Of a stretch of DNA of 64,000 nt, positions 1 to 64,000 are shown piece after piece. The notes beneath the pieces were generated by a model, which was not told where the DNA came from, did not search any database, and was given only the letters and a program-made list of their open reading frames with translations. Origin of the DNA: Actinomycetes bacterium (GTDB taxonomy: Bacteria > Actinomycetota > Actinomycetes > S36-B12). The DNA lies in assembly GCA_965278945.1 (NCBI GenBank), contig OZ257128.1, forward strand, positions 600,075 through 664,074. Direction: 5' to 3'. The first letter of the stretch is position 1; the number at the start of each line of letters is the position of its first letter. The position numbers and the translations under genes are program-made.

Positions 1-702
1 GCGCACGCGAACATTGGCTGCGATCGCCGCGGTTACGGGCATGCCGATGATGACGAGGAAGGCCAGCCCACCGCGCATGGGGATCATCAGCAGGCCGGCA
101 CCGATGATCGCGGCCGCGCCGGATAGGTAATGCTGCTTGTAGATGCGCACTGTGCCCCACAGGCCGATGCTGAGCAGGAGCCCGACGATTGCCTCACGCA
201 GCAGCAGTCCGCCCCACAGCACGCCGACGGGCCACAGTGCTACAAGCCAGGCGGCAGGCTTGATGGCCGGGTACCAGCCCATCTGGTAGCAGGTGGCCGC
301 CACGACGAGAACCGTCAGTCCGCCCGCGAGCGCGTTGACGAGGTAGCCGACCTCGGGCGCATGGCCGATGAGCGTGTAGATGACGGCCAGGATGGTCGGG
401 AAGCCGTCCTTGCCCAGCCATGATCCGGGGTCTGGGCCCATCTGCTGCCAGAAGCGAGCGAGTTCTTGTCCGTAGTTGTCGTAGTACGCCGCGTCGCTTG
501 CGTACCCGGACATCTGGACGTCGACTCCGCGAATTGCACGCGCGGCGAACGCGATGCAGGCGATCAGGACCACGCCGTGAATCCGGCCGAGGAACATGAG
601 AATCGCGAAGGAGAAGCAGATCAGGAGGAGTACGGCCAACAGTGCTGCCGAGGGATCCCGTTCCACTGCCCACCTACCTCTCGAAGGCCGATGATAGGTC
701 AT
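1..702 (-). CDS. Polytopic membrane protein of glycan locus (Wzy-like polymerase or GT-C-type transferase), runs off the window start
   Basis: Open minus-strand frame from ATG 702 (or GTG 666) to position 1, absent from the ORF track; many hydrophobic segments and a DAAYYD loop; sits next to sugar genes. Confidence 0.45.
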   Translation of the reverse strand, partial: MTYHRPSRGRWAVERDPSAALLAVLLLICFSFAILMFLGRIHGVVLIACIAFAARAIRGVDVQMSGYASDAAYYDNYGQELARFWQQMGPDPGSWLGKDGFPTILAVIYTLIGHAPEVGYLVNALAGGLTVLVVAATCYQMGWYPAIKPAAWLVALWPVGVLWGGLLLREAIVGLLLSIGLWGTVRIYKQHYLSGAAAIIGAGLLMIPMRGGLAFLVIIGMPVTAAIAANVRVR

Positions 703-738
703 CGAACACGGGCTGCGCGGAAGGCTAAAGTCAGCCGG

Positions 739-2013
739 GTGGTGCGACTTCGCAAGCCGGTAGCGGTCGTTGGCATCGGCTACGTCGGTCTGCCCCTCGC
801 TGCGGCCTTCGGCAGCGTTCGTCCGACCATCGGCTTCGACATCGACCGGGTCCGGATCGACGAACTCACGTCCGGGCTCGATCGGACTCTCGAGGTCGAC
901 GCGACGGAGTTGGCCAGGGCAACCCAGCTGACCTTCTCCAGCGACGTCGGCGACATCGCTGCAGCGGGCACGTACATCGTCACCGTCCCGACGCCCATCG
1001 ACGACGCGAAGGAGCCGGACCTCGGTCCGCTGCTCGCCGCCACTGAACTGATCGGCGGCCTGCTGTCGCCCGGTGATCTGGTCGTGTACGAGTCGACGGT
1101 GTACCCGGGGGCCACCGAGGAGGTCTGCGTGCCGATCCTCGAAGCGCGGTCAGGGCTGGTGCTGAATGTCGACTTCTTCGTGGGCTACAGCCCCGAGCGA
1201 ATCAACCCGGGCGATCGCGGCCATCGGCTCGCCGACATCGTCAAGGTGACATCCGGGTCTACTCCGCAGGTCGCGCAGGAGGTTGACGACCTGTATCGAG
1301 AGATCATCACCGCGGGCACTCACCGCGCAACGTCGATCCGGGTCGCGGAGGCGGCGAAGGTCATCGAGAACACTCAGCGCGATGTCAACATCGCCTTGGT
1401 CAACGAACTGGCGGTCCTGTTCAGCAAGCTCGACATCGACACTGCGGATGTGCTCGCCGCCGCGGGAACGAAGTGGAACTTCCTGCGGTTCGCGCCCGGA
1501 CTGGTTGGCGGGCACTGCATAGGCGTCGATCCGTACTACCTCACCCACAAGGCGCAGGCCGTCGGGCATGAGGCTGAGGTGATCCTCGCCGGGCGCCGCA
1601 TCAACGATGCGATGGGTGCGCACGTGGCCGAACGCGTGGTGCTTGCGCTTTCGCGACTCGGCGTCGCCGCTACGGGAGCACGCTGCCTGGTGATGGGGCT
1701 GGCGTTCAAGGAGAACTGCCCTGACCTGCGTAACACGGGAGTGATCAGCGTCGTCCGCGCGCTCACGGACTACGGCGTGGCCGTCGAGGTCTGCGACCCG
1801 CACGTTTCTGCCGTCGAGGCGAAGTCGCTGTACGGGCTCGATCTCGTGTCCGTTGACGACGCGCTCGCCGGCACCTACGACGCTGCTGTATTCGCGGTGG
1901 CGCACGACGACTTCCTCGAGCTGGGCCCACGACTGCGCACTGCGGTCGGTGACGGCGTCATCTTCGACGTGAAGTCGGCCCTGCCCAGGGAGATCGTCAC
2001 GGGGCGGCTCTGA
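739..2013 (+). CDS. Nucleotide-sugar dehydrogenase (UDP-GlcNAc/GalNAc 6-dehydrogenase, WbpO/TviB type)
   Basis: GIGYVGLP Rossmann motif, ESTVYPG, SPERINPG, GGHCIGVDPYYL, GLAFKENCPD; start trimmed to GTG 739/742. Confidence 0.9.
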   Translation: MVRLRKPVAVVGIGYVGLPLAAAFGSVRPTIGFDIDRVRIDELTSGLDRTLEVDATELARATQLTFSSDVGDIAAAGTYIVTVPTPIDDAKEPDLGPLLAATELIGGLLSPGDLVVYESTVYPGATEEVCVPILEARSGLVLNVDFFVGYSPERINPGDRGHRLADIVKVTSGSTPQVAQEVDDLYREIITAGTHRATSIRVAEAAKVIENTQRDVNIALVNELAVLFSKLDIDTADVLAAAGTKWNFLRFAPGLVGGHCIGVDPYYLTHKAQAVGHEAEVILAGRRINDAMGAHVAERVVLALSRLGVAATGARCLVMGLAFKENCPDLRNTGVISVVRALTDYGVAVEVCDPHVSAVEAKSLYGLDLVSVDDALAGTYDAAVFAVAHDDFLELGPRLRTAVGDGVIFDVKSALPREIVTGRL

Positions 2014-2014
2014 C

Positions 2015-3163
2015 GTGGGCAGCCAGCGTCGTCTCGTCCTCGCGGTCACGAGCCCACTGACCGTGAACCTCCTGCTTTCGCCCCAGCTGGCTGGCCTGCG
2101 CGATGCCGGATGGCAGGTGCATGTGGTCTGCTCGCCGGGAGCGATCGCCGACGAGGTGAGCCGCGACGTTCGCGCGCTGCACCAGATTCCCATGAGCCGG
2201 GCCATCTCACCGATCCGCGACGTCATCAGCACCGGGAGCATGGTTCGCCTGCTTCGCACGATCCGCCCGCAGGTGGTGGTGGGTAGCACGCCCAAGGCCG
2301 GGATGATCAGCATGACTGCTGCGCGTCTGGCCGGGGTTCCCGTTCGCGTGTTCCAGATTCGCGGTGCGCGCTGGGACAGCGAAGACGGTTCGCGAGCGAG
2401 CCTCATGAAGCTTGGCGACCGCGCGGCGGCACGAGCGGCAACGGACACGCTCGCGGTATCGCCGTCCCTTGCTCGACTGCTCGTCGCCGAGCACATCACC
2501 CGAACGCCGCCCACCGTGCTCGGCCGCGGCGGCAGCAAGGGCGTCGACACGAATCGATTCCGTCCCGATCCCGAGCGTATCTACGATCCGAGCGCCCCCG
2601 TGCTGGGCTTTGCCGGACGGCTGAGCATCGACAAGGGCATCGGGCAACTGCTCGACGTTGTCGCCATCCTTCGCAGGTCGATCCCAGGCCTGCGAGTGCA
2701 GATCGCGGGAGACCTGGATGAGGCGCAGCCGATTCCCGCCGCGATCATGGCCCATCTGCACAACGATCCGGCCATCGACTGGATCGGTGCGGTGAGTCAG
2801 GCCGAGCTCGCCGACCGGATGCGCGACTGGGACCTCTTGGTGTTCCCGAGCCATCGCGAGGGCCTGCCCAACGTGGTCATCGAGGCGGCGGCGAGTGGGG
2901 TCCCGGCGGTCGCGTGGGACGTCACCGGAGTACGGGATGCGATCGATGACGGATCGACCGGATGTCTCGTCGCCTTCGGTGACGTGCCGGCCATGGCCGA
3001 AGCGGCCAGCGGGATGCTCTCGATCAATGAGCACGCGCGCATGAGCGCACAATCGGTCGAGTGGGCGCGGGCCAACTTCGATGCGCGGGTCCTGCAGGAT
3101 CTATTCGTGCAGTTCCTTGAAGATGCATGCAGCCGAGTTCAGCGAAGGGAGCGAGCCCTATGA
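2015..3163 (+). CDS. Glycosyltransferase family 4
   Basis: FAGRL..DKG and FPSHREGLPNVVIEAAASGVP motifs. Confidence 0.9.
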   Translation: MGSQRRLVLAVTSPLTVNLLLSPQLAGLRDAGWQVHVVCSPGAIADEVSRDVRALHQIPMSRAISPIRDVISTGSMVRLLRTIRPQVVVGSTPKAGMISMTAARLAGVPVRVFQIRGARWDSEDGSRASLMKLGDRAAARAATDTLAVSPSLARLLVAEHITRTPPTVLGRGGSKGVDTNRFRPDPERIYDPSAPVLGFAGRLSIDKGIGQLLDVVAILRRSIPGLRVQIAGDLDEAQPIPAAIMAHLHNDPAIDWIGAVSQAELADRMRDWDLLVFPSHREGLPNVVIEAAASGVPAVAWDVTGVRDAIDDGSTGCLVAFGDVPAMAEAASGMLSINEHARMSAQSVEWARANFDARVLQDLFVQFLEDACSRVQRRERAL

Positions 3164-3807
3164 GCGGCTTCTATCGCAAGCGTGGCAAGCGTGTTGTCGA
3201 CGTCGTCGGGGCGGGCGCGGCGATCGTGGTGCTGTCTCCCGTGCTTGCCGCCACTGCGATCGGCGTCCGGTGGAGATTAGGCAAGCCCGTGTTGTTCGTG
3301 CAGGAGCGGGGCGGGCTGGACGGATCGTCATTCCGTCTCATGAAGTTCCGCACGCTGAGGGACGCGCGCGATGCGAACGGAGTGCCTCTTCCGGACGCCG
3401 ACCGCCTCACGTCCTTCGGCAATCGGCTGCGGGCACTGAGCCTCGACGAGCTACCCGGCCTGTTCAACGTGGTGCGCGGCGACATGAGCCTTGTCGGCCC
3501 GCGACCGCTCGTCGCCATCTACCTGCCGCGTTACAACGCACGGCAGGCGCGGCGGCACGAGGTGCGGCCAGGGCTTACCGGCTGGACGCAGGTCAATGGT
3601 CGCAACTCCCTGGACTGGGAGGCCAAGTTCGATCTCGACGTCTGGTACGTCGATCACGTCTCCCTGGGACTCGATGTGCGCATCCTCGTGCGCACAGTCA
3701 CCGAGATCCTGCGGCCCAGGGGAATCGCGTCGGCCGACCACGCGACGATGGAGGAGTTCACCGGCGACGTCACGCCTTCGGACGGGCCGGAACTCCAAAC
3801 GCCGTAA
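3160..3807 (+). CDS. Phosphoglycosyl (initiating sugar) transferase, PglC/WcaJ catalytic type
   Basis: KFRTL, RLTSFG, SLDELP, GDMSLVGPRP, RPGLTGWTQVNGR motifs; ATG overlaps upstream stop (ATGA). Confidence 0.9.
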   Translation: MSGFYRKRGKRVVDVVGAGAAIVVLSPVLAATAIGVRWRLGKPVLFVQERGGLDGSSFRLMKFRTLRDARDANGVPLPDADRLTSFGNRLRALSLDELPGLFNVVRGDMSLVGPRPLVAIYLPRYNARQARRHEVRPGLTGWTQVNGRNSLDWEAKFDLDVWYVDHVSLGLDVRILVRTVTEILRPRGIASADHATMEEFTGDVTPSDGPELQTP

Positions 3808-4426
3808 CGCCAGGCTGGATGTCGCGGGTGACGATCGCTCCCGAGGCGATGATCGCGCCCGCGCCGATCGTGCGGCCGCGATCGACGATGGCCTGGGTGT
3901 GCAGCGTCGCGTCGTCGCCGATGGTCACGTCGCCCGCGAGGTTCACGCCCTGCGACAAGGTGACGTAGTCGCCGATCCGTGCATCGTGAGCGACGACGCA
4001 GCCGATGTTGATCTGGGCGGACACGCCGATCCGGACATTGGTGGTCAGCACGGAGTGAGCGCAGATTGTCGTGCCCGCCCCGATGGTCACGTCATCGCCG
4101 ATGAGTGCGGTCGGGTGCACGAGAGTCGTCGCTTCGAGGCCGAGTCCGCTCATCGTGACGTCCATCGTCCGCCGATAGAGCGGATTGCCGATGCCGACGA
4201 CGAAGCACCAGCTCGCCGCATCGGGATTGTCGCCCAGAGCCGCCGTCGGATCACCGAGGAATCGCGCACCGAGACGCTCGAGCAGTCCGGGCTCCGGTTC
4301 GTGCGGAGCGACGAAGCCACGAAACTCCCAGACACCTGGTGTGGCGCGCTGGATGTCTCGGAGGAGAACGAGGGTCTCGCGAGCCGAGCCGCCGGTGCCC
4401 ACGATCACGATGCCGCGGGCGCTCAC
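3770..4426 (-). CDS. Sugar O/N-acetyltransferase, NeuD/PglD family
   Basis: IVGTGGSARE N-terminus, hexapeptide repeats, GVPARP C-terminus; GTG 4426 overlaps upstream stop. Confidence 0.88.
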   Translation of the reverse strand: MSARGIVIVGTGGSARETLVLLRDIQRATPGVWEFRGFVAPHEPEPGLLERLGARFLGDPTAALGDNPDAASWCFVVGIGNPLYRRTMDVTMSGLGLEATTLVHPTALIGDDVTIGAGTTICAHSVLTTNVRIGVSAQINIGCVVAHDARIGDYVTLSQGVNLAGDVTIGDDATLHTQAIVDRGRTIGAGAIIASGAIVTRDIQPGVTAFGVPARPKA

Positions 4427-6024
4427 TCCGCCCTCGCCTGGCGGGCCACGCCCGTGTCCTCGCCAAAGCCAACCTGCGACTCGAGGGACTGCAGCAGCAT
4501 GCGCCCGTCGGGCTGCAGGTGATTGCTGTCGAGGAGTTCCTTGAACCACTCGACGTTGCTGTTCTCCGACCGCTGGTAGTCAGCGATCTCGCCGCTGCGG
4601 ATCGCTTCGAGGATCTGGTCGATGCCCGTCTCGATGGTCCACGTGGTTCGGTAGCCCAGTTCCTTGCCGATGCGATCGAAGTTGACGCGGTAGTTGCGCG
4701 CGTCCTCGATGGAGTCGGTCTCCTCGATCCGGGCGCCTGGCACCTTGCTCGCAATCGCGCGGCCCAGATCGCCGAGAGTCATGTTCTGCTCGTTGCCGCC
4801 CACGTTGAAGATCCGGTTCTCGACGACCGCGGTGGTCGTCGTTGCCGCGAGGGCGAACGCAGCAGCAGCGTCGCCGACGTGGAGGAAGGGCCGCCACTGG
4901 CTGGGACCGAAGATCGGGATCACTCCCTCGACCGCAGCCTTGGCCGTCAGCAGGTTGACCACCAGGTCGAAGCGGGTCCGGCCGGACAGCCCGTACACCG
5001 TTCCCAGCCGCAGGATCGTCGGGCGCAGGTGCTCGTCGGCGAGCTGCTCCAGCACGATCTCGGACGCGACCTTGGACTTGGCATACAAGGAGACCGGGTT
5101 CAGCTGCGACCGCTCGTCGAGTACCTCGTCGTTGGCTCCGTAGACCGAGCAGGAACTGGCGAAGATGAAGCGACGGACCTGCTGCGCGCGCGCGATCTCG
5201 GCGACCGCGCGGTTGGCGGCAAGGTTCAGCTCGATCGTCAGGCCCTCGTCGAGTGCGCACGCCGGATCGCCGACGATGCCGCCGAGGTGGATCACGGTGT
5301 CGGCGTGCCGCATCGCGATCACCAGCTGATCGGTGCGGCGGAAGTCGGCGTCTTGAATCGTGAGTCGCGGATCGTCCGCGAAGGGGGCGATCGGCTCACG
5401 ACCGAAGATGAAGCGGTCGAGGAGCCGAACGTGCAGGCCTTGACCGAGCAGCTGTGGAACCAGGGCGGATCCGATGTATCCGGCGCCACCGATGACGAGG
5501 ACCTCTTGGCGTTCGGCCACCGCCACCCGGGCGACCAGCTGGCTCTCCGGATCGGCCGCGGTGACGAGGGACCGCGCCATGCGCTTCCAGACGAATCCGT
5601 ACAGCCGCAGCCCGAGGAGCAGGGCGGTCGCCATCACGCCCGTGATCGCGATCGCAATGGCCGAAGGGAACAGGATGTATGCGCGGAAGGTATAGGCGAT
5701 CGCCGCGTACGTCAGGAAGGTCAGGAGGCAGGCCTGGACGACGGCCTGGGCCTTGTGCAGGCCGCGATACGTGCGCTGCCTGGAATAGAACCCGCCAATG
5801 CTGAAGTAGATGAGAGCGACGACGATCAGTAGCGGCAGCGCGCCGAGGTAGTTGGCCTCGTACTCGCCGAGAGTCGGTGCCACCGGTTCGCGCTCGCGAC
5901 GGAAGAAGTAGTCGATCGCGATACCGACCACGAACGACAGGCTGATCACCAGGACGTCCGCCACGACCCGCAGCAGTCGGGCTGGGTAGGGCCGCGGTTG
6001 CGGAGTTGGTGCCGTGACCATCAT
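4423..6024 (-). CDS. NAD-dependent epimerase/dehydratase with N-terminal membrane domain
   Basis: About 4 TM segments followed by GGAGYIG, FASSCSVYG and YAKSK (extended SDR). Confidence 0.8.
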   Translation of the reverse strand: MMVTAPTPQPRPYPARLLRVVADVLVISLSFVVGIAIDYFFRREREPVAPTLGEYEANYLGALPLLIVVALIYFSIGGFYSRQRTYRGLHKAQAVVQACLLTFLTYAAIAYTFRAYILFPSAIAIAITGVMATALLLGLRLYGFVWKRMARSLVTAADPESQLVARVAVAERQEVLVIGGAGYIGSALVPQLLGQGLHVRLLDRFIFGREPIAPFADDPRLTIQDADFRRTDQLVIAMRHADTVIHLGGIVGDPACALDEGLTIELNLAANRAVAEIARAQQVRRFIFASSCSVYGANDEVLDERSQLNPVSLYAKSKVASEIVLEQLADEHLRPTILRLGTVYGLSGRTRFDLVVNLLTAKAAVEGVIPIFGPSQWRPFLHVGDAAAAFALAATTTTAVVENRIFNVGGNEQNMTLGDLGRAIASKVPGARIEETDSIEDARNYRVNFDRIGKELGYRTTWTIETGIDQILEAIRSGEIADYQRSENSNVEWFKELLDSNHLQPDGRMLLQSLESQVGFGEDTGVARQARAE

Positions 6025-7220
6025 CGGTACTCCGTCGTCGTGGCGTCGGCGAGGACGGTGCGCAGCGCAGTCGCGACGCCGTCCAGGGATTCAGCAGTCA
6101 GCCCGGGGTGCACGAGGAATGCCATCGCGGTAGCGCTCAGCGTGTGGGCATTCGGCAGGGCAGCGGCCGGCACCGAGTCGGTGCCGATGAAAGCGACCTC
6201 GCGGTAGATCTCCGAGCACGATCCGCTCAGCACGGGGATCGGCTGGAGCGCCGACGCTCTCTCCAGCACGCGATCGCGGGTCCATCCAGCGCCGAGGGCA
6301 TCGAGATCCAGATACGCGTAGAGGCGGTAGTAGGCATGGGTCAACGTCGGGTCGGGCACTGCGATGCGCACGCAGTCGATATCGGACAGTTTGCTCGACA
6401 GCAGCGCCGCATTCGCCGTTCGCTCCGCGCGCCACGCATCAAGTCGGCCGTACTGGATGCGTCCGAGCGCCGCCTCGATCTCGGTGCCGCGGAAGTTCGA
6501 TCCGAAGCTCTCGTGCAGCCACCGGAAGCCGGGCGGGTGGTCGCGCTGGTAGACGGCGTCCCACGACTTGCCGTGATCCTTGAGCGACCAGATTCGCTTC
6601 CCGAGTGCGTCATCGTTCGTGGCGACCATTCCGCCTTCGCCGCCGGTGGTGATGATCTTGTCCTGGCAGAACGACCATACGGACACGTCCGCGAACGCGC
6701 CCACGTGTCGGTCGCCGACCATCGCACCGTGCGCCTGCGAGCAGTCCTCGATGAGAATCAGGCCCCGCTCGTCGCATAGCCGGCGAATCTCGTGCATGTC
6801 GGCCGGCCACCCGCCCAGGTGGACGACGAGGACGGCGCGTGTCTCCGGCGTCAGTGCGTCCTTGATGGACGCGGCGGAGATGTTGCCCGAATCGAGTTCC
6901 ACGTCGGCGAATACGGGGCGCAGGCCGTTTCGGACGATCGCGGACGACGACGCGATGAATGTCCGTGGGGTGGTGACCATCTGTGCGCCGACGGGCAGGT
7001 CGAGGGCCTCGATTGCCGCCTCGAGTCCTACGGTCCCGTTCGCCACGAACACGGCGTGTGCGATGCCAGTGATCTCGGCGAACTCGCGTTCGAAGGCCCG
7101 GCCTTGGTCACCGGTCCAGTAGTTGACGCGTCCGCTGCGGAGCACCTCTGCGGCTGCATCGATCTGCTCCTGGTCGAACACTGGCCATGGCGCGTAGCCA
7201 CCGGCCGCGGAGTTAGTCAC
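6021..7220 (-). CDS. DegT/DnrJ/EryC1/StrS sugar aminotransferase
   Basis: LRSGRVNYWTG, EDCSQAHGA, SFCQDKIITTGGEGGM (PLP lysine); GGAGG upstream of GTG 7220. Confidence 0.92.
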   Translation of the reverse strand: MTNSAAGGYAPWPVFDQEQIDAAAEVLRSGRVNYWTGDQGRAFEREFAEITGIAHAVFVANGTVGLEAAIEALDLPVGAQMVTTPRTFIASSSAIVRNGLRPVFADVELDSGNISAASIKDALTPETRAVLVVHLGGWPADMHEIRRLCDERGLILIEDCSQAHGAMVGDRHVGAFADVSVWSFCQDKIITTGGEGGMVATNDDALGKRIWSLKDHGKSWDAVYQRDHPPGFRWLHESFGSNFRGTEIEAALGRIQYGRLDAWRAERTANAALLSSKLSDIDCVRIAVPDPTLTHAYYRLYAYLDLDALGAGWTRDRVLERASALQPIPVLSGSCSEIYREVAFIGTDSVPAAALPNAHTLSATAMAFLVHPGLTAESLDGVATALRTVLADATTTEYR

Positions 7221-7329
7221 GCCACCTCCACATAAGTGCACGTTGCCGTGCAGCGTCAGAGTAGTCCATGAGCACAGGCCCGCGAGTTCACGAAGATCCC
7301 GCGACACGGTGGTCTGTCAGACTGTCGGC

Positions 7330-9072
7330 GTGGCAATCCCGCGTCGCAGGCGACGTCTGCTCTTGGTGATTGGCGCGGTGATTCTCGGCGTCTTCGCCTT
7401 GGCGATCCTGCTCGGAGCGTCCTGGCTCAATACCTACCGACAGGCGCAGTCACTCCAGTCCAGCGTCACCGAGATGCGCGCGGCGCTCAGCGCGCAGGAC
7501 TGGCGCTCGGCCGCGGCGCAGCTGCCGACGGCGACCGAATCGGCTCGGGCTCTCGAGTCGAGCACTCACGGACTGCCGTGGCGGGTGCTGCAGAGCCTGC
7601 CTGTCATTGGTGACAACGCGTCGGCCGTCGCTGATGTCTCGACGTCCGCGCTCGCGCTCCTGGACGCGGCCGGGCCGCTCGCCCCGTACGCGGAGCGCAT
7701 CTCCCAGATCCGCCGCGAGGACGGCTCGATCGACCTCGACGCGATCGGTGCGGTCGCTCCGCTGCTTTCCACCCTCGCCGAGGTCATGAAGGTCGAGGAC
7801 TTCAGGCTCGGGCAGATTGACGCCAGTGGCCTGCGCCCCGAGATCGCAGGGCCGCTCGTGGACCTTCGCGACCAACTGCACGCGGTCAAGGCCGCCGCCG
7901 CGACCGCGGCCGAGCTCGCCGAGCGTGCGCCGGCACTGCTCGGCAGCGGAGGCGAGCGCACGTGGCTGGTACTCCTGCAGAATCCCGCCGAGGCCCGCGG
8001 CACGGGCGGATTCCCCGGTGGCTACGTCACGCTCGGCGCGGAAGACGGCAACGTGACGATCGGCTCGGCGGGCAAGAGCAACGACCTGCAGCGGATCCCG
8101 ATTCCGACCGACGGTGCCCCCGAGGACGCGCGTCTGCTCTGGGGCACGTATCTCGAGTCGTGGAACACCTTCAACCTGTCGGCCGACTTCCCGATGGTCG
8201 CCGGGCTGGCGAAGGCGGGCATGGATGTTCGCGGCGAGCCGGTCGATGGCGTTATCGCGGTGGACCCGCGTGCTGTGGCAGCGATGCTCGCCGTCACGGG
8301 CCCGGTCACCGTCGACGACCAGACGGTGACGGCCGAGAACGCCGAGCGCTTCTTCACCGTCGACGTCTATGACGTGCTCCCGGACTCCAACATCCGCGAC
8401 CCGTTCGTCCTCAAGCTGGTCGGCGAGATCCTCCAGCGGTTCCTCACCACGCCGTGGAACCCCAGCGTCCTTGCCGACGCGCTGAGCGGTCCCGTGTTGG
8501 ACGGTCGGATTCGCGTGTGGAGCGCGGACCCCGCCGAGGAGGCCTGGCTGGCCAGCACTGCGGTCGGCGGCGGCGTTCCCAACACTCCCGGATCCGTCGT
8601 GGCCGTCGCCTTCGACAACGCGGCCGGAAACAAGATGGATGCTTTCGTCGCCACCGGGGTCGACTATCGCCCCGGGCGCTGCCCGACCACATCGGTCCAG
8701 GAGTCGACACTGTCGGTCTCCTTGCGCAATGACGCACCGCTCGACCTGCCCGTCGAGAGCGGGAACTACGGTCGCGCGGATGACCCCGCGGGTCCGGCCG
8801 GGTCCACGAAGATGCTGGTCTACGTCTACGCACCCGTCGGGTCGACATTCGGAACCGCGGCGATGGACGGGGTCCCATTCGAGCTGTACTCCGGGACCGA
8901 GCGCAATCGCCCGGTGTGGTGGAACTACGTCACGCTTGAGCGCGGGCAGAGCAGGGTGCTCGACATCAGTTTCGCCGAGCCGACGGTGCTCGATGTCGAG
9001 CCGGCCGTCATCGCGCAGCCGATGGTGATCGACGAGACGGTCACCATCGAGCCGAATATCGCATGCAAATAG
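7330..9072 (+). CDS. DUF4012-domain membrane-anchored protein
   Basis: N-terminal TM, LVLLQNPAEARGTGG, N.SADFP, DGVIAVDP, NKMD; typical of actinobacterial polysaccharide loci. Confidence 0.8.
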   Translation: MAIPRRRRRLLLVIGAVILGVFALAILLGASWLNTYRQAQSLQSSVTEMRAALSAQDWRSAAAQLPTATESARALESSTHGLPWRVLQSLPVIGDNASAVADVSTSALALLDAAGPLAPYAERISQIRREDGSIDLDAIGAVAPLLSTLAEVMKVEDFRLGQIDASGLRPEIAGPLVDLRDQLHAVKAAAATAAELAERAPALLGSGGERTWLVLLQNPAEARGTGGFPGGYVTLGAEDGNVTIGSAGKSNDLQRIPIPTDGAPEDARLLWGTYLESWNTFNLSADFPMVAGLAKAGMDVRGEPVDGVIAVDPRAVAAMLAVTGPVTVDDQTVTAENAERFFTVDVYDVLPDSNIRDPFVLKLVGEILQRFLTTPWNPSVLADALSGPVLDGRIRVWSADPAEEAWLASTAVGGGVPNTPGSVVAVAFDNAAGNKMDAFVATGVDYRPGRCPTTSVQESTLSVSLRNDAPLDLPVESGNYGRADDPAGPAGSTKMLVYVYAPVGSTFGTAAMDGVPFELYSGTERNRPVWWNYVTLERGQSRVLDISFAEPTVLDVEPAVIAQPMVIDETVTIEPNIACK

Positions 9073-9127
9073 CCATGGACAGTGGCTCGCTCGGGGAGCC
9101 GGCCGGATGTTGTCGGCTAGCATCGGG

Positions 9128-10153
9128 ATGCATTCGCGTCAACGACCGGGAGCTCAGGTGCGCAGGTTTCGCGTCGCGGTAGCGGCCACAGCAGGGCTCG
9201 GCCTCGTTGCCGGCCTGCTCGCGATCGCCCCGTCGGCCTCGGCTGAGACGTATCCGCCTTCGCCCACGCCGACCGCCACCACGACTCCCACGGTCACGCC
9301 GACGCCGACGCCGAGCCCGTCAGTGACGCCGACTCCCTCGCCGACCCAGACGATCCTTCCGTCACCGCCGCCCCCTGGTGGGGCGATCGTCACGGTCGCC
9401 GGCAACGAGGTCGACGTCACCGTCACGGTGAACCGATTGGAGGGAACGGTCGAGGTCAGCGGCGGAGATCTCGACATCATCGTGGACCCGAAGGCACCCG
9501 ACGGCAGCAACCTGCCCATCGATGCAAACGGAACGCCGATCGTGAACTCCGGCGGCGACATCTTGTCGAACGGCCGCGGGTTCGCCTCGGGAACGCCGGT
9601 GAACTTCTACCTGATCCGCGACGGCGAAGCGATCTTCATCGGAACGCTCGATGTGCAAAGCGACGGAACATTCGCTGGCGCGGTGCCGATCCCGCAGGGC
9701 CTGGCACCGGGCAACTACACGCTCCAGGTCAACGGCCTGACGGAGTCGACCAGGTTCCGCGCGCTGGTCGTGCGCGTCATCTCCATCAACATCCTGGTCA
9801 AGGTAACGCCGCCGAAACGTCAGTCGGAGCTGAAGGCCGTCCGCACGATCGTCTACTTCGACGTCTTCTCGGCGAAGCTGCTGCCGTCGGCCAAGCGCCA
9901 GCTCGACACACTCGTCCAGCGGCTGCCGCGCAAGAAGTCGAACCTCGTGCGCGTCGTGGGCTTCGTCGGACCGGGCGGATCCGCCTTCCACGTCAAGGCG
10001 CTGTCCGCCGCTCGCGCTGCTTCCGTCGCCCGCTACCTGCGGACCAAGGGCGTGCGCGGCACGTACCGGCTGGAGATCGGCGGCAACGCGAAGATCAACG
10101 CGCCGTCGGCCAGACGAGCCAGCGTGCTCGTCGTGCCGAACAAGGGGAGATGA
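9128..10153 (+). CDS. Secreted Pro/Thr-rich surface protein with C-terminal OmpA-like peptidoglycan-binding domain
   Basis: Signal peptide ending ASA, PT-rich linker, VYFDVFSAKL..VRVVGF..LSAARAASVARYL; start may be GTG 9158. Confidence 0.7.
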   Translation: MHSRQRPGAQVRRFRVAVAATAGLGLVAGLLAIAPSASAETYPPSPTPTATTTPTVTPTPTPSPSVTPTPSPTQTILPSPPPPGGAIVTVAGNEVDVTVTVNRLEGTVEVSGGDLDIIVDPKAPDGSNLPIDANGTPIVNSGGDILSNGRGFASGTPVNFYLIRDGEAIFIGTLDVQSDGTFAGAVPIPQGLAPGNYTLQVNGLTESTRFRALVVRVISINILVKVTPPKRQSELKAVRTIVYFDVFSAKLLPSAKRQLDTLVQRLPRKKSNLVRVVGFVGPGGSAFHVKALSAARAASVARYLRTKGVRGTYRLEIGGNAKINAPSARRASVLVVPNKGR

Positions 10154-10165
10154 CGGTCCCCGACC

Positions 10166-11215
10166 GTGCTCAGCCCCTCGCTGGTCGGCGACATCGCCCA
10201 CGACTCGCTCACCCTTGACGACCTTTCCGGCGACGATGCGCGAGCACTGATCAGGCACGACCTGGCCTTCGCGGTCTGCAAAGCGATCGATGCGAACGGA
10301 GCATCGCTTCCCGAGGAGACCGACTCGCTCCTGCGCACGGCTGCCCGCCAGCAGTCCATGCGTAGCATCTCGGTCGCCGCGACCGCGACGAGCGTCGCGC
10401 AGCTCCTGACCAGTGCTGGCGTGCGCAGCATCGTCTACAAGGGTCCAGCCCTCGCGGTGCAGACGACCGGATCGTTCGTCGGGCGGGGAAGCGCGGACAT
10501 CGACGTGCTCATCGATTCGCGCGACACGACCACCACCGATCGTGCACTGCGTGCCGCTGACTGCGTCAGCCGCGCGGGTTACACCGGAGCCCCGTCGCGC
10601 TGGGAGAAGTACCACCGCCCCGAGCGCGCCTACTCCGGCCTTCCGGTGACGATCGACCTGCATTGGCGCGTCGACTCCAGCCCCGGCTACTTCAAGGGCA
10701 ACTTCGCACGGCAGTGGCTGCGCGGTGAGCGTCTTGATGTCGACGGGCTTCAGGTCATGACCTTCGAACGTCTGGACGCGCTGCTGGCCACCGCCGCGCA
10801 CGGCGCGAAGGAACGGTGGTGGAGGTGGTTCTGGGCTCTCGATGCCGTGCGTCAGGTCGAGCAGCTCGACGAGGCGCTGTGGCCGGAGGCCCGGTCTCGA
10901 TCGGTCGAGACCGGAACGTCGAAGGCGCTCGACCTGTGTCTTGCCGTCGCTGCCGAGTGCGGAGCGCGCATGCCTGCCGGTGTCGAGGCGTCCGCGGGGA
11001 TGCGCGATGTCGCGCGCGCGTGGTTCGAGCAGTCATCAGGAGCAACCTCAGTTGAGTGGAGCAACAGCGCGGCCCTGTCGCGGCGCAAGGCGCGCTGGAT
11101 CATCGCCGACTCGCGCATTGCGGCGGTCGACGGATTCCTGCGAGCAGCGGCACGACTGGTCGCGGACCGTCGCGCGCCCGGCGCTCCGCAACGAAAGCGA
11201 CCCGACGGTGGCTAG
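10166..11215 (+). CDS. Nucleotidyltransferase family protein of the type found in lasso clusters
   Basis: IVYKGPALA, GRGSADIDVLI, IDLHWR, AHGAKE.W..WALD motifs. Confidence 0.8.
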   Translation: MLSPSLVGDIAHDSLTLDDLSGDDARALIRHDLAFAVCKAIDANGASLPEETDSLLRTAARQQSMRSISVAATATSVAQLLTSAGVRSIVYKGPALAVQTTGSFVGRGSADIDVLIDSRDTTTTDRALRAADCVSRAGYTGAPSRWEKYHRPERAYSGLPVTIDLHWRVDSSPGYFKGNFARQWLRGERLDVDGLQVMTFERLDALLATAAHGAKERWWRWFWALDAVRQVEQLDEALWPEARSRSVETGTSKALDLCLAVAAECGARMPAGVEASAGMRDVARAWFEQSSGATSVEWSNSAALSRRKARWIIADSRIAAVDGFLRAAARLVADRRAPGAPQRKRPDGG

Positions 11216-11224
11216 GGTGCGTCC

Positions 11225-12151
11225 ATGACGGTGCTGGTAACCGGGGGCGCCGGCTTCATCGGGAGCAACCTCGTGCGTGCGCTGTCCGCGCGTGGTGACG
11301 AGGTGCGCGTCCTCGATGACCTGTCCACCGGGCTCGTCTCGAATCTCGCTGGCATCGACGTCGCTGCGGCCGAGGGATCGATCACGGACCCCGCAGCCGT
11401 TCAGATGGCGATGGACGGAGTGACGTCGGTCGTGCACCTCGCCGCCCGCGGTTCCGTGCCGCGGTCCGTCGCCGATCCGATCGGCAACCACTCGGCAAAC
11501 GACACGGGCACCCTCAACGTGCTCGAGGCAGCCCGCGCCGTCGGGGCGCATGTGGTCTTCTCGTCGTCCTCGTCGGTCTATGGCGTGAACACCGAGCTGC
11601 CCAAGCGCGAGGAGATGTGGACCCAGCCGATGTCTCCTTACGGCGCCAGCAAGCTGGCCGCCGAGTCGTACCTCATGGCGTACCGGGATGTGTATGGCCT
11701 GAGCGCGCTCGCGCTGCGCTTCTTCAACGTCTACGGGCCGTGGCAGCGACCCGACCATGACTACGCGGCGGCCATCCCGCGGTTCGCCGGGGCCGCACTG
11801 AACGATCAGCAGATCTCGGTGCACGGAGACGGGGAGCAGACGCGCGACTTCACGCATGTCGATGCCGTCGTGCGCGTGCTCATCGACGCGGTCGATCGGC
11901 GGGTCTCCTGGGACCGGCCGGTGAACCTCGCCTTCGGTGACCGCATCAGCATCAACGACGTCGTCACCGAACTGTCCCGCCAGCTCGACCGACCGCTGGA
12001 CGTCGTCCACACCGATGCGCGCGCTGGCGACGTGCGGCACAGTCAGAACGATCCCTCGCTGCTGAAGCGCGTGTTCCCGACTGCCGAGCCGGTCGGCTTC
12101 GCCGACGGGATCGCCTCGACCCTCGGCTGGCTGGTCTCCACGCGTGCCTGA
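11225..12151 (+). CDS. NAD-dependent sugar epimerase (UDP-Glc/GlcNAc 4-epimerase-like)
   Basis: TGGAGFIGSN, SSSSVYG, YGASK, RFFNVYGP, GDGEQTRDF. Confidence 0.9.
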   Translation: MTVLVTGGAGFIGSNLVRALSARGDEVRVLDDLSTGLVSNLAGIDVAAAEGSITDPAAVQMAMDGVTSVVHLAARGSVPRSVADPIGNHSANDTGTLNVLEAARAVGAHVVFSSSSSVYGVNTELPKREEMWTQPMSPYGASKLAAESYLMAYRDVYGLSALALRFFNVYGPWQRPDHDYAAAIPRFAGAALNDQQISVHGDGEQTRDFTHVDAVVRVLIDAVDRRVSWDRPVNLAFGDRISINDVVTELSRQLDRPLDVVHTDARAGDVRHSQNDPSLLKRVFPTAEPVGFADGIASTLGWLVSTRA

Positions 12152-12431
12152 GCTCGCGGGCTCCGCAGTGCCGCGTCGCGCCGATCGCGTGGTGCAGGCG
12201 GCGGTCGACGGCGAACTCGTGCTGATGAGCCCGAAGGACTTCGCCTACTTCGGCACCGCGGGCTCGGGCGATCCGGTGTGGGAGCTCATCGACGGGTCGC
12301 GGTCGGTCGACCAGATCGTCGCCGACCTGGAGTCGCGCTTCGCTGCAGAGCCCGGGGTGATCCGCACGCAGACGCTGGCCTTCCTCGATGCCCTCCAGGC
12401 CGCCGGCCTCGTCACGGTCTCCACCGCCTGA
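12144..12431 (+). CDS. PqqD-family RiPP recognition element (lasso B1 protein)
   Basis: 95 aa; VDGELVLM..YF...VWELIDG.RSVDQIV..L...F....FLDAL...GLV pattern. Confidence 0.85.
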   Translation: MPELAGSAVPRRADRVVQAAVDGELVLMSPKDFAYFGTAGSGDPVWELIDGSRSVDQIVADLESRFAAEPGVIRTQTLAFLDALQAAGLVTVSTA

Positions 12432-12461
12432 CCCACCTCCCAAACCCCCGCAAACCCGGTC

Positions 12462-12480
12462 GTTGAGTGGTGAGTTGTCG
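12462..12480. repeat. REP-like hairpin family A, left arm (interrupted by IS30)
   Basis: gttgagtggtgagttgtcg is the exact reverse complement of 13785-13803. Confidence 0.85.
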
Positions 12481-12493
12481 CGCGATCGCTGCG

Positions 12494-13771
12494 GGCAGGT
12501 TCAATCGGTGAGTGCAACGCCTGAGTGGTGGAGGCGTTGTGGCTGGTTCGGATCGGTATTACTCGTGGGAGCGGCGTAGGCCGTTCTTCGACGCGATTGC
12601 CCATGGTGCGTCGTTTCTGGAGGCGGTCGCGGTGGTGGGCGCGGCGGGGTCGGCGTGCCAGAAGTGGTGGCGGCAGTCTTCGGGCATGCAATTGACGTTG
12701 GGGGTGCGCGGGGGCTTGAGGATTGTTCCTGGCGGGGATGGGTTTGTCGGGGACAAGTTGACGGCGCTGGAGCGCGATCAGATCGGCACGGGTCTGGCGG
12801 CGGGCTTGTCGCAGGCGGCGATCGCGCGTGTGATCGGGCGTAGCGCGTCGACGGTGTCGCGGGAGGTCCGCCGTAATGCCGGGCCGGATGGGACGTATTA
12901 CGGGTCGCTGGCGCACGTGAAGGCGTTCCAGCGGGCTCGCCGGCCCAAGGGTTTCAAGCTGGATGGGCGCGCGGATCTGATCGCGGCCATCACCGGCTGG
13001 CTCGATGATGGGTGGAGTCCGCGGCTGATCGCCCTCGTGCTGGCCGAGCAGGGCGGCGGGGACAAGACTGCACGGGTGTCGCACGAGACGATCTACCAGT
13101 CCCTTTACGTGCAGGCGCGCGGGCATCTGCGCGCGGACCTGCATCGGGCCTTGTCCACGGGCCGTGCCCGGCGCCGATCACGGACCGCGACCCGACGTGG
13201 TCCCAGTCCGTTCTCCGATGCCCTGACGATCTCCCAGCGACCCTCCGAGGTCGATGACCGCGCCGTGCCAGGTCATTGGGAGGGCGACTTGATCCTGGGC
13301 ACCGGATGCGCCTCGGCGATCGGGACCCTGGTCGAGCGGTCGACCAGGTTCACGATCCTGCTGCACCTGCCGATCGATCACACCGCGGAGGAAGTCGCCA
13401 AGGCGATGATCACAGCGATGGGCGACCTGCCCGAGCACCTGCGCCGCTCGATCACCTGGGACCGCGGAAGCGAGCTGGCCCGCTGGCGCGACATCCAGAT
13501 CGCCCTGGACACGCAGTTGTTCTTCTGCGACCCGCACTCACCCTGGCAGCGTGGCAGCAACGAGAACACCAACCGGCTGCTACGGCACTGGTTCACCAAG
13601 GGCACCGACCTGTCCGTCCACGACGTCACCGAGCTACGCCGCGTGCAGGACAAACTCAACTCCAGACCACGCCCTACCCTTGGACTGAAGACCCCCGCCC
13701 AAGCACTCGCGGAATACCTCGAGCAGCAGGCGGCCTAGACAACCGCGTTGCACTCACCGATTGACATCGCC
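12494..13771 (+). mobile_element. IS30-family insertion sequence (type 1)
   Basis: Perfect 20-bp inverted repeats at 12501-12520 and 13745-13764, extendable imperfectly to 12494/13771; flanking GCG direct repeat at 12491-93 and 13772-74. Confidence 0.9.
12512..13738 (+). CDS. IS30-family transposase
   Basis: HTH STVSREVRRN, VSHETIYQ, GHWEGDLI, TWDRGSE, PWQRGSNENTN; true start may be slightly downstream. Confidence 0.95.
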   Translation: MQRLSGGGVVAGSDRYYSWERRRPFFDAIAHGASFLEAVAVVGAAGSACQKWWRQSSGMQLTLGVRGGLRIVPGGDGFVGDKLTALERDQIGTGLAAGLSQAAIARVIGRSASTVSREVRRNAGPDGTYYGSLAHVKAFQRARRPKGFKLDGRADLIAAITGWLDDGWSPRLIALVLAEQGGGDKTARVSHETIYQSLYVQARGHLRADLHRALSTGRARRRSRTATRRGPSPFSDALTISQRPSEVDDRAVPGHWEGDLILGTGCASAIGTLVERSTRFTILLHLPIDHTAEEVAKAMITAMGDLPEHLRRSITWDRGSELARWRDIQIALDTQLFFCDPHSPWQRGSNENTNRLLRHWFTKGTDLSVHDVTELRRVQDKLNSRPRPTLGLKTPAQALAEYLEQQAA

Positions 13772-13784
13772 GCGCGATCGGCGA

Positions 13785-13803
13785 CGACAACTCACCACTC
13801 AAC
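13785..13803. repeat. REP-like hairpin family A, right arm
   Basis: cgacaactcaccactcaac pairs with 12462-12480. Confidence 0.85.
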
Positions 13804-13812
13804 AAGGACGGG

Positions 13813-15489
13813 CTAGCGGAGGGTGACCACGTGGTCCGCCGCGGCGATCGTCGAGCGTCGGTGCGCTACCACGAGGACGGTCACCGCTGGGGTGAGCGAT
13901 CTGATGAGCGCGAGCACCTCGGCCTCGGTCGCATCGTCGAGAGCTGACGTCGGCTCGTCCAGCACGAGCAGGACAGGCCGTCGCAGCAGCGCTCGAGCAA
14001 GGGCCACGCGTTGGCGCTCGCCACCGGACAGGCGAAGGCCCCGATCGCCGAGGGGGGTGTCGAGTCCGTCGGGCAGAGTGCGCGCGAACGACGCGGACGC
14101 CTGGTCGAGTGCGCTCCATAACTCGTCATCGCTGCAGTCGCGCTGGACGGACCACGCCAGGTTGTCGCGCAGCGAGCCCGGGATCAGCACGCTCTCCTGC
14201 GGAACATAGGCGATATGCGCGCGCCACCATGCGAGATCCGCGTCGGGCAGTTCGGCTCCGTCGATGAGGATGCATCCGCTCGTCGGCACGAGGAGCCCCA
14301 GAACCAGGTCGACAGTCGTCGACTTGCCCGCCCCGGATGGTCCGACCAGGGCGGTGATCGCGCCGCGCGGGACGGTGAAGCTCTGGGCCTGCACTCCGCT
14401 TTCGGTGCCGGGGTAGGTGAAGGACACGTCGACGAACTCGGCGAGCGTCGATCCTGTCGACAGTGTCGAACGGCTCGACTCGGCACCCGCAGGGACCTCG
14501 ACCTCGCGACGTGCCTCGTCGGTGAGCGTGGTGAGGTCGCGGACGGCCGGCAGTGAGTTGGCCATGAGCGCAGACGCGCTGACCATCTGCCTAACGCTGA
14601 TGGCCAGGCGGAAGACCAGCAGCAGGACGACGACGATGGTCGCGGGCGGAACGTCGAGCGCGACGGCCACGAGCACGAGTACCGATGCGGCTATCGCCGT
14701 GCCAACCGACGTCAGCCCGGACACGAGCGACTGGCGGCGCACGTTCGACACCTGCACCTCGCGCGTGCCCGCGAATGCGTCCGCGAGCCGGTCGGTCCAT
14801 ACGACGGAAGCCGAATGCGCGCGAACCAGCCGAAGGGAGTCGAGGGAGTCGGTGATGACGGACTGCATGGTGCGCTGGCGCTCGCCCAGCTCGACGCCGA
14901 GCCGGTGGGCCGGGCGAACGGACAACGACTGAGCCGCGGCCATGAGGATCACTCCGAGGATCGCGATCAACGCGACGACGGGGGACACGAACAGCGCGAT
15001 GATCGCGGTAACCAGTGCGAGCACGCCGCTGACGCAGAACTGCAGCAGCTGGTTGTAGGCCATGCCCGCGCGAACGGCGCCGAGGCTGATCACGGCGATG
15101 ATGTCGCTGCGTCGCCTGCTGAGCAGGAAGGTCCACCGCGCTGCGAGCACGGCGGCGAATGCCTCGTGACGCAGTTGATCGACGAGCACCTGCTGCACGC
15201 GGGTGGTCGTCACCGACGACACCTGGGCGATCGCTGCCTGCACGACGATGACGAGGACGAAGGCGGCGAGGAGCGCCCACAGGGGAACCGAGCTCAGCTC
15301 GAAGTCGCCGAACAGCGGCACCGTCAACGTGGCCGTGCTATCGGCTATGGAGTTCACGATTGGTATGAGAAGCAGCAGGCTTGCGCCGCCGAGCACCGCG
15401 GTCGCAAGAAGCGCGAGGATCTGGATGACGACCCGACGAGGCGACAGCCGCCACGCCTGCGCAGCGAGAAGGCGCATGTCGCCGATCAC
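13813..15489 (-). CDS. ABC exporter, fused permease/ATPase (candidate lasso D)
   Basis: TM domain plus GPSGAGKST, LSGGERQR, LLVLDE; GTG 15489 overlaps upstream stop. Confidence 0.9.
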   Translation of the reverse strand: MIGDMRLLAAQAWRLSPRRVVIQILALLATAVLGGASLLLLIPIVNSIADSTATLTVPLFGDFELSSVPLWALLAAFVLVIVVQAAIAQVSSVTTTRVQQVLVDQLRHEAFAAVLAARWTFLLSRRRSDIIAVISLGAVRAGMAYNQLLQFCVSGVLALVTAIIALFVSPVVALIAILGVILMAAAQSLSVRPAHRLGVELGERQRTMQSVITDSLDSLRLVRAHSASVVWTDRLADAFAGTREVQVSNVRRQSLVSGLTSVGTAIAASVLVLVAVALDVPPATIVVVLLLVFRLAISVRQMVSASALMANSLPAVRDLTTLTDEARREVEVPAGAESSRSTLSTGSTLAEFVDVSFTYPGTESGVQAQSFTVPRGAITALVGPSGAGKSTTVDLVLGLLVPTSGCILIDGAELPDADLAWWRAHIAYVPQESVLIPGSLRDNLAWSVQRDCSDDELWSALDQASASFARTLPDGLDTPLGDRGLRLSGGERQRVALARALLRRPVLLVLDEPTSALDDATEAEVLALIRSLTPAVTVLVVAHRRSTIAAADHVVTLR

Positions 15490-17171
15490 GAGTCGGCCTC
15501 GATCGCGTCGAGCACGGCATCGAGCGTCCACGCGTCTCGCGGTCGCTCGACGAGAGTGATCGGCACGATGTCCGCGAGCTGGGCCACCTGCGCAAAGTAG
15601 CGCTCCTGGCCGAGCACGATCGGCGCGATGCCATCGCGCGTGGTGTGGGCCAGGAGTGCAGCCATCCGCTCTGCTCCGAAAATACGGCGGACCGTCACCA
15701 CCTGCTCGTCCGTCGACGTGAGGACGACGATGCCGTCGATGCGCCGCGGCTCGGCGGACGGAGCCTCGGCGCGGAATGCGACCTTCACGCGTCCGCGGCC
15801 CAGCGGAGCCAGCGAGTCGAAGTCGACGCCCACCGCTGCGGCAGCGTCCTCAAGGAGGTGGACGTTCCTCGAGTACGGAGTCGTCCATGCGCCGCCATCG
15901 CGGAACTCGACGAGAGTCACGTCATCGCACAGCAGGGCGTGGCCCCGCGATCGCAAACCCATTGCCGTTGTTGACTTTCCCGCGCCGCGGGCGCCTGCGA
16001 CGGCAACGACCCGATTGCCCACAAGAACCGTCGACGCGTGCAGGCTGAGCATTCCGCGCTGCAGCATCGCGAGGGTGACTGCCCAGCCCTGCACCATCCA
16101 GCCGACGTCGTCTGCCCCGGAGACGCCGCGGTCGACAACCACGTCAGTGCCATTCTCGACGAGCAGTCCCGCGCGACCGCGGAAGCGCAGGAGCGCGGCC
16201 GTGGGGGTGACCTCGATCCACGGCCGCGGCTGCTCGGCGCCCGGCAGCGAGACGGGAAGTCGGCCCTCGCGCACGCTGATACCCAGGCTCGGTGGCAGCC
16301 AGCGCCAGTCGCTCGCGTCGATCGTCACGGAGGGGGAGTAGCCCAGTCGCGCCATGAGCTCGGCGTGCTCGTCCTCGATCATCGCCGCCTGGTCGTCGGT
16401 GAGCTCGTCGCGCCATCCGCCCTCGATACCCCGACGGAAGAACTGCTCGGTATTCGGATGCGTGCCGCGGAACCCGCGGTCCGCCTCGGACTCCTGCAGG
16501 CGGTCGAACCTGGCCTGCTCGACCGCGACCGCGAGCTCCTCCTGCGAGCACTCGATGCCAATGGCGGTGAACACCGGATGCAGGGTCGCGACCGCATCGG
16601 ACACGAGGTCCTCGAAGCGCACGACATGCACGGGGAAGGGCACGTCCTCGCCGAGCCAGCTGCAGGCATGGCTGCTCCATGTTCCCCACGGCTGCGCGGT
16701 CTGCGATCTCGCCGCGTTCGCGACCTGCTCGCCACCGTTCGTGCCCATCGCGTCGATCGCCTCGTCGATCGTCGTGCCGAAGAAGGCCGCGGCCGAGCAC
16801 GCCACGTCGCGTGGATCGCGCACGACGAGGATTGCGGCCCGCGTCGCGTCTGCGGGGAATGGGGCACTCCCGCTACTGCCGGTTCTGTAGATCTCGTGCG
16901 TCTTGCGCAGGAGCGGCGCGCCGGTCTCGTCCGACTGTGCGAATCGTCGCGTCAGCGCGCTGCGCACTCCATCGTTCTCGTCATCGGTCAGCCATCGCGT
17001 GTCCAGGCCGTAGGCACCCAGTGCGGCCCCGACGTGGTGCGGCTGCGACCCCGACGACAGGTGGTCGACGCCGAACAGCTCCGGATGCGTGCCGAGCGCG
17101 GTGACGATCGCGCGAACCCAGGTGTTGCCGGACTTCGGATAGGACGCCAGCCACACCGTACGGGCGCTCAC
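15486..17171 (-). CDS. Fusion of PAPS-dependent sulfotransferase and HPr-kinase-like domain
   Basis: N-half WLASYPKSGNTW (5'-PSB) and VVRDPRDVACS (3'-PB); C-half LHAS..VAGARGAGKSTT..LLCDDV. Confidence 0.82.
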   Translation of the reverse strand: MSARTVWLASYPKSGNTWVRAIVTALGTHPELFGVDHLSSGSQPHHVGAALGAYGLDTRWLTDDENDGVRSALTRRFAQSDETGAPLLRKTHEIYRTGSSGSAPFPADATRAAILVVRDPRDVACSAAAFFGTTIDEAIDAMGTNGGEQVANAARSQTAQPWGTWSSHACSWLGEDVPFPVHVVRFEDLVSDAVATLHPVFTAIGIECSQEELAVAVEQARFDRLQESEADRGFRGTHPNTEQFFRRGIEGGWRDELTDDQAAMIEDEHAELMARLGYSPSVTIDASDWRWLPPSLGISVREGRLPVSLPGAEQPRPWIEVTPTAALLRFRGRAGLLVENGTDVVVDRGVSGADDVGWMVQGWAVTLAMLQRGMLSLHASTVLVGNRVVAVAGARGAGKSTTAMGLRSRGHALLCDDVTLVEFRDGGAWTTPYSRNVHLLEDAAAAVGVDFDSLAPLGRGRVKVAFRAEAPSAEPRRIDGIVVLTSTDEQVVTVRRIFGAERMAALLAHTTRDGIAPIVLGQERYFAQVAQLADIVPITLVERPRDAWTLDAVLDAIEADS

Positions 17172-17923
17172 GATGCCCACCACTCGAGCAACTGGCCGAC
17201 GGACGCGTCGTGCTCGGCGCCGATGCGTAGGACTGCCGACGGCAGGTCGGCCAGCCGTAGGTGCTCGCTGACCGCGGGCTCGTCGGACTCCGCGACCGGT
17301 GCGAGCGCGCCTCCCAGCATGAGGCTCGCGGCGCGCTCGAACTTGCGGTGGCCGGTCAGCTCGGTGAACGCGTCCTCGCTCGGCCGACGTCGCGTGACCT
17401 GCACCACGCGCGAGACGGTCGCCGGCACGACCGAACGCGGCAGGTCGACGCTGACCACGTTGGACTGGTCGCGAATCGCGGCCCCGTCGAATCCGGCGGC
17501 GACGGCTCGCTGCTTGGCGATCAGCAGCGGCGCGGACCTGGGGTGAGCGATCAGCCGGCTGTCGACCCAGCGCGTGGGCGTCGGCCGGTCGCTCAGGAGC
17601 AGCCAGCCATGACGGGACAAGGCGATAACGACAGTCGCGACCTCGGGAGCATCACCGCAGACGAGTAGGGCATGGTCTGCAGAGTCGGCAGGAACGACGG
17701 CGGCTCCCAGCGCCATCGAGTAGCCGCGACGGGCATGGGACAGCAGGTCGCCCCATCCGTGGTGGAGGGCGCGAGCCTTCTGCCCGAGCGGATCAGGCCC
17801 TTCGGCCTCGGTGAACACGTCGCCGTTTGCGCCAATGGCGACTGACCCGAGTCCTGCACACGTTCCGCGCCAGACCGGACCGGTGCGGTCAAGCACGACG
17901 GCCGGTGGATCCTGCGAGTTCAC
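17168..17923 (-). CDS. HPr-kinase-like paralog with degenerate P-loop
   Basis: Parallels the kinase half of the downstream gene (A.LVCG....LSRHGW.LLSD..T), but GDAPEVATV replaces Walker A. Confidence 0.5.
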   Translation of the reverse strand: MNSQDPPAVVLDRTGPVWRGTCAGLGSVAIGANGDVFTEAEGPDPLGQKARALHHGWGDLLSHARRGYSMALGAAVVPADSADHALLVCGDAPEVATVVIALSRHGWLLLSDRPTPTRWVDSRLIAHPRSAPLLIAKQRAVAAGFDGAAIRDQSNVVSVDLPRSVVPATVSRVVQVTRRRPSEDAFTELTGHRKFERAASLMLGGALAPVAESDEPAVSEHLRLADLPSAVLRIGAEHDASVGQLLEWWAS

Positions 17924-18022
17924 GTGGCTAGGTTCCCATGTCCGCGTCAAGCCGCGGGTGGGATGGCCGCGCTGAGTAATGTCCAACGCAGTTCCGGTCG
18001 AGTCAGTTTCCAGGAGACGTCA

Positions 18023-18757
18023 GTGACGACTGCCCCGCACGAGCGCACTCCGAGGCTCTGGCCGCTCGTGGTCGCGCTTGTCGCGGTCGTGCTGCTGGCC
18101 GGGGTGTTCTTCGCGTCCGAGGCCGCAACCGACCGCCCCGCATCGCCGCCTCTTGGCCCGACAGCATGCGTCACGACGGAGGACCCGCCGATAGGCGGCA
18201 CCGCGACGCAGGTCACGGAAAACGGGGTCGTTTACAACCTCTACACCTTCACCGGCAATGGCGTCCTGACCCCGACGAACTCCGTCACCTATCACTACGA
18301 ACTGATTGACGGATCCGGCGAGTTCGCCGGCACAGCGCAGGCCACCGCGGGAGTCGAGATCGCCGCGGACACGGTCCGGATTCGCTGGCCGAGGTTCTGC
18401 CAGAACATCTCGCAACCTACGGCGCCGTCGCTGACCGGCTCGACGTTCTCCTGGGCGCCCCCAGCGTTCGTCCCGAGCGGGCAGAGCATCGCCTCGTACA
18501 CCGTCATCTACAAGGAGACGGCCGACGACGGCGCCGGCCACGTCTATGCCATCAGCTCCAGTGGTCAGCCGAGGAGCATCAATCTCGACGGGACCACGAC
18601 GGAGCAATGCACGACGCAGAACCTGGCGGGCTGGACGTGCGATCTGGGCATTGACTTAGTGAGCGGGCGGACGTACGAGTTCCGCGTCTTCGCGAGGCCC
18701 TCGTCAGGAGTTCCGGCCGGCCAGCTGACCCCGGCGTTCGCTGTGCTCGCGCCATAG
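18023..18757 (+). CDS. Secreted protein, short paralog of the glycine-rich/FN3-like proteins
   Basis: Signal/TM segment, YTFTGNGVLTP, C-terminal SW..P..YTV.Y..WTC..L.SG.TYEFRVFA; AGGAG before GTG 18023. Confidence 0.65.
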   Translation: MTTAPHERTPRLWPLVVALVAVVLLAGVFFASEAATDRPASPPLGPTACVTTEDPPIGGTATQVTENGVVYNLYTFTGNGVLTPTNSVTYHYELIDGSGEFAGTAQATAGVEIAADTVRIRWPRFCQNISQPTAPSLTGSTFSWAPPAFVPSGQSIASYTVIYKETADDGAGHVYAISSSGQPRSINLDGTTTEQCTTQNLAGWTCDLGIDLVSGRTYEFRVFARPSSGVPAGQLTPAFAVLAP

Positions 18758-18782
18758 CGAATATCGCTGTAATGTCGCACTT

Positions 18783-20081
18783 GTGTCGCAGAAATGTCGC
18801 AGGACCGTCGCATTCGTGCTCGCGGGTGCCACCGCGCTGGCCGCGACCCTCGTGATGTATCCCGCGGGACCCGCGGCAGCGGCGGGTCCTGTGGTGTGCA
18901 CATCCACTGGTGGCTCGACCGTTGCGTCCACGATCGGCGGCATCAAGTACAACGTGGTTACTTTCACCGGCTCCGGCACATTCACCCCGGGCCAGGCCAC
19001 AAGGGCCGACTACCTGGTGGTCGGCGGTGGTGGTGGTGGCGGCGGATCCATTCGCCGAGTCGCGGGCGGCGGCGGTGGCGGGGGCGAGGTGCTGACCGGG
19101 TCGGTCTCCATTCCCGCGAGCGCCCAGACAATCACGATCGGAACCGGTGGGACCGCAGGAACGACATCGACGACCCGTGGCGGAACCGGCGTCGCGTCGA
19201 GCATCGCCGCGCTCGTTGTCGCGCAGGGCGGCACCGGCGGCGGAGCGGGAGTCACGAACCTGACGGGAGTTGCCGCGACGTCCGGCGCATCAGCGGGAGG
19301 CGGGGGAGGAGCGGCCAGTGGCACGGTCACTGGCGGTACCGCGACCGCGCCGGGATTCGCCGGAGGCAACGGAATAACGAGTGGTACCACCACGAATCCG
19401 TCGGGTGGTGGTGGCGGCGGGCAGGGAGCGATCGGTTCCAACGCGACGCTCGCCAACGGAGGTGCCGGTGGCGCCGGGCTGGGAAGCTCCATCACTGGAT
19501 CGCCCGTGACCTACTCGGGCGGTGGTGGCGGCGGCGGGAACGCGACCGGCGGAGCGGGGGCGAACGGCGGCGGCGCGGGCGGAACGTCCGCGGCTCAGAC
19601 GGGAGGCACCGGCACGGGGAACACCGGCAGTGGCGGCGGCGGAGCGGGCAACGGGACGGTGAACTCGAACCAGAGCGGGGGCGCTGGGGGCAGCGGGAAG
19701 ATCATCATTCGCTACCCGAAGTACTGCCTAAACGCATCGCCCCCGACCTCGGTGAGTTTCACCAGTCCGACAATGTCATGGGCGGCACCCGTGTACCTGC
19801 CCTCGGGCGCAACGGTGGCGGCGTACACGGTCACGTACCGGGTGTCGACGGACTCCACGGCCGGCAACATCTACGCCGTGAGCACCAGCGGCTCGGCGCT
19901 GTCGATCAACGTCACGGGCGTTGCCCAGGGAACATGCAATTCGAACAACCCGTCAGGTTGGACCTGCAATGCGGGAATCACCTTGACCTCGGGTAAGACC
20001 TACGAGTTCCGGGTCTTCGCGAAGTCGTCAACGGGAACGTTCGGGCAGATGGCCGCTGCGATCACCTACTCGGTTCCCTAA
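18783..20081 (+). CDS. Secreted glycine-rich-domain protein with C-terminal FN3-like domain
   Basis: Signal peptide, TFTGSGTFTP..YLVVGGGGGGG, GGSGKIIIRY, shared C-terminal domain. Confidence 0.75.
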   Translation: MSQKCRRTVAFVLAGATALAATLVMYPAGPAAAAGPVVCTSTGGSTVASTIGGIKYNVVTFTGSGTFTPGQATRADYLVVGGGGGGGGSIRRVAGGGGGGGEVLTGSVSIPASAQTITIGTGGTAGTTSTTRGGTGVASSIAALVVAQGGTGGGAGVTNLTGVAATSGASAGGGGGAASGTVTGGTATAPGFAGGNGITSGTTTNPSGGGGGGQGAIGSNATLANGGAGGAGLGSSITGSPVTYSGGGGGGGNATGGAGANGGGAGGTSAAQTGGTGTGNTGSGGGGAGNGTVNSNQSGGAGGSGKIIIRYPKYCLNASPPTSVSFTSPTMSWAAPVYLPSGATVAAYTVTYRVSTDSTAGNIYAVSTSGSALSINVTGVAQGTCNSNNPSGWTCNAGITLTSGKTYEFRVFAKSSTGTFGQMAAAITYSVP

Positions 20082-20267
20082 TCCGGACAATCTACGCACG
20101 CGCCGCCCGACAGGGCTGCCAAAGTCCCGAGTCGGCCGATAATTAGCCATAGAAAGCCCTCCGCCGTGGCAGTTGCAGGGAATGCGCGCTGATATCCTTC
20201 GATTGAGGCGAGTGTTATCCAGGATAATCCTGTCTAGCTCGCGACGGTGGCACCCGGGAGGACGAGC

Positions 20268-21587
20268 ATGACGGGTCGACGCACGACGACGCGTTTAGTC
20301 GCGCTCGCCGGCACGTCTGCCGCCGCGCTCGCGATGCTCGTCGCCGTGCCGGCATATGCCGCAGCGCCTGGCTCGCCCGCCTGCAACGCAACGGGCGGCA
20401 ATCTGATCACGAGCACCAGTGCGGAAAATGTCGCGGGCAACTTCGTCCACACGTTCACCGCGAGCGGGACCTTCACGCCCAAGCAGGCGATGACCATCAC
20501 CTACCTGATCGTCGCCGGTGGCGGTGGTGGTGGCGGAGCAGCAGCGAGCACGGCCGGTGGTGGTGGAGGCGCCGGAGAGATGATCACCGCATCTGTGGCC
20601 GTCACCGCGAATACCGCGTACACGATCACCGTGGGCGGTGGCGGCGCGGGAGGCGCATCGACGACGAGCCGCGGAACCGTCGGGAGCGTGAGCAGCATCG
20701 GCTCCCCGATCTCCGTCACCGCGCAGGGCGGCGGCGGCGGGTCTGCCGGAGTGACGAACTTTGCAGGCGTGAACGTGACGACCGGAGAATCCGCCGGAGG
20801 TGCCGGCGGAAACGCGGCCAATGGCACTCCCGCCGGAGGCACCGCGGTCGCGCCAGGCGGTAACGGCGGCAACGGGCGCGGTTCGACGACGACGTCGCGC
20901 CCGGCCGGTGGCGGCGGTGGCGGCGACGGTGCAGCTGGGGCGGCTAGTCCGTCCAATGGCGTCGGCGGCGCGGGCGGCGCGGGCACCGCGAGCTCGATCA
21001 CTGGCACCTCACTTACCTACGCCGCTGGTGGTGGTGGCGGCGGTCGCACCACGGGCGGCGCTGGCGTAAGTGGCGTCAGTGGCGCCGGAGGACTGGCGAT
21101 CGCAGGAACTGCTGCTCCCGGAAACCGTGGTGGCGGTGGAGGAGGAGCCGGAAACGGCACGAGCGGGACCAAGGCGGGAGGCAATGGCGGATCGGGAGTC
21201 GTCATCATCTCCTACGCCAAGAACGCTGGGTGCTTCTCTGCGCCCCAGTCACCGTCGTTCTCCAACCCCACCTTCAGTTGGACCGCTCCGGCGACCACGC
21301 CCACGGGCCAGACGGTGTCGTCATACACGGTGATGTACAAGAGGTCCACGGACACGACCTACGGCAACATCTATGCGCGGCGAGTCGCCGGACAGACGGC
21401 GACAAGCTTGAATATCACTGGCGTTGACAACGCTGCCTGTGCGACCAACAACAGTGCCTTGATCTGGACGTGCGTCTCGGTCCAACTCGTCAGCGGTCAG
21501 ACTTACGACTTCAAGGTATTCGCGAGGGGAAGCGCGACGAGTTCCTTTGGAAGGCTTTCGACCGCAGTTCAGTACACGGTTCCGTAA
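20268..21587 (+). CDS. Secreted glycine-rich-domain protein with C-terminal FN3-like domain (paralog)
   Basis: TFTASGTFTP..YLIVAGGGGGG, GGSGVVIISY; GGAGGA before ATG 20268. Confidence 0.75.
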   Translation: MTGRRTTTRLVALAGTSAAALAMLVAVPAYAAAPGSPACNATGGNLITSTSAENVAGNFVHTFTASGTFTPKQAMTITYLIVAGGGGGGGAAASTAGGGGGAGEMITASVAVTANTAYTITVGGGGAGGASTTSRGTVGSVSSIGSPISVTAQGGGGGSAGVTNFAGVNVTTGESAGGAGGNAANGTPAGGTAVAPGGNGGNGRGSTTTSRPAGGGGGGDGAAGAASPSNGVGGAGGAGTASSITGTSLTYAAGGGGGGRTTGGAGVSGVSGAGGLAIAGTAAPGNRGGGGGGAGNGTSGTKAGGNGGSGVVIISYAKNAGCFSAPQSPSFSNPTFSWTAPATTPTGQTVSSYTVMYKRSTDTTYGNIYARRVAGQTATSLNITGVDNAACATNNSALIWTCVSVQLVSGQTYDFKVFARGSATSSFGRLSTAVQYTVP

Positions 21588-21616
21588 TGATCGAGGACAT
21601 GGAAGGAGGCGAGCAC

Positions 21617-21751
21617 GTGGACAGTCAACTCCAGACGTGGGTGACCCCGCGCCTGGTTCCGCTTGCTGCCTCTGGCGACTCGAAAAACAATCTCTCCGGC
21701 ACTGGTGACATCGACCAGACCTACAGCGGGTTCCCGTACGGCTATAGCTGA
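21617..21751 (+). CDS. Lasso peptide precursor (44 aa: MDSQLQTWVTPRLVPLAASGDSKNNLSGTGDIDQTYSGFPYGYS)
   Basis: GGAAGGAGG RBS at 21601-09, WxxPxL leader motif, two Asp candidates in core, C-terminal Ser, stop 4 nt before the cyclase start; alternative ATG 21587 gives 54 aa. Confidence 0.8.
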   Translation: MDSQLQTWVTPRLVPLAASGDSKNNLSGTGDIDQTYSGFPYGYS

Positions 21752-21755
21752 TCCC

Positions 21756-23339
21756 ATGCACGGACTAACCGCGCGACTGGGTCCGTCTGGCTTCGTGGTC
21801 GACACGCCTGCGGCCGATGCCCCGACGATTGCCACGGAAGTCCTTGCTCCCGACGGCACCATGGCGGGCGCGGTCTACGGCTCGGTCTCGCAGCGGGAGG
21901 CCGACGCACTCGTCATGCGCCTGTCGCTCGGGGGTGACCCGGGAGGACCGGACGTGCCTTGGATCGCGGTCGCGCGATTCGGGTCTGACGGGCTCGCGGG
22001 CGCGGCTTCCATGATGATGCCGAGCGGTCTGTTCTGGTCCGTGGCTAACGACGAGCTGGTCGTCTCGTCGGACCCGGTGTCGGCGACGACAGATCACACC
22101 CTCGACCCCCAATACGTCCGTGACTATGTCGCGGGCAAGACGCGTCCGGTCACCGCTGCGTTCGTTGGCGTACGTCGTGCGACCGCCGGGTCGACTGTGA
22201 CCTGGGCGACGCCGACGTCGCCGGTCGGCTCGCACGTGTGGTGCGGTCCCAGTGTGTGGTCGCAGCCGAGCCTTGACGGCCTGGCGGCCATGACGACCTA
22301 TCTCGAGGTGTTCGACGCGGTCATCGCGGATCTTGCTCGACGATCGCGTCCGCTCGTGACCACCGTGTCGGGCGGTCTCGACTCGACTTTCGTCGCCGCC
22401 AGCCTTGTCAGGGGCTCAGACGGTCCGGTACGCGGCCTCACGTACGCGCCCGTTCCTGGTGCGATGGTCGACGCCGATGCTGACGAGTCCGCTCTCGCCA
22501 TGCTCATGGCGGACGAGTACCCGGGCCGACTGACGGTCGAGCGAGTCGGAAACGCAGGAATGGTCAGGCCGCTGGCGGCCGCGGCAGAGATCTCGCGCCG
22601 CGCGGGAGTTCCGACGTTCACGCCGGCGAACCAGCCCTGGTTGTCGCGGATGCGCGAGATCGCTGCGAGTGGCGGTTCATCGATGTGGTTCGTCGGTTCG
22701 AACGGCAACGCCGCGTTCAGCTATCACCATCCCTACGCGGCCGACTACTACCTTCGTCGGGCGCGAATCCACGGTCTCGCGGAGCTGGCCCGTGATGGCG
22801 GACTGCGCACCCGGGTGCTCGGTCCGTTGAGGCGAAAGTATCTGGGCGGGCCGACGGACTCGTCGGCAGCAATGGACCGAGCCACGTACCTGCGTTGGCT
22901 GGCCCGTTCGGTCACGGGACTGCCTGCTGCCGGCAACCCCGCGGCGATGCAGGGCGTGCTGATGGCAGACCCCTTTGCTTCGCGGGCGGTCATCGAGGTC
23001 GCGGCGGCCATCACCCCGGCCGAGTGGGCCCGCGGGGGAGTTGCCCGAGGGTTTGCGAGGAGAGCGAGCATTGGACGGGTCCCCGACGCGATCCGGCTAC
23101 GAAGCGGACGGGGCCTCCAGGGCAGGGATGCGTGGTTCGTCATCCGCAACGACAAGGACGACTACCTGGACCGGATCTCCACCCTGCCGGGCCTTGCGGG
23201 TCTCGAGGAAGTCGACCACAAGGAAATGCACGCGCAGGTTGCCGCGTGGCCGTGGGGCCAGACGCAGGGACCGCCCTGGTTGGATCAGATCGCCGTGGAC
23301 CGAGTTCTCGGCGTGGCCGAGTTTGTAAGCATTTGGTAG
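21756..23339 (+). CDS. Asparagine-synthetase-like lasso cyclase (C protein)
   Basis: VSGGLDST PP-loop, G.NGN, DPFASRAVIE, ARRA..GRVPDAIRLR.GRGLQ; no N-terminal catalytic Cys of the glutaminase domain. Confidence 0.85.
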   Translation: MHGLTARLGPSGFVVDTPAADAPTIATEVLAPDGTMAGAVYGSVSQREADALVMRLSLGGDPGGPDVPWIAVARFGSDGLAGAASMMMPSGLFWSVANDELVVSSDPVSATTDHTLDPQYVRDYVAGKTRPVTAAFVGVRRATAGSTVTWATPTSPVGSHVWCGPSVWSQPSLDGLAAMTTYLEVFDAVIADLARRSRPLVTTVSGGLDSTFVAASLVRGSDGPVRGLTYAPVPGAMVDADADESALAMLMADEYPGRLTVERVGNAGMVRPLAAAAEISRRAGVPTFTPANQPWLSRMREIAASGGSSMWFVGSNGNAAFSYHHPYAADYYLRRARIHGLAELARDGGLRTRVLGPLRRKYLGGPTDSSAAMDRATYLRWLARSVTGLPAAGNPAAMQGVLMADPFASRAVIEVAAAITPAEWARGGVARGFARRASIGRVPDAIRLRSGRGLQGRDAWFVIRNDKDDYLDRISTLPGLAGLEEVDHKEMHAQVAAWPWGQTQGPPWLDQIAVDRVLGVAEFVSIW

Positions 23340-23367
23340 GCCACATGACCCGGCGTAACCTCTACTC

Positions 23368-24378
23368 GTGAGAGGCAATCGAGTTCGCGCGCGTCGTGCC
23401 CTCGTCATCGCTAGTATCTCGGGCCTCGGGCTCGGTGCCGCGCTGATCTCTCCTACGCCGGCCCACGCGGCCGACGCCTCGATAGGGGTCAGTCTCTACA
23501 GCGTCGGCGGAGCACAGATCCAGTTCAGCATCTGCCTCAACGAGGGTGACGCTCTGCCCGCTCGCGTGAACGGGACGTACACGGTGACGGGTGGTGCCGG
23601 CACTGTCGGCCCGGTCGATTGGTCCGACGCCGATCCGACTTCGATTCTCATCGGCACAGAACCCTGCCCGAGTTCGCTCGTGACGATCGCGGTGGACGAC
23701 CTCCTTCCGTCGACGAGCTACACGATCAACGTCCACGTCAACCTCGTTCCCAAGACCGAGGACGACGACGACAATTTCGTTGACGACACGTCGCGCTCGA
23801 CAGTGTCGCTTGATGCATCGCTCGTAGCGTCGACCACGGACGGGACCTCACCTGACAATGGGCCTGGCGCCGGGGAGTCGGGCGGCGAGACAGGTACGAC
23901 CGACGGGTCTACGGATGCGGGCACTGGGGGTACCTCACCTGGAAATGCCGGCACATCGACCGGTGGTGCCGTCACACCCGTCGTCATCAGCAATCCCGCT
24001 GCGTTCACGTCCTCCCAGTTCTCGGCGCTGACGCCAGCACAAGTGGCGACCATTGCGCCGTCGGCCTTCGGTCAGTTGCCTCCGGCCACGTTCAAGGCGA
24101 TGACCGCGACCCAGGCCGCCGCAATCACGGTCGAGCAGGCATCGAGCATTCGCGCAGCACGTGCCGCAGAACTCCGGCCGTCGGCAGTTGCCGCACTGAC
24201 ACCTAACGCCATCGCTGCGATGCGTCCGTCCGCGATCAAGTTCCTGACGCCGGCGGCCGTAGGAGCCATGACCACCGCCCAGCTACGCGCGCTCACCCCG
24301 CGCCAGATCGCCGCGCTGCGTCCGCTTCAGATCGCCGAGCTCACGGCCGCCGAGAAGGCCTTGCTCCGGGTCAGATGA
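23368..24378 (+). CDS. Secreted protein with C-terminal octapeptide repeats
   Basis: Signal peptide ending AHA, beta-rich domain, G/T linker, about 14-15 eight-residue units (LTPAQVAT..LTPRQIAA). Confidence 0.7.
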   Translation: MRGNRVRARRALVIASISGLGLGAALISPTPAHAADASIGVSLYSVGGAQIQFSICLNEGDALPARVNGTYTVTGGAGTVGPVDWSDADPTSILIGTEPCPSSLVTIAVDDLLPSTSYTINVHVNLVPKTEDDDDNFVDDTSRSTVSLDASLVASTTDGTSPDNGPGAGESGGETGTTDGSTDAGTGGTSPGNAGTSTGGAVTPVVISNPAAFTSSQFSALTPAQVATIAPSAFGQLPPATFKAMTATQAAAITVEQASSIRAARAAELRPSAVAALTPNAIAAMRPSAIKFLTPAAVGAMTTAQLRALTPRQIAALRPLQIAELTAAEKALLRVR

Positions 24379-24905
24379 GCATGCCGAGCGAGCATCCCGC
24401 GCAGAGCGCCGCATCGCGGCGTTGGCGGGGTCGCGCCCGCGTCGCGCAGGCGATGGCGCTCATGACCGTCACCGGTGCTGCGCAGAAGATCGTTCCGATG
24501 ACCCGCTGGTCCCGCGTGATCGGCGAGCACTCCGGCGTGCCGACCGCATGGGAGGCGAAGCCCGATCGTCCCGTGCCGTTGCGCAGCGCAGACCTCGACG
24601 AGGAGCGCGTGCGTCGCGCGATTCAACGTGCCGCCGATCGCCTGCCCTGGACGCCGAGCTGCCTGGCGGAGGCGGCGGCGGGCCAGATCATGCTGCGCCG
24701 TCGCGGCAAGCCCGGCGTCGTCGTCATCGGCCTGCGTCCGGCCGCCGGTGAGTGGGATGCGCATGCCTGGCTGCTCGGCGCGCGTGGCGCGCTGACCGGC
24801 GGGCCCGCGGCCGAGGGCTTCACGCCGACGACGGTGTTCGAGGTACCGGACGGACTGAAGGCCTCGGACGTCGACCTGTCCGAGCCCACCCCGCACCACG
24901 CCTAG
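24375..24905 (+). CDS. Lasso B2 leader peptidase (transglutaminase-like)
   Basis: WTPSCLAEA (Cys), VVIGL, AHAWL (His); ATG overlaps upstream stop. Confidence 0.88.
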   Translation: MSMPSEHPAQSAASRRWRGRARVAQAMALMTVTGAAQKIVPMTRWSRVIGEHSGVPTAWEAKPDRPVPLRSADLDEERVRRAIQRAADRLPWTPSCLAEAAAGQIMLRRRGKPGVVVIGLRPAAGEWDAHAWLLGARGALTGGPAAEGFTPTTVFEVPDGLKASDVDLSEPTPHHA

Positions 24906-24924
24906 CCCACCCACCCACCCCCCG

Positions 24925-24938
24925 CGAGTGGGCAGTTG
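24925..24938. repeat. REP-like hairpin family A, left arm (interrupted)
   Basis: cgagtgggcagttg, identical to the arms at 31458, 33192 and 41313. Confidence 0.75.
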
Positions 24939-24955
24939 ATGCTGCATTTCCGGCG

Positions 24956-26216
24956 CTTGGGTTCAAGGGATCGATGCAACACCTGAGGTGAAGAGGTGTT
25001 GTGATGCTTGGTCCTCCGGGGTTGCCGCCAGCGGTGCGGCTCGGGTTTTGGCAGTGGGTGCGGTCGGGGTTGTCGGTCGCGGAGGCGGCTGCTGCGGCGG
25101 GCGTGTCCGAGCGCACGGGTGCGGGGTGGTTCGGTGAGGCTGGCGGAGTGATGCCTTCATCGGTGACGCCCGGCAAGGTCAGGCCTCGGTTGACGTTCGA
25201 TCAGCGTGAGGAGATCGCGGTCCTGCGTGGGTCGGGGGCGTCGAACGCGGAGATCGCGCGGGCGGTGGGCTGTCACCGGTCCACGATCGGGCGTGAGCTG
25301 GCGATGAACTCCACGTTCTTCGCCGACCGGCACCTGCCTAGGTATCGGGCGTCGATGGCGCAGAAGCGCTCCGACTGGCGGGCTCGCCGGCCGAAGGCGT
25401 CCGCGCTCAAGGCCAACGACCGGCTGCGGCAGGTGGTGCAAGATCACTTGGAGGACGAACTCAGCCCGGAGCAGATCTCAGGTCGGCTGAGGATCGATTT
25501 CCCTGATGATCCGGAGATGCGCGTGAGTCACGAGGCGATCTACCAGGCGTTGTTCGTCCAGGGCCGCGGCGCGTTGCGCCGTGACCTGCACCAACGGCTG
25601 CGCACGGGCCGGGCGATCCGCAAGACCCGGAGGACCGCAGGTGAGCGCCGTGGCCGGATCCCGGGGATGGTCTCCATCACCGAGCGCCCGCCCGAGGTCG
25701 CCGACCGTGCTGTTCCTGGCCATTGGGAGGGCGACCTGATCGTGGGGAAGAACTCCGGCTCGGCGATCGGGACCTTGGTCGAGCGGGCAACCGGGTTCTG
25801 CCTGCTGCTGCACCTTCCCGGCAACCACGGCGCGGACGCGGTAGCCGACGCGATGATCACCGCGATGAGCCAGCTGCCGGCGACCTTGCGACGCACGCTG
25901 ACCTGGGACCAGGGATCGGAGATGGCCAACCACGTCCAGATCGCCGCAGCCACGGACCTGGACATCTACTTCTGCGATCCCCACTCACCATGGCAGCGCG
26001 GATCCAACGAGAACACCAACGGCCTGCTGCGTCAGTACTTCGCCAAAGGCTCCGACCTGTCGGTCTATGCCCCGGACTATCTCGAGCACGTCAGCCGAAA
26101 ACTGAACAACCGGCCACGCAAACGCCACGGCTTCAAGACACCAGCCGAAATGCTCGACCACCTACTGTCAGAACCGGTCAATCCAACCGATGTTGCATCC
26201 ACCGCTTGAATCCACC
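24956..26216 (+). mobile_element. IS30-family insertion sequence (type 2, copy 1)
   Basis: 1261 bp shared with 41344-42604; imperfect ttcaag..gatgcaac terminal inverted repeats; no clean target-site duplication seen. Confidence 0.9.
25001..26209 (+). CDS. IS30-family transposase
   Basis: VSHEAIYQ, GHWEGDLI, TWDQGSEM, PWQRGSNENTNG. Confidence 0.95.
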   Translation: MMLGPPGLPPAVRLGFWQWVRSGLSVAEAAAAAGVSERTGAGWFGEAGGVMPSSVTPGKVRPRLTFDQREEIAVLRGSGASNAEIARAVGCHRSTIGRELAMNSTFFADRHLPRYRASMAQKRSDWRARRPKASALKANDRLRQVVQDHLEDELSPEQISGRLRIDFPDDPEMRVSHEAIYQALFVQGRGALRRDLHQRLRTGRAIRKTRRTAGERRGRIPGMVSITERPPEVADRAVPGHWEGDLIVGKNSGSAIGTLVERATGFCLLLHLPGNHGADAVADAMITAMSQLPATLRRTLTWDQGSEMANHVQIAAATDLDIYFCDPHSPWQRGSNENTNGLLRQYFAKGSDLSVYAPDYLEHVSRKLNNRPRKRHGFKTPAEMLDHLLSEPVNPTDVASTA

Positions 26217-26232
26217 TCGATTTCGGCCGCGA

Positions 26233-26246
26233 CAACTCACCACTCG
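26233..26246. repeat. REP-like hairpin family A, right arm (variant)
   Basis: caactcaccactcg, matching the variant arm seen at 13785-13803. Confidence 0.7.
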
Positions 26247-26372
26247 ACGAGGTTTCCGTGCCGGGATTGGGGGTGATTCCGGGTCACCGATCCGACACTC
26301 CTAGGGAAGGTCTCGTTCGGCATGGTCGAGCCCGCTTGCCAGCCGGCTCGACTGAACCGAAGGAGGCATCCC

Positions 26373-27767
26373 GTGACCCCGAGAGTCCCTGCGTTCGTCC
26401 CCCGCGGGCGTAGGGACTCCTCGGCGGAGGCGGGCTTCACGCTGGTCGAGGTCATGGCGGCCGTCGTCATCTTCGTGATCATCTCCACGGCGACCGTCGC
26501 GATCCTCATCCAGGCCCTGCGCGTCGTGCGCGACAACTCCGATCGGGTGATGGCCGCGAGCATCGCCCGCTCAGAGGTCGAGTACCTGCGGACGATCGGC
26601 ACGACCGCCATCCCGATCGGCCTGACCGTCGGGCCGTACCCGGCCGGCCAGAGCGCGTCCTTGCGCGTGGACCCGCGGATGCTCGACCCGAAGTTCACCA
26701 TCAGGACCACGAGTAACTGGGTCGGCCTGAACCAGACGCAGACGGCCTGTGCCGCGTCGTCGCCCGGCCAGGCGTACATGCGGGTGACCGTGGAGGTGAG
26801 CAGCCAGAACCTGGGTCGCCCGGTCACGGTCGACACGGTGATCTTCCCGGAGACCACCTACCAGGTGACCGGCTCGGGCTCGGCGACGGTCGCGCTCATC
26901 GACCAGGTCGGATCGCCGGTCAGCGACGTGCTCGTGCGCGGCATCGACGCGATCCACCCGACCAACAACTTCACCGTGACGAGCGGCACCGACGGCTGTC
27001 TGTACATCCCGAACCTCGTGGCCACCGGATCGCTGGGCGTCACCGTCTCGCGAGCCGGGTACGTCTCGCAGACGCCGACCGGAACGCAGGCGGTCATCCA
27101 GATCACCTCCGGCAACGTCTCGCGCTCATCGTTCAAGCTCGCCGCGGCCGCGACCGTGCAGTTCGCGAGCGCGGACGCGACGTACTCGATCCCGGCCTCG
27201 ATGCCGGTGCAATGGCAGTTCAACACGACCGGCGCGAGCGCCACGGCGGGCGAGGTCGGCACTCCCGCGACCGGTCTGTGGCCTGAGCCGAGCGGGATCT
27301 CCGTCTACCCGGGCTCCTGCGCGGACGCCGACCCGATCTCCTACGGCGTGAGCCGCCAGTCGTTCTCCCTCGACGCGGGCGGGACGTCGGTCGCGACGTT
27401 GCACTCGGCCCCGGTGCGGGTGCGCGGCCTGTCCGCCGACATCCCCGTGACGGCGCGGTATGTCGGTACCGACACCGCCTGCTCGTTCACTCCGTTCGTC
27501 GTGGGCAGGTCGAACAACCAGGGCATCCTGCGCGTCGGGCTGCCCTACGGAGACTGGGAGTTCGTCGCCGGGGGCCAGACTCATCGGCTCGACACGCCGC
27601 TGCGCCCGCTCGGGGACGGCACCCCGCCCGAGCCCTCGGTCGTCGCCTTCACTCTCGCCGACCTGGACAACCCGTGCCCCACTGCGTCGCCCACGCCGAG
27701 CGGCTCGCCAAGTCCCAGCCCCACGCCTACCGGGACGACGTGCCCCAGTCCGTCGTCGACGCCATGA
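26373..27767 (+). CDS. Type IV minor pilin (PilV-like) with large C-terminal domain
   Basis: AEAG|FTLVEVM class III signal; AGGAGG before GTG 26373. Confidence 0.85.
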   Translation: MTPRVPAFVPRGRRDSSAEAGFTLVEVMAAVVIFVIISTATVAILIQALRVVRDNSDRVMAASIARSEVEYLRTIGTTAIPIGLTVGPYPAGQSASLRVDPRMLDPKFTIRTTSNWVGLNQTQTACAASSPGQAYMRVTVEVSSQNLGRPVTVDTVIFPETTYQVTGSGSATVALIDQVGSPVSDVLVRGIDAIHPTNNFTVTSGTDGCLYIPNLVATGSLGVTVSRAGYVSQTPTGTQAVIQITSGNVSRSSFKLAAAATVQFASADATYSIPASMPVQWQFNTTGASATAGEVGTPATGLWPEPSGISVYPGSCADADPISYGVSRQSFSLDAGGTSVATLHSAPVRVRGLSADIPVTARYVGTDTACSFTPFVVGRSNNQGILRVGLPYGDWEFVAGGQTHRLDTPLRPLGDGTPPEPSVVAFTLADLDNPCPTASPTPSGSPSPSPTPTGTTCPSPSSTP

Positions 27768-28438
27768 CCGGGCCAACGACGTCGCCCGACGACCTCCGCG
27801 AACCCGACTCCGGCTTCACCCTTGTCGAGCTCATGGTGGCGATGGGGGTCTTCGCGATCCTCATGACGATCGTCGGCGCCGCCATGCTGACGGGCTTCGT
27901 CGGCGTGCACGATGTAATGGCCCGTTCCGAGACCGGCGCGAGCGCGCGCATCGCGGGGGAGTGGACCAGCAAGCTGCTCCGCTACGCGGACCTGCCCGAG
28001 GGCCAGGCCGCCGCGATCACCGAGGCCAGCCCGACGTCGATCACCTTCTATACGTACTCGGGGACCGGCGCGAAGCACGACGTGCCGTACCGCGCACGTA
28101 TATATAGCGTGATCAATCCCGATGCGACCCGCTCGCTCATGAGCCAGGTGTGGACGCCGACCGCGATCACCGGGGGATGGACCTGGACGGGGACTCCCGT
28201 GACCAGGTCGATGCTCACCCTTCCGAGCACTGCGCTCGGGCCGCTGCTCGTCGAGGTGTGGGTGCGCAATCCCCTCGCCATGCCGGCCGCCGTCGCGCGC
28301 ATCGCCACCCCGACGACCTCAGGGCCCGTGCTACTGGGGGTCGGCGAAGTCCCGGAGTCGGTCGTCCTGCAGATCGGCGACCGGAACGACCCGCGCAACC
28401 TGATCACGCAGCAGATCCGCCTCGGGAACCTCTCGTGA
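27764..28438 (+). CDS. Type IV minor pilin (PilW-like)
   Basis: PDSG|FTLVELM; ATGA overlap. Confidence 0.85.
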   Translation: MTGPTTSPDDLREPDSGFTLVELMVAMGVFAILMTIVGAAMLTGFVGVHDVMARSETGASARIAGEWTSKLLRYADLPEGQAAAITEASPTSITFYTYSGTGAKHDVPYRARIYSVINPDATRSLMSQVWTPTAITGGWTWTGTPVTRSMLTLPSTALGPLLVEVWVRNPLAMPAAVARIATPTTSGPVLLGVGEVPESVVLQIGDRNDPRNLITQQIRLGNLS

Positions 28439-30597
28439 CCAGGCTGCGGATCGCGTGGCGTCGTGCGGAGGGCGACGAGGGCGTCGCGATGCTCCTGGTG
28501 ATCGCGTGGAGCATGGCGCTGATGGCGCTCGCGCTGATCGTTACCCAGGCGGCCATCAACCAGATTCGGCCTTCCGACCAGCCCGAGCAGTCCAGCGCGG
28601 CCTTGGCCGCGGCCGAGGCCGGGATCGACGACTACCGCGCGCGGCTGCTCGCGTCTCCCGCGTACTACCTCAGCCCCGATCCGACGAACGCCGCTCTCAC
28701 CGGGTGGGCGCCAGTCCCAGGAGGCAACACCGACAGCGAGTTCACCTACGCGGTCGACGCCAGCCGCGCCGGGGTCGGCGGTCAGGTGCGACTGATCTCG
28801 ATGGGCCGCTCCGGCGGCGTGACGCGAACGCTCGAGGCGATGATGTCCAAGCGGTCGACTCTCGACTACGTGTACATGAGCGACGTCGAGTCACCGTCGG
28901 CCGACCTGCCGGGTGCGTACAGCACCGCGGCCAACTCCGGCGGCGCCACCGGGATCACCGCGCAGCAGCTCGCCAGGCTCGTCTGCACGCACCGGTTCTA
29001 CGAGACCGGCCAGGTGTCCCCGACCGGGGTCACCCCGCTCACGGGCAAGCAGCGAAACCTGAACTTCTGCCAGTGGGCGGGCATCTACGCCACGGAAAGA
29101 CTGCGCGGCGCGATCCACACCAATGACGTGTGGCGGCTGGACGATGTCAGCCTCGTGAACTCGATCGACGCGAACGCCATCACGTCGTCGTGCCGCAGCA
29201 CGGCGGAGGGGCTGCAGCCCGGTGAGGCGGGATGCTCGGCGACCCACCGCTACATCGAGACGGACTACGGATACGGCAACAACGCGGCCAACGCCACGTG
29301 GTCGTCGAACACCAGGTACCAGGGCGACGCGGCGAATCCCGCGTCCGGCACCGACTACACGGGCCGCAACCCTCGCTATGACTCGGTGCTCGATCTCCCG
29401 CCATCGCCCGCCACCTTGAAGAAGCACGCGAGCGATCTCGGCTGCGTGTTCACCGGCCCGACCCGTATCAGGTTCGCCCAGGAGAGCGGCGTGGGCGTCA
29501 TGTACGTGACGAGCCCCAATACCAAGGAGACCGCGCCGGCCTGCGACGGTGCGGACGGCACGACACTCGACAACGGGACGCCGACCGCGCAGACGACCAA
29601 GCGCATCGTGCTGACCGACCTCACCGGAATCGTCATCTACGTGCAGAACGTCCGACGGGCAACAGAGTCCGACGACCCCGACAATGCGTTCGACCTCACC
29701 AATCGCTGGGCCGTGGGCGCGGAGCCGACCTGCCAGAACAAGTCCGGCACGCGCAAGTACCCCTACGTCATCCCCAACGATGCGACCGACGCCGGCTACT
29801 TCGCAGGAGGCTCCACGTACAAGGGCTTCCCCTCCGAGCTCGCCGATCCCGCCTCGCCCTGGTACGGATCCAGCTGCAGCAGCGGTGACCTGTACGTGCA
29901 GGGCGCGTTCCGCGGGCAGGTGACCTTGGCCACGGAGAACAACGTGATTCTCACGAGCAGCCTCATCGACTCCCAGCAGACACCGGCAACGACCACGGGC
30001 CAGCCCCTCGCCTCGTCGCAGAGCACGATCGGCGTGGTGTCGAGCAAGTTCACCTACATCTACCGGCCGTTCACCGCGTCGAACGCGTGGGTCGGGGACT
30101 GGCGGGTCGCGAACGCGACCGACGTGAAGTTCAACTTCGCGATGCTCGCCATCGACCAGTGCTTCGCGACCCAGGATCCGTACTACGGCGCACGCAACGG
30201 CAACCTGTACCTGTGGGGCTCGATCGCGCAGAAGTACCGATGCGTCGTCGGCTCCACGGGCGGCTACAACAAGCAGTACTCCTATGACACGCGCCTGGCC
30301 CGTCGAACTCCGCCCTACATGCTCGAGCTGTCCAACGAGCCGTGGCAGGACAACCGGATCGGCGAGGTCTCGCCCCTCACGCAGCCCGTCGGCATGACAA
30401 CGTGGCCGCTGCTCTATGCCGACGACATCGGAGCGACGGTCAGCAATGTCGCCGTCGCGGCCGGACCGGCGACCGTCGCGGCCGTCGGCACGTCGGCGAG
30501 GGTCACCGCCACCGGGCCGGGGCTCGTCATCGTCTCGTACACGATCACGACCAGCGGCCTGGCGGACTACCGCCGTTTGGTCATCCATGTCGAGTAG
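28435..30597 (+). CDS. PilX-like minor pilin with large extracellular domain
   Basis: GDEG|VAMLLVI without Glu5, A..AAEAGI motif; GTGA overlap. Confidence 0.75.
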   Translation: MTRLRIAWRRAEGDEGVAMLLVIAWSMALMALALIVTQAAINQIRPSDQPEQSSAALAAAEAGIDDYRARLLASPAYYLSPDPTNAALTGWAPVPGGNTDSEFTYAVDASRAGVGGQVRLISMGRSGGVTRTLEAMMSKRSTLDYVYMSDVESPSADLPGAYSTAANSGGATGITAQQLARLVCTHRFYETGQVSPTGVTPLTGKQRNLNFCQWAGIYATERLRGAIHTNDVWRLDDVSLVNSIDANAITSSCRSTAEGLQPGEAGCSATHRYIETDYGYGNNAANATWSSNTRYQGDAANPASGTDYTGRNPRYDSVLDLPPSPATLKKHASDLGCVFTGPTRIRFAQESGVGVMYVTSPNTKETAPACDGADGTTLDNGTPTAQTTKRIVLTDLTGIVIYVQNVRRATESDDPDNAFDLTNRWAVGAEPTCQNKSGTRKYPYVIPNDATDAGYFAGGSTYKGFPSELADPASPWYGSSCSSGDLYVQGAFRGQVTLATENNVILTSSLIDSQQTPATTTGQPLASSQSTIGVVSSKFTYIYRPFTASNAWVGDWRVANATDVKFNFAMLAIDQCFATQDPYYGARNGNLYLWGSIAQKYRCVVGSTGGYNKQYSYDTRLARRTPPYMLELSNEPWQDNRIGEVSPLTQPVGMTTWPLLYADDIGATVSNVAVAAGPATVAAVGTSARVTATGPGLVIVSYTITTSGLADYRRLVIHVE

Positions 30598-30603
30598 GCG
30601 AGA

Positions 30604-31428
30604 GTGAGCGCGGCCGTGGCTATCCTGCGAAGCGTGGACAAGACGGGCCCGAGCTCGGCAGAGGAGTTCTTCAGCCGACGCCTCGGCGATGCGCAGACGC
30701 TGCTCGCCGCCTCTCGTCGGCATGCGGCCGAGGGGGATGCGGTCGGTGCGCTCGCGACGGCGATCGGCTCTGACCTGGCAACTCTGCAGGCCCTGCTGTG
30801 GGAGCGGATCAACATGGCGCCGCGCGCTCCCCAGCGGCAGATGTTCCAGGCGGCGGAGGCTCTCACCGCGGAGATGTCCGGGTTCGCAGCCGAGGAGACA
30901 CTCCCGGGCGCTTCGCTGGCCGAGCTCATCATCGAGACCCGACGTCGCATGATGTCCGCGCTCGACGAGGCACTCGTCGCCGAGGTCGCCAGCCGCTGGT
31001 CGGACGTCGGGTTCTTGTCGACCTTCGCCGCGCCGACGTCCGACGACCTCGCCGAGTCCCTTGCCCGCCGCACCGGCGACCTGCCGGTATCGGAGTTCAT
31101 CCTGCAGCGCCGGTCGGCTGCGGCGCGAAGCATGCAGCAGGCCCAGGCCAGTCGAGTGCGCGGGGCGACCTCGGAGGCGATCACCGCGGCGTACGACAGC
31201 GACTTCCTGTCCCTCGAGGCGTACCTGGCCGAGTCGGCGTGGGTGCTGGGGGACACGTGGCTGTTCACCGCGGTGTCGCGATGGGACCTGGTCACCAGCG
31301 CGGTGGCGGAGATCACCCGACTGCCCGACGGCTTCGTCGACGCGGTCGCCCTGGTGCGGCGCTCGATGACGGCGGCGCTCGGAGATGCCGACGGCGGCCG
31401 CCTGGCCGAGGTCTTCGAGCCGGTCTAA
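30604..31428 (+). CDS. Hypothetical alpha-helical protein at the end of the minor pilin operon
   Basis: 6-nt gap from the PilX-like gene; GC3-rich coding pattern; no motif recognised. Confidence 0.6.
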   Translation: MSAAVAILRSVDKTGPSSAEEFFSRRLGDAQTLLAASRRHAAEGDAVGALATAIGSDLATLQALLWERINMAPRAPQRQMFQAAEALTAEMSGFAAEETLPGASLAELIIETRRRMMSALDEALVAEVASRWSDVGFLSTFAAPTSDDLAESLARRTGDLPVSEFILQRRSAAARSMQQAQASRVRGATSEAITAAYDSDFLSLEAYLAESAWVLGDTWLFTAVSRWDLVTSAVAEITRLPDGFVDAVALVRRSMTAALGDADGGRLAEVFEPV

Positions 31429-31457
31429 CCCCGCCCCGTTCCGCCCCAGACCCCCCG

Positions 31458-31515
31458 CGAGTGGGCAGTTGTCGGGGTCGAAACCGCAGGTTTCACCCCG
31501 ACAACTGCCCACTCG
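31458..31515. repeat. Intact REP-like hairpin family A (possible terminator)
   Basis: cgagtgggcagttgtcgggg..gaaacc-gca-ggtttc..ccccgacaactgcccactcg, between convergent genes. Confidence 0.9.
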
Positions 31516-32107
31516 GGTGGGCGTTCAGCTCCCAGTACTCGATGTCGACGTACGACGTCAGTCCGGGCATCTTCAGCCGGTACCGGTACTCGCCGTCGCA
31601 CCACGACTGGTTCGCGCAATAGGGGTCGATCGGGATGATCGCGGTGCCGTCCGCGTCTGGACGGGCGACCCACTCGGCATTCCACTCGCCCTCCTGCTCG
31701 AACTCCAGGTACAGCAGTCCGGCCTGATCCGGCCCAACGTTGACCTTCATCGTCGGCAATCGCTTCCCGCTCGCATACGTACTCGACTCGAAGACCCGGT
31801 CGAGGTCGGTGCCGGTGTCGCTCCATTTCCAGTCGAGCTCGCCGGCCGCAGCCCTCTTGCCTTCGGAGAGCTGCTTCTTGTCAGCGGTGCCAATGTTTGA
31901 GGCCGCGACAACGAGAGTGGTGGGGAGGATGACGGCGATCAAAGTTGCTGCGAGAGTCGCGCCGATAGTTACCAGCGGACGGCTGCGGTACGAGAGCCGG
32001 ACGGCCCGCTCCGGGTTGCTCCACCGGCGCACTCGGTTGCCCTCTGCGTCGTAGTCCTTCGATCGTCTGAGGGGATGGTCGGGACTTCGACGTTCGTGCG
32101 TATTCAT
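31493..32107 (-). CDS. Hypothetical membrane-anchored/secreted protein
   Basis: Hydrophobic segment followed by a beta-rich domain with a Cys pair; stop codon lies inside the hairpin. Confidence 0.55.
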   Translation of the reverse strand: MNTHERRSPDHPLRRSKDYDAEGNRVRRWSNPERAVRLSYRSRPLVTIGATLAATLIAVILPTTLVVAASNIGTADKKQLSEGKRAAAGELDWKWSDTGTDLDRVFESSTYASGKRLPTMKVNVGPDQAGLLYLEFEQEGEWNAEWVARPDADGTAIIPIDPYCANQSWCDGEYRYRLKMPGLTSYVDIEYWELNAHPSGQLSG

Positions 32108-32228
32108 TTGTGGACGTCCAGACCGGCATGGTTCGCGAACGAGCGCGGATCTTGAAAGTAACCCTGATTCGCCGTTCTGAACCAGTTTGGCTCCAAACCG
32201 TTACGTGCCGCCGATTACGACCCTGGGG

Positions 32229-33098
32229 TCAACGACGAGTGAACGCGGCGTTCACCAGATCGACCATGCGCTCGGGGTTCTTCAGGTCCGCCGCGGTGAA
32301 CACGACGATCGTCCATCCCGCGGCCTGGAGCAGGTTACGTCGTAATGCATCTTTTCGACGTTGCTCCTCCGGGAGGTGCACGATTCCGTCGTACTCCGCG
32401 ATCACGCGTTCGCGCCGCCACACCAAGTCGGGACGGGCAAGCCACTCCCCGTTCTCAACGATGTTCACGTTGCACTCGGGCTTGGGCACTCTGCGAAGGA
32501 CGAGCACACAGCGCGCCTGCGATTCCCCCGGCGACTCTGAGTCCGGATCGAGGATCGGCAATGCCACCCGGGCCGACTTCACGCCTCGACGCCCGCGCGC
32601 CCAGCGGATGATCGAGTCGAGTTCAGCAGCCGTGGCGAGCCTCCTTCGAAATAGCACGTCACCCATCGCAACGAGATGCTCGATCGGTACGAGCTCGGCG
32701 CAGTCGATCCAGGTCCGCGCCGGAGTAGTGACTCGCCGACCTTCATGCACGACGAGGTGCCGCGCAGGGAGCTCCAATCGACGGCCGCGGACGCCATTCC
32801 TGCGTTGGCGGGAGCCTCCGCGGACAACGGCCACGCCGACCGCGCGATTCTCCAGTTCAAGGCCGATCCACGGCGGCAAGGGCAGTCCCCAATGCTGAGC
32901 AGCGGAGACGTCACAGAGAACGGAAACGTCTGCCTTGGTGAGTAGCGCGGCGTCAGTCAGCGCGTCGAGTCGGTCTGGTTCATCGACTCGGAATCGCACC
33001 CCTCGCGATGGTGCAACGAATCGAGGGCCCCGAAGCTCGTCCGGGGATAGTCCGGGTGCGCCAGCCGCAGTGACGAGGAATGCTGATCTCGGTTCCAT
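32229..33098 (-). CDS. AbiEi-like/DUF559 (Vsr-like PD-(D/E)xK) endonuclease-family protein
   Basis: TTPARTWIDC, ESPGESQAR, PDLVW..VIAEYDG..H, D..R.N.L...GW. Confidence 0.78.
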   Translation of the reverse strand: MEPRSAFLVTAAGAPGLSPDELRGPRFVAPSRGVRFRVDEPDRLDALTDAALLTKADVSVLCDVSAAQHWGLPLPPWIGLELENRAVGVAVVRGGSRQRRNGVRGRRLELPARHLVVHEGRRVTTPARTWIDCAELVPIEHLVAMGDVLFRRRLATAAELDSIIRWARGRRGVKSARVALPILDPDSESPGESQARCVLVLRRVPKPECNVNIVENGEWLARPDLVWRRERVIAEYDGIVHLPEEQRRKDALRRNLLQAAGWTIVVFTAADLKNPERMVDLVNAAFTRR

Positions 33099-33191
33099 CC
33101 TCGAATTGAGCCGCGACGGGGCCGTCGCGGCGAGGGCTCATCTGCGGCCTGTGGTGCTCCGGCGGAGGCTGTGGATACCCGGAACGCCGAT

Positions 33192-33248
33192 CGAGTGGGC
33201 AGTTGTCGGGCTGAAACCGCAGGTTTCACCCCGACAACTGCCCACTCG
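33192..33248. repeat. Intact REP-like hairpin family A
   Basis: cgagtgggcagttgtcggg.tgaaacc-gca-ggtttcaccccgacaactgcccactcg, nearly identical to 31458-31515. Confidence 0.9.
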
Positions 33249-33279
33249 CGGAAGGGGCGAGGAGCGGGGGAGGACGGGG

Positions 33280-33981
33280 CTAGACGCCCGCGTCGTCGAT
33301 GACCTGCTGCACCGCGGCGACGAGGTCGGGCAGCTTGGACTGCAGGACGAACATCGAACCGGTCACGTCCAGGCTCTGCCCGGCTCCGCTGGCGGTGGGC
33401 GCATTCTCCGGCCCACCGTTGGCCGACTGACTCAGGTCGGTGAGACCGGTCGCGGTCACGAGCACCGCGCGATCGAGACCCTGCAGGTTGTCGAGGAAGG
33501 CAAGCAGGCTAGCCCGGTCTCCGTTGACGGTTACGTCGATATCGAGTTGGGCCAGCTCGACGCCGAGCCCCTTCGCCGCAGCGCCAGCCGCCGACTCCGG
33601 ATCGGCGCCGGTCGTCTCGTCGCCAGTGAGGGAGCGGGGAACGGACGCGTTGATGACGGAGATCTGGTTCGCCCCGATGCCGGCGCGACTCGCTGCGTCG
33701 ATGATGCTCAGCAGGACATCGGGAAGCTCGGCCTGCTGCGGCATCGACTCGAACAATGCCTGCGCATCGGCCGCCGCCTGGGTTGCCGACGCCGCCTGCT
33801 CGACGGTCTGCCGGTAGCGCCCCTGCATCGCGGTCGTCGCCGAATCGACCTGCTCAGCCTGCGCGGCAATGTCCGTCGCGTTGGCGATGCGCGGTGAAAG
33901 GACGAGGAACCACGAGACTGCCGCGAATACGAGCAGGATCAAGACTCCCAAGGCGACGTGAGTGCGCACGCGGGTCGTCAC
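33280..33981 (-). CDS. pilO: Type IV pilus assembly protein PilO
   Basis: Single N-terminal TM, coiled coil, MPQQAELP, FLDNLQGLDRAVLV; follows pilN. Confidence 0.75.
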   Translation of the reverse strand: MTTRVRTHVALGVLILLVFAAVSWFLVLSPRIANATDIAAQAEQVDSATTAMQGRYRQTVEQAASATQAAADAQALFESMPQQAELPDVLLSIIDAASRAGIGANQISVINASVPRSLTGDETTGADPESAAGAAAKGLGVELAQLDIDVTVNGDRASLLAFLDNLQGLDRAVLVTATGLTDLSQSANGGPENAPTASGAGQSLDVTGSMFVLQSKLPDLVAAVQQVIDDAGV

Positions 33982-34763
33982 GGCGACTCCTCCTCGGCAG
34001 GGGCAGGCGGAGCGATGATCGCCGCGATCTGCTCGTCGGTCAGGTCAGTCTTGAGGGCGTCGATGGACAGCCCCGCTGTCCCGGTGAAGGTGATGCCGCT
34101 CGCCGAATCATCGCTGGACTCGGTGACGGTCGAGCTGTTGACGTACGGTCCGACGAACAGCGGGTCAGCAGCCATTGCATTGAGCATCGCGGATACCTGG
34201 TCGCGCGTGTTCGCCGCTCCGCTGAAGGTGACGCAGCCGATAGTGATGTCCGTCGCGAAGGGATCCGGATTGGGGCACGGGTTGATCTCCTCGCCTACCG
34301 ACGGAACACCCCTGTACTCGATCGCGATGCTGGTGAACTCCACAGGAGCACCACCTCCGCCCGTGCCGGTCGCGACCATGCGGTTGATCACCAGGGCCGC
34401 CTGCGGCTCGGAGGCCAAGGTGGTCGCCACCAGTTCCTGCTCGTTCGTGATCTGGTCGTACATCTGCTTGATGGGCGCGAGCGCCTCGACGCGAGCGCTG
34501 ACGGACGCGCTCGCCGCCTGCGCTTCGTCGAGCTTCGCCTGCGCGTCTGCGATCTGGTTGCTCTGCATGTACCAGATCGCAGAGAAGCCAAGAACGAGGA
34601 GGACGGCGACCGCGATGAAGTAGCGGTGGATGCGCCGGAGGGTGAACGACTCGGCAACCGATGCAGGCAGGAGGTTGACGCGCGGCAGAGTGCGCGCGAA
34701 TGGCGGGTGGTCGACCTCGTCGTCGCGCGTGGTCGGGCGGGTTCCCTCGGCAGTGGCAGTCAC
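33978..34763 (-). CDS. pilN: Type IV pilus assembly protein PilN
   Basis: VNLLP motif before TM; follows pilM. Confidence 0.8.
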   Translation of the reverse strand: MTATAEGTRPTTRDDEVDHPPFARTLPRVNLLPASVAESFTLRRIHRYFIAVAVLLVLGFSAIWYMQSNQIADAQAKLDEAQAASASVSARVEALAPIKQMYDQITNEQELVATTLASEPQAALVINRMVATGTGGGGAPVEFTSIAIEYRGVPSVGEEINPCPNPDPFATDITIGCVTFSGAANTRDQVSAMLNAMAADPLFVGPYVNSSTVTESSDDSASGITFTGTAGLSIDALKTDLTDEQIAAIIAPPAPAEEESP

Positions 34764-34765
34764 GT

Positions 34766-35908
34766 TCAGGCCCCCATCGCCAGGCCCGCGGCCACGACGA
34801 GCCGGCTGTCGGAGCCGTAGCGCTTGGACACCTTGCGACTGGCAGGCAGGCCGAGGAGCGGATCGAGCGTGCGCACGGGAAGCGGAATCTGCGAGGCGAT
34901 CCGCTCGAGCATCCCGGTCAGCAGGCAGCTGCGGCCCGTCAGCGTGAGCGACTGGATAGGCGACGACGGATCCGACGCCTGGAAGTAGTCAAGGGAGTTG
35001 CGCACCTCGCCGATAACCCGAGTCGCCCACGCGCCGAGAGCCTCGACCGTGGCTGCATCGCGAGGGTTCGCGGCGTGCCCGCTCGCCGATGCAGCGTCGG
35101 TGAACACGCTCGACTCCGCGATCGACGCGATAACGGGCGCCGGCCCGTTCAGTCCGCTTTCGCGCTTGAGTCGCTCGGCATCGGTCGCGGACACGTGAAG
35201 TCGCTCGATGAGCACCGTTGTCGCGACCTCGCCGCCGAGACTGGAGATCGTGCGGACAAAGCGAGGCTGCCCGCCCTGATGGATCGCGACGGTCAACTGG
35301 TCTGCACCGAGGTCGGCAACTGCGTGGACGCCGTCGTCCTGGGGCAGCTGGCCGCCGCACGCGGCGCGGATCAGGGCGAATGCGATCGTGTCGGCGACCA
35401 TCGGCTGAAGCCTCGCCTTGCGTGCGACCTCGGCCTCAGCGGTCACCGCATCGGTGGCGGCAGCAACGATGAGGATGCGGTTGACGTCGACGGGCTGGCC
35501 GTGATCATCGGTGCGCTCCACCTCGCCGAGCAGGTGGTAGTCGAGCTCGACGGTCGACAGGTCGACGGGCAGTGCTTCGCTGACCTGGTAGCGAAGAGCG
35601 GCCCGGAAGTCGTCGGGCGGCATCCACGGCAGGTCGACCTGACGGGTCAGCACGCTGCCGTCGGCGAGCCCGATGACTACCTTGCGCGTGGAGAAGCGGC
35701 CCTTGCGCCAGAGCTGACGCAGCGCCTTGACCACCGCGGCCTGGTCCGTGACCGTGCCGTTGTGGACAGCCCCGCGCGGCAGGTCGACGCTGGCGGCCTT
35801 CGTGATGCGATACGCCCCGGACCGCCGGTGCCTCTTCAACTGCACGCCGCGCACGCCGCTGGCCCCGATATCCACGCCGACAAAAGTGGACGCGGTCGTA
35901 TCCACCAT
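34766..35908 (-). CDS. pilM: Type IV pilus assembly protein PilM
   Basis: VGVDIGASGVR actin-like fold, VADLGA..TV, EVRNSLDYF; GGAGG before ATG 35908. Confidence 0.9.
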   Translation of the reverse strand: MVDTTASTFVGVDIGASGVRGVQLKRHRRSGAYRITKAASVDLPRGAVHNGTVTDQAAVVKALRQLWRKGRFSTRKVVIGLADGSVLTRQVDLPWMPPDDFRAALRYQVSEALPVDLSTVELDYHLLGEVERTDDHGQPVDVNRILIVAAATDAVTAEAEVARKARLQPMVADTIAFALIRAACGGQLPQDDGVHAVADLGADQLTVAIHQGGQPRFVRTISSLGGEVATTVLIERLHVSATDAERLKRESGLNGPAPVIASIAESSVFTDAASASGHAANPRDAATVEALGAWATRVIGEVRNSLDYFQASDPSSPIQSLTLTGRSCLLTGMLERIASQIPLPVRTLDPLLGLPASRKVSKRYGSDSRLVVAAGLAMGA

Positions 35909-36013
35909 CTGTTCGCCTCCAGTCGGTCCGGTCTCAGCCCGAATATCGGCCCGATCCGTCGGCGGATGACCGTGCCGGGGCCGAAAGGGCGTTCGTGAGC
36001 CGAAACCCTCGGT

Positions 36014-37159
36014 ATGGCTCTCTCCAGCGTGTCCGCCGACGACTCGGTAGACGTCGAGACGGCTTCCGCCCCGTGGTCCCCCTTGGAACTGCGCGACATC
36101 CTTGAGGCCGCGGTGGCTTACGGGGCGTCCGATGTCCACATCCGCGCGGGCTCCCCGCCCCTCGTGCGCGTCGCCGGCCAGCTCTGGCCCCTCGACGTTC
36201 CGGCATTCAGCGCCGAGGACACGGCAGCTCTCGTGCAGGCGGCGCTGCCCACGGCGCAGGACCGCGCAGCGTTTGCCGCGGACCACGAGTGCGACTTCGC
36301 GCTGAGTGCTGACGACATCGGCAGGTTCCGCGGCAACGCGTACCTGTCACGCGGCAGCGCGGCGATGGTCCTGCGGCACGTCAAGGAGAAGATCCCGACC
36401 TTCGAGGAGCTTGGCCTTCCTCAGCTGCTCAGGGATCTGGCGCTCTGCACGAGCGGCCTGGTCCTCGTCTGCGGGCCGACCGGCTCGGGCAAGACGACGA
36501 CGCTCGCCGCGATGATCGATGCGATCAACAGCGAGCGCCGATGCCACGTGCTGACCATCGAGGACCCCATCGAGTTCCTCCACCACGACAAGATGGCCGC
36601 GATCAGCCAGCGCGAGCTTCACACCGACACCCTCGACTTCGCCCGCGCGCTCCGCTCCGGCATGCGCCAGGACCCCGACGTCATCCTCATCGGCGAGATC
36701 CGCGACGTCGAGACGATGCGCACGGCGCTGCAGGCCGCGGAGACCGGTCACCTCGTGCTCGCGACGCTGCATGCGCGCACGGTCGTGGATGCGATCAATC
36801 GCGCCGTCGACGTGTTCCCGCTCGACGAGCAGCGTCAGGCGCGCACCTCGATAGCCGAGTCGCTGCAGGGCGTGCTGTGCCAGCACCTCGTGCTGTCCGC
36901 GAAGGGTCCGGGGCGTGTCGTAGTGGTAGAGGCCGCGGTGAGCACGCCTCGAGTGCGCGAGGCGATTCTCGATCCTGAGAAGACCGGAACGCTCCAGGAC
37001 ATCGTCGCCGAGGGCGAGTTCTACGGGATGAGCACGTTCGAGCAGGACGCGGTGCGCCTCGTCCTGGCTGGCGACATCACGGTCGAGGAGGCCGAGAAGG
37101 TCGTCAGTCGGGCCTCCGACCTTCACGTAGCGCTGCGTCGCGCGGGCTATCGGCGCTAG
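36014..37159 (+). CDS. pilT: PilT/PilU-family retraction ATPase
   Basis: GPTGSGKTTT, TIEDPIEF, MRQDPDVILIGE, ETGHLVLATLH. Confidence 0.88.
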   Translation: MALSSVSADDSVDVETASAPWSPLELRDILEAAVAYGASDVHIRAGSPPLVRVAGQLWPLDVPAFSAEDTAALVQAALPTAQDRAAFAADHECDFALSADDIGRFRGNAYLSRGSAAMVLRHVKEKIPTFEELGLPQLLRDLALCTSGLVLVCGPTGSGKTTTLAAMIDAINSERRCHVLTIEDPIEFLHHDKMAAISQRELHTDTLDFARALRSGMRQDPDVILIGEIRDVETMRTALQAAETGHLVLATLHARTVVDAINRAVDVFPLDEQRQARTSIAESLQGVLCQHLVLSAKGPGRVVVVEAAVSTPRVREAILDPEKTGTLQDIVAEGEFYGMSTFEQDAVRLVLAGDITVEEAEKVVSRASDLHVALRRAGYRR

Positions 37160-37167
37160 GGGATCTC

Positions 37168-38838
37168 ATGACCGCATCAGTTGCCGACGTCCTGGTCGCC
37201 GAAGGTCTCATCACCGCGGACCAGTTCGCTGCCGCGCAAACCACGGCCGGCGTTATGGGAACGCCGGTGCTCACCGTGCTGGTCCAGCAGGGCGCTATCG
37301 GCAAGAAGGATGTCGTGCGGTGCACCGTCGAGGCGGCGGGTCTGCAGTTCGTCGAGGTGATGGACGTCGTCATCGACCCACAGGCAGCGCGTCTGCTCAC
37401 CGGTGACCAGGCGCGCAAGTACGAGGTGATCCCGTTCGCGTTCAAGCATGACGTCGTCGTCGTGGTGGCCGATCCGCAGACCGCGATGGACTGGCAGGCG
37501 CGCGACGACCTGCAGGCCATCACTCGTCATCCCGTGCGGTTCGCCTGCGGCATGAAGTCAGAGATCCAGGCGCGGATCAACATGGTCTATCGCGCCGAGG
37601 CCGAGCTCGGCGAGCTCGTGCGTGACATGCTCGACGACGATCCGGCGATCGACATCCTCGCCCCTGTCGCATCGACGACCGATGCGCCGCTCGTGCGCTA
37701 CGTCAACCTCCTGCTCAAGCAGGCGATCTCCGACAACGCATCCGACATCCACGTCGAGCCGAGCGAGAACAACATCCGCATCCGGTTCCGCATCGACGGC
37801 GTGCTCAAGGAGATGGCTCCAGCGCCGAAGGAGATCCAGTCCGCGGTCATCTCGCGCCTGAAGATCATGAGCGACATGGACATCGCCGAGCGGCGCATCC
37901 CGCAGGACGGCCGGCTCAGCATCGTGTCGGCCGGTCGCAAGATCGACCTTCGCGTGAGCTGCCTGCCAACGGTGTGGGGCGAGAAGATCGTCATGCGAAT
38001 CCTCGACAACACGGCCGCGACGATGGCGCTTCCTGACCTCGGCTTCTCACCGCAGAACCTCGTGAAATGGCGTGATGCCTACGAGCGGCCGTACGGGATG
38101 CTGATCGTCAGCGGCCCGACGGGATCGGGCAAGTCGACGTCGCTGTACGCGACGCTCAACGCGGTGGCCAGGCCCGAGGTCAACATCGTGACCGTCGAGG
38201 ACCCGGTCGAGTACCGCATCCCGGGCATCAACCAGGTGCAGACGCACGCGAAGGCCGGCCTGACGTTCGCTGCCGCGCTGCGCTCCATCCTTCGCGCCGA
38301 CCCCGACATCATTCTCATCGGCGAGATCCGCGACCACGAGACCGCGCAGATCGCGATCGAGTCGGCTCTCACAGGTCACCTCGTGCTCACGACACTCCAC
38401 ACGAATGACGCGCCGAGCGTCATCACCCGTCTCACGGAGATGGGCATCGAGCCCTTCCTCGTCGGCTCTGCTCTCGCATGCGCGACCGGGCAGCGCCTGG
38501 CCCGTCGTCTGTGCCTGATCTGCCGGCGTCAGGTGGAGAAGTCGGCCGAGGAGCTCAACGCCGTCGACTTCGAGCGGCCGCCGGGGATGACGCCGACGTT
38601 CTTTGAACCGGTCGGCTGCTCCAGTTGCGCGGGCACCGGATACCGCGGCCGCCTTGCCATGCACGAGGTCATGCCGATGAACGAGGAGCTGTCAAAGCTC
38701 GCGGTGCGCAACGCGTCGTCCGACGACGTGCGCCGCGAGGCGGTTGCCCAGGGCATGCGAACCCTTCGACAGGACGGCTGGCTGAAGGTCTCGCAGGGAC
38801 TGACCACGATCGCGGAGGTGCTGCGTGTCGTCGCCTAG
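37168..38838 (+). CDS. pilB: PilB/GspE extension ATPase
   Basis: ASDIHVEP, RIPQDGR, GPTGSGKS, tetracysteine CLIC..CSSC, GYRGR. Confidence 0.93.
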   Translation: MTASVADVLVAEGLITADQFAAAQTTAGVMGTPVLTVLVQQGAIGKKDVVRCTVEAAGLQFVEVMDVVIDPQAARLLTGDQARKYEVIPFAFKHDVVVVVADPQTAMDWQARDDLQAITRHPVRFACGMKSEIQARINMVYRAEAELGELVRDMLDDDPAIDILAPVASTTDAPLVRYVNLLLKQAISDNASDIHVEPSENNIRIRFRIDGVLKEMAPAPKEIQSAVISRLKIMSDMDIAERRIPQDGRLSIVSAGRKIDLRVSCLPTVWGEKIVMRILDNTAATMALPDLGFSPQNLVKWRDAYERPYGMLIVSGPTGSGKSTSLYATLNAVARPEVNIVTVEDPVEYRIPGINQVQTHAKAGLTFAAALRSILRADPDIILIGEIRDHETAQIAIESALTGHLVLTTLHTNDAPSVITRLTEMGIEPFLVGSALACATGQRLARRLCLICRRQVEKSAEELNAVDFERPPGMTPTFFEPVGCSSCAGTGYRGRLAMHEVMPMNEELSKLAVRNASSDDVRREAVAQGMRTLRQDGWLKVSQGLTTIAEVLRVVA

Positions 38839-40081
38839 TGGGTTCTCGCTGCCGCTGATGCCGCCCGATGGCGCATCGCTGTCCCCGATGCTCGCGGAGG
38901 TGCCCAGGCTTCCCGTCGAGCTCCATCCGGTTGCGCCCCCTGCTGCGGACGAGGAGGGGATCGTCAGCGTCCTTCGCTCAGCCTTGGACGGACACGACCC
39001 GGACATCGCGATCGACGAGGTGCTGCTCTACCTGCTCGAGCGCGGGGGATCGGACCTCCATCTCAGCGTGAATGCGCCGCCCATGATCCGCGTGCACGGC
39101 GATCTCGAGCCGGTGCCCGGCTACTCCGCACTGACACCGAACCAGCTGCAGCAGACCGTGTATGCGCTCCTCACCGACCGGCAGAAGCAGCGCTTCGAGG
39201 AGACGAAGGAACTCGACTTCGCGTACGCGCTGCCCGGTGCCGCGCGCTTCCGCGTGAACCTGTTCCAGCAGCAGGGTTCGGTCGGCGCGGTGCTTCGCTC
39301 GATTCCGTGGGAGATCCTGCCCCTGGAGGCGCTGCGCCTTCCTCCGGCACTCGGTGACTTCGCCGCGCTCCCGCGCGGTCTCGTGCTCGTCACCGGCCCG
39401 ACCGGCTCGGGCAAGTCGACGACGCTGGCCGCAATCATTGACCGGGCAAACCGCACGAGGCAGGGTCACATCGTCACGATCGAGGACCCGATCGAGTTCG
39501 TGCACCAGCACCGCCTGTGCGTCGTCAACCAGCGCGAGGTCGGCACGGACACGCTGTCCTTCGCGAACGCGCTCAAGCATGCGTTGCGCCAGGACCCCGA
39601 CATCGTCCTCGTCGGCGAGATGCGCGATCTCGAGACGATCTCCACCGCCCTCACGGCGGCCGAGACCGGACACCTCGTCTTTGGCACGTTGCACACGAGT
39701 TCGTCCGCGACAACGATTGACCGAATAGTCGACGTGTTCCCGCCCGAGCAACAGGCGCAGATCCGCACGCAGCTCGCCGCATCCGTACAGGCGATCGTCT
39801 GTCAGACGCTCTGCAAGACGACCGACGGTTCTGGGCGAGTCGCCGCGACCGAGGTGCTGATCGCGACACCCGCAGTACGGAACCTGATCCGCGAGGGGAA
39901 GTTGCAGTCGATCCCGTCAGCGCTGCAGACCGGTTCGCGATTCGGCATGCATACGCTCAACCAGAATCTCGCCGAGCTCGTCAAGGCCGGGACGATCGAG
40001 TACGGCACGGCCGTCGAGAAGTGCTCAGACCTGTCCGAGCTTCAGCAACTGCTGGGAGTCAGCCCCGATGCCGCAGAATGA
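38825..40081 (+). CDS. pilT: PilT retraction ATPase
   Basis: GSDLHL, GPTGSGKSTT, ALRQDPDIVLVGEMRD, GTLHTSS; start uncertain (ATG 38858 possible). Confidence 0.92.
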   Translation: MSSPSGFSLPLMPPDGASLSPMLAEVPRLPVELHPVAPPAADEEGIVSVLRSALDGHDPDIAIDEVLLYLLERGGSDLHLSVNAPPMIRVHGDLEPVPGYSALTPNQLQQTVYALLTDRQKQRFEETKELDFAYALPGAARFRVNLFQQQGSVGAVLRSIPWEILPLEALRLPPALGDFAALPRGLVLVTGPTGSGKSTTLAAIIDRANRTRQGHIVTIEDPIEFVHQHRLCVVNQREVGTDTLSFANALKHALRQDPDIVLVGEMRDLETISTALTAAETGHLVFGTLHTSSSATTIDRIVDVFPPEQQAQIRTQLAASVQAIVCQTLCKTTDGSGRVAATEVLIATPAVRNLIREGKLQSIPSALQTGSRFGMHTLNQNLAELVKAGTIEYGTAVEKCSDLSELQQLLGVSPDAAE

Positions 40082-41285
40082 CTACCTCGTCAAGGCACGC
40101 TCGCGGTCCGGCCGGCTGGTCGAGTCGAAGATGCGCGCGCTCAGCGAGGCCGATGCCCTGACGCGCGTTCGTCAGCAGGGAATGACGCCGATCGCGGTCG
40201 AGCCCGCGAACACCGGGCTGAAGAAGGAGATCACGTTCGGCAAGGGACGCGTCAAGTCCAAGGATCTCGCCATCTTCTCCCGGCAGTTCGCGACGATGCT
40301 GTCGTCGGGTTTGCCGATCCTGCGATGCCTGTCGATCCTGTCGGACCAGACGCAGAGCACGCGGTTGCGTGACGTCCTCCTGGAGGTGCGTGACGAGGTC
40401 GAGAAGGGCGATGCCCTCTCGGAGGCGTTCGCGAAGCACAAGGAGTTTCCCTCCTTGTTCGTGAGCATGGTGCGCGCCGGCGAGATCGGTGGCTTCCTGG
40501 ACTCAACGATGATCCAGATCGCCGACTCGCTCGAGGCCGATGTCCGGCTGCGCGGCAAGATCAAGAGCGCACTGACCTATCCGATCGCCGTCGGCGTGAT
40601 CGCGGTCATCATCGTCACGGGCATGCTCATCTTCGTCGTGCCGGTGTTCTCTGAGCTTTTCGCCTCGTTCGGCGGCCAATTGCCCTTGCCCACGCAGATC
40701 CTTGTCGCGTTCTCGAATCTGGTGAAGAACCCGCTGTTCTTCGTCCCGGTTCTCACGCTGATCATCGGTGGTTCCATCTGGTACCGCAGGAAGAAGGACA
40801 CCCTCGCGGTACGCCAGGTGGTCGATCCGCTCAAGTTCCGCCTTCCGGTGTTCGGCAAGCTGTTCCAGAAGGTCGCGCTCGCGCGATTCACGCGGAACTT
40901 CTCGACGCTCATGCATGCCGGCGTGCCCATCCTCAGCGCTCTTGACATCGTTGGCGAGACTGCGGGCAACGTTGTGATCTCGCGCGCCGTTGTAGCGGTG
41001 AAGGAGAGCGTGCGCCAGGGCACGGGAATCGCGAAGCCGCTGTCGGAGCATCCGGTGTTCCCCGAGATGGTCGTGCAGATGATCGCCGTTGGCGAGGACA
41101 CGGGCGCGCTCGACTCCATGCTCGAGAAGATTGCCGACTTCTACGATCAGGAGGTCGAAGCGACGACCGAGCAGCTCATGGCGCTCATCGAGCCGATCAT
41201 GATCATGGTGCTTGGCGTGCTCGTCGGCGGCATGATCATCGCCCTGTACCTGCCGATCTTCAAGATCTTCGAACTGGTCAAGTAG
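40068..41285 (+). CDS. pilC: PilC/GspF platform protein
   Basis: FSRQFATM, GEIGG.L, KIKSALTYP, GEDTGALD, IEPIM..LYLPIF. Confidence 0.93.
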   Translation: MPQNDYLVKARSRSGRLVESKMRALSEADALTRVRQQGMTPIAVEPANTGLKKEITFGKGRVKSKDLAIFSRQFATMLSSGLPILRCLSILSDQTQSTRLRDVLLEVRDEVEKGDALSEAFAKHKEFPSLFVSMVRAGEIGGFLDSTMIQIADSLEADVRLRGKIKSALTYPIAVGVIAVIIVTGMLIFVVPVFSELFASFGGQLPLPTQILVAFSNLVKNPLFFVPVLTLIIGGSIWYRRKKDTLAVRQVVDPLKFRLPVFGKLFQKVALARFTRNFSTLMHAGVPILSALDIVGETAGNVVISRAVVAVKESVRQGTGIAKPLSEHPVFPEMVVQMIAVGEDTGALDSMLEKIADFYDQEVEATTEQLMALIEPIMIMVLGVLVGGMIIALYLPIFKIFELVK

Positions 41286-41310
41286 ACGCAGCACGCACCC
41301 ACAACCTCCA

Positions 41311-41343
41311 CGCGAGTGGGCAGTTGGTGTCGTGAAAACAACC
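41311..41343. repeat. REP-like hairpin family A, left arm (interrupted)
   Basis: 33 bp, exact reverse complement of 42605-42637. Confidence 0.9.
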
Positions 41344-42604
41344 CTTGGGTTCAAGGGATCGATGCAACACCTGAGGTGAAGAGGTGTTGTGATGCTTGGT
41401 CCTCCGGGGTTGCCGCCAGCGGTGCGGCTCGGGTTTTGGCAGTGGGTGCGGTCGGGGTTGTCGGTCGCGGAGGCGGCTGCTGCGGCGGGCGTGTCCGAGC
41501 GCACGGGTGCGGGGTGGTTCGGTGAGGCTGGCGGAGTGATGCCTTCATCGGTGACGCCCGGCAAGGTCGGGCCTCGGTTGACGTTCGATCAGCGTGAGGA
41601 GATCGCGGTCCTGCGTGGGTCGGGGGCGTCGAACGCGGAGATCGCGCGGGCGGTGGGCTGTCACCGGTCCACGATCGGGCGTGAGCTGGCGATGAACTCC
41701 ACGTTCTTCGCCGACCGGCACCTGCCTAGGTATCGGGCGTCGATGGCGCAGAAGCGCTCCGACTGGCGGGCTCGCCGGCCGAAGGCGTCCGCGCTCAAGG
41801 CCAACGACCGGCTGCGGCAGGTGGTGCAAGATCACTTGGAGGACGAACTCAGCCCGGAGCAGATCTCAGGTCGGCTGAGGATCGATTTCCCTGATGATCC
41901 GGAGATGCGCGTGAGTCACGAGGCGATCTACCAGGCGTTGTTCGTCCAGGGCCGCGGCGCGTTGCGCCGTGACCTGCACCAACGGCTGCGCACGGGCCGG
42001 GCGATCCGCAAGACCCGGAGGACCGCAGGTGAGCGCCGTGGCCGGATCCCGGGGATGGTCTCCATCACCGAGCGCCCGCCCGAGGTCGCCGACCGTGCTG
42101 TTCCTGGCCATTGGGAGGGCGACCTGATCGTGGGGAAGAACTCCGGCTCGGCGATCGGGACCTTGGTCGAGCGGGCAACCGGGTTCTGCCTGCTGCTGCA
42201 CCTTCCCGGCAACCACGGCGCGGACGCGGTAGCCGACGCGATGATCACCGCGATGAGCCAGCTGCCGGCGACCTTGCGACGCACGCTGACCTGGGACCAG
42301 GGATCGGAGATGGCCAACCACGTCCAGATCGCCGCAGCCACGGACCTGGACATCTACTTCTGCGATCCCCACTCACCATGGCAGCGCGGATCCAACGAGA
42401 ACACCAACGGCCTGCTGCGTCAGTACTTCGCCAAAGGCTCCGACCTGTCGGTCTATGCCCCGGACTATCTCGAGCACGTCAGCCGAAAACTGAACAACCG
42501 GCCACGCAAACGCCACGGCTTCAAGACACCAGCCGAAATGCTCGACCACCTACTGTCAGAACCGGTCAATCCAACCGATGTTGCATCCACCGCTTGAATC
42601 CACC
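41344..42604 (+). mobile_element. IS30-family insertion sequence (type 2, copy 2)
   Basis: Near-identical to 24956-26216; one difference seen (A25181 vs G41569, R/G in the protein). Confidence 0.9.
41389..42597 (+). CDS. IS30-family transposase
   Basis: Same protein as 25001-26209 apart from one residue. Confidence 0.95.
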   Translation: MMLGPPGLPPAVRLGFWQWVRSGLSVAEAAAAAGVSERTGAGWFGEAGGVMPSSVTPGKVGPRLTFDQREEIAVLRGSGASNAEIARAVGCHRSTIGRELAMNSTFFADRHLPRYRASMAQKRSDWRARRPKASALKANDRLRQVVQDHLEDELSPEQISGRLRIDFPDDPEMRVSHEAIYQALFVQGRGALRRDLHQRLRTGRAIRKTRRTAGERRGRIPGMVSITERPPEVADRAVPGHWEGDLIVGKNSGSAIGTLVERATGFCLLLHLPGNHGADAVADAMITAMSQLPATLRRTLTWDQGSEMANHVQIAAATDLDIYFCDPHSPWQRGSNENTNGLLRQYFAKGSDLSVYAPDYLEHVSRKLNNRPRKRHGFKTPAEMLDHLLSEPVNPTDVASTA

Positions 42605-42637
42605 GGTTGTTTTCACGACACCAACTGCCCACTCGCG
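42605..42637. repeat. REP-like hairpin family A, right arm
   Basis: ggttgttttcacgacaccaactgcccactcgcg. Confidence 0.9.
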
Positions 42638-42780
42638 GTGTGTGGACTGGGCCGCCTGGCTTATCCCGGAGGAAACGTTGCGAATTCGGTACATCCGGGA
42701 CTGATCGGGCCGAAACCCCATATGTCACACCACGGTGGTGCGACACCCCCAGACGAGGGACAGCAGATCAGGAGAAGCAG

Positions 42781-43212
42781 ATGCTCACTCGCATCATGAA
42801 GCCGCGGGAGGATGGCGACAAGGGTTTCACCCTCATCGAGCTCCTCGTCGTGGTCGCAATCATCGGCATTCTTGCCGCCATCGCCATTCCCGTATTCCTG
42901 AGCCAGCGCAACAGCGCACGAGATGCCTCGGTCAAGTCCGACATCAACGGCATCGCCAAGGTCATGGAGACGCTGTACGTCGAGACCAATGCGTACCCGA
43001 CGACCACAATCCTGCTCGACGAAGGCAACCCCCAGGTGTCGCCAGGAAACCAGATCACCGTCACGGTGACCGGCGGCGGAACCGGCTACACGATCGCAGG
43101 CTGCAACCAGGACGCCGATGTCATGTACACGTATGACTCGACTGCTGGTGGACTCGACCCAACTGGCGTTGCAACCGCGACGTGCACCGCGCCTGGATAC
43201 TCGGTCGCATAG
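42781..43212 (+). CDS. pilA: Major type IVa pilin
   Basis: DKG|FTLIELLVVVAIIGILAAIAIP, C-terminal Cys pair, AGGAG RBS, own terminator. Confidence 0.9.
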   Translation: MLTRIMKPREDGDKGFTLIELLVVVAIIGILAAIAIPVFLSQRNSARDASVKSDINGIAKVMETLYVETNAYPTTTILLDEGNPQVSPGNQITVTVTGGGTGYTIAGCNQDADVMYTYDSTAGGLDPTGVATATCTAPGYSVA

Positions 43213-43242
43213 CGACATGTGAATCCAATAGGACCCAAGAAG

Positions 43243-43278
43243 CGATGAGGCCGCAGTCACCAGACTGCGGCCTCATCG
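43243..43278 (+). terminator. Stem-loop downstream of pilA
   Basis: Perfect 16-bp stem cgatgaggccgcagtc / gactgcggcctcatcg with a 4-nt loop. Confidence 0.8.
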
Positions 43279-43343
43279 TCTTCGTAACGCGGAGTTCACA
43301 CAGCACGACGCTTTAGTTCACATGGCTTCATGGATAGGCCACG

Positions 43344-43394
43344 CATATCCGCAAGATCAGCCAGACATATCCCGAAGATCAGCCAGAGATATCC
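43344..43394. promoter_or_regulatory. 22-bp tandem direct repeat (2.3 copies) upstream of the sigma-factor operon
   Basis: catatccgcaagatcagccaga / catatcccgaagatcagccaga / gatatcc. Confidence 0.55.
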
Positions 43395-43468
43395 AAACGT
43401 GTCCAACTCGCAACGTCATTGTTTGCTTCGCGCGGTTCGACACTCATAAACAGGGGAACGGGGGAGTA

Positions 43469-43846
43469 ATGGCAGTCGAAGAACACGCAGGTCTTCATCG
43501 GCAGTTCGACGTCGGCCTCCGTTTCGCACCGACGCGTGCCTGCGCAGCGATGGCTGCGCGATCGGTTGCTGCCGTTCTCGAGATGCACCCGTTGGTGACC
43601 GTTCGCCTCGTCGAGCTGTCGTCCGAGGGTTCGCGGGTCCACTTCACTCTGGCTGTGTGCCTGGGTTCGATCGAATCGGTCAAGGCGTCCGCCCCTGAAT
43701 CACGGGAAGCGATCGCGCTCCTGCAGAAGCTCGTGGACGGGTTCGCGTCGTACGATCCCGCCTTCGTCCAACTGCCGGTTGATCGAGATGGCCGTCGCTC
43801 GTCGATGGTCGATGCTGACATGCGCAACCTCGCGACGGCGGTGTAG
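43469..43846 (+). CDS. Hypothetical protein
   Basis: GGGGAG RBS before ATG 43469; 2 nt from the next gene. Confidence 0.6.
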   Translation: MAVEEHAGLHRQFDVGLRFAPTRACAAMAARSVAAVLEMHPLVTVRLVELSSEGSRVHFTLAVCLGSIESVKASAPESREAIALLQKLVDGFASYDPAFVQLPVDRDGRRSSMVDADMRNLATAV

Positions 43847-43848
43847 TC

Positions 43849-44970
43849 ATGGACGCTGTCGCGAGCCGCCCCGACGAATGGGTGATCGCCAGCACTCATC
43901 GGATCGGCCACCGACTCCCGAACCTGGTCGTGCGCGGACTCGATGAGCGCGAGATCTTCGACTTCGCCCCGACTCTCGTCTGCGATCGCGTCCACTGGGA
44001 CACGGTCGACGAGTTCGACGCCCGGACTGTGCTTCCGGCACTCGGGCCTGACGCGTACACGCGGCAGTGGAGCGATGGCCAGCATCGGGTGTGGGTTCCC
44101 GCGGGCACCGGGCATGAGGCACGCGAAACGATCCGCGCGTGGTGCGCCGACCACGACATCGAGCCCGTGAACTTGCGCGTCGAGTCGAAGGTTGTCTTCC
44201 GCGACGTCGACCTGATTCCAGAGGGCCTGCTTCCCGAACTGGTTGCCGCGACCGTCGACTGGCTGTATCCGCGCAGCTATGCGATCCGCCGCAAGATCGT
44301 CGCCGACCTGGAGCTCGTCGAGGACGAGGACGTGCGTTCGATGATGTTCCTGTTCATCTACGACCACGTCGACCGCTTCGACTCCGGCCGGCAGGGCGCG
44401 AACGGAACGCTGAACTTCACCGCATTCATGATGGGCAAGCTGCGCACGTGGCCCCAGGACGCAGCGCGCACAGCGTATGGTCGCGCGATCGTGAGCGACC
44501 GCGTCGCCGTCAGTCGCGCCGCGGAGTCCATCGCCATCAACGAGATGCGATCGTCCACCGAGATCGATCGCGCGAACGCACTCGGCACCTCGGTCACGGA
44601 TCTGCGTCGACGCGAGGCCGCGATCGCGACGTTGTCGAGTCTGCGCAACCACCAGTCGCTTGCCGTTGGCAGCCACGGTTCCGATGACATGGACACGGTG
44701 GAGGTGTCGAGCGACGTCGACGTCGAGGCCGACGCCACCAGCTATGACCACTGCGCAGCGATCACGCGGGCGGTGATGGCCGCGGTGAACGACCCGTCGG
44801 GCCGCGGTCGGCGCGCGCAGGATCCCCTCGCACTCGCTGCTGTCTACCTGTCGTTCTGGGAGGGTCTCTCACGCCCGCAGGTCGCCCGAGAACTCGAAGT
44901 GCTGCCGAAGACCGCGAATGCGGCGGTGAACCGCGTGCTCGAGCAGGTGAAGGCGGCGGATCTGCTGTGA
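43849..44970 (+). CDS. Divergent group-3 (FliA/WhiG/SigB-like) sigma factor with N-terminal extension
   Basis: EDEDVRSM..VDRFDSGR..F.AF (region 2), RSSTEIDRANALGTS (region 3), LSFWEGLSRPQVARELEV (region 4 HTH). Confidence 0.65.
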   Translation: MDAVASRPDEWVIASTHRIGHRLPNLVVRGLDEREIFDFAPTLVCDRVHWDTVDEFDARTVLPALGPDAYTRQWSDGQHRVWVPAGTGHEARETIRAWCADHDIEPVNLRVESKVVFRDVDLIPEGLLPELVAATVDWLYPRSYAIRRKIVADLELVEDEDVRSMMFLFIYDHVDRFDSGRQGANGTLNFTAFMMGKLRTWPQDAARTAYGRAIVSDRVAVSRAAESIAINEMRSSTEIDRANALGTSVTDLRRREAAIATLSSLRNHQSLAVGSHGSDDMDTVEVSSDVDVEADATSYDHCAAITRAVMAAVNDPSGRGRRAQDPLALAAVYLSFWEGLSRPQVARELEVLPKTANAAVNRVLEQVKAADLL

Positions 44971-45692
44971 GCGTCGAACTCATCGAGCCACTGCCGTGGA
45001 CCTATACGGATTCCCCGGGCGTGCTGCTGTGGACGTGGCTGACCCCGCACTTCGTCGCCCGGATCACGGGTGCGGAGGTCACTGACGATGACGCACCGGC
45101 CGATGACGGCCGTCGGCTGATTCGCTCCTATACGTGGGACGTGTCCGATCTGGTCCGCACGTCACAGGGGCTACCTAGGCCGCTCGTCAGCGGCGTGTCG
45201 TCGGACTTCGATGCAGCCGAGCTGATGATCCGCGAGCACGTCGGCAAGTGCTACGACCCGCGCCTGGGCTATCGCAAGTTCTCCGGTCCGCTGGCCTACA
45301 CCTTCATGCTCAGCACGGGTGAGACGGTCGACGTGAGCGAGTTCATCGGCACCAAGTGCGCGGTCACCGTTCTCATGCCCGACCGCAACGAACGCACGGT
45401 CACCGGCGACTTCGAGGTGACTCACTACAAGTGGCGCATCGCTGCACCCGATCGGGTAATGGAGATTGTTCCCGAGCACGTCCTGCGGATCACGAACAGG
45501 TCCGAGGCTGCCGAACGCGCGGCGCTGATCATCCGCAGCGACCTGTACTCCGGGATCGGCCGGATGTACCGCGAGGATCCGCGGCCCGGATGCACGGGTC
45601 GACCGGGGTTCGTCGTGGGCACGGTCGACCATGCGGGCGCCCATCGATGCCCAGTTCATGAAGCGGGACTTCCCGAGCACCTACTTCGCTGA
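44967..45692 (+). CDS. Hypothetical protein
   Basis: GTGA overlap with the sigma gene; C-terminal C..H..C..H cluster. Confidence 0.6.
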   Translation: MSVELIEPLPWTYTDSPGVLLWTWLTPHFVARITGAEVTDDDAPADDGRRLIRSYTWDVSDLVRTSQGLPRPLVSGVSSDFDAAELMIREHVGKCYDPRLGYRKFSGPLAYTFMLSTGETVDVSEFIGTKCAVTVLMPDRNERTVTGDFEVTHYKWRIAAPDRVMEIVPEHVLRITNRSEAAERAALIIRSDLYSGIGRMYREDPRPGCTGRPGFVVGTVDHAGAHRCPVHEAGLPEHLLR

Positions 45693-45723
45693 TAGACCTT
45701 TCGACGAACAGGAGGGAGATGCC

Positions 45724-46884
45724 ATGAGCCTCATGGCCCCACGTCGGCACGTTGAGGATTCCTCGGCGGCCGTCATCAACGACGAACTGGCCAGCGAGCT
45801 CTCCGCGCTGGGTGCGAAGGGGTTCACCGGAGCCGTGGAGGTCCTCGACCGCGGCACCCGCAACCGCGCGCGCCTGTTCTTGTACGACGGCGGGCTGTAC
45901 GCGATCGACCTCGAGGGCTACCCGCGCTCGGTCTTCGGGCGCCTGCGCACCTCCGGGGCATTCGCCTCGCGTACCGCCACCGAGCTCACCGCCCTCGCCG
46001 GCCTGGACGTCCCCGACCCCGCGGTGATCACCCACGCTGTCGACGCAGGCTGGGTCTCGATCGACGAGCTCGCGAACGTGCACCAGGAGCTGCTGCTTGC
46101 CTCGCTCGGTGCCGTGCTCGCCCTGGCGAAGGTGAAGACGCGACCGCGCAAGGGCCAGACAAGCGCCGAGTTCTGCACGCTGCCGCTGCCGGTCGACCCG
46201 CTATTCGACACCGTGCGGATGCGCTCGGACCGACTGCAGGGGACGTGGGCGATGCTCGCCCCCGCCGTGGCGCCCGGCCAGGCCGTCCTCAGTCGCACGC
46301 TTGTTCCGCTCGACCGCACCGCCCTGACCCCCGAGGTCCTTGCGCTTGCCGGCGCAGTCGACGGCGAGCGCTCTTTGGATGCAGTCGCGCACGCGCTCGG
46401 GCTCACCCGGGCCGAGGTCGTGCATGTCGCGTCCGCCCTCATCCGCTCGGGCATGGCCCGGGTCGAGGTCGACGTCCCCGAGGCGCCCGAACCGGCGCAC
46501 TACCTCGTGCCCGAGGCATTCGGCTCCCACCGCGTCGTCGCTGTCGTCCCCGAGCGCGTGCCCGCGTTGAAGCAGACGCCGGCAAAGCCCGCAGAGCCGG
46601 AGGTTCCCGCCGCAGCCCCGGTTCTCGCCGTTGTCCCGCCCGCGATCGCGCCGCCGACGCTGCCGACCACGCTTCCGCTGCGTCCGGTCGGCGAGGTCGA
46701 GGAGCGCGAGCGCGGCCTGGAGAGCGCACGCGCCGACGTCGCGCGCCTGCACACGGAACTGCAGGCCTGCGTGCGAGCCGAGCAGGAGGCGATCAACGCG
46801 ACAGCAGAGGTAAGCCAGAGGCTGCGCGACGCGCGAGTGATCCTCGCAACGCTGGAGATGACGGAATCCGTCGGGCTCTCCTGA
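45724..46884 (+). CDS. DUF4388/PATAN-like domain protein with C-terminal coiled coil
   Basis: GFTGAVEV....ARLFLYDGGLYA pattern, DGERSLDAVA..LGLT winged-helix-like segment; AGGAGG RBS. Confidence 0.55.
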   Translation: MSLMAPRRHVEDSSAAVINDELASELSALGAKGFTGAVEVLDRGTRNRARLFLYDGGLYAIDLEGYPRSVFGRLRTSGAFASRTATELTALAGLDVPDPAVITHAVDAGWVSIDELANVHQELLLASLGAVLALAKVKTRPRKGQTSAEFCTLPLPVDPLFDTVRMRSDRLQGTWAMLAPAVAPGQAVLSRTLVPLDRTALTPEVLALAGAVDGERSLDAVAHALGLTRAEVVHVASALIRSGMARVEVDVPEAPEPAHYLVPEAFGSHRVVAVVPERVPALKQTPAKPAEPEVPAAAPVLAVVPPAIAPPTLPTTLPLRPVGEVEERERGLESARADVARLHTELQACVRAEQEAINATAEVSQRLRDARVILATLEMTESVGLS

Positions 46885-46894
46885 CGGTGGCCCG

Positions 46895-47713
46895 ATGAGC
46901 GATGATGCGGCGCTGCTCGTCGTCTACTACGTGCTGCTCGGTGGTCTTGGCCTGATCGTCGGGTCCTTCCTCAACGTCGTGATCTACCGCGTGCCGCTGG
47001 GCCTTTCCGTAGTCCGTCCACCCTCGTCATGCCCGTCCTGCCACCACCACATCGCGGCGCGCGACAACATCCCCGTGATCTCCTGGCTACTGCTTCGCGG
47101 CCGCTGCCGGTCGTGCGGGGCGCCCGTGTCGTCGCGATATCCGCTGGTCGAGGCAGCGACCGGGCTTGTTTGGCTCGGTCTGGGCTGGTGGGCGATCACC
47201 CATGGCGACGGTGGCATCGATCCGCTGCTGCCACTGCTGCTGGTCCTCGGCAGTGCGGGCGTCGCACTCGCACTCATCGACCTGGATCACCATCGACTTC
47301 CCGACGCGATCGTGATTCCCCTCTATCCCGTGACGCTGGCCGGGCTGGTCTTCGCCGGGCTGCTCGACTCGCACTGGCCCCTGGTGCCGGCACTTTCCGG
47401 CGGCGCGCTGTGGCTGCTCCTGATCGGGGGCATCTGGCTGGCCACCGGCGGACGGGGCATGGGGTTCGGCGACGTGAAGCTCGCGCCAGTCCTCGGCGTG
47501 ACTCTCGGGTGGGTCTCCTTCGGCTCGTCAGTCGTCGGCCTGTTCTCGGCGTTCATTCTCGGCTCGCTCGTCGGATTGATCCTCATGGTCACTGGGCGGG
47601 CGGGGCGGCGCAGCCACGTGCCATTCGGACCGTTCCTCCTCGCGGGATCGGCCATCGGCCTCGTGGTCGGCTCCGCAATAGCGGGGGCGTACGCGGACTG
47701 GATCGGTGGCTGA
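46895..47713 (+). CDS. pilD: Prepilin peptidase/N-methyltransferase
   Basis: GSFLNVVIYRVP, CPSC..CRSC, IDLDHHRLPD, MGFGDVKL, PFGPFL. Confidence 0.93.
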   Translation: MSDDAALLVVYYVLLGGLGLIVGSFLNVVIYRVPLGLSVVRPPSSCPSCHHHIAARDNIPVISWLLLRGRCRSCGAPVSSRYPLVEAATGLVWLGLGWWAITHGDGGIDPLLPLLLVLGSAGVALALIDLDHHRLPDAIVIPLYPVTLAGLVFAGLLDSHWPLVPALSGGALWLLLIGGIWLATGGRGMGFGDVKLAPVLGVTLGWVSFGSSVVGLFSAFILGSLVGLILMVTGRAGRRSHVPFGPFLLAGSAIGLVVGSAIAGAYADWIGG

Positions 47714-47809
47714 CCTCTTGGTCCTGCGAAGAGGCGCGAGTCTGGAAGATCCTGCCGATACTCCCTGTACCGACCTCGCTGAGGCTCGGCGGCGGCCAGG
47801 AGGAGACGA

Positions 47810-48220
47810 ATGATGCGCGCGTGGGTTGAAGCCGATGACCAAGACCGCGAGTTCCTCGTCAGGACCGGCACCGGCCTCGTGACCGCGGTCGTCCCCGTTG
47901 GCATCGTCGGACCGGACAACGCGCACACCTTCTATCGAGTCGAGATCTACTGCGATGCGCCCGGCGGACGGCCCGGAGCGATCCGGTACAGCGTGCATCC
48001 AGTGGTCGCCGCCGACGACGAACTGTTCGAGGTCGCGTCGGGCGCGCAGAAGGACATGTGGCCCGTCGTCTGGTCGGCGCAATGGCATCGTCACGACTGG
48101 ATTCCCGTGGACCTGCCGGTGAGCTCGCTCAATCTCGCAACCGACGCGCGCTGCATACTCGCCGCCCTCGATCGCATCGTCGCTCCCGAGCTGGCCACGA
48201 TCTTGGACCGATCCGAGTGA
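47810..48220 (+). CDS. Hypothetical protein
   Basis: AGGAGGAG RBS; coding-like codon pattern. Confidence 0.55.
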   Translation: MMRAWVEADDQDREFLVRTGTGLVTAVVPVGIVGPDNAHTFYRVEIYCDAPGGRPGAIRYSVHPVVAADDELFEVASGAQKDMWPVVWSAQWHRHDWIPVDLPVSSLNLATDARCILAALDRIVAPELATILDRSE

Positions 48221-48600
48221 CCGGCGACGACATTGGGCTGAGCTTCTTCACCGAGCAGACGCCGCCACGCCCGCCCGCCAATGTCTCGGCGTTCGGCCCG
48301 GTCGACCAGGACGCACTGATCGCCCGTATCGACGCGGTCGAGGAGGACGACCTCACGAGCTCCTTCTTCGGGGACTCGATCCTCGACGTGGAGAACGCGG
48401 CGACGCGCGCCTTCGATATCGGCATCCGAATGCATCACCCGTCGACGCCGTCGGCGAGCGCAGCAGAGCCGATGACGACGGTGGGCATCGATGCGAGCCC
48501 GGCGCTTGCCGCCGATCCGATCGAGGAGCCGATGGTCGGTGGTGTCGCGGAGGGATCGCGGACCGCCTTCATCCTCGGCGGCCCGGCCGGACTCTCGTAG
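48217..48600 (+). CDS. Hypothetical acidic protein
   Basis: GTG 48217 overlaps the upstream stop; same frame as track ORF 48058-48600. Confidence 0.45.
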   Translation: MTGDDIGLSFFTEQTPPRPPANVSAFGPVDQDALIARIDAVEEDDLTSSFFGDSILDVENAATRAFDIGIRMHHPSTPSASAAEPMTTVGIDASPALAADPIEEPMVGGVAEGSRTAFILGGPAGLS

Positions 48601-48639
48601 CTCCTGAACCGCCCGATTGCTGACGCTACAGTTGCCAAT

Positions 48640-50193
48640 GTGACTAGAGAGGCTGACGAGGTGCCTGCTTCCCCGCGGGTCATCGTGGTCGCCGAGCGGC
48701 CGCTGAGTGACCTCCTGAGTGAGTCCGGCGTGGACTGGGTCGTGCAGGAACGGCAGCCCAGCGTGGCCGCGATGTGGGACGCGCTATCCGGCGGTCGCCT
48801 CGACCAGCAGTCCCGCGTCCTGGTCTTCTCCGACTCGCTCATGCTCGGTACCACGGGCGCCGACGGCGAGCTCGAGCAGACGGCCCGAGCGATCGTCGCG
48901 ATGGCCAATGCCGGCGCGTTCGTCTTCGTCGCCAACTGGCGACCCGATGGCATGGACGATCTGCAGCCGCTGATCGACAGTGCCGCCGCGGTTCAGGGCC
49001 TTGACTCGGCAGCACTCGTCTTCCACGTCCTGCCGATGCACAAGGGAGGTCGCGCGGTTCTCGAGACGTTCCGGCAGGTGCTCGGTTCGGAGGTGTCATT
49101 CCCTGGCGTTCTTCCTGCTCGCGTGGACGCTCCCATCGCGCGGGAAATCGCCGCGGCTGCCTCGGGATGGCAGCCGACCCTCAGCGCCGCGTCGTCACGG
49201 CGGCCCGACCTGCCGCCGATCGGCGGGCTTCCGGCGATGCCGCCGCCCAGCACCGTGGTCGACTCGACCTTGAACCTTCCGTCCGCCGCGTCGCAGGAGC
49301 TGCTCTCGCGCCCGAAGGTGCCTGGCCAGGTCACGATCACCGTGACGTCGAGCAAGGGCGGCTCAGGCAAGTCGACTGCATCGATCCTGCTCGCGGGGTC
49401 GATCGCCCGCGCATCGCGCGACGCGGGTCATCCGCTGTCGGTATGCCTCGTCGACCTCGACACCCGCGACGGCCAGGTCGCCTCGCTCATCGGAAAGTTC
49501 ATGCCGACCGCGCTGAACATTCGCGTGCAGCCGGTCTGGGACGAGGAGCGCATCCGTCGCAACCTGGTCCATGCACCCGGCCTGGGAATCGACACACTCC
49601 TGGCGCCGATCAGGCCGCGAACCGCGGACACCGTCGGCCCGGACTTCTACCGGACGATCATCCGCAGCCTGCAGCGCATGTTCGACGTCGTGATCATGGA
49701 CACGAGCGTTCAGTACCTCGATCCGCTCATTGCCCAGGTTGCGCTGCCGGAGGCGGAGGAGGTCATCTTCGTCACGACCCTCGCGTCGACCGCCGTGCAG
49801 GGCATGGCGCGTGCGCTTCGTGAGATCACCGCTCCTGTCGACGAGTCGGGGCTGGGAATCCCGCGCGAGAAGATCGGCATCCTGGTCAACCAGTCGGTCG
49901 CCAACGTCGGCATGGAGCGCGACCAGGTGCTCGCCGCAGGCCTGGGCGTGCCGGTCGTCGGCGTGATCCCGCTCGCGACGAAGGACGTGCTGACCGCGAC
50001 CAACCTCAACCGGATGCACTCCCTTCTCGATCACCCGCTGATCGGGCCGGCTTACAACGAACTGGCGAAGGCCTGCCTGCCTGGTCGCACGCTCGCGACC
50101 TGGCGACCGCTCGAGGAGCCCATCACCGAGGTGCCGTTGTCTCCTGACCTGCTCGACGACGCCAGCCGTCGACGCGGCCTGTTCAGGAGATAG
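48640..50193 (+). CDS. MinD/ParA/CpaE-like ATPase with N-terminal extension
   Basis: Deviant Walker A SSKGGSGKST, LVDLDTRDGQ, FDVVIMDT; TACAGT -10 hexamer 7 nt upstream. Confidence 0.82.
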   Translation: MTREADEVPASPRVIVVAERPLSDLLSESGVDWVVQERQPSVAAMWDALSGGRLDQQSRVLVFSDSLMLGTTGADGELEQTARAIVAMANAGAFVFVANWRPDGMDDLQPLIDSAAAVQGLDSAALVFHVLPMHKGGRAVLETFRQVLGSEVSFPGVLPARVDAPIAREIAAAASGWQPTLSAASSRRPDLPPIGGLPAMPPPSTVVDSTLNLPSAASQELLSRPKVPGQVTITVTSSKGGSGKSTASILLAGSIARASRDAGHPLSVCLVDLDTRDGQVASLIGKFMPTALNIRVQPVWDEERIRRNLVHAPGLGIDTLLAPIRPRTADTVGPDFYRTIIRSLQRMFDVVIMDTSVQYLDPLIAQVALPEAEEVIFVTTLASTAVQGMARALREITAPVDESGLGIPREKIGILVNQSVANVGMERDQVLAAGLGVPVVGVIPLATKDVLTATNLNRMHSLLDHPLIGPAYNELAKACLPGRTLATWRPLEEPITEVPLSPDLLDDASRRRGLFRR

Positions 50194-50212
50194 CGACGAT
50201 GGACGGTCGACG

Positions 50213-50617
50213 ATGACCACCGCACGTGAGTCGATCGCGTCCGCCTCGTACGCGTTGTTCGCTCTAGAGCAGCCGATCTCGCTCTTCGAACTCGCCGCCG
50301 CGGCCCGCGATTCGCGCTTCCCGCTTGCTGCGACGCTGACGCCCGGCTGGTTCGCGGCTGCCGCGCAGGACGACTACAGCCTGCTCGACACCGCACCCGA
50401 GCTACTCGTGCTGCCGCGTGATCTGGAGACGGCTGCGCAGGTCGACGTCACCGGCATCGACCTGATTCACGTCTATGCGCCCGAACTCGCGCCCGACGCG
50501 CCACGACCGGTGGTCGTCGCGGCAGCGCCGGCCCCCGAGCCAGAGCCCGAGCCCGACATGCCGAGCACGTCGACGCAGCTCGGACTGCTGAAGGAGCTGT
50601 CGAACCTCGACGGCTGA
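50213..50617 (+). CDS. Hypothetical protein
   Basis: Follows the ATPase and converges on valS; Pro/Glu linker. Confidence 0.55.
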   Translation: MTTARESIASASYALFALEQPISLFELAAAARDSRFPLAATLTPGWFAAAAQDDYSLLDTAPELLVLPRDLETAAQVDVTGIDLIHVYAPELAPDAPRPVVVAAAPAPEPEPEPDMPSTSTQLGLLKELSNLDG

Positions 50618-50618
50618 A

Positions 50619-53177
50619 CTACACCTCGGCGAGAACGACGCTGACATCGATCGGTCCGTCGCCTTCGACGAACGTGAGATCCGCAATGCGTCCAACCGCC
50701 GTGAGATCCGCTGCGGCCGACTGCAGGCGCGCGACCTGATCGGCTGACGCGGTGATGACCGCGGTGGCGACATCGGCGCGCATGGATGCCTTGGCCTCGG
50801 ACTTCACCTTGCGCACGAGCGTGAGCACCGCGGCGGCGTCATCGACCAGCGCAGCATCAGCATCGCCCGCGAGCGTGGCAAGTGCCGCGTGGTCCGGCCA
50901 CGGACTGCGATGGATCGAGCCCTCCTGCCACCACGACCACACTTCCTCGGTCGTGAACGGGAGCACCGGTGCGAACAGCCGGAGCTGCACGCTCAGCGCT
51001 GTGGCGAGCGTGGCCTTGGCCGACGCGGCCGCGGCCTCGCCCTGCGCTCCATAAGCGCGGTCCTTGACCAGTTCCACGTAGTCATCGGTGAAGTTCCAGA
51101 AGAACGCCTCGGCGACCTCGAGGGCCTTCGCGTACTGGTATCCCTCGAATGCCTCGGTGGCCTGACGGACCACGTCGGCAAGCCGCGCGAGCAGTGCTCG
51201 ATCGAGGGGGTGCGTCACCGCCGCGTCGTCGATCGTGGATCCGTGACCGAGCACGAACTTGCTCGCGTTGAGCACCTTGATCGCCAGGCGGCGGCCGTTC
51301 TTCATCTGGCCGACGTCGAACGCCGTGTCGGTGCCGGGGCGTCCGCTCGCGGCCCAGTAGCGCAGTGCGTCGGAGCTGTGCTCCTCGAGCAGGTCCATCG
51401 GCGTGACGACATTGCCCTTGGACTTGCTCATCTTCTTGCGGTCCGGATCGAGGATCCATCCGGAGATCGCTGCGTTCGACCACGGCACGCAGTCGTTCTC
51501 CAGGTGCGAGCGCACGACGGACGAGAACAGCCAGGTGCGGATGATGTCGTGTCCCTGGGGGCGAAGGTCCATCGGGAAGACTCGCTCCCACAAGTCGGTG
51601 TCGCGCTCCCAGCCTCCGACGATCTGCGGGGTGAGCGAGCTCGTCGCCCACGTGTCCATGACATCGGGATCGCCCATGAAGCCACCGGCGACGCCGCGCT
51701 GATCGGCCGTGTAGCCGGGCGGGACGTCGCTGCTCGGGTCCATCGGCAGCGTGTTCTCGTCGGGCACGAGCGGCTGGTCGTAGACGGGATTGCCTGCGGC
51801 GTCGATGGGGTACCAGAGCGGCAGGGGCACGCCGAAGAAGCGCTGACGCGAGATGAGCCAGTCGCCGTTGAGGCCCTCGACCCAGTTCTCGTAGCGCACG
51901 CGCATGTGCGCGGGGTGCCAGGTGATCTCGCTGCCGCGGGCGACGAGCTTCGCGCGGAGCTCGGGGTCGCGGCCGCCGTTGGCGATGTACCACTGGCGGG
52001 TGGTGACGATCTCGAGCGGCTTGTCGCCTCGCTCGTAGAACTTCACTGGATGCGTGATCTGCTTCGGCTCGCCGACGAGGTCGCCGCTCGCGGTGAGGAT
52101 CTCGGCCATACGCTCCTTCGCGGTATGGCTCGTGGCGCCGGCGATCGCGGCGTAGGCCTCGCGCGCGGTGTCCGTGACGATCCATTCGGGGACCTCGGGG
52201 ATGATCCGCCCGTCCCAGCCGATGATCGGACGCGTAGGCAGTTGCAGTTCGCGCCACCACGTCACGTCGTTGAGATCGCCGAAGGTGCAGATCATCGCGA
52301 TGCCCGAACCCTTGTCGGGGTCGGCAAGGGCGTGCGCGAGGACGGGCACTTCGACGTCGAAGATCGGCGTGCGGACCGTCGAGCCGAACAGCGGCTGGTA
52401 GCGCTCGTCATCGGGATGCGCGACAAGCGCGACGCATGCGGCCAGCAGCTCGGGCCTGGTCGTCTCGATGAACACCTTTGTCGACGGATCGGCGGAGGAG
52501 GGAAAGCCGATGCGGTGGTACGCGCCCGGGCGTTCGCGATCCTCGAGCTCGGCCTGCGCGACGGCGGTGCGATACGTGACATCCCACAGCGTCGGGGCTT
52601 CCGACTGGTACGCCTCGCCTCGCGCCAGGTTGCGCAGGAACCCGAGCTGGCTGACGCGCTGGGAGTTGGCGTCGATCGTCTGGTACGTCTGCGTCCAGTC
52701 GACCGAGAGGCCGACCCGACGCCACACCGACTCGAAGATCGCCTCGTCCTCGACCGTCAGCTTCAGGCACAGCTCGACGAAGTTCCGGCGCGAGATCGGG
52801 ATCTGGCGCTTCGGGTCAGGCTCGGCCGGGGGAGTGAAATCGGCTTCGTACCGCAGGCTCGGGTCGCAGCGGACGCCGTAGTAGTTCTGCACGCGGCGCT
52901 CGGTCGGAAGCCCGTTGTCGTCCCAGCCGATCGGATAGAACACCTCGCGACCGGACATGCGCTGGAACCGCGCGATGCAGTCGGTGTGCGTGTACGAGAA
53001 GACATGTCCCATGTGCAGCGATCCGCTGGCGGTCGGCGGGGGAGTGTCGATCGAGAAGACCTGCGCTCGTGACTTCGTCCGGTCGAAGAGATAGGTGCCC
53101 TGCTCCTCCCATACGGCAGCCCATTTGTCCTCGATGCCTTCGAGGGTGGGCTTGTCGGGCAGGAGGTTCGCGGTCAT
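50619..53177 (-). CDS. valS: Valyl-tRNA synthetase
   Basis: [34 protein letters not shown]; start trimmed to ATG 53177. Confidence 0.96.
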
Positions 53178-53227
53178 GGGGCAGGAGTCTATTTGGGCTC
53201 GTGAAGGGCCAGAACCACCCCGCACGC

Positions 53228-53294
53228 CCCGCCGACCTTGAGGTTGGCGTGGCTCTGACGTGGCGTTTCCCACGCCAACCTCAAGGTCGGCGGG
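53228..53294. repeat. REP-like hairpin family B
   Basis: Perfect 25-bp arms cccgccgaccttgaggttggcgtgg with a 17-nt loop. Confidence 0.88.
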
Positions 53295-53313
53295 CAGCGG
53301 CGGTTGGGCCGGA

Positions 53314-53868
53314 CTAGACGAGCCCGGGAAGGCCCGGCAGTCCGTCGAGGCTGACGGCGTTCTTCTTGGCGCGGTACTCGACGAGCCCCTCGGCACCTCG
53401 CTTTGCGTCGCTCAGATCGAGCACAGCACGCTCGCTTTCAAGGCTCATGAGGGGTACCGCGTAGCCGCAGGAATCCGATGTGCGCTGCACGTCGACGACG
53501 ATGATCGAACGAGTGCCGAGATGCTCCGCAAACCGGCCGATCAGCCGGTCGAACTCGTCGGTACCCGGCATGACCACGCGACCTTGCCCATGGAGGCGGA
53601 TGATGCTCGGCCGGCCGTCGAAGGCGCAGAACATCACGACGATGCGACCGTTCTCGCGAATGTGGGCCACCGTCTCGATGCCGCTTCCCGTCAGGTCGAG
53701 ATAGGCGACGGTGTGCTCGTCGATCACGGCGAACGATCCGGCGAGACCCTTCGGCGACAAGTTGATGAGGCCCTCGTCGGACCGGGGAGCGGTCGCGACG
53801 AAGAACATCGGCTGAGCCTCCAGCCACGTCGCGAGCTTGCCGTCGATTCCGTCGAGGACTGTTCCCAT
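53314..53868 (-). CDS. Pyridoxamine 5'-phosphate oxidase-like FMN-binding protein
   Basis: [42 protein letters not shown]. Confidence 0.85.
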
Positions 53869-53890
53869 GCGCCAACCGTAGACTCACGCT
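53869..53890. promoter_or_regulatory. Overlapping divergent leaderless promoters
   Basis: TAGACT (53879-84, +) 6 nt before folC GTG; TACGGT (53880-75, -) 6 nt before ATG 53868. Confidence 0.55.
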
Positions 53891-55234
53891 GTGCACCTCG
53901 GCGAACCGGACGATCGACTCACGGCCCTGTGGGATCACCTCAACACGCGCTGGCCGGAGAATCGCATCGAGCCGACTCTCGCACGCATCGCAGCGCTGAC
54001 CGACCTGCTCGGAGATCCTCAACGGACCTACCCGGTCGTGCATGTCACGGGCACGAACGGCAAGACGTCGACCGCGCGCATGATCGAGTCGCTCCTGCGT
54101 GTGTGCGGCCTGCGAACCGGCCTGTTCACGTCTCCGCACCTGGTCGACCCGCGCGAGCGCATCTGCTTCGACGGCCAGCCGATCGAGACCGAGCGCCTTC
54201 TCGGCGTCTGGGACGAGGTGCGTCCGCTCGTCGAGGTCGTCGACGCGAATTCGGTGGCCGACGGCGGCGTCCCGATGTCCTACTTCGAGGTGATGACGGG
54301 ACTGGCGTTCGCCGCGTTTGCCGATGCGCCCGTCGACGTCGCGATCGTCGAGGTCGGACTCGGCGGAGGGTGGGACTCGACGAACGTCGCGGATGGCACC
54401 GTCTGCGTCGTCACGCCGATCGGTCTTGATCACCGCGACTATCTCGGCGACACGCTGACGGACATCGCGCGCGAGAAGGCCGGGATCATCAAGCCCGGGT
54501 CGATCGCGATCCTTGGCCAGCAGGAACTTGAGGTCGCCGAGGTGCTGCTCGCCCGCTGCCTCGAGGTCGAGGCAACCGTGGCGCGCGAGGGCCTGGAGTT
54601 CGGCGTGGCATCACGCGGGGTTGCTCTCGGCGGCCAGATCCTCGTGCTGCGCGGACTGAACTCGGAGTTCGACGACGTGTTCCTCCCGCTGTTCGGGGAG
54701 CATCAGGCGCAGAACGCGGCGGTCGCACTCGCGGCAGCCGAGGCGTTCCTCGGCGGCTCCGGTCCGCTCGACATGGACCTCGTCCGCACGGGCTTCGCCA
54801 TGGTGACCTCGCCAGGACGACTCGAGGTTGCGCGACGCAATCCGACGGTGCTGCTCGATGCGGCTCACAACCCGCACGGCGCGACCGCGCTCGCGAAGGC
54901 GATCGACGACTCCTTCGACTTCGCGTCGCTGGTCGGTGTCGTCGGCGTGCTGTCCGACAAGGATGCCGCTGGCGTTCTAGAAGCACTCGAGACGACGCTC
55001 GACCGGGTTGTGATCACCGAGTCGTCGTCCGCGCGCTCGATGGATGCCGAGACACTCGCGACGATCGCGCGCACGGTGTTCGGTGATGACCGCGTGTTCG
55101 TCGAGCCCAAGCTGCCCAACGCGCTCGACCGTGCGATCAACCTCGCCGAGGATGCGAGCACGTACGGCGGGGTAGGCGTCCTCATCACGGGGTCAGTAGT
55201 TCTCGTCGGTGACGCGAAGCGGATGCTCACGTGA
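53891..55234 (+). CDS. folC: Folylpolyglutamate synthase/dihydrofolate synthase
   Basis: HVTGTNGKTS, TSPHL..RERI, EVGLGGGWDSTN, LDAAHNP. Confidence 0.95.
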   Translation: MHLGEPDDRLTALWDHLNTRWPENRIEPTLARIAALTDLLGDPQRTYPVVHVTGTNGKTSTARMIESLLRVCGLRTGLFTSPHLVDPRERICFDGQPIETERLLGVWDEVRPLVEVVDANSVADGGVPMSYFEVMTGLAFAAFADAPVDVAIVEVGLGGGWDSTNVADGTVCVVTPIGLDHRDYLGDTLTDIAREKAGIIKPGSIAILGQQELEVAEVLLARCLEVEATVAREGLEFGVASRGVALGGQILVLRGLNSEFDDVFLPLFGEHQAQNAAVALAAAEAFLGGSGPLDMDLVRTGFAMVTSPGRLEVARRNPTVLLDAAHNPHGATALAKAIDDSFDFASLVGVVGVLSDKDAAGVLEALETTLDRVVITESSSARSMDAETLATIARTVFGDDRVFVEPKLPNALDRAINLAEDASTYGGVGVLITGSVVLVGDAKRMLT

Positions 55235-55566
55235 GAGTCCTCGGCTCGTCGGTTCTCGCATTCGAGGCGATCATCGTCCTGCTCGCGACCGCCCTGGCGT
55301 CGTCGACCGGCTCGGTGTCGAACGTCGCGCTCGCCTGGACGGTCGGCCTGATCCTCATGGTCCTGCTTGTCCTGGGCATCGGGACGCTCGGGCGTCCGCA
55401 GGGCATCGTGATCGGCTGGATCCTGCAGGTCCTCGTCCTCGCTACGAGCATCGTCGTCGGCTGGATGATGCTCGTCAGCGGCGTGATCTTCGCGATCCTC
55501 TGGTTCTTCGCCGTCCGCTTCGGCACTCGGGTCGACACATTGCGTGCGAGCGCCCCGGGGGAGTGA
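55231..55566 (+). CDS. DUF4233 membrane protein
   Basis: Small 3-4 TM protein in the conserved actinobacterial position after folC. Confidence 0.75.
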   Translation: MRVLGSSVLAFEAIIVLLATALASSTGSVSNVALAWTVGLILMVLLVLGIGTLGRPQGIVIGWILQVLVLATSIVVGWMMLVSGVIFAILWFFAVRFGTRVDTLRASAPGE

Positions 55567-55582
55567 TACCACGGTGGTATCA
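55564..55582. promoter_or_regulatory. Palindromic operator overlapping the toxin-antitoxin -10 element
   Basis: tgataccac-g-gtggtatca (9-1-9); TATCAT at 55578-83 lies 6 nt before ATG 55590. Confidence 0.7.
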
Positions 55583-55589
55583 TCTGCCT

Positions 55590-55787
55590 ATGGCTATGAC
55601 CCTGCGTTTGTCGGATGAGCAGACGGCCGCGCTGCGCGCGAGAGCGGAGTCCGAGGGCCGCTCGATGCAGGAGGTTGCACTCACTGCGGTCGAGGAGTAC
55701 CTGGATCTCCGGCCTTCTCGGCTTCAGGATGCCATTGCTCGTGTCTCGAGAGAAGATGCCGAATTGCTTGACCGACTCTCGCGTTGA
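55590..55787 (+). CDS. Ribbon-helix-helix antitoxin
   Basis: MAMTLRLSDEQTAALRARAESEGRSMQEV RHH pattern; overlaps the toxin gene. Confidence 0.8.
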   Translation: MAMTLRLSDEQTAALRARAESEGRSMQEVALTAVEEYLDLRPSRLQDAIARVSREDAELLDRLSR

Positions 55788-56176
55788 CGATGGATCCGGA
55801 CTTTCTCACGATCGAGGATTTACTCGAGATTGCTCGCGGTGTTCTCCCTGAGGTGGCGGTTCGCGACATCGGACTGCTGGAGTCGGCTGCGGCGCGGCCG
55901 ATGACGTCAGTGTTCGGCGAGCTGGCCTACCCGACATTCCTTGAGCAGGCCGCAGCCCTGATGCATTCGCTCGCGCGCAACCATCCATTAGTCGATGGCA
56001 ACAAGAGACTTGCCTGGGCGGCCACCCGCGTCTTCTTCCTTATGAATGGGCAGGATCTGTCCTACACGGTTGACGACGCAGAGACATTCGTCCTCCTCGT
56101 CGCGCAGGGGGACCTCGACGTCGGTGAAATCTCTGCTTGGCTCGGGGCGCATCAACTCGGCCCAGGCGCTCGGTAG
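55784..56176 (+). CDS. Doc-family (Fic-fold) toxin
   Basis: RDIGLLESA..RP, HPLVDGNKR Doc-type motif. Confidence 0.88.
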   Translation: MTMDPDFLTIEDLLEIARGVLPEVAVRDIGLLESAAARPMTSVFGELAYPTFLEQAAALMHSLARNHPLVDGNKRLAWAATRVFFLMNGQDLSYTVDDAETFVLLVAQGDLDVGEISAWLGAHQLGPGAR

Positions 56177-56218
56177 GCTTCGGCGAGCATCCCTTCCCCG
56201 TATCTACAGGAGTAATTC

Positions 56219-56629
56219 GTGTCTGAGCGCACCCTCGTCCTCATCAAGCCCGACGGCGTGGCCCGTGGCCTCGTCGGCGAGGTCCTCGGCCGCATCGAGC
56301 GCAAGGGTTACCGCATCGTCGCCCTCGAGCAGCGCACCCTCGAGGCCTCGGTCGCCGAGGAGCACTACGGGGAGCACAAGGACAAGCCGTTCTTCGCTGA
56401 CCTCGTCGCCTTCATCACGTCCGGCCCGCTCGTCGCGGCCGTCATCGAGGGACCCGACGCGATCTTGTCCTGGCGCTCGATGATGGGCGCCACCAATCCG
56501 GCGAGCGCGGCTCCAGGAACGATTCGCGGAGACCTCGCCACCGAGATGCAGAACAACGTGACGCACGGCTCGGACTCGGTGGAGTCCGCGGCCCGCGAGG
56601 TTGCGCTGTTCTTCCCCGGACTGGCCTAG
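56219..56629 (+). CDS. ndk: Nucleoside diphosphate kinase
   Basis: [31 protein letters not shown]. Confidence 0.97.
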
Positions 56630-56631
56630 CC

Positions 56632-58005
56632 ATGAAGCCGGTGGCGGTTGGCGTAGTTGCTGGCGCTGCCGCCGGCACCGTCGTTGCGGTTGCTGCGCGG
56701 GGCGAGACTCTCGTGCCCTGGCCGGGTCGCATTCGCACGGCGTTCCCGTTCATCCTCGGGACGCTGGTCGGCAAGGCAGTCGCGATCGACGTGGCGCTCG
56801 TCTCGTCGACTCTGCGCGCGACGGCGGGCCGCGGACGCGGTCCGCTCGTTCCCGTGCTCGTCGGTGCGGGTGCGATCGGTGCGCTTGCTGTCGGCGGCAA
56901 GGTCGCGTCGCGTCGGATGCTCGGCAAGCTCGAGCAGCAAAGTCGCGACATCGAGCCCGGCTTCGCAACACCTCCGACCGATCCCGACGTGTCCGCTGGG
57001 CCGGGATCGGCTGTCGCGCTGGCCGAGCTTGGTCGCGAGGGCGCACGCTATGTCGGCACCGTATCTACCCCGGACGAGATCCGCGAAGTCACCGGCCTGG
57101 ACCCCGTGGCGTCGCCCGTGCGCGTGTTCATCGGACTCGACAGTGCCGAGACGCCTGAGCAGCGCGTCGGACTCGCGATGGCAGAACTGAGGCGTACCAA
57201 GGCTTTTGACCGAGCGAACCTGCTCATTCAGGCGCCTGCGGGCACGGGTTACGCGAACTCCACGCCGGTCGATGTGCTTGAGGTGCTCACGCGCGGGGAC
57301 TGCGCGTCGGTCGCCGTCGGGTATGGACTGCTGCCGTCCTTCCTGTCGCTGAACAAGGTCGACGTCGCGAAGCACACCCAGAAGCTGCTCCTCGACGCGA
57401 TCCTCGAGGAGCTCTCATCGCGCGCAACGAAGCCTCGGCTGCTGCTGTATGGCGAGAGCCTCGGTGCGAAGGTGCAGGAGTACGCGATTCCCGACGGCCC
57501 CGTGGACCTGGACCACTACGGCGTAGCGGCGGCATTGTGGGTCGGCACCCCTGGCGGTGCGATCGCCGATCAGTTCCACGCGCTGTGCGCGGGGGAGTCG
57601 ATCACCATCGACCGTCCCGAGCAGATTCCCGCATCGTTCCCGGGCGTGCGTCCGCGCGTGTGGTTCCTCGAGCACGACGGTGATCCCGTCGTGCGCTTCC
57701 GCCCCGAGCTGCTCGGGCACCGTCCCGCCTGGCTGCCGACCGACGGATCGCGCGGACGCAACATCCCGACGACCATGACGTGGAAGCCGGGCATCACGTG
57801 GGCGCAGGTGCTCGTCGACACGTTGTTCGCCACCAACGTCAAGCCCGGCGACTTCAAGAGCGAAGGCCATGACTACCGCGCCGATCTTGGTGCCGCGGTG
57901 ACCGCAGCGTTCGACCTGCCGGCCGACGCCGCGACCGCCGAGCGCCTGGAGGCGTACCTGCGCAAGGCCGAGGTCGCCCGCGCCGAGCGCATCGCCGCCC
58001 CCTAG
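56632..58005 (+). CDS. Membrane-anchored alpha/beta-hydrolase family protein
   Basis: LGREGARYV, PVRVFIGL, P.GTGY, LYGESLG nucleophile elbow, HDGDPV. Confidence 0.75.
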   Translation: MKPVAVGVVAGAAAGTVVAVAARGETLVPWPGRIRTAFPFILGTLVGKAVAIDVALVSSTLRATAGRGRGPLVPVLVGAGAIGALAVGGKVASRRMLGKLEQQSRDIEPGFATPPTDPDVSAGPGSAVALAELGREGARYVGTVSTPDEIREVTGLDPVASPVRVFIGLDSAETPEQRVGLAMAELRRTKAFDRANLLIQAPAGTGYANSTPVDVLEVLTRGDCASVAVGYGLLPSFLSLNKVDVAKHTQKLLLDAILEELSSRATKPRLLLYGESLGAKVQEYAIPDGPVDLDHYGVAAALWVGTPGGAIADQFHALCAGESITIDRPEQIPASFPGVRPRVWFLEHDGDPVVRFRPELLGHRPAWLPTDGSRGRNIPTTMTWKPGITWAQVLVDTLFATNVKPGDFKSEGHDYRADLGAAVTAAFDLPADAATAERLEAYLRKAEVARAERIAAP

Positions 58006-58040
58006 CTCCGCGCTCCGCGCTCCGCGCTCCGCGCTCCGCG
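58006..58040 (+). repeat. Tandem heptamer (ctccgcg)x5
   Basis: Five exact copies directly after the stop codon. Confidence 0.9.
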
Positions 58041-58049
58041 AGACCCTCT

Positions 58050-58112
58050 CGCCGACCTTGAGGTTGGCGTGGAAATCGGGTGGTCAAACCCACGCCAACC
58101 TCAAGGTCGGCG
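58050..58112. repeat. REP-like hairpin family B
   Basis: Perfect 23-bp arms identical to 53228-53294; different 17-nt loop. Confidence 0.88.
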
Positions 58113-58237
58113 GACTTGGGGGATATCGGTGCAAAGTGGCGTATAGCGGGGTAATTCGGTCAGACGATGTCGTTTCCCGCGTGAGGGTGGCCTAAGATAA
58201 GCGTTCCCTGCACCCGTTCGGAAGGCACTCTTCCCTC

Positions 58238-59269
58238 ATGGCAGCTTCCTCGTCCTTCGTCGGCCGCGACATGGCAGTCGACCTGGGCACCGCCAACACC
58301 CTCGTCTACGTGCGCGGTCGTGGCATCGTCCTGAATGAGCCCTCCGTCGTCGCGATCAACAACAACACCGGCGGCATCCTCGCCGTCGGTTCAGAGGCCA
58401 AGCGGATGATCGGGCGCACGCCCGGCAACATCGTCGCGATCCGTCCGCTCAAGGACGGCGTCATCGCCGACTTCGACACCACCGAGCGCATGCTGCGCTA
58501 CTTCATCCAGAAGGTGCATCGCAGGCGCCACCTCGCCAAGCCGCGCCTGATCGTGTGCGTTCCGTCCGGCATCACGGGCGTCGAGCAGCGCGCGGTCAAG
58601 GATGCCGGCTACGCGGCCGGCGCGCGCAAGGTGTTCATCATCGAAGAGCCCATGGCAGCAGCAATCGGTGCCGGTCTTCCGGTGCACGAGCCAACCGGCA
58701 ACATGGTCGTCGACATCGGCGGTGGCACGTCCGAGGTCGCCGTCATCTCGCTCGGTGGCATTGTCTGCTCGCTCAGCGTTCGTGTCGGTGGCGACGAGCT
58801 CGACAACGCGATCATCCAGTACGTGAAGAAGGAGTACTCGCTGATGCTCGGCGAGCGCACCGCCGAGGAGATCAAGGTCGCCATCGGTTCCGCGTTCCCG
58901 ATGCCCGACGAGCCGCACGCGGAGATCCGTGGTCGCGACCTCATCACCGGACTTCCGCGCACGATCGTCGTATCGGCCGAGGAGATCCGTCGCGCCATTG
59001 ACGAGCCGGTGCACGCCATTGTCGACGCGGTGAAGGCAACCCTCGACCGCACTCCTCCCGAGCTGTCCGGCGACATCATGGACCGCGGCATCGTCCTCAC
59101 CGGCGGCGGCGCGCTCCTGCGCGGCCTCGACGAGCGGCTTCGCCACGAGACTGGAATGCCCATCCTCATCGCCGATCGTCCGCTTGATTGCGTAGCGCTC
59201 GGCTCCGGGAAGTGCGTCGAGGAGTTCGAGGCCCTGCAGCAGGTCCTCATCTCGGAGCCTCGCCGCTAA
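58238..59269 (+). CDS. mreB: Rod shape-determining protein MreB
   Basis: [40 protein letters not shown]. Confidence 0.97.
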
Positions 59270-59342
59270 GAGCCCTGGATCGCCGACACCCGCCGCGAGG
59301 CGGGTGTTAACGCGCTGACCCGCCAGAGGGGACACTGTTGTC

Positions 59343-60350
59343 ATGCTGTCGCGCCGAACCCGTGTCGTCCTCACGGTGCTCGTTCTCCTGGCGCTGACTT
59401 TCGTCATCCTCGACCTGCGCGGCGGCCAGGGTCCGCTGACCGGCGTGCGCAACGTCGGCGCCAACATCATTGGCGGCGTCGAACGCGTCGCGGCCACGAT
59501 CTTCTCGCCGATCACTGGTGCGAGCAGCTGGTGGGGCACCATGCGCGACCAGGCCGGTCAGATCGAGGCGCTCACTGCTGAGAACGAGAAGCTTCGCGGC
59601 GAGGCCCAGACCACTGCCAACGATCGGGCGCGCGTGAAGGCACTCGATGAGCTGCTCGGAGTCGCAAGCGTCGGCCAGTACCGGATCGTTCCTGCCGAGG
59701 TCATCGCGGTCGGACCGGCGCAGGACTTCTCGTGGACCGTCACGATCGACGCGGGCAAGGCCGACGGTATCGAGCCGGACATGACCGTGATGAACGGACA
59801 GGGACTGGTCGGTCGTGTCCTGAAGACGACGAGCAACACCTCGACCGTCGTCCTCGTCGTCGACTCGTCGTCCGCAGTCGGCGGCCGCGTCGCCGGCACC
59901 GAGGAGATCGGCATCGTGTCCGGCACCGGTCGCCAGGACTCGCTCTCGTTCCAGTTGCTTGACCCCACCGCCGACCTCCGTGTTGGCGATGCGCTTGTCA
60001 CGTTCGGCTCGAAGGGCGGACGTCCGTACGCGCCGGGCCTGCCCATTGGCGAGGTCGTCGAAGTTGGCGGGACGCCGGGGCAGCTGACTCGCATCGCGAC
60101 CATCCGCCCCTACGTTGACGTGTCGACGCTGTCGATCGTTGCCGTCGTGACGAAGCCGCCGCGCGTTGATCCGCGCGACTCGGTGCTGCCCCGCGTCGGG
60201 TTCGTCGACCCGTCGCCATCACCCGTGCCACTTGGCCAGGGCGCGTCGCAGGCGCCGACCACGGAGTCCGTCCCCACGCCGTCGCCGTCCATCACGACGG
60301 AGAAGGAGACCGCTGCGAGCCTGCAGCCGTCGCCAGAAAGCAACCCATGA
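59343..60350 (+). CDS. mreC: Rod shape-determining protein MreC
   Basis: N-terminal TM, coiled coil, IDAGKADGI..DMTV..GLVGRV, PGLPIG. Confidence 0.92.
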   Translation: MLSRRTRVVLTVLVLLALTFVILDLRGGQGPLTGVRNVGANIIGGVERVAATIFSPITGASSWWGTMRDQAGQIEALTAENEKLRGEAQTTANDRARVKALDELLGVASVGQYRIVPAEVIAVGPAQDFSWTVTIDAGKADGIEPDMTVMNGQGLVGRVLKTTSNTSTVVLVVDSSSAVGGRVAGTEEIGIVSGTGRQDSLSFQLLDPTADLRVGDALVTFGSKGGRPYAPGLPIGEVVEVGGTPGQLTRIATIRPYVDVSTLSIVAVVTKPPRVDPRDSVLPRVGFVDPSPSPVPLGQGASQAPTTESVPTPSPSITTEKETAASLQPSPESNP

Positions 60351-60865
60351 TCTGGCGGCAGGCGGTGGTGATCTTCGTCGTGGTGTTCTCCGCGGTGATC
60401 ATCCAGATCACCCTGCTCTCGCGTCTGGGCCTGCCCGGCGCGACCCCGGACCTCGTGGTTGTCAGCGTCGTCGCACTCGCCCTGGCGATGGGCCCGACGC
60501 AGGGCGCTACCGCGGGATTCGCGGCGGGCATCCTGCTCGACATGTCGCCGCCCGCGGACACCCTTCTTGGTGTCAACGCGATCGTGTATCTCGCGGTCGG
60601 CTTCGTGACCGGCTTCGTCATCGATCCACGCGATCGGACCGTGCCGGTGATGATCGGCATCGTCGGCCTGGCGACCGCGGCAGCGACGCTGGCCACGGCC
60701 GCTCTGGACACCCTGCTCGGCAGCGGACGCGTGCTGTGGGACCAGATGCCGTCCATGGTGCTGAGCAGCACGGTGTACGCGGTGATCATGGCGCCGGTGG
60801 TCGTTCTCGGCGTCGCCTGGATCGTGCGTCGCGTGACGCCCGAGGTTTCTGTCATTACCGGGTAA
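60347..60865 (+). CDS. mreD: Rod shape-determining protein MreD
   Basis: Hydrophobic, PDLVV..GFAAGILLD; position after mreC. Confidence 0.88.
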   Translation: MIWRQAVVIFVVVFSAVIIQITLLSRLGLPGATPDLVVVSVVALALAMGPTQGATAGFAAGILLDMSPPADTLLGVNAIVYLAVGFVTGFVIDPRDRTVPVMIGIVGLATAAATLATAALDTLLGSGRVLWDQMPSMVLSSTVYAVIMAPVVVLGVAWIVRRVTPEVSVITG

Positions 60866-61013
60866 AGATCTCGTCCGGATTTCGGGGCATAAATGGGCAA
60901 ATCGGGCGCCGGGAACCGCCGCCGGCGCGCGGACGTCGTACCGTCATACCCACGGATGGTCCCGTTTGGCATGCGCCGAGGCGGTTCCGCACAGCGAATG
61001 AAGGGAGCACGCG

Positions 61014-63170
61014 GTGAGTGAGCGCTCCAATCTGCGCCTGCTCGTCCTCGCTGTCCTCGTCGCTTCGCTCCTGGGAACGCTGATCATCCGCACGTTCTAC
61101 CTGCAGGTCATGACGGGCGAGACGTATCGCGTTGCCGCGGAGAACAACACCATCCGCGAGGTCGTCGAGCCGGCGGTGCGCGGGCTTGTTCTCGACCAGG
61201 CCGGACGCCCGCTCGTGTCGAACCGGACGTCGGTCGTTGTCACCGTCGATCGGCAGACCCTCTACAAGGAGAAGGACAACGGCGCGGCCGTCGTCGTGCG
61301 GCTGGCGAAGATCCTGGACATCCCGGTGGAGAAGATCACCGAGCGCCTGGACAACTGCGGAACCGAGGGCGCGAAGCCGCCGCCCGTGTGCTGGAACGGG
61401 TCGAACTACCAGGCCATCCCGGTCGCGACCGACGTCGACACCCAGACCGCGCTGACGATCATGGAACGTCGCTCGGACTTCCCCGGCATCTCCGCGAAGC
61501 TGCAGGCGATCCGCGAGTACCCGTCGCCGTTCAACGTCAATGCCGCGCATCTCCTCGGCTACCTCGGCCCGGTGACGCAGGAGCAGATCGCCGCTGAGAC
61601 CGACTCGACGGATCCCGACCGACTGCGCATCACCGACGTCGTCGGGCGAACCGGCCTCGAGCGCGAGTACGACGCGGAGCTTCGCGGCACCCCGGGCATC
61701 ACCGAGCTCGCGGTCGACACCGCGGGCAACGTGACCGGGACGCTCGGCAGCAAGGCGCCCGTCGCCGGCAACTACGTCGTCACGTCGATCGATGCGCACC
61801 TGCAGTCCGTCGTCGAGAAGCAGCTCGTCGCAGCAGTCGAGCGCGCGCGGGGGCAGGACTACCCGGGCAAGTCGGGTGCGGCTGTCGTCATCGACGTGCA
61901 GACCGGGCAGGTCCTCGCGATGGCGAGCTACCCGACGTATGACCCGTCGATCTGGATCGGCGGTGTCACCAAGAAGCAGTACAAGGAGCTGATCAGCAGC
62001 GAGGCGCTGTCGTCGAACGCGTACCAGGGCCTCTTCGCGCCCGGATCGACGTTCAAGGTGGTGAGCACAGCCGCCGCGGGCAAGGAGGGCTACAGCCTGT
62101 ACGGCGACTACTCGTGCCCCAGCCAGGTCAAGGTCGGCGGCCAGACGTTCCGCAACTACGAGTCGTCGTCATACGGACGCATCAGCCTCGGACGCGCCAT
62201 CGAGGTCTCGTGCAACACCGTCTTCTACGGACTGGCCGAGCGCATGTGGCTCGCCGCGGGCGGCCCCGATGCGGGCAAGGATGCACCGGACCCCGTCGCC
62301 GAGACCGCGCACCTGTTCGGTCTCGGCTCCGCGACCGGAATCGACCTGCCCGGCGAGGCGGTCGGGCGCGTGTCCAGCCGCGAGTTCAAGGCGTCCAACT
62401 GGGAGGCCATGCGCGATACCTGGTGCGCGAACGCGGCAGCGGGATACCCGGAGACGCGCAAGACCGACCCGAAGCTCGCCGACTACTACACGGCACTCGA
62501 CAAGGAGAACTGCACGGACGGTGATCAGTGGCGCGCAGGCGATGCGCTCAACGCGGTCATCGGACAGGGCGACACGGCTGTCACTCCGCTGCAGATGGCC
62601 ATGGTCTACGCCGCGGTTGCCAACGGCGGCCGGCTCTACCAGCCGCAGGTGGCTAAGGCGATCGTCAGTGCGTCGGGCGAGGTCATCAAGGAGTTCCAGC
62701 CGGTGCTCAAGTCGCGCGTCACGGTGCCGAAGGCGACGATGACGTTCCTGCGGCGCACGCTGCCCGGCGTGACGACCGAGGGCTCTGCCGAGACCCCGTT
62801 CGCGGGCTTCCCGCTCAACCAGATCCCGATCGCGTCGAAGACCGGTTCGGCGCAGGTCACGGGTAGCGACGTCTCGACCTCGTGGTTCGCGTCCTACGCG
62901 CCAGCGAACGACCCCAAGTACGCCGTCGTGATGATGGTGACCGAGGGCGGCACCGGTTCGAAGACCTCGGGCCCGAGCGTGCGCAAGATCTACGAGGCAC
63001 TGTTCGGCGTGAGCGGCACGACGGTCAATCCGAGCAAGAGCGTGCTCGTCGGCGGATCGCCGGAGACCGAACTGCCCGTGGTGCACACCGATGGCACTGT
63101 CGTCGGCCCCACGGGCAAGAAGGCGGGCATCGCCACGGGGCGTACCGTCGCGCTCGGAGGTTCCCCATGA
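61014..63170 (+). CDS. mrdA: Penicillin-binding protein 2 (class B)
   Basis: RGLVLDQAG, PGSTFK (SxxK), SCN (SxN), KTGSAQ (KTG). Confidence 0.94.
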   Translation: MSERSNLRLLVLAVLVASLLGTLIIRTFYLQVMTGETYRVAAENNTIREVVEPAVRGLVLDQAGRPLVSNRTSVVVTVDRQTLYKEKDNGAAVVVRLAKILDIPVEKITERLDNCGTEGAKPPPVCWNGSNYQAIPVATDVDTQTALTIMERRSDFPGISAKLQAIREYPSPFNVNAAHLLGYLGPVTQEQIAAETDSTDPDRLRITDVVGRTGLEREYDAELRGTPGITELAVDTAGNVTGTLGSKAPVAGNYVVTSIDAHLQSVVEKQLVAAVERARGQDYPGKSGAAVVIDVQTGQVLAMASYPTYDPSIWIGGVTKKQYKELISSEALSSNAYQGLFAPGSTFKVVSTAAAGKEGYSLYGDYSCPSQVKVGGQTFRNYESSSYGRISLGRAIEVSCNTVFYGLAERMWLAAGGPDAGKDAPDPVAETAHLFGLGSATGIDLPGEAVGRVSSREFKASNWEAMRDTWCANAAAGYPETRKTDPKLADYYTALDKENCTDGDQWRAGDALNAVIGQGDTAVTPLQMAMVYAAVANGGRLYQPQVAKAIVSASGEVIKEFQPVLKSRVTVPKATMTFLRRTLPGVTTEGSAETPFAGFPLNQIPIASKTGSAQVTGSDVSTSWFASYAPANDPKYAVVMMVTEGGTGSKTSGPSVRKIYEALFGVSGTTVNPSKSVLVGGSPETELPVVHTDGTVVGPTGKKAGIATGRTVALGGSP

Positions 63171-64000
63171 GCGTCATCTTCACCAGTGAGCGGTCGGTAC
63201 GGCCCTTCCAGCGCGGAGCGGTCGGCGGCTACTGGCGCGACCTGGACTGGATCCTCCTGGTCGCCGCGCTCGCGATCACGATCTTCGGCTCCATGCTCGT
63301 GTGGTCGGCAAGCAAGGCAGACATGGCCTCGGAGAGCGATCCGCAGTCGTATCTCAAGCGCCACCTGATCAACGTCGTCATCGGTATCGGCCTGGGCTTG
63401 TTCGCATCGCGCCTGGACTACCGGTGGCTGCGCGCCTACACGCCGATCATCTACGGCCTGTCGATGTTCATGCTGCTGCTGCCCTTCGTCCCGGGACTTG
63501 GAACGCGCGTTGCCGGTGCCCGCGCGTGGATCGACCTTCCCGGCGGCATGACGATCCAGCCTTCTGAGTTCGCGAAGGTCGCCGTCATCTTGATGATGGC
63601 GGTCCTGCTGTCGGAGAAGCGCGACGTCGGCGACGAGCCGCGGGATCGCGACGTGCTGATGTCATTGGGCGTCGCCGTACTGCCGATCCTCGTCATCCTC
63701 GTGCAGAACGACACCGGCACGGTTCTGATTCTCGGCTCGGTGGCGCTGTCGATCATCGCGGTGTCGGGTGCCAAGACCCGATGGGTCATCGGGCTGATCG
63801 GCGGCGGTGCAATCTCGCTGATGCTGGCCATCCAGCTCGGGTTGCTGCAGTCGTACCAGATTCAGCGGCTGACGACATTCCTTGACCCCTCGGGCACGGG
63901 GACGGACGCGGGGTACAACGCGAACCAGGCCCGCATCGCCATCGGCGGCGGCGGCATGTTCGGCTACGGGCTGTTCCAGGGCCCGCAGACGCAGGGCAAG
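63167..64000 (+). CDS. rodA: Rod shape-determining protein RodA (partial, runs off the window end)
   Basis: ATG 63167 overlaps the mrdA stop; GARAWI, IQPSEFAK, NDTGT, YQIQRL..FLDP, GYNANQARIAIG.GG..G.G. Confidence 0.92.
   Translation, partial: MSVIFTSERSVRPFQRGAVGGYWRDLDWILLVAALAITIFGSMLVWSASKADMASESDPQSYLKRHLINVVIGIGLGLFASRLDYRWLRAYTPIIYGLSMFMLLLPFVPGLGTRVAGARAWIDLPGGMTIQPSEFAKVAVILMMAVLLSEKRDVGDEPRDRDVLMSLGVAVLPILVILVQNDTGTVLILGSVALSIIAVSGAKTRWVIGLIGGGAISLMLAIQLGLLQSYQIQRLTTFLDPSGTGTDAGYNANQARIAIGGGGMFGYGLFQGPQTQGK

What the first reader, a model, noticed from the sequence alone, without database searches (positions are those of the whole stretch)
31458..33248. DUF559-like nuclease cassette bracketed by two intact, near-identical REP hairpins
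Seen: a 1.8-kb block (hypothetical gene plus AbiEi/DUF559-like endonuclease gene) sits downstream of pilO, bounded on both sides by the only uninterrupted family-A hairpins, and looks less GC3-biased than the pil genes. Established: REP families in Proteobacteria are spread by an adjacent HUH enzyme (RAYT) flanked by its own REPs. Inference: this PD-(D/E)xK protein may be an analogous, non-HUH REP-associated mobiliser, or the cassette was captured by recombination between hairpins. This could be an undescribed class of mobile unit.
Basis: partly seen in the sequence, partly recalled or inferred. Interest (0 to 1): 0.65.

Follow-up and report, generated by a model that had tools for sequence, protein, structure and literature searches.

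The report
Nuclease gene framed by own palindromes
A gene for a DNA-binding nuclease sits between two copies of a 58-letter DNA palindrome, and the same gene-plus-palindrome layout recurs across actinobacteria, which suggests an undescribed protein–repeat partnership laid out like REP/RAYT but using an unrelated enzyme.

Summary
Two 57/58-nt palindromes (31458-31515, 33192-33248; 96.5% alike) frame a 204-aa membrane-protein gene and a 289-aa AbiEi-like/DUF559 (Vsr-fold) nuclease gene.

This layout is a family trait:
- 56 of 71 homologues with visible flanks have matching palindromes on both sides, against 0 of 567 control ORFs.
- They span Nanopelagicales-like MAGs, Cellulomonas, Arthrobacter, Microbacterium and Mycobacterium.
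- Arms are conserved far above synonymous sites (0.62 vs 0.38); centres drift.
- Each paralogue or clade has its own arm sequence.

The units are old chromosomal residents. They fall into 15 synteny groups, and five groups hold both orientations.

At this pilO/ORF274 junction, relatives show:
- the unit with different cargo;
- the unit alone;
- the unit flipped and decaying;
- a half-palindrome scar;
- nothing;
- an unrelated island, in the 95%-identical relative.

ORF204 is a passenger. Palindromes with these arms occur mostly as solos in metagenomes (about 33 of 36 contexts), and all three solos in the window carry an IS30.

My reading is that this is a cognate nuclease–palindrome recombining cassette.

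The parts
33192..33248 (.). Upstream palindrome (hairpin R) of the unit. Its arms are CGAGTGGGCAGTTGTCGGG / CCCGACAACTGCCCACTCG. It ends 93 nt before the nuclease start codon.
   Evidence: The same position relative to the gene (about 90-100 nt before the start) is seen in homologous loci.
33099..33191 (-). 93-nt spacer between the upstream palindrome and the start codon. It is presumed to hold the promoter and 5' UTR, but no sigma-70 consensus was found.
   Evidence: The spacer length of about 88-110 nt recurs in other loci.
32229..33098 (-). 289-aa nuclease gene. The N-terminal part is AbiEi-like. The C-terminal part (about residues 205-289) is a DUF559/Vsr-fold PD-(D/E)xK nuclease domain with D224, E235, D237 and H241 invariant.
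   Evidence: Pfam; PADLOC; alignment; AlphaFold model with pLDDT 89.5; Foldseek hit to the I-Bth0305I catalytic domain, prob 1.0.
32108..32228 (.). 121-nt intergenic stretch at 58% GC between the nuclease gene and the passenger gene. It holds no remnant of a family-A arm.
31493..32107 (-). Passenger gene ORF204, a single-pass membrane protein with no family hit. Its natural end (DIEYWDR* in relative L081) is replaced here by ...DIEYWELNAHPSGQLSG*, read from the palindrome arm.
   Evidence: L001 carries an unrelated 128-aa membrane ORF in the same slot.
31458..31515 (.). Downstream palindrome (hairpin L). With its outer C-run and G-run the stem extends to 31452-31521.
41311..42637 (.). Solo family-A palindrome with the same 14-nt outer arms and a different inner stem. 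An IS30-family element splits it exactly at the centre.
24922..26246 (.). Family-A site split by a second, near-identical IS30 copy. The left arm is the GGGCAGTTG type and the right arm the GGTGAGTTG type.
12461..13804 (.). Solo palindrome of the related GTTGAGTGGTGAGTTG type, split by another IS30-family element. The coordinates are approximate.

Best explanation
The block is one copy of a widespread, apparently undescribed actinobacterial unit. The unit is a gene for a two-part protein, with an AbiEi-like DNA-binding part and a Vsr/DUF559-fold nuclease, framed by two direct copies of its own palindrome of about 58 nt.

Shown:
- The framing is specific to this gene family.
- The arms, 10-30 nt from the centre, are kept by selection and differ between paralogues.
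- The centres drift but stay paired.
- Units sit at fixed chromosomal sites for long periods. Even so, between relatives they are found flipped, decayed, reduced to a single or half palindrome, absent, or carrying extra genes between the nuclease gene and a palindrome.
- In this window the unit is an old resident of the pilO/ORF274 junction, and ORF204 is a passenger.

Inferred:
- The protein binds the arms as a homodimer and cuts in or near the palindrome.
- The break stimulates recombination between palindrome copies. This would keep the two flanking copies alike, invert the unit, delete it to a solo, and allow the unit or other DNA to be copied or captured at other palindromes (homing-like).
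- The palindromes probably also serve as terminators or insulators.
For: - Family-wide framing: 56/71 homologues against 0/567 control ORFs carry a matching repeat upstream and downstream, Fisher p 7e-67.
- The upstream palindrome ends about 90-100 nt before the start codon. The stop codon often lies inside the downstream arm.
- Within pairs the arms are 78-87% identical and the centre 54%. 32 of 36 pairs are direct.
- Between orthologues the arms are 0.62 identical, against 0.38 at four-fold sites and 0.36 at the centre. For window against L001 the figures are 0.82 and 0.30, and the arm CGCGAGTGGGCAGTTG is identical 16/16.
- There are 15 synteny groups, and 5 of them hold both orientations.
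- States at this junction: L001 has the unit plus other cargo; L085 has the unit alone; L084 and L087 have it flipped and interrupted (premature stop in L087); L083 has a half-arm scar; L082 and L090 are empty; L081 has another island.
- Solo palindromes occur.
- Catalytic residues are invariant. The fold matches the homing endonuclease I-Bth0305I, a homodimer that footprints about 60 bp (PMC3239194).
- DUF559 proteins are enriched among predicted inversion targets, OR 14.3 (PMC9881135).
Against: - No biochemical evidence shows that the protein binds or cuts the palindrome.
- Conserved arms and concerted change of the two copies could come from regulatory binding plus gene conversion, without any cutting.
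- In the population that holds this genome there is no empty-site junction, and the cassette has the same depth as its flanks.
- Only about 2-3 further copies at least 80% alike were seen in that run.
- Units are mostly inherited vertically, with host-like composition (median GC3 deficit 0.03). They are nearly absent from plasmids.
- An earlier pre-set test in this scan, on another genome, went against the repeat depending on the gene.
Confidence: 0.55

Rival explanations
1. This is a static, self-regulated gene. The AbiEi-like part is a repressor that binds the two palindromes, acting as operator/insulator upstream and terminator downstream. The nuclease has an unrelated cellular role such as repair or defence. 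Solo palindromes are further operators or plain terminators. The variation between relatives is ordinary gene turnover.
For: AbiEi-type winged-helix domains are known autorepressors that bind inverted repeats (established knowledge). Units stay vertical and syntenic. Composition is host-like. No excision was seen in the population. The palindromes sit where terminators sit.
Against: The upstream palindrome ends about 93 nt before the start codon, which is far for an operator. Solos lie mostly at gene 3' ends (20 of 22 classifiable) and rarely between divergent genes (2 of 22), which is not where operators sit. Nested arm arrays, third palindromes that delimit cargo, flips confined to the unit, and half-palindrome scars all point to recombination at the palindromes.
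Confidence: 0.17
2. This is a true REP/RAYT-like replicator. The nuclease actively multiplies and disperses solo palindromes through the genome, and the gene unit is the master copy.
For: The layout is the same as REPtrons: the gene is framed by its own repeats, each paralogue has its own repeat type, and inheritance is vertical. In a hairpin-first metagenome sample, only 3 of 58 loci with exact family-A arms have a DUF559 gene nearby, so solos dominate, and they lie in tight intergenic gaps. Nested arrays look like self-targeted insertion. One solo matches a unit elsewhere in the same MAG (L005 and L071).
Against: Copy number is low where it could be measured. About 13 solos were found in 1.3 Mb of flanks, and about 7-8 copies are known in this genome. 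A hydrolytic PD-(D/E)xK nuclease cannot transfer strands by itself. An earlier pre-set scatter and gene-dependence test on another genome failed.
Confidence: 0.15
3. This locus results from recent capture or allele replacement. The present nuclease gene plus ORF204 arrived by homologous exchange from a related lineage, using the palindromes or the flanking pil genes as crossover points. It was not inherited in place.
For: The closest relative, L081 (flanking proteins 95-98% identical), lacks the unit and has a 5.6-kb two-component/EAL/PAS island with only a 52%-identical ORF204 homologue. The GC3 deficit of this copy (0.70 against about 0.87) is larger than the family norm. Cellulomonas L072 shows a 53%-identical, flipped allele between flanks that are 85% identical.
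Against: The same unit with the same arm sequence sits at the same junction in L001, L085, L084 and L087. Nuclease divergence (59-65%) is similar to that of the flanking proteins (57-75%). L081 may be the replaced state.
Confidence: 0.13

Closest known systems
REP/REPIN-RAYT units ('REPtrons') of Proteobacteria
   Same: A single-copy, vertically inherited gene is framed by its own palindromic repeats. Each paralogue has its own repeat type. Solo repeats lie in short intergenic gaps at gene ends. Repeats cluster or nest.
   Different: The enzyme is a Vsr-fold PD-(D/E)xK hydrolase with an AbiEi-like domain, not an HUH Y1 transposase. There is no conserved GTAG-type tag. Copy numbers seen here are low (units to tens, not hundreds). 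The host phylum is Actinomycetota.
I-Bth0305I / 'EDxHD' Vsr-like homing endonucleases (PMC3239194)
   Same: The catalytic fold is the best real PDB match (3r3p_B, prob 1.0, TMt 0.67). The architecture is multidomain. The known enzyme is a homodimer that footprints about 60 bp on a pseudopalindromic target, which is the size of these palindromes. The unit is present or absent at one and the same site between relatives.
   Different: The gene is not inside an intron or intein. It lies between two intact copies of the putative target rather than disrupting it. It is chromosomal and long-lived rather than phage-borne. Cleavage has not been tested.
AbiEi antitoxin of the AbiE (type IV TA / abortive infection) system
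   Same: The N-terminal and middle region resemble AbiEi (PADLOC E 6.6e-6; PF09407 in homologues). AbiEi binds inverted repeats.
   Different: There is no AbiEii nucleotidyltransferase partner gene. The domain is fused to a nuclease. The repeats frame the gene instead of lying in its promoter.
Integron gene cassettes with attC sites
   Same: Genes are separated by imperfect palindromes of about 60 nt that have conserved outer boxes and variable but paired centres. The palindromes lie in direct orientation. Arrays of palindrome-delimited cargo occur (L084, L020).
   Different: No integrase was seen in or beside the units. The order of the core motifs is the reverse of attC. The conserved gene is the nuclease itself.
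BoxC / PIT repeats next to short DUF559 genes such as E. coli ycjD
   Same: A DUF559 nuclease domain lies next to GC-rich inverted repeats.
   Different: Those proteins have about 120 aa and no AbiEi-like part. In K-12 I saw BoxC-like repeats only on the 3' side of ycjD and a different 17-bp palindrome at its 5' end, so there is no clean bracket.

Membership tests
DUF559 (PF04480) / Vsr-like PD-(D/E)xK nucleases | Profile match above the curated cut-off | tested here: met
   27.4 bits against a cut-off of 20.6, residues 224-282
DUF559 (PF04480) / Vsr-like PD-(D/E)xK nucleases | Catalytic acidic and histidine residues kept | tested here: met
   D224, E235, D237, H241, D250, R253, R254 and N255 are invariant in 22 sequences
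DUF559 (PF04480) / Vsr-like PD-(D/E)xK nucleases | Vsr-type fold of the domain | tested here: met
   Model pLDDT is 89.5. The best real PDB hit is the I-Bth0305I catalytic domain, prob 1.0, TMt 0.67.
AbiE toxin-antitoxin system | AbiEi-like DNA-binding protein | tested here: met
   PADLOC AbiEi E 6.6e-6, residues 43-169; PF09407 in homologues
AbiE toxin-antitoxin system | Adjacent AbiEii (DUF1814 nucleotidyltransferase) toxin gene | tested here: not met
   The neighbours ORF204, ORF274 and pilO have no such hit
REP-RAYT (REPtron) | Gene framed by its cognate palindromic repeats | tested here: met
REP-RAYT (REPtron) | Enzyme is an HUH Y1 (IS200/IS605-like) transposase | tested here: not met
   The protein has the Vsr/DUF559 fold and gives no transposase hit
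REP-RAYT (REPtron) | Many dispersed solo repeats of the same type in the same genome, dependent on the gene | tested here: inconclusive
   There are 3 solos in the window and about 2-3 more in the run. Metagenome solos are common. An earlier check elsewhere was negative.
Homing endonuclease gene | Occupied and empty alleles of the same site among relatives | tested here: met
   Occupied: window, L001, L085, L084, L087. Empty or scarred: L082, L083, L090.
Homing endonuclease gene | The enzyme cleaves the empty site | not testable with these tools
   This needs a biochemical assay
Insertion sequence / transposon | Transposase (DDE, HUH or serine/tyrosine recombinase) plus target-site duplication | tested here: not met
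   No transposase family hit. No short duplication outside the palindromes.
Integron cassette | IntI integrase and attI next to the array | not tested
   Only the four ORFs around the unit were scanned against profiles. None is a recombinase.

The most novel reading that the evidence does not exclude
AbiEi-like/Vsr-fold nucleases are the missing enzyme partner of an actinobacterial class of REP-like palindromes. Each paralogue reads the arms of its own palindrome, cuts it, and by break-induced recombination copies itself, cargo genes and solo palindromes into other palindromes. This would be a new class of selfish or domesticated DNA element built on a hydrolytic nuclease rather than a transposase or recombinase.
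Probability: 0.25. Interest if true: 0.85.

Novelty: new variant of a known kind. Interest (0 to 1): 0.6.

Why it matters
The family is large: 11,040 representatives at 50% clustering, with several paralogues per genome. It has no assigned function, and I found no paper that links it to repeats.

If the protein acts on its framing palindromes, three things would follow:
- It would explain an orphan class of long GC-rich palindromes in actinobacterial intergenic regions.
- It would add a second, mechanistically different solution to the REP/RAYT theme.
- It would explain why these sites are hot spots for inversion, gene loss, cargo capture and IS30 insertion, here inside a type IV pilus locus.

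Each paralogue with its own 14-20-bp arm would also be a natural set of programmable sequence-reading modules. The claim can be tested directly with one purified protein and one 58-bp oligonucleotide.

Tried and rejected
No census of palindromes or paralogues in the window's own genome was possible.
- Exact-protein look-ups of the window's nuclease and its two in-genome paralogues (P0002, P0021, P0077) found nothing. Whether those paralogues are framed remains unknown. Laying Logan contigs at 80% likeness did not recover them either.
- I first thought the two hairpins were one ancestral element split by the insertion, because the outer C-run and G-run mirror each other. I rejected this. Hairpin L has both runs, solos and other units often carry such runs, and the unit is orthologous in distant relatives.
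- I considered that ORF204 is part of the unit and rejected it. Typical units have no second gene, L001 has an unrelated ORF in that slot, and L081 has an ORF204 homologue without the unit.
- attC/integron: GTTGAGT fits GTTRRRY, but the motif order is reversed, the window's arm is CGCGAGT, and no integrase was seen.
- Rfam gave only sub-threshold hairpin look-alikes (miRNA families, Ms_IGR-8).
- Sequence search of the PDB found nothing significant.
- No RNA runs exist for this organism.
- No sigma-70-like promoter or T-tailed terminator was found at the palindromes.
- A literature search for the arm sequence returned only chance primer matches.
Full report
**1. The observation**

The window is 67% G+C and carries a type IV pilus cluster.

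They lie in the same orientation and are 96.5% identical.
- Each folds into a stem of about 27 bp, far more stable than shuffles (z -6 to -8).
- The 19-nt arm occurs five times in the window against 0.01 expected.
- No other complete copy exists in the window.
- Three further sites carry the same or a sister outer arm (CGAGTGGGCAGTTG or GAGTGGTGAGTTG). Each is split exactly at its centre by a 1.28-kb IS30-family element (NCBIfam transpos_IS30, E 6.5e-85).
- Between the hairpins lie ORF 31493-32107(-), 204 aa and one membrane span, with no family hit, and ORF 32229-33098(-), 289 aa. The latter hits Pfam DUF559 above its cut-off in residues 224-282 and PADLOC AbiEi in residues 43-169.
- GC3 is 0.70 for the nuclease gene and 0.815 for ORF204, against 0.84-0.92 for the neighbours.
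- The last eight codons and the stop of ORF204 are read from the arm of hairpin L.

**2. The protein**

- Twenty-two homologues align over their full length. D224, E235, D237, H241, D250, R253, R254 and N255 are invariant, so the nuclease site is intact.
- An AlphaFold model has mean pLDDT 89.5.
- Its best meaningful PDB match is the catalytic domain of the homing endonuclease I-Bth0305I (3r3p_B, probability 1.0, TM 0.67 on the target). That enzyme is a multidomain homodimer that footprints about 60 bp on a pseudopalindromic target (PMC3239194).
- A sequence search of the PDB found nothing significant.
- The family is large: 11,040 cluster representatives at E <= 1e-3, most of them 290-310 aa.
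- The window's own genome is a 3.65-Mb contig. It holds at least two paralogues, P0021 (55% identical) and the truncated P0077 (75% identical). I could not fetch them.

**3. The framing is a property of the gene family**

I fetched 80 loci that encode homologues, 29-65% identical, from one genome per species. In most of them a pair of 55-75-nt palindromes brackets the gene.

- The upstream palindrome ends about 90-100 nt before the start codon.
- The downstream palindrome begins between 17 nt before and 40 nt after the end of the stop codon. In many loci the TGA stop lies inside the arm motif GTTGAGTGG.
- With the same test applied to other ORFs of the same loci, 56 of 71 nuclease genes and 0 of 567 control ORFs have a matching repeat on both sides (Fisher p 7e-67).
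- The background density of comparable hairpins is 0.19 per kb.
- The trait reaches Cellulomonas, Arthrobacter, Pseudarthrobacter, Microbacterium, Mycobacterium and Streptomyces.
- Arm sequences are quite different between clades: GAGTGG-type, GATGATCAAGGAA-type, CCCAACTAGGTAGC-type and others. They also differ between paralogues of one MAG.

**4. What is conserved in the palindromes**

- Within a pair, identity is 78-87% at 10-30 nt from the centre. It is 54% in the central 10 nt and falls again beyond 30 nt. Thirty-two of 36 pairs are direct copies.
- Between orthologous loci the arms are on average 0.62 identical (ungapped comparison), against 0.38 at four-fold degenerate sites of the adjacent gene and 0.36 at the palindrome centre.
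- For window against L001 the figures are 0.82 and 0.30. For L011 against L035 they are 0.95 and 0.40.
- So the arms are kept by selection, while the centres only keep pairing.

**5. Long residence with local rearrangement**

- Sixty-three of 81 loci fall into 15 synteny groups, so the units are mostly inherited in place. In five groups the unit occurs in both orientations between the same flanking genes.
- The nuclease is a little less conserved than its neighbours (median -6 identity points).
- In Cellulomonas L072 it is 53% identical and flipped, between flanks that are 85% identical.
- Composition is host-like (median GC3 deficit 0.03), so the window's deficit of about 0.17 is unusually large.
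- Plasmids hold almost none: five weak hits, all on very large replicons.
- A published screen lists DUF559 proteins as enriched among predicted inversion targets (odds ratio 14.3; PMC9881135). That fits genes framed by palindromes.

**6. This locus in relatives**

| Locus | Identity to the window | State of the pilO/ORF274 junction |
|---|---|---|
| L001 | flanking proteins 57-75% | pilO, palindrome, nuclease (65%), an unrelated 128-aa four-span ORF, palindrome, ORF274. The arm CGCGAGTGGGCAGTTG is identical 16/16. |
| L085/L086 | ORF274 60% | Palindrome and nuclease directly next to ORF274, no cargo |
| L084 | ORF274 73% | Opposite orientation; nuclease reading frame broken (two frames); upstream palindrome reduced to one arm abutting the ORF274 stop; a further pair of near-identical palindromes brackets 2.5 kb of glycosyltransferase cargo |
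| L087-L089 | ORF274 70% | Opposite orientation. A CGA/TGA nonsense polymorphism segregates: L087 and L088 carry TGA, L089 carries CGA. |
| L083 | ORF274 73% | 25-nt gap that holds only a half-arm scar (ACTACCCACTCGCGG) |
| L090 | ORF274 74% | Empty |
| L082 | ORF274 71% | An unrelated perfect 82-nt palindrome |
| L081 | flanking proteins 95-98% | Neither unit nor palindrome. It has a 5.6-kb two-component/EAL/PAS island with a 52%-identical ORF204 homologue that ends ...DIEYWDR*, where the window's copy runs on into the palindrome. |

Three conclusions follow. The nuclease-palindrome unit is old at this junction. ORF204 is a passenger or a resident of the variable island. The junction turns over by events that begin and end at palindromes.

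In the runs that hold this genome, Logan contigs break at the palindromes. The cassette has the same depth as its flanks, and no empty-site junction appears.

**7. Solo palindromes**

- In the 1.3 Mb of flanks, 13 of 154 other hairpins resemble nuclease-framing palindromes. Eight of these are in the same locus or the same MAG.
- In run X8 only two further contigs carry a palindrome at least 80% like this one.
- A hairpin-first scan of metagenome contigs for the exact family-A arms gave 58 loci, 36 of them distinct contexts. Only three have a DUF559 gene nearby.
- The rest are solos in tight intergenic gaps. Among the classifiable ones, ten lie between convergent genes, ten between tandem genes and two between divergent genes.
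- Soil contigs show nested arrays of the form arm-arm...arm'-arm'.
- So the arm motif is widespread as solos, but copy number per genome appears modest.

**8. Interpretation**

I consider the following shown:
- the pairing of gene and palindrome is specific;
- the arms are under selection and specific to each paralogue;
- rearrangements (flip, loss to a solo or half palindrome, cargo gain) are confined to the palindrome-bounded segment.

The mechanism I think most likely is inferred, not shown. The protein, as a dimer about the size of the I-Bth0305I footprint, reads the arms and cuts the palindrome, and break-stimulated recombination between copies produces these outcomes.

The rivals are:
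- a purely regulatory role for the palindromes;
- a full REP/RAYT-like replicator;
- recent allele replacement at this locus.

Earlier notes of this scan describe the same cassette in many genomes. They also report that a pre-set test on another genome went against the repeat depending on the gene.

**9. Novelty**

- Twenty-five papers in the library mention DUF559, and none links it to flanking repeats.
- Searches for the arm sequence and for Vsr-like homing enzymes with palindromes found only I-Bth0305I.
- The closest known layout is the REPtron, but its defining enzyme class is not met here.
- I file this as a new variant of a known kind. It is one more well-documented member of a cassette class this scan has flagged repeatedly. 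Its added value is an unusually complete series of states at one orthologous junction.

Noticed in passing
window about 12461-13804, 24922-26246, 41311-42637: All three solo family-A palindromes in the window are occupied by IS30-family elements inserted exactly at the palindrome centre. The two palindromes that frame the nuclease gene are unoccupied. IS30 seems to use these palindromes as preferred targets.
   Followed up: partly
window 53225-53297 and 58050-58112: A second palindrome family has arms CGCCGACCTTGAGGTTGGCGTGG and 17-nt loops of unrelated sequence. I did not test whether it belongs to another nuclease paralogue.
   Followed up: no
L096, L100, L102, L117, L119 and other soil metagenome loci: The 14-nt arm motif CGAGTGGGCAGTTG occurs two or three times in tandem on each side of one hairpin, giving nested palindromes. 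It looks as if one minimal palindrome had been inserted into the centre of another.
   Followed up: partly
L084 4698-4777 and 7211-7290: Two near-identical family-A palindromes in direct orientation bracket 2.5 kb of cargo (a glycosyltransferase and small ORFs) with no nuclease gene between them. They lie next to a decaying nuclease unit, so the region reads as an array of palindrome-delimited segments.
   Followed up: partly
L087 about 7138, L088 about 5900, L089 about 2089: Three samples of one study differ at one codon of the nuclease gene, CGA (Arg) against TGA (stop). A nonsense allele therefore segregates in that population.
   Followed up: partly
L081 5359-10900: The closest relative (95-98% identical flanking proteins) has a 5.6-kb island with a response regulator, a HisKA_3 kinase, an EAL protein and a PAS protein in place of the nuclease unit. 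The pilO/ORF274 junction is a replacement hot spot.
   Followed up: partly
L082 6820-6901: A perfect 33-bp-stem palindrome of unrelated sequence (CCCCCGCCGACACGACCCAGAACGCCGTGAAGC...) occupies the otherwise empty junction in another relative.
   Followed up: no
L035 10862-10867, L011, L023, L031, L034, L036 and others: The TGA stop codon of the nuclease gene lies inside the conserved arm motif GTTGAGTGG of the downstream palindrome. Gene end and repeat are therefore physically fused.
   Followed up: partly
L062 against L072 (Cellulomonas): At one orthologous site the flanks are 85% identical, but the nuclease is only 53% identical and flipped. This suggests replacement by a different allele at the same palindrome-bounded slot.
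   Followed up: no
L149 (E. coli K-12) 11217-11802: ycjD, a short DUF559 gene, has BoxC-like GC-rich inverted repeats and a duplicated fragment of its 3' end on its downstream side. A different perfect 17-bp palindrome lies over its start. It is not a clean two-sided bracket.
   Followed up: partly
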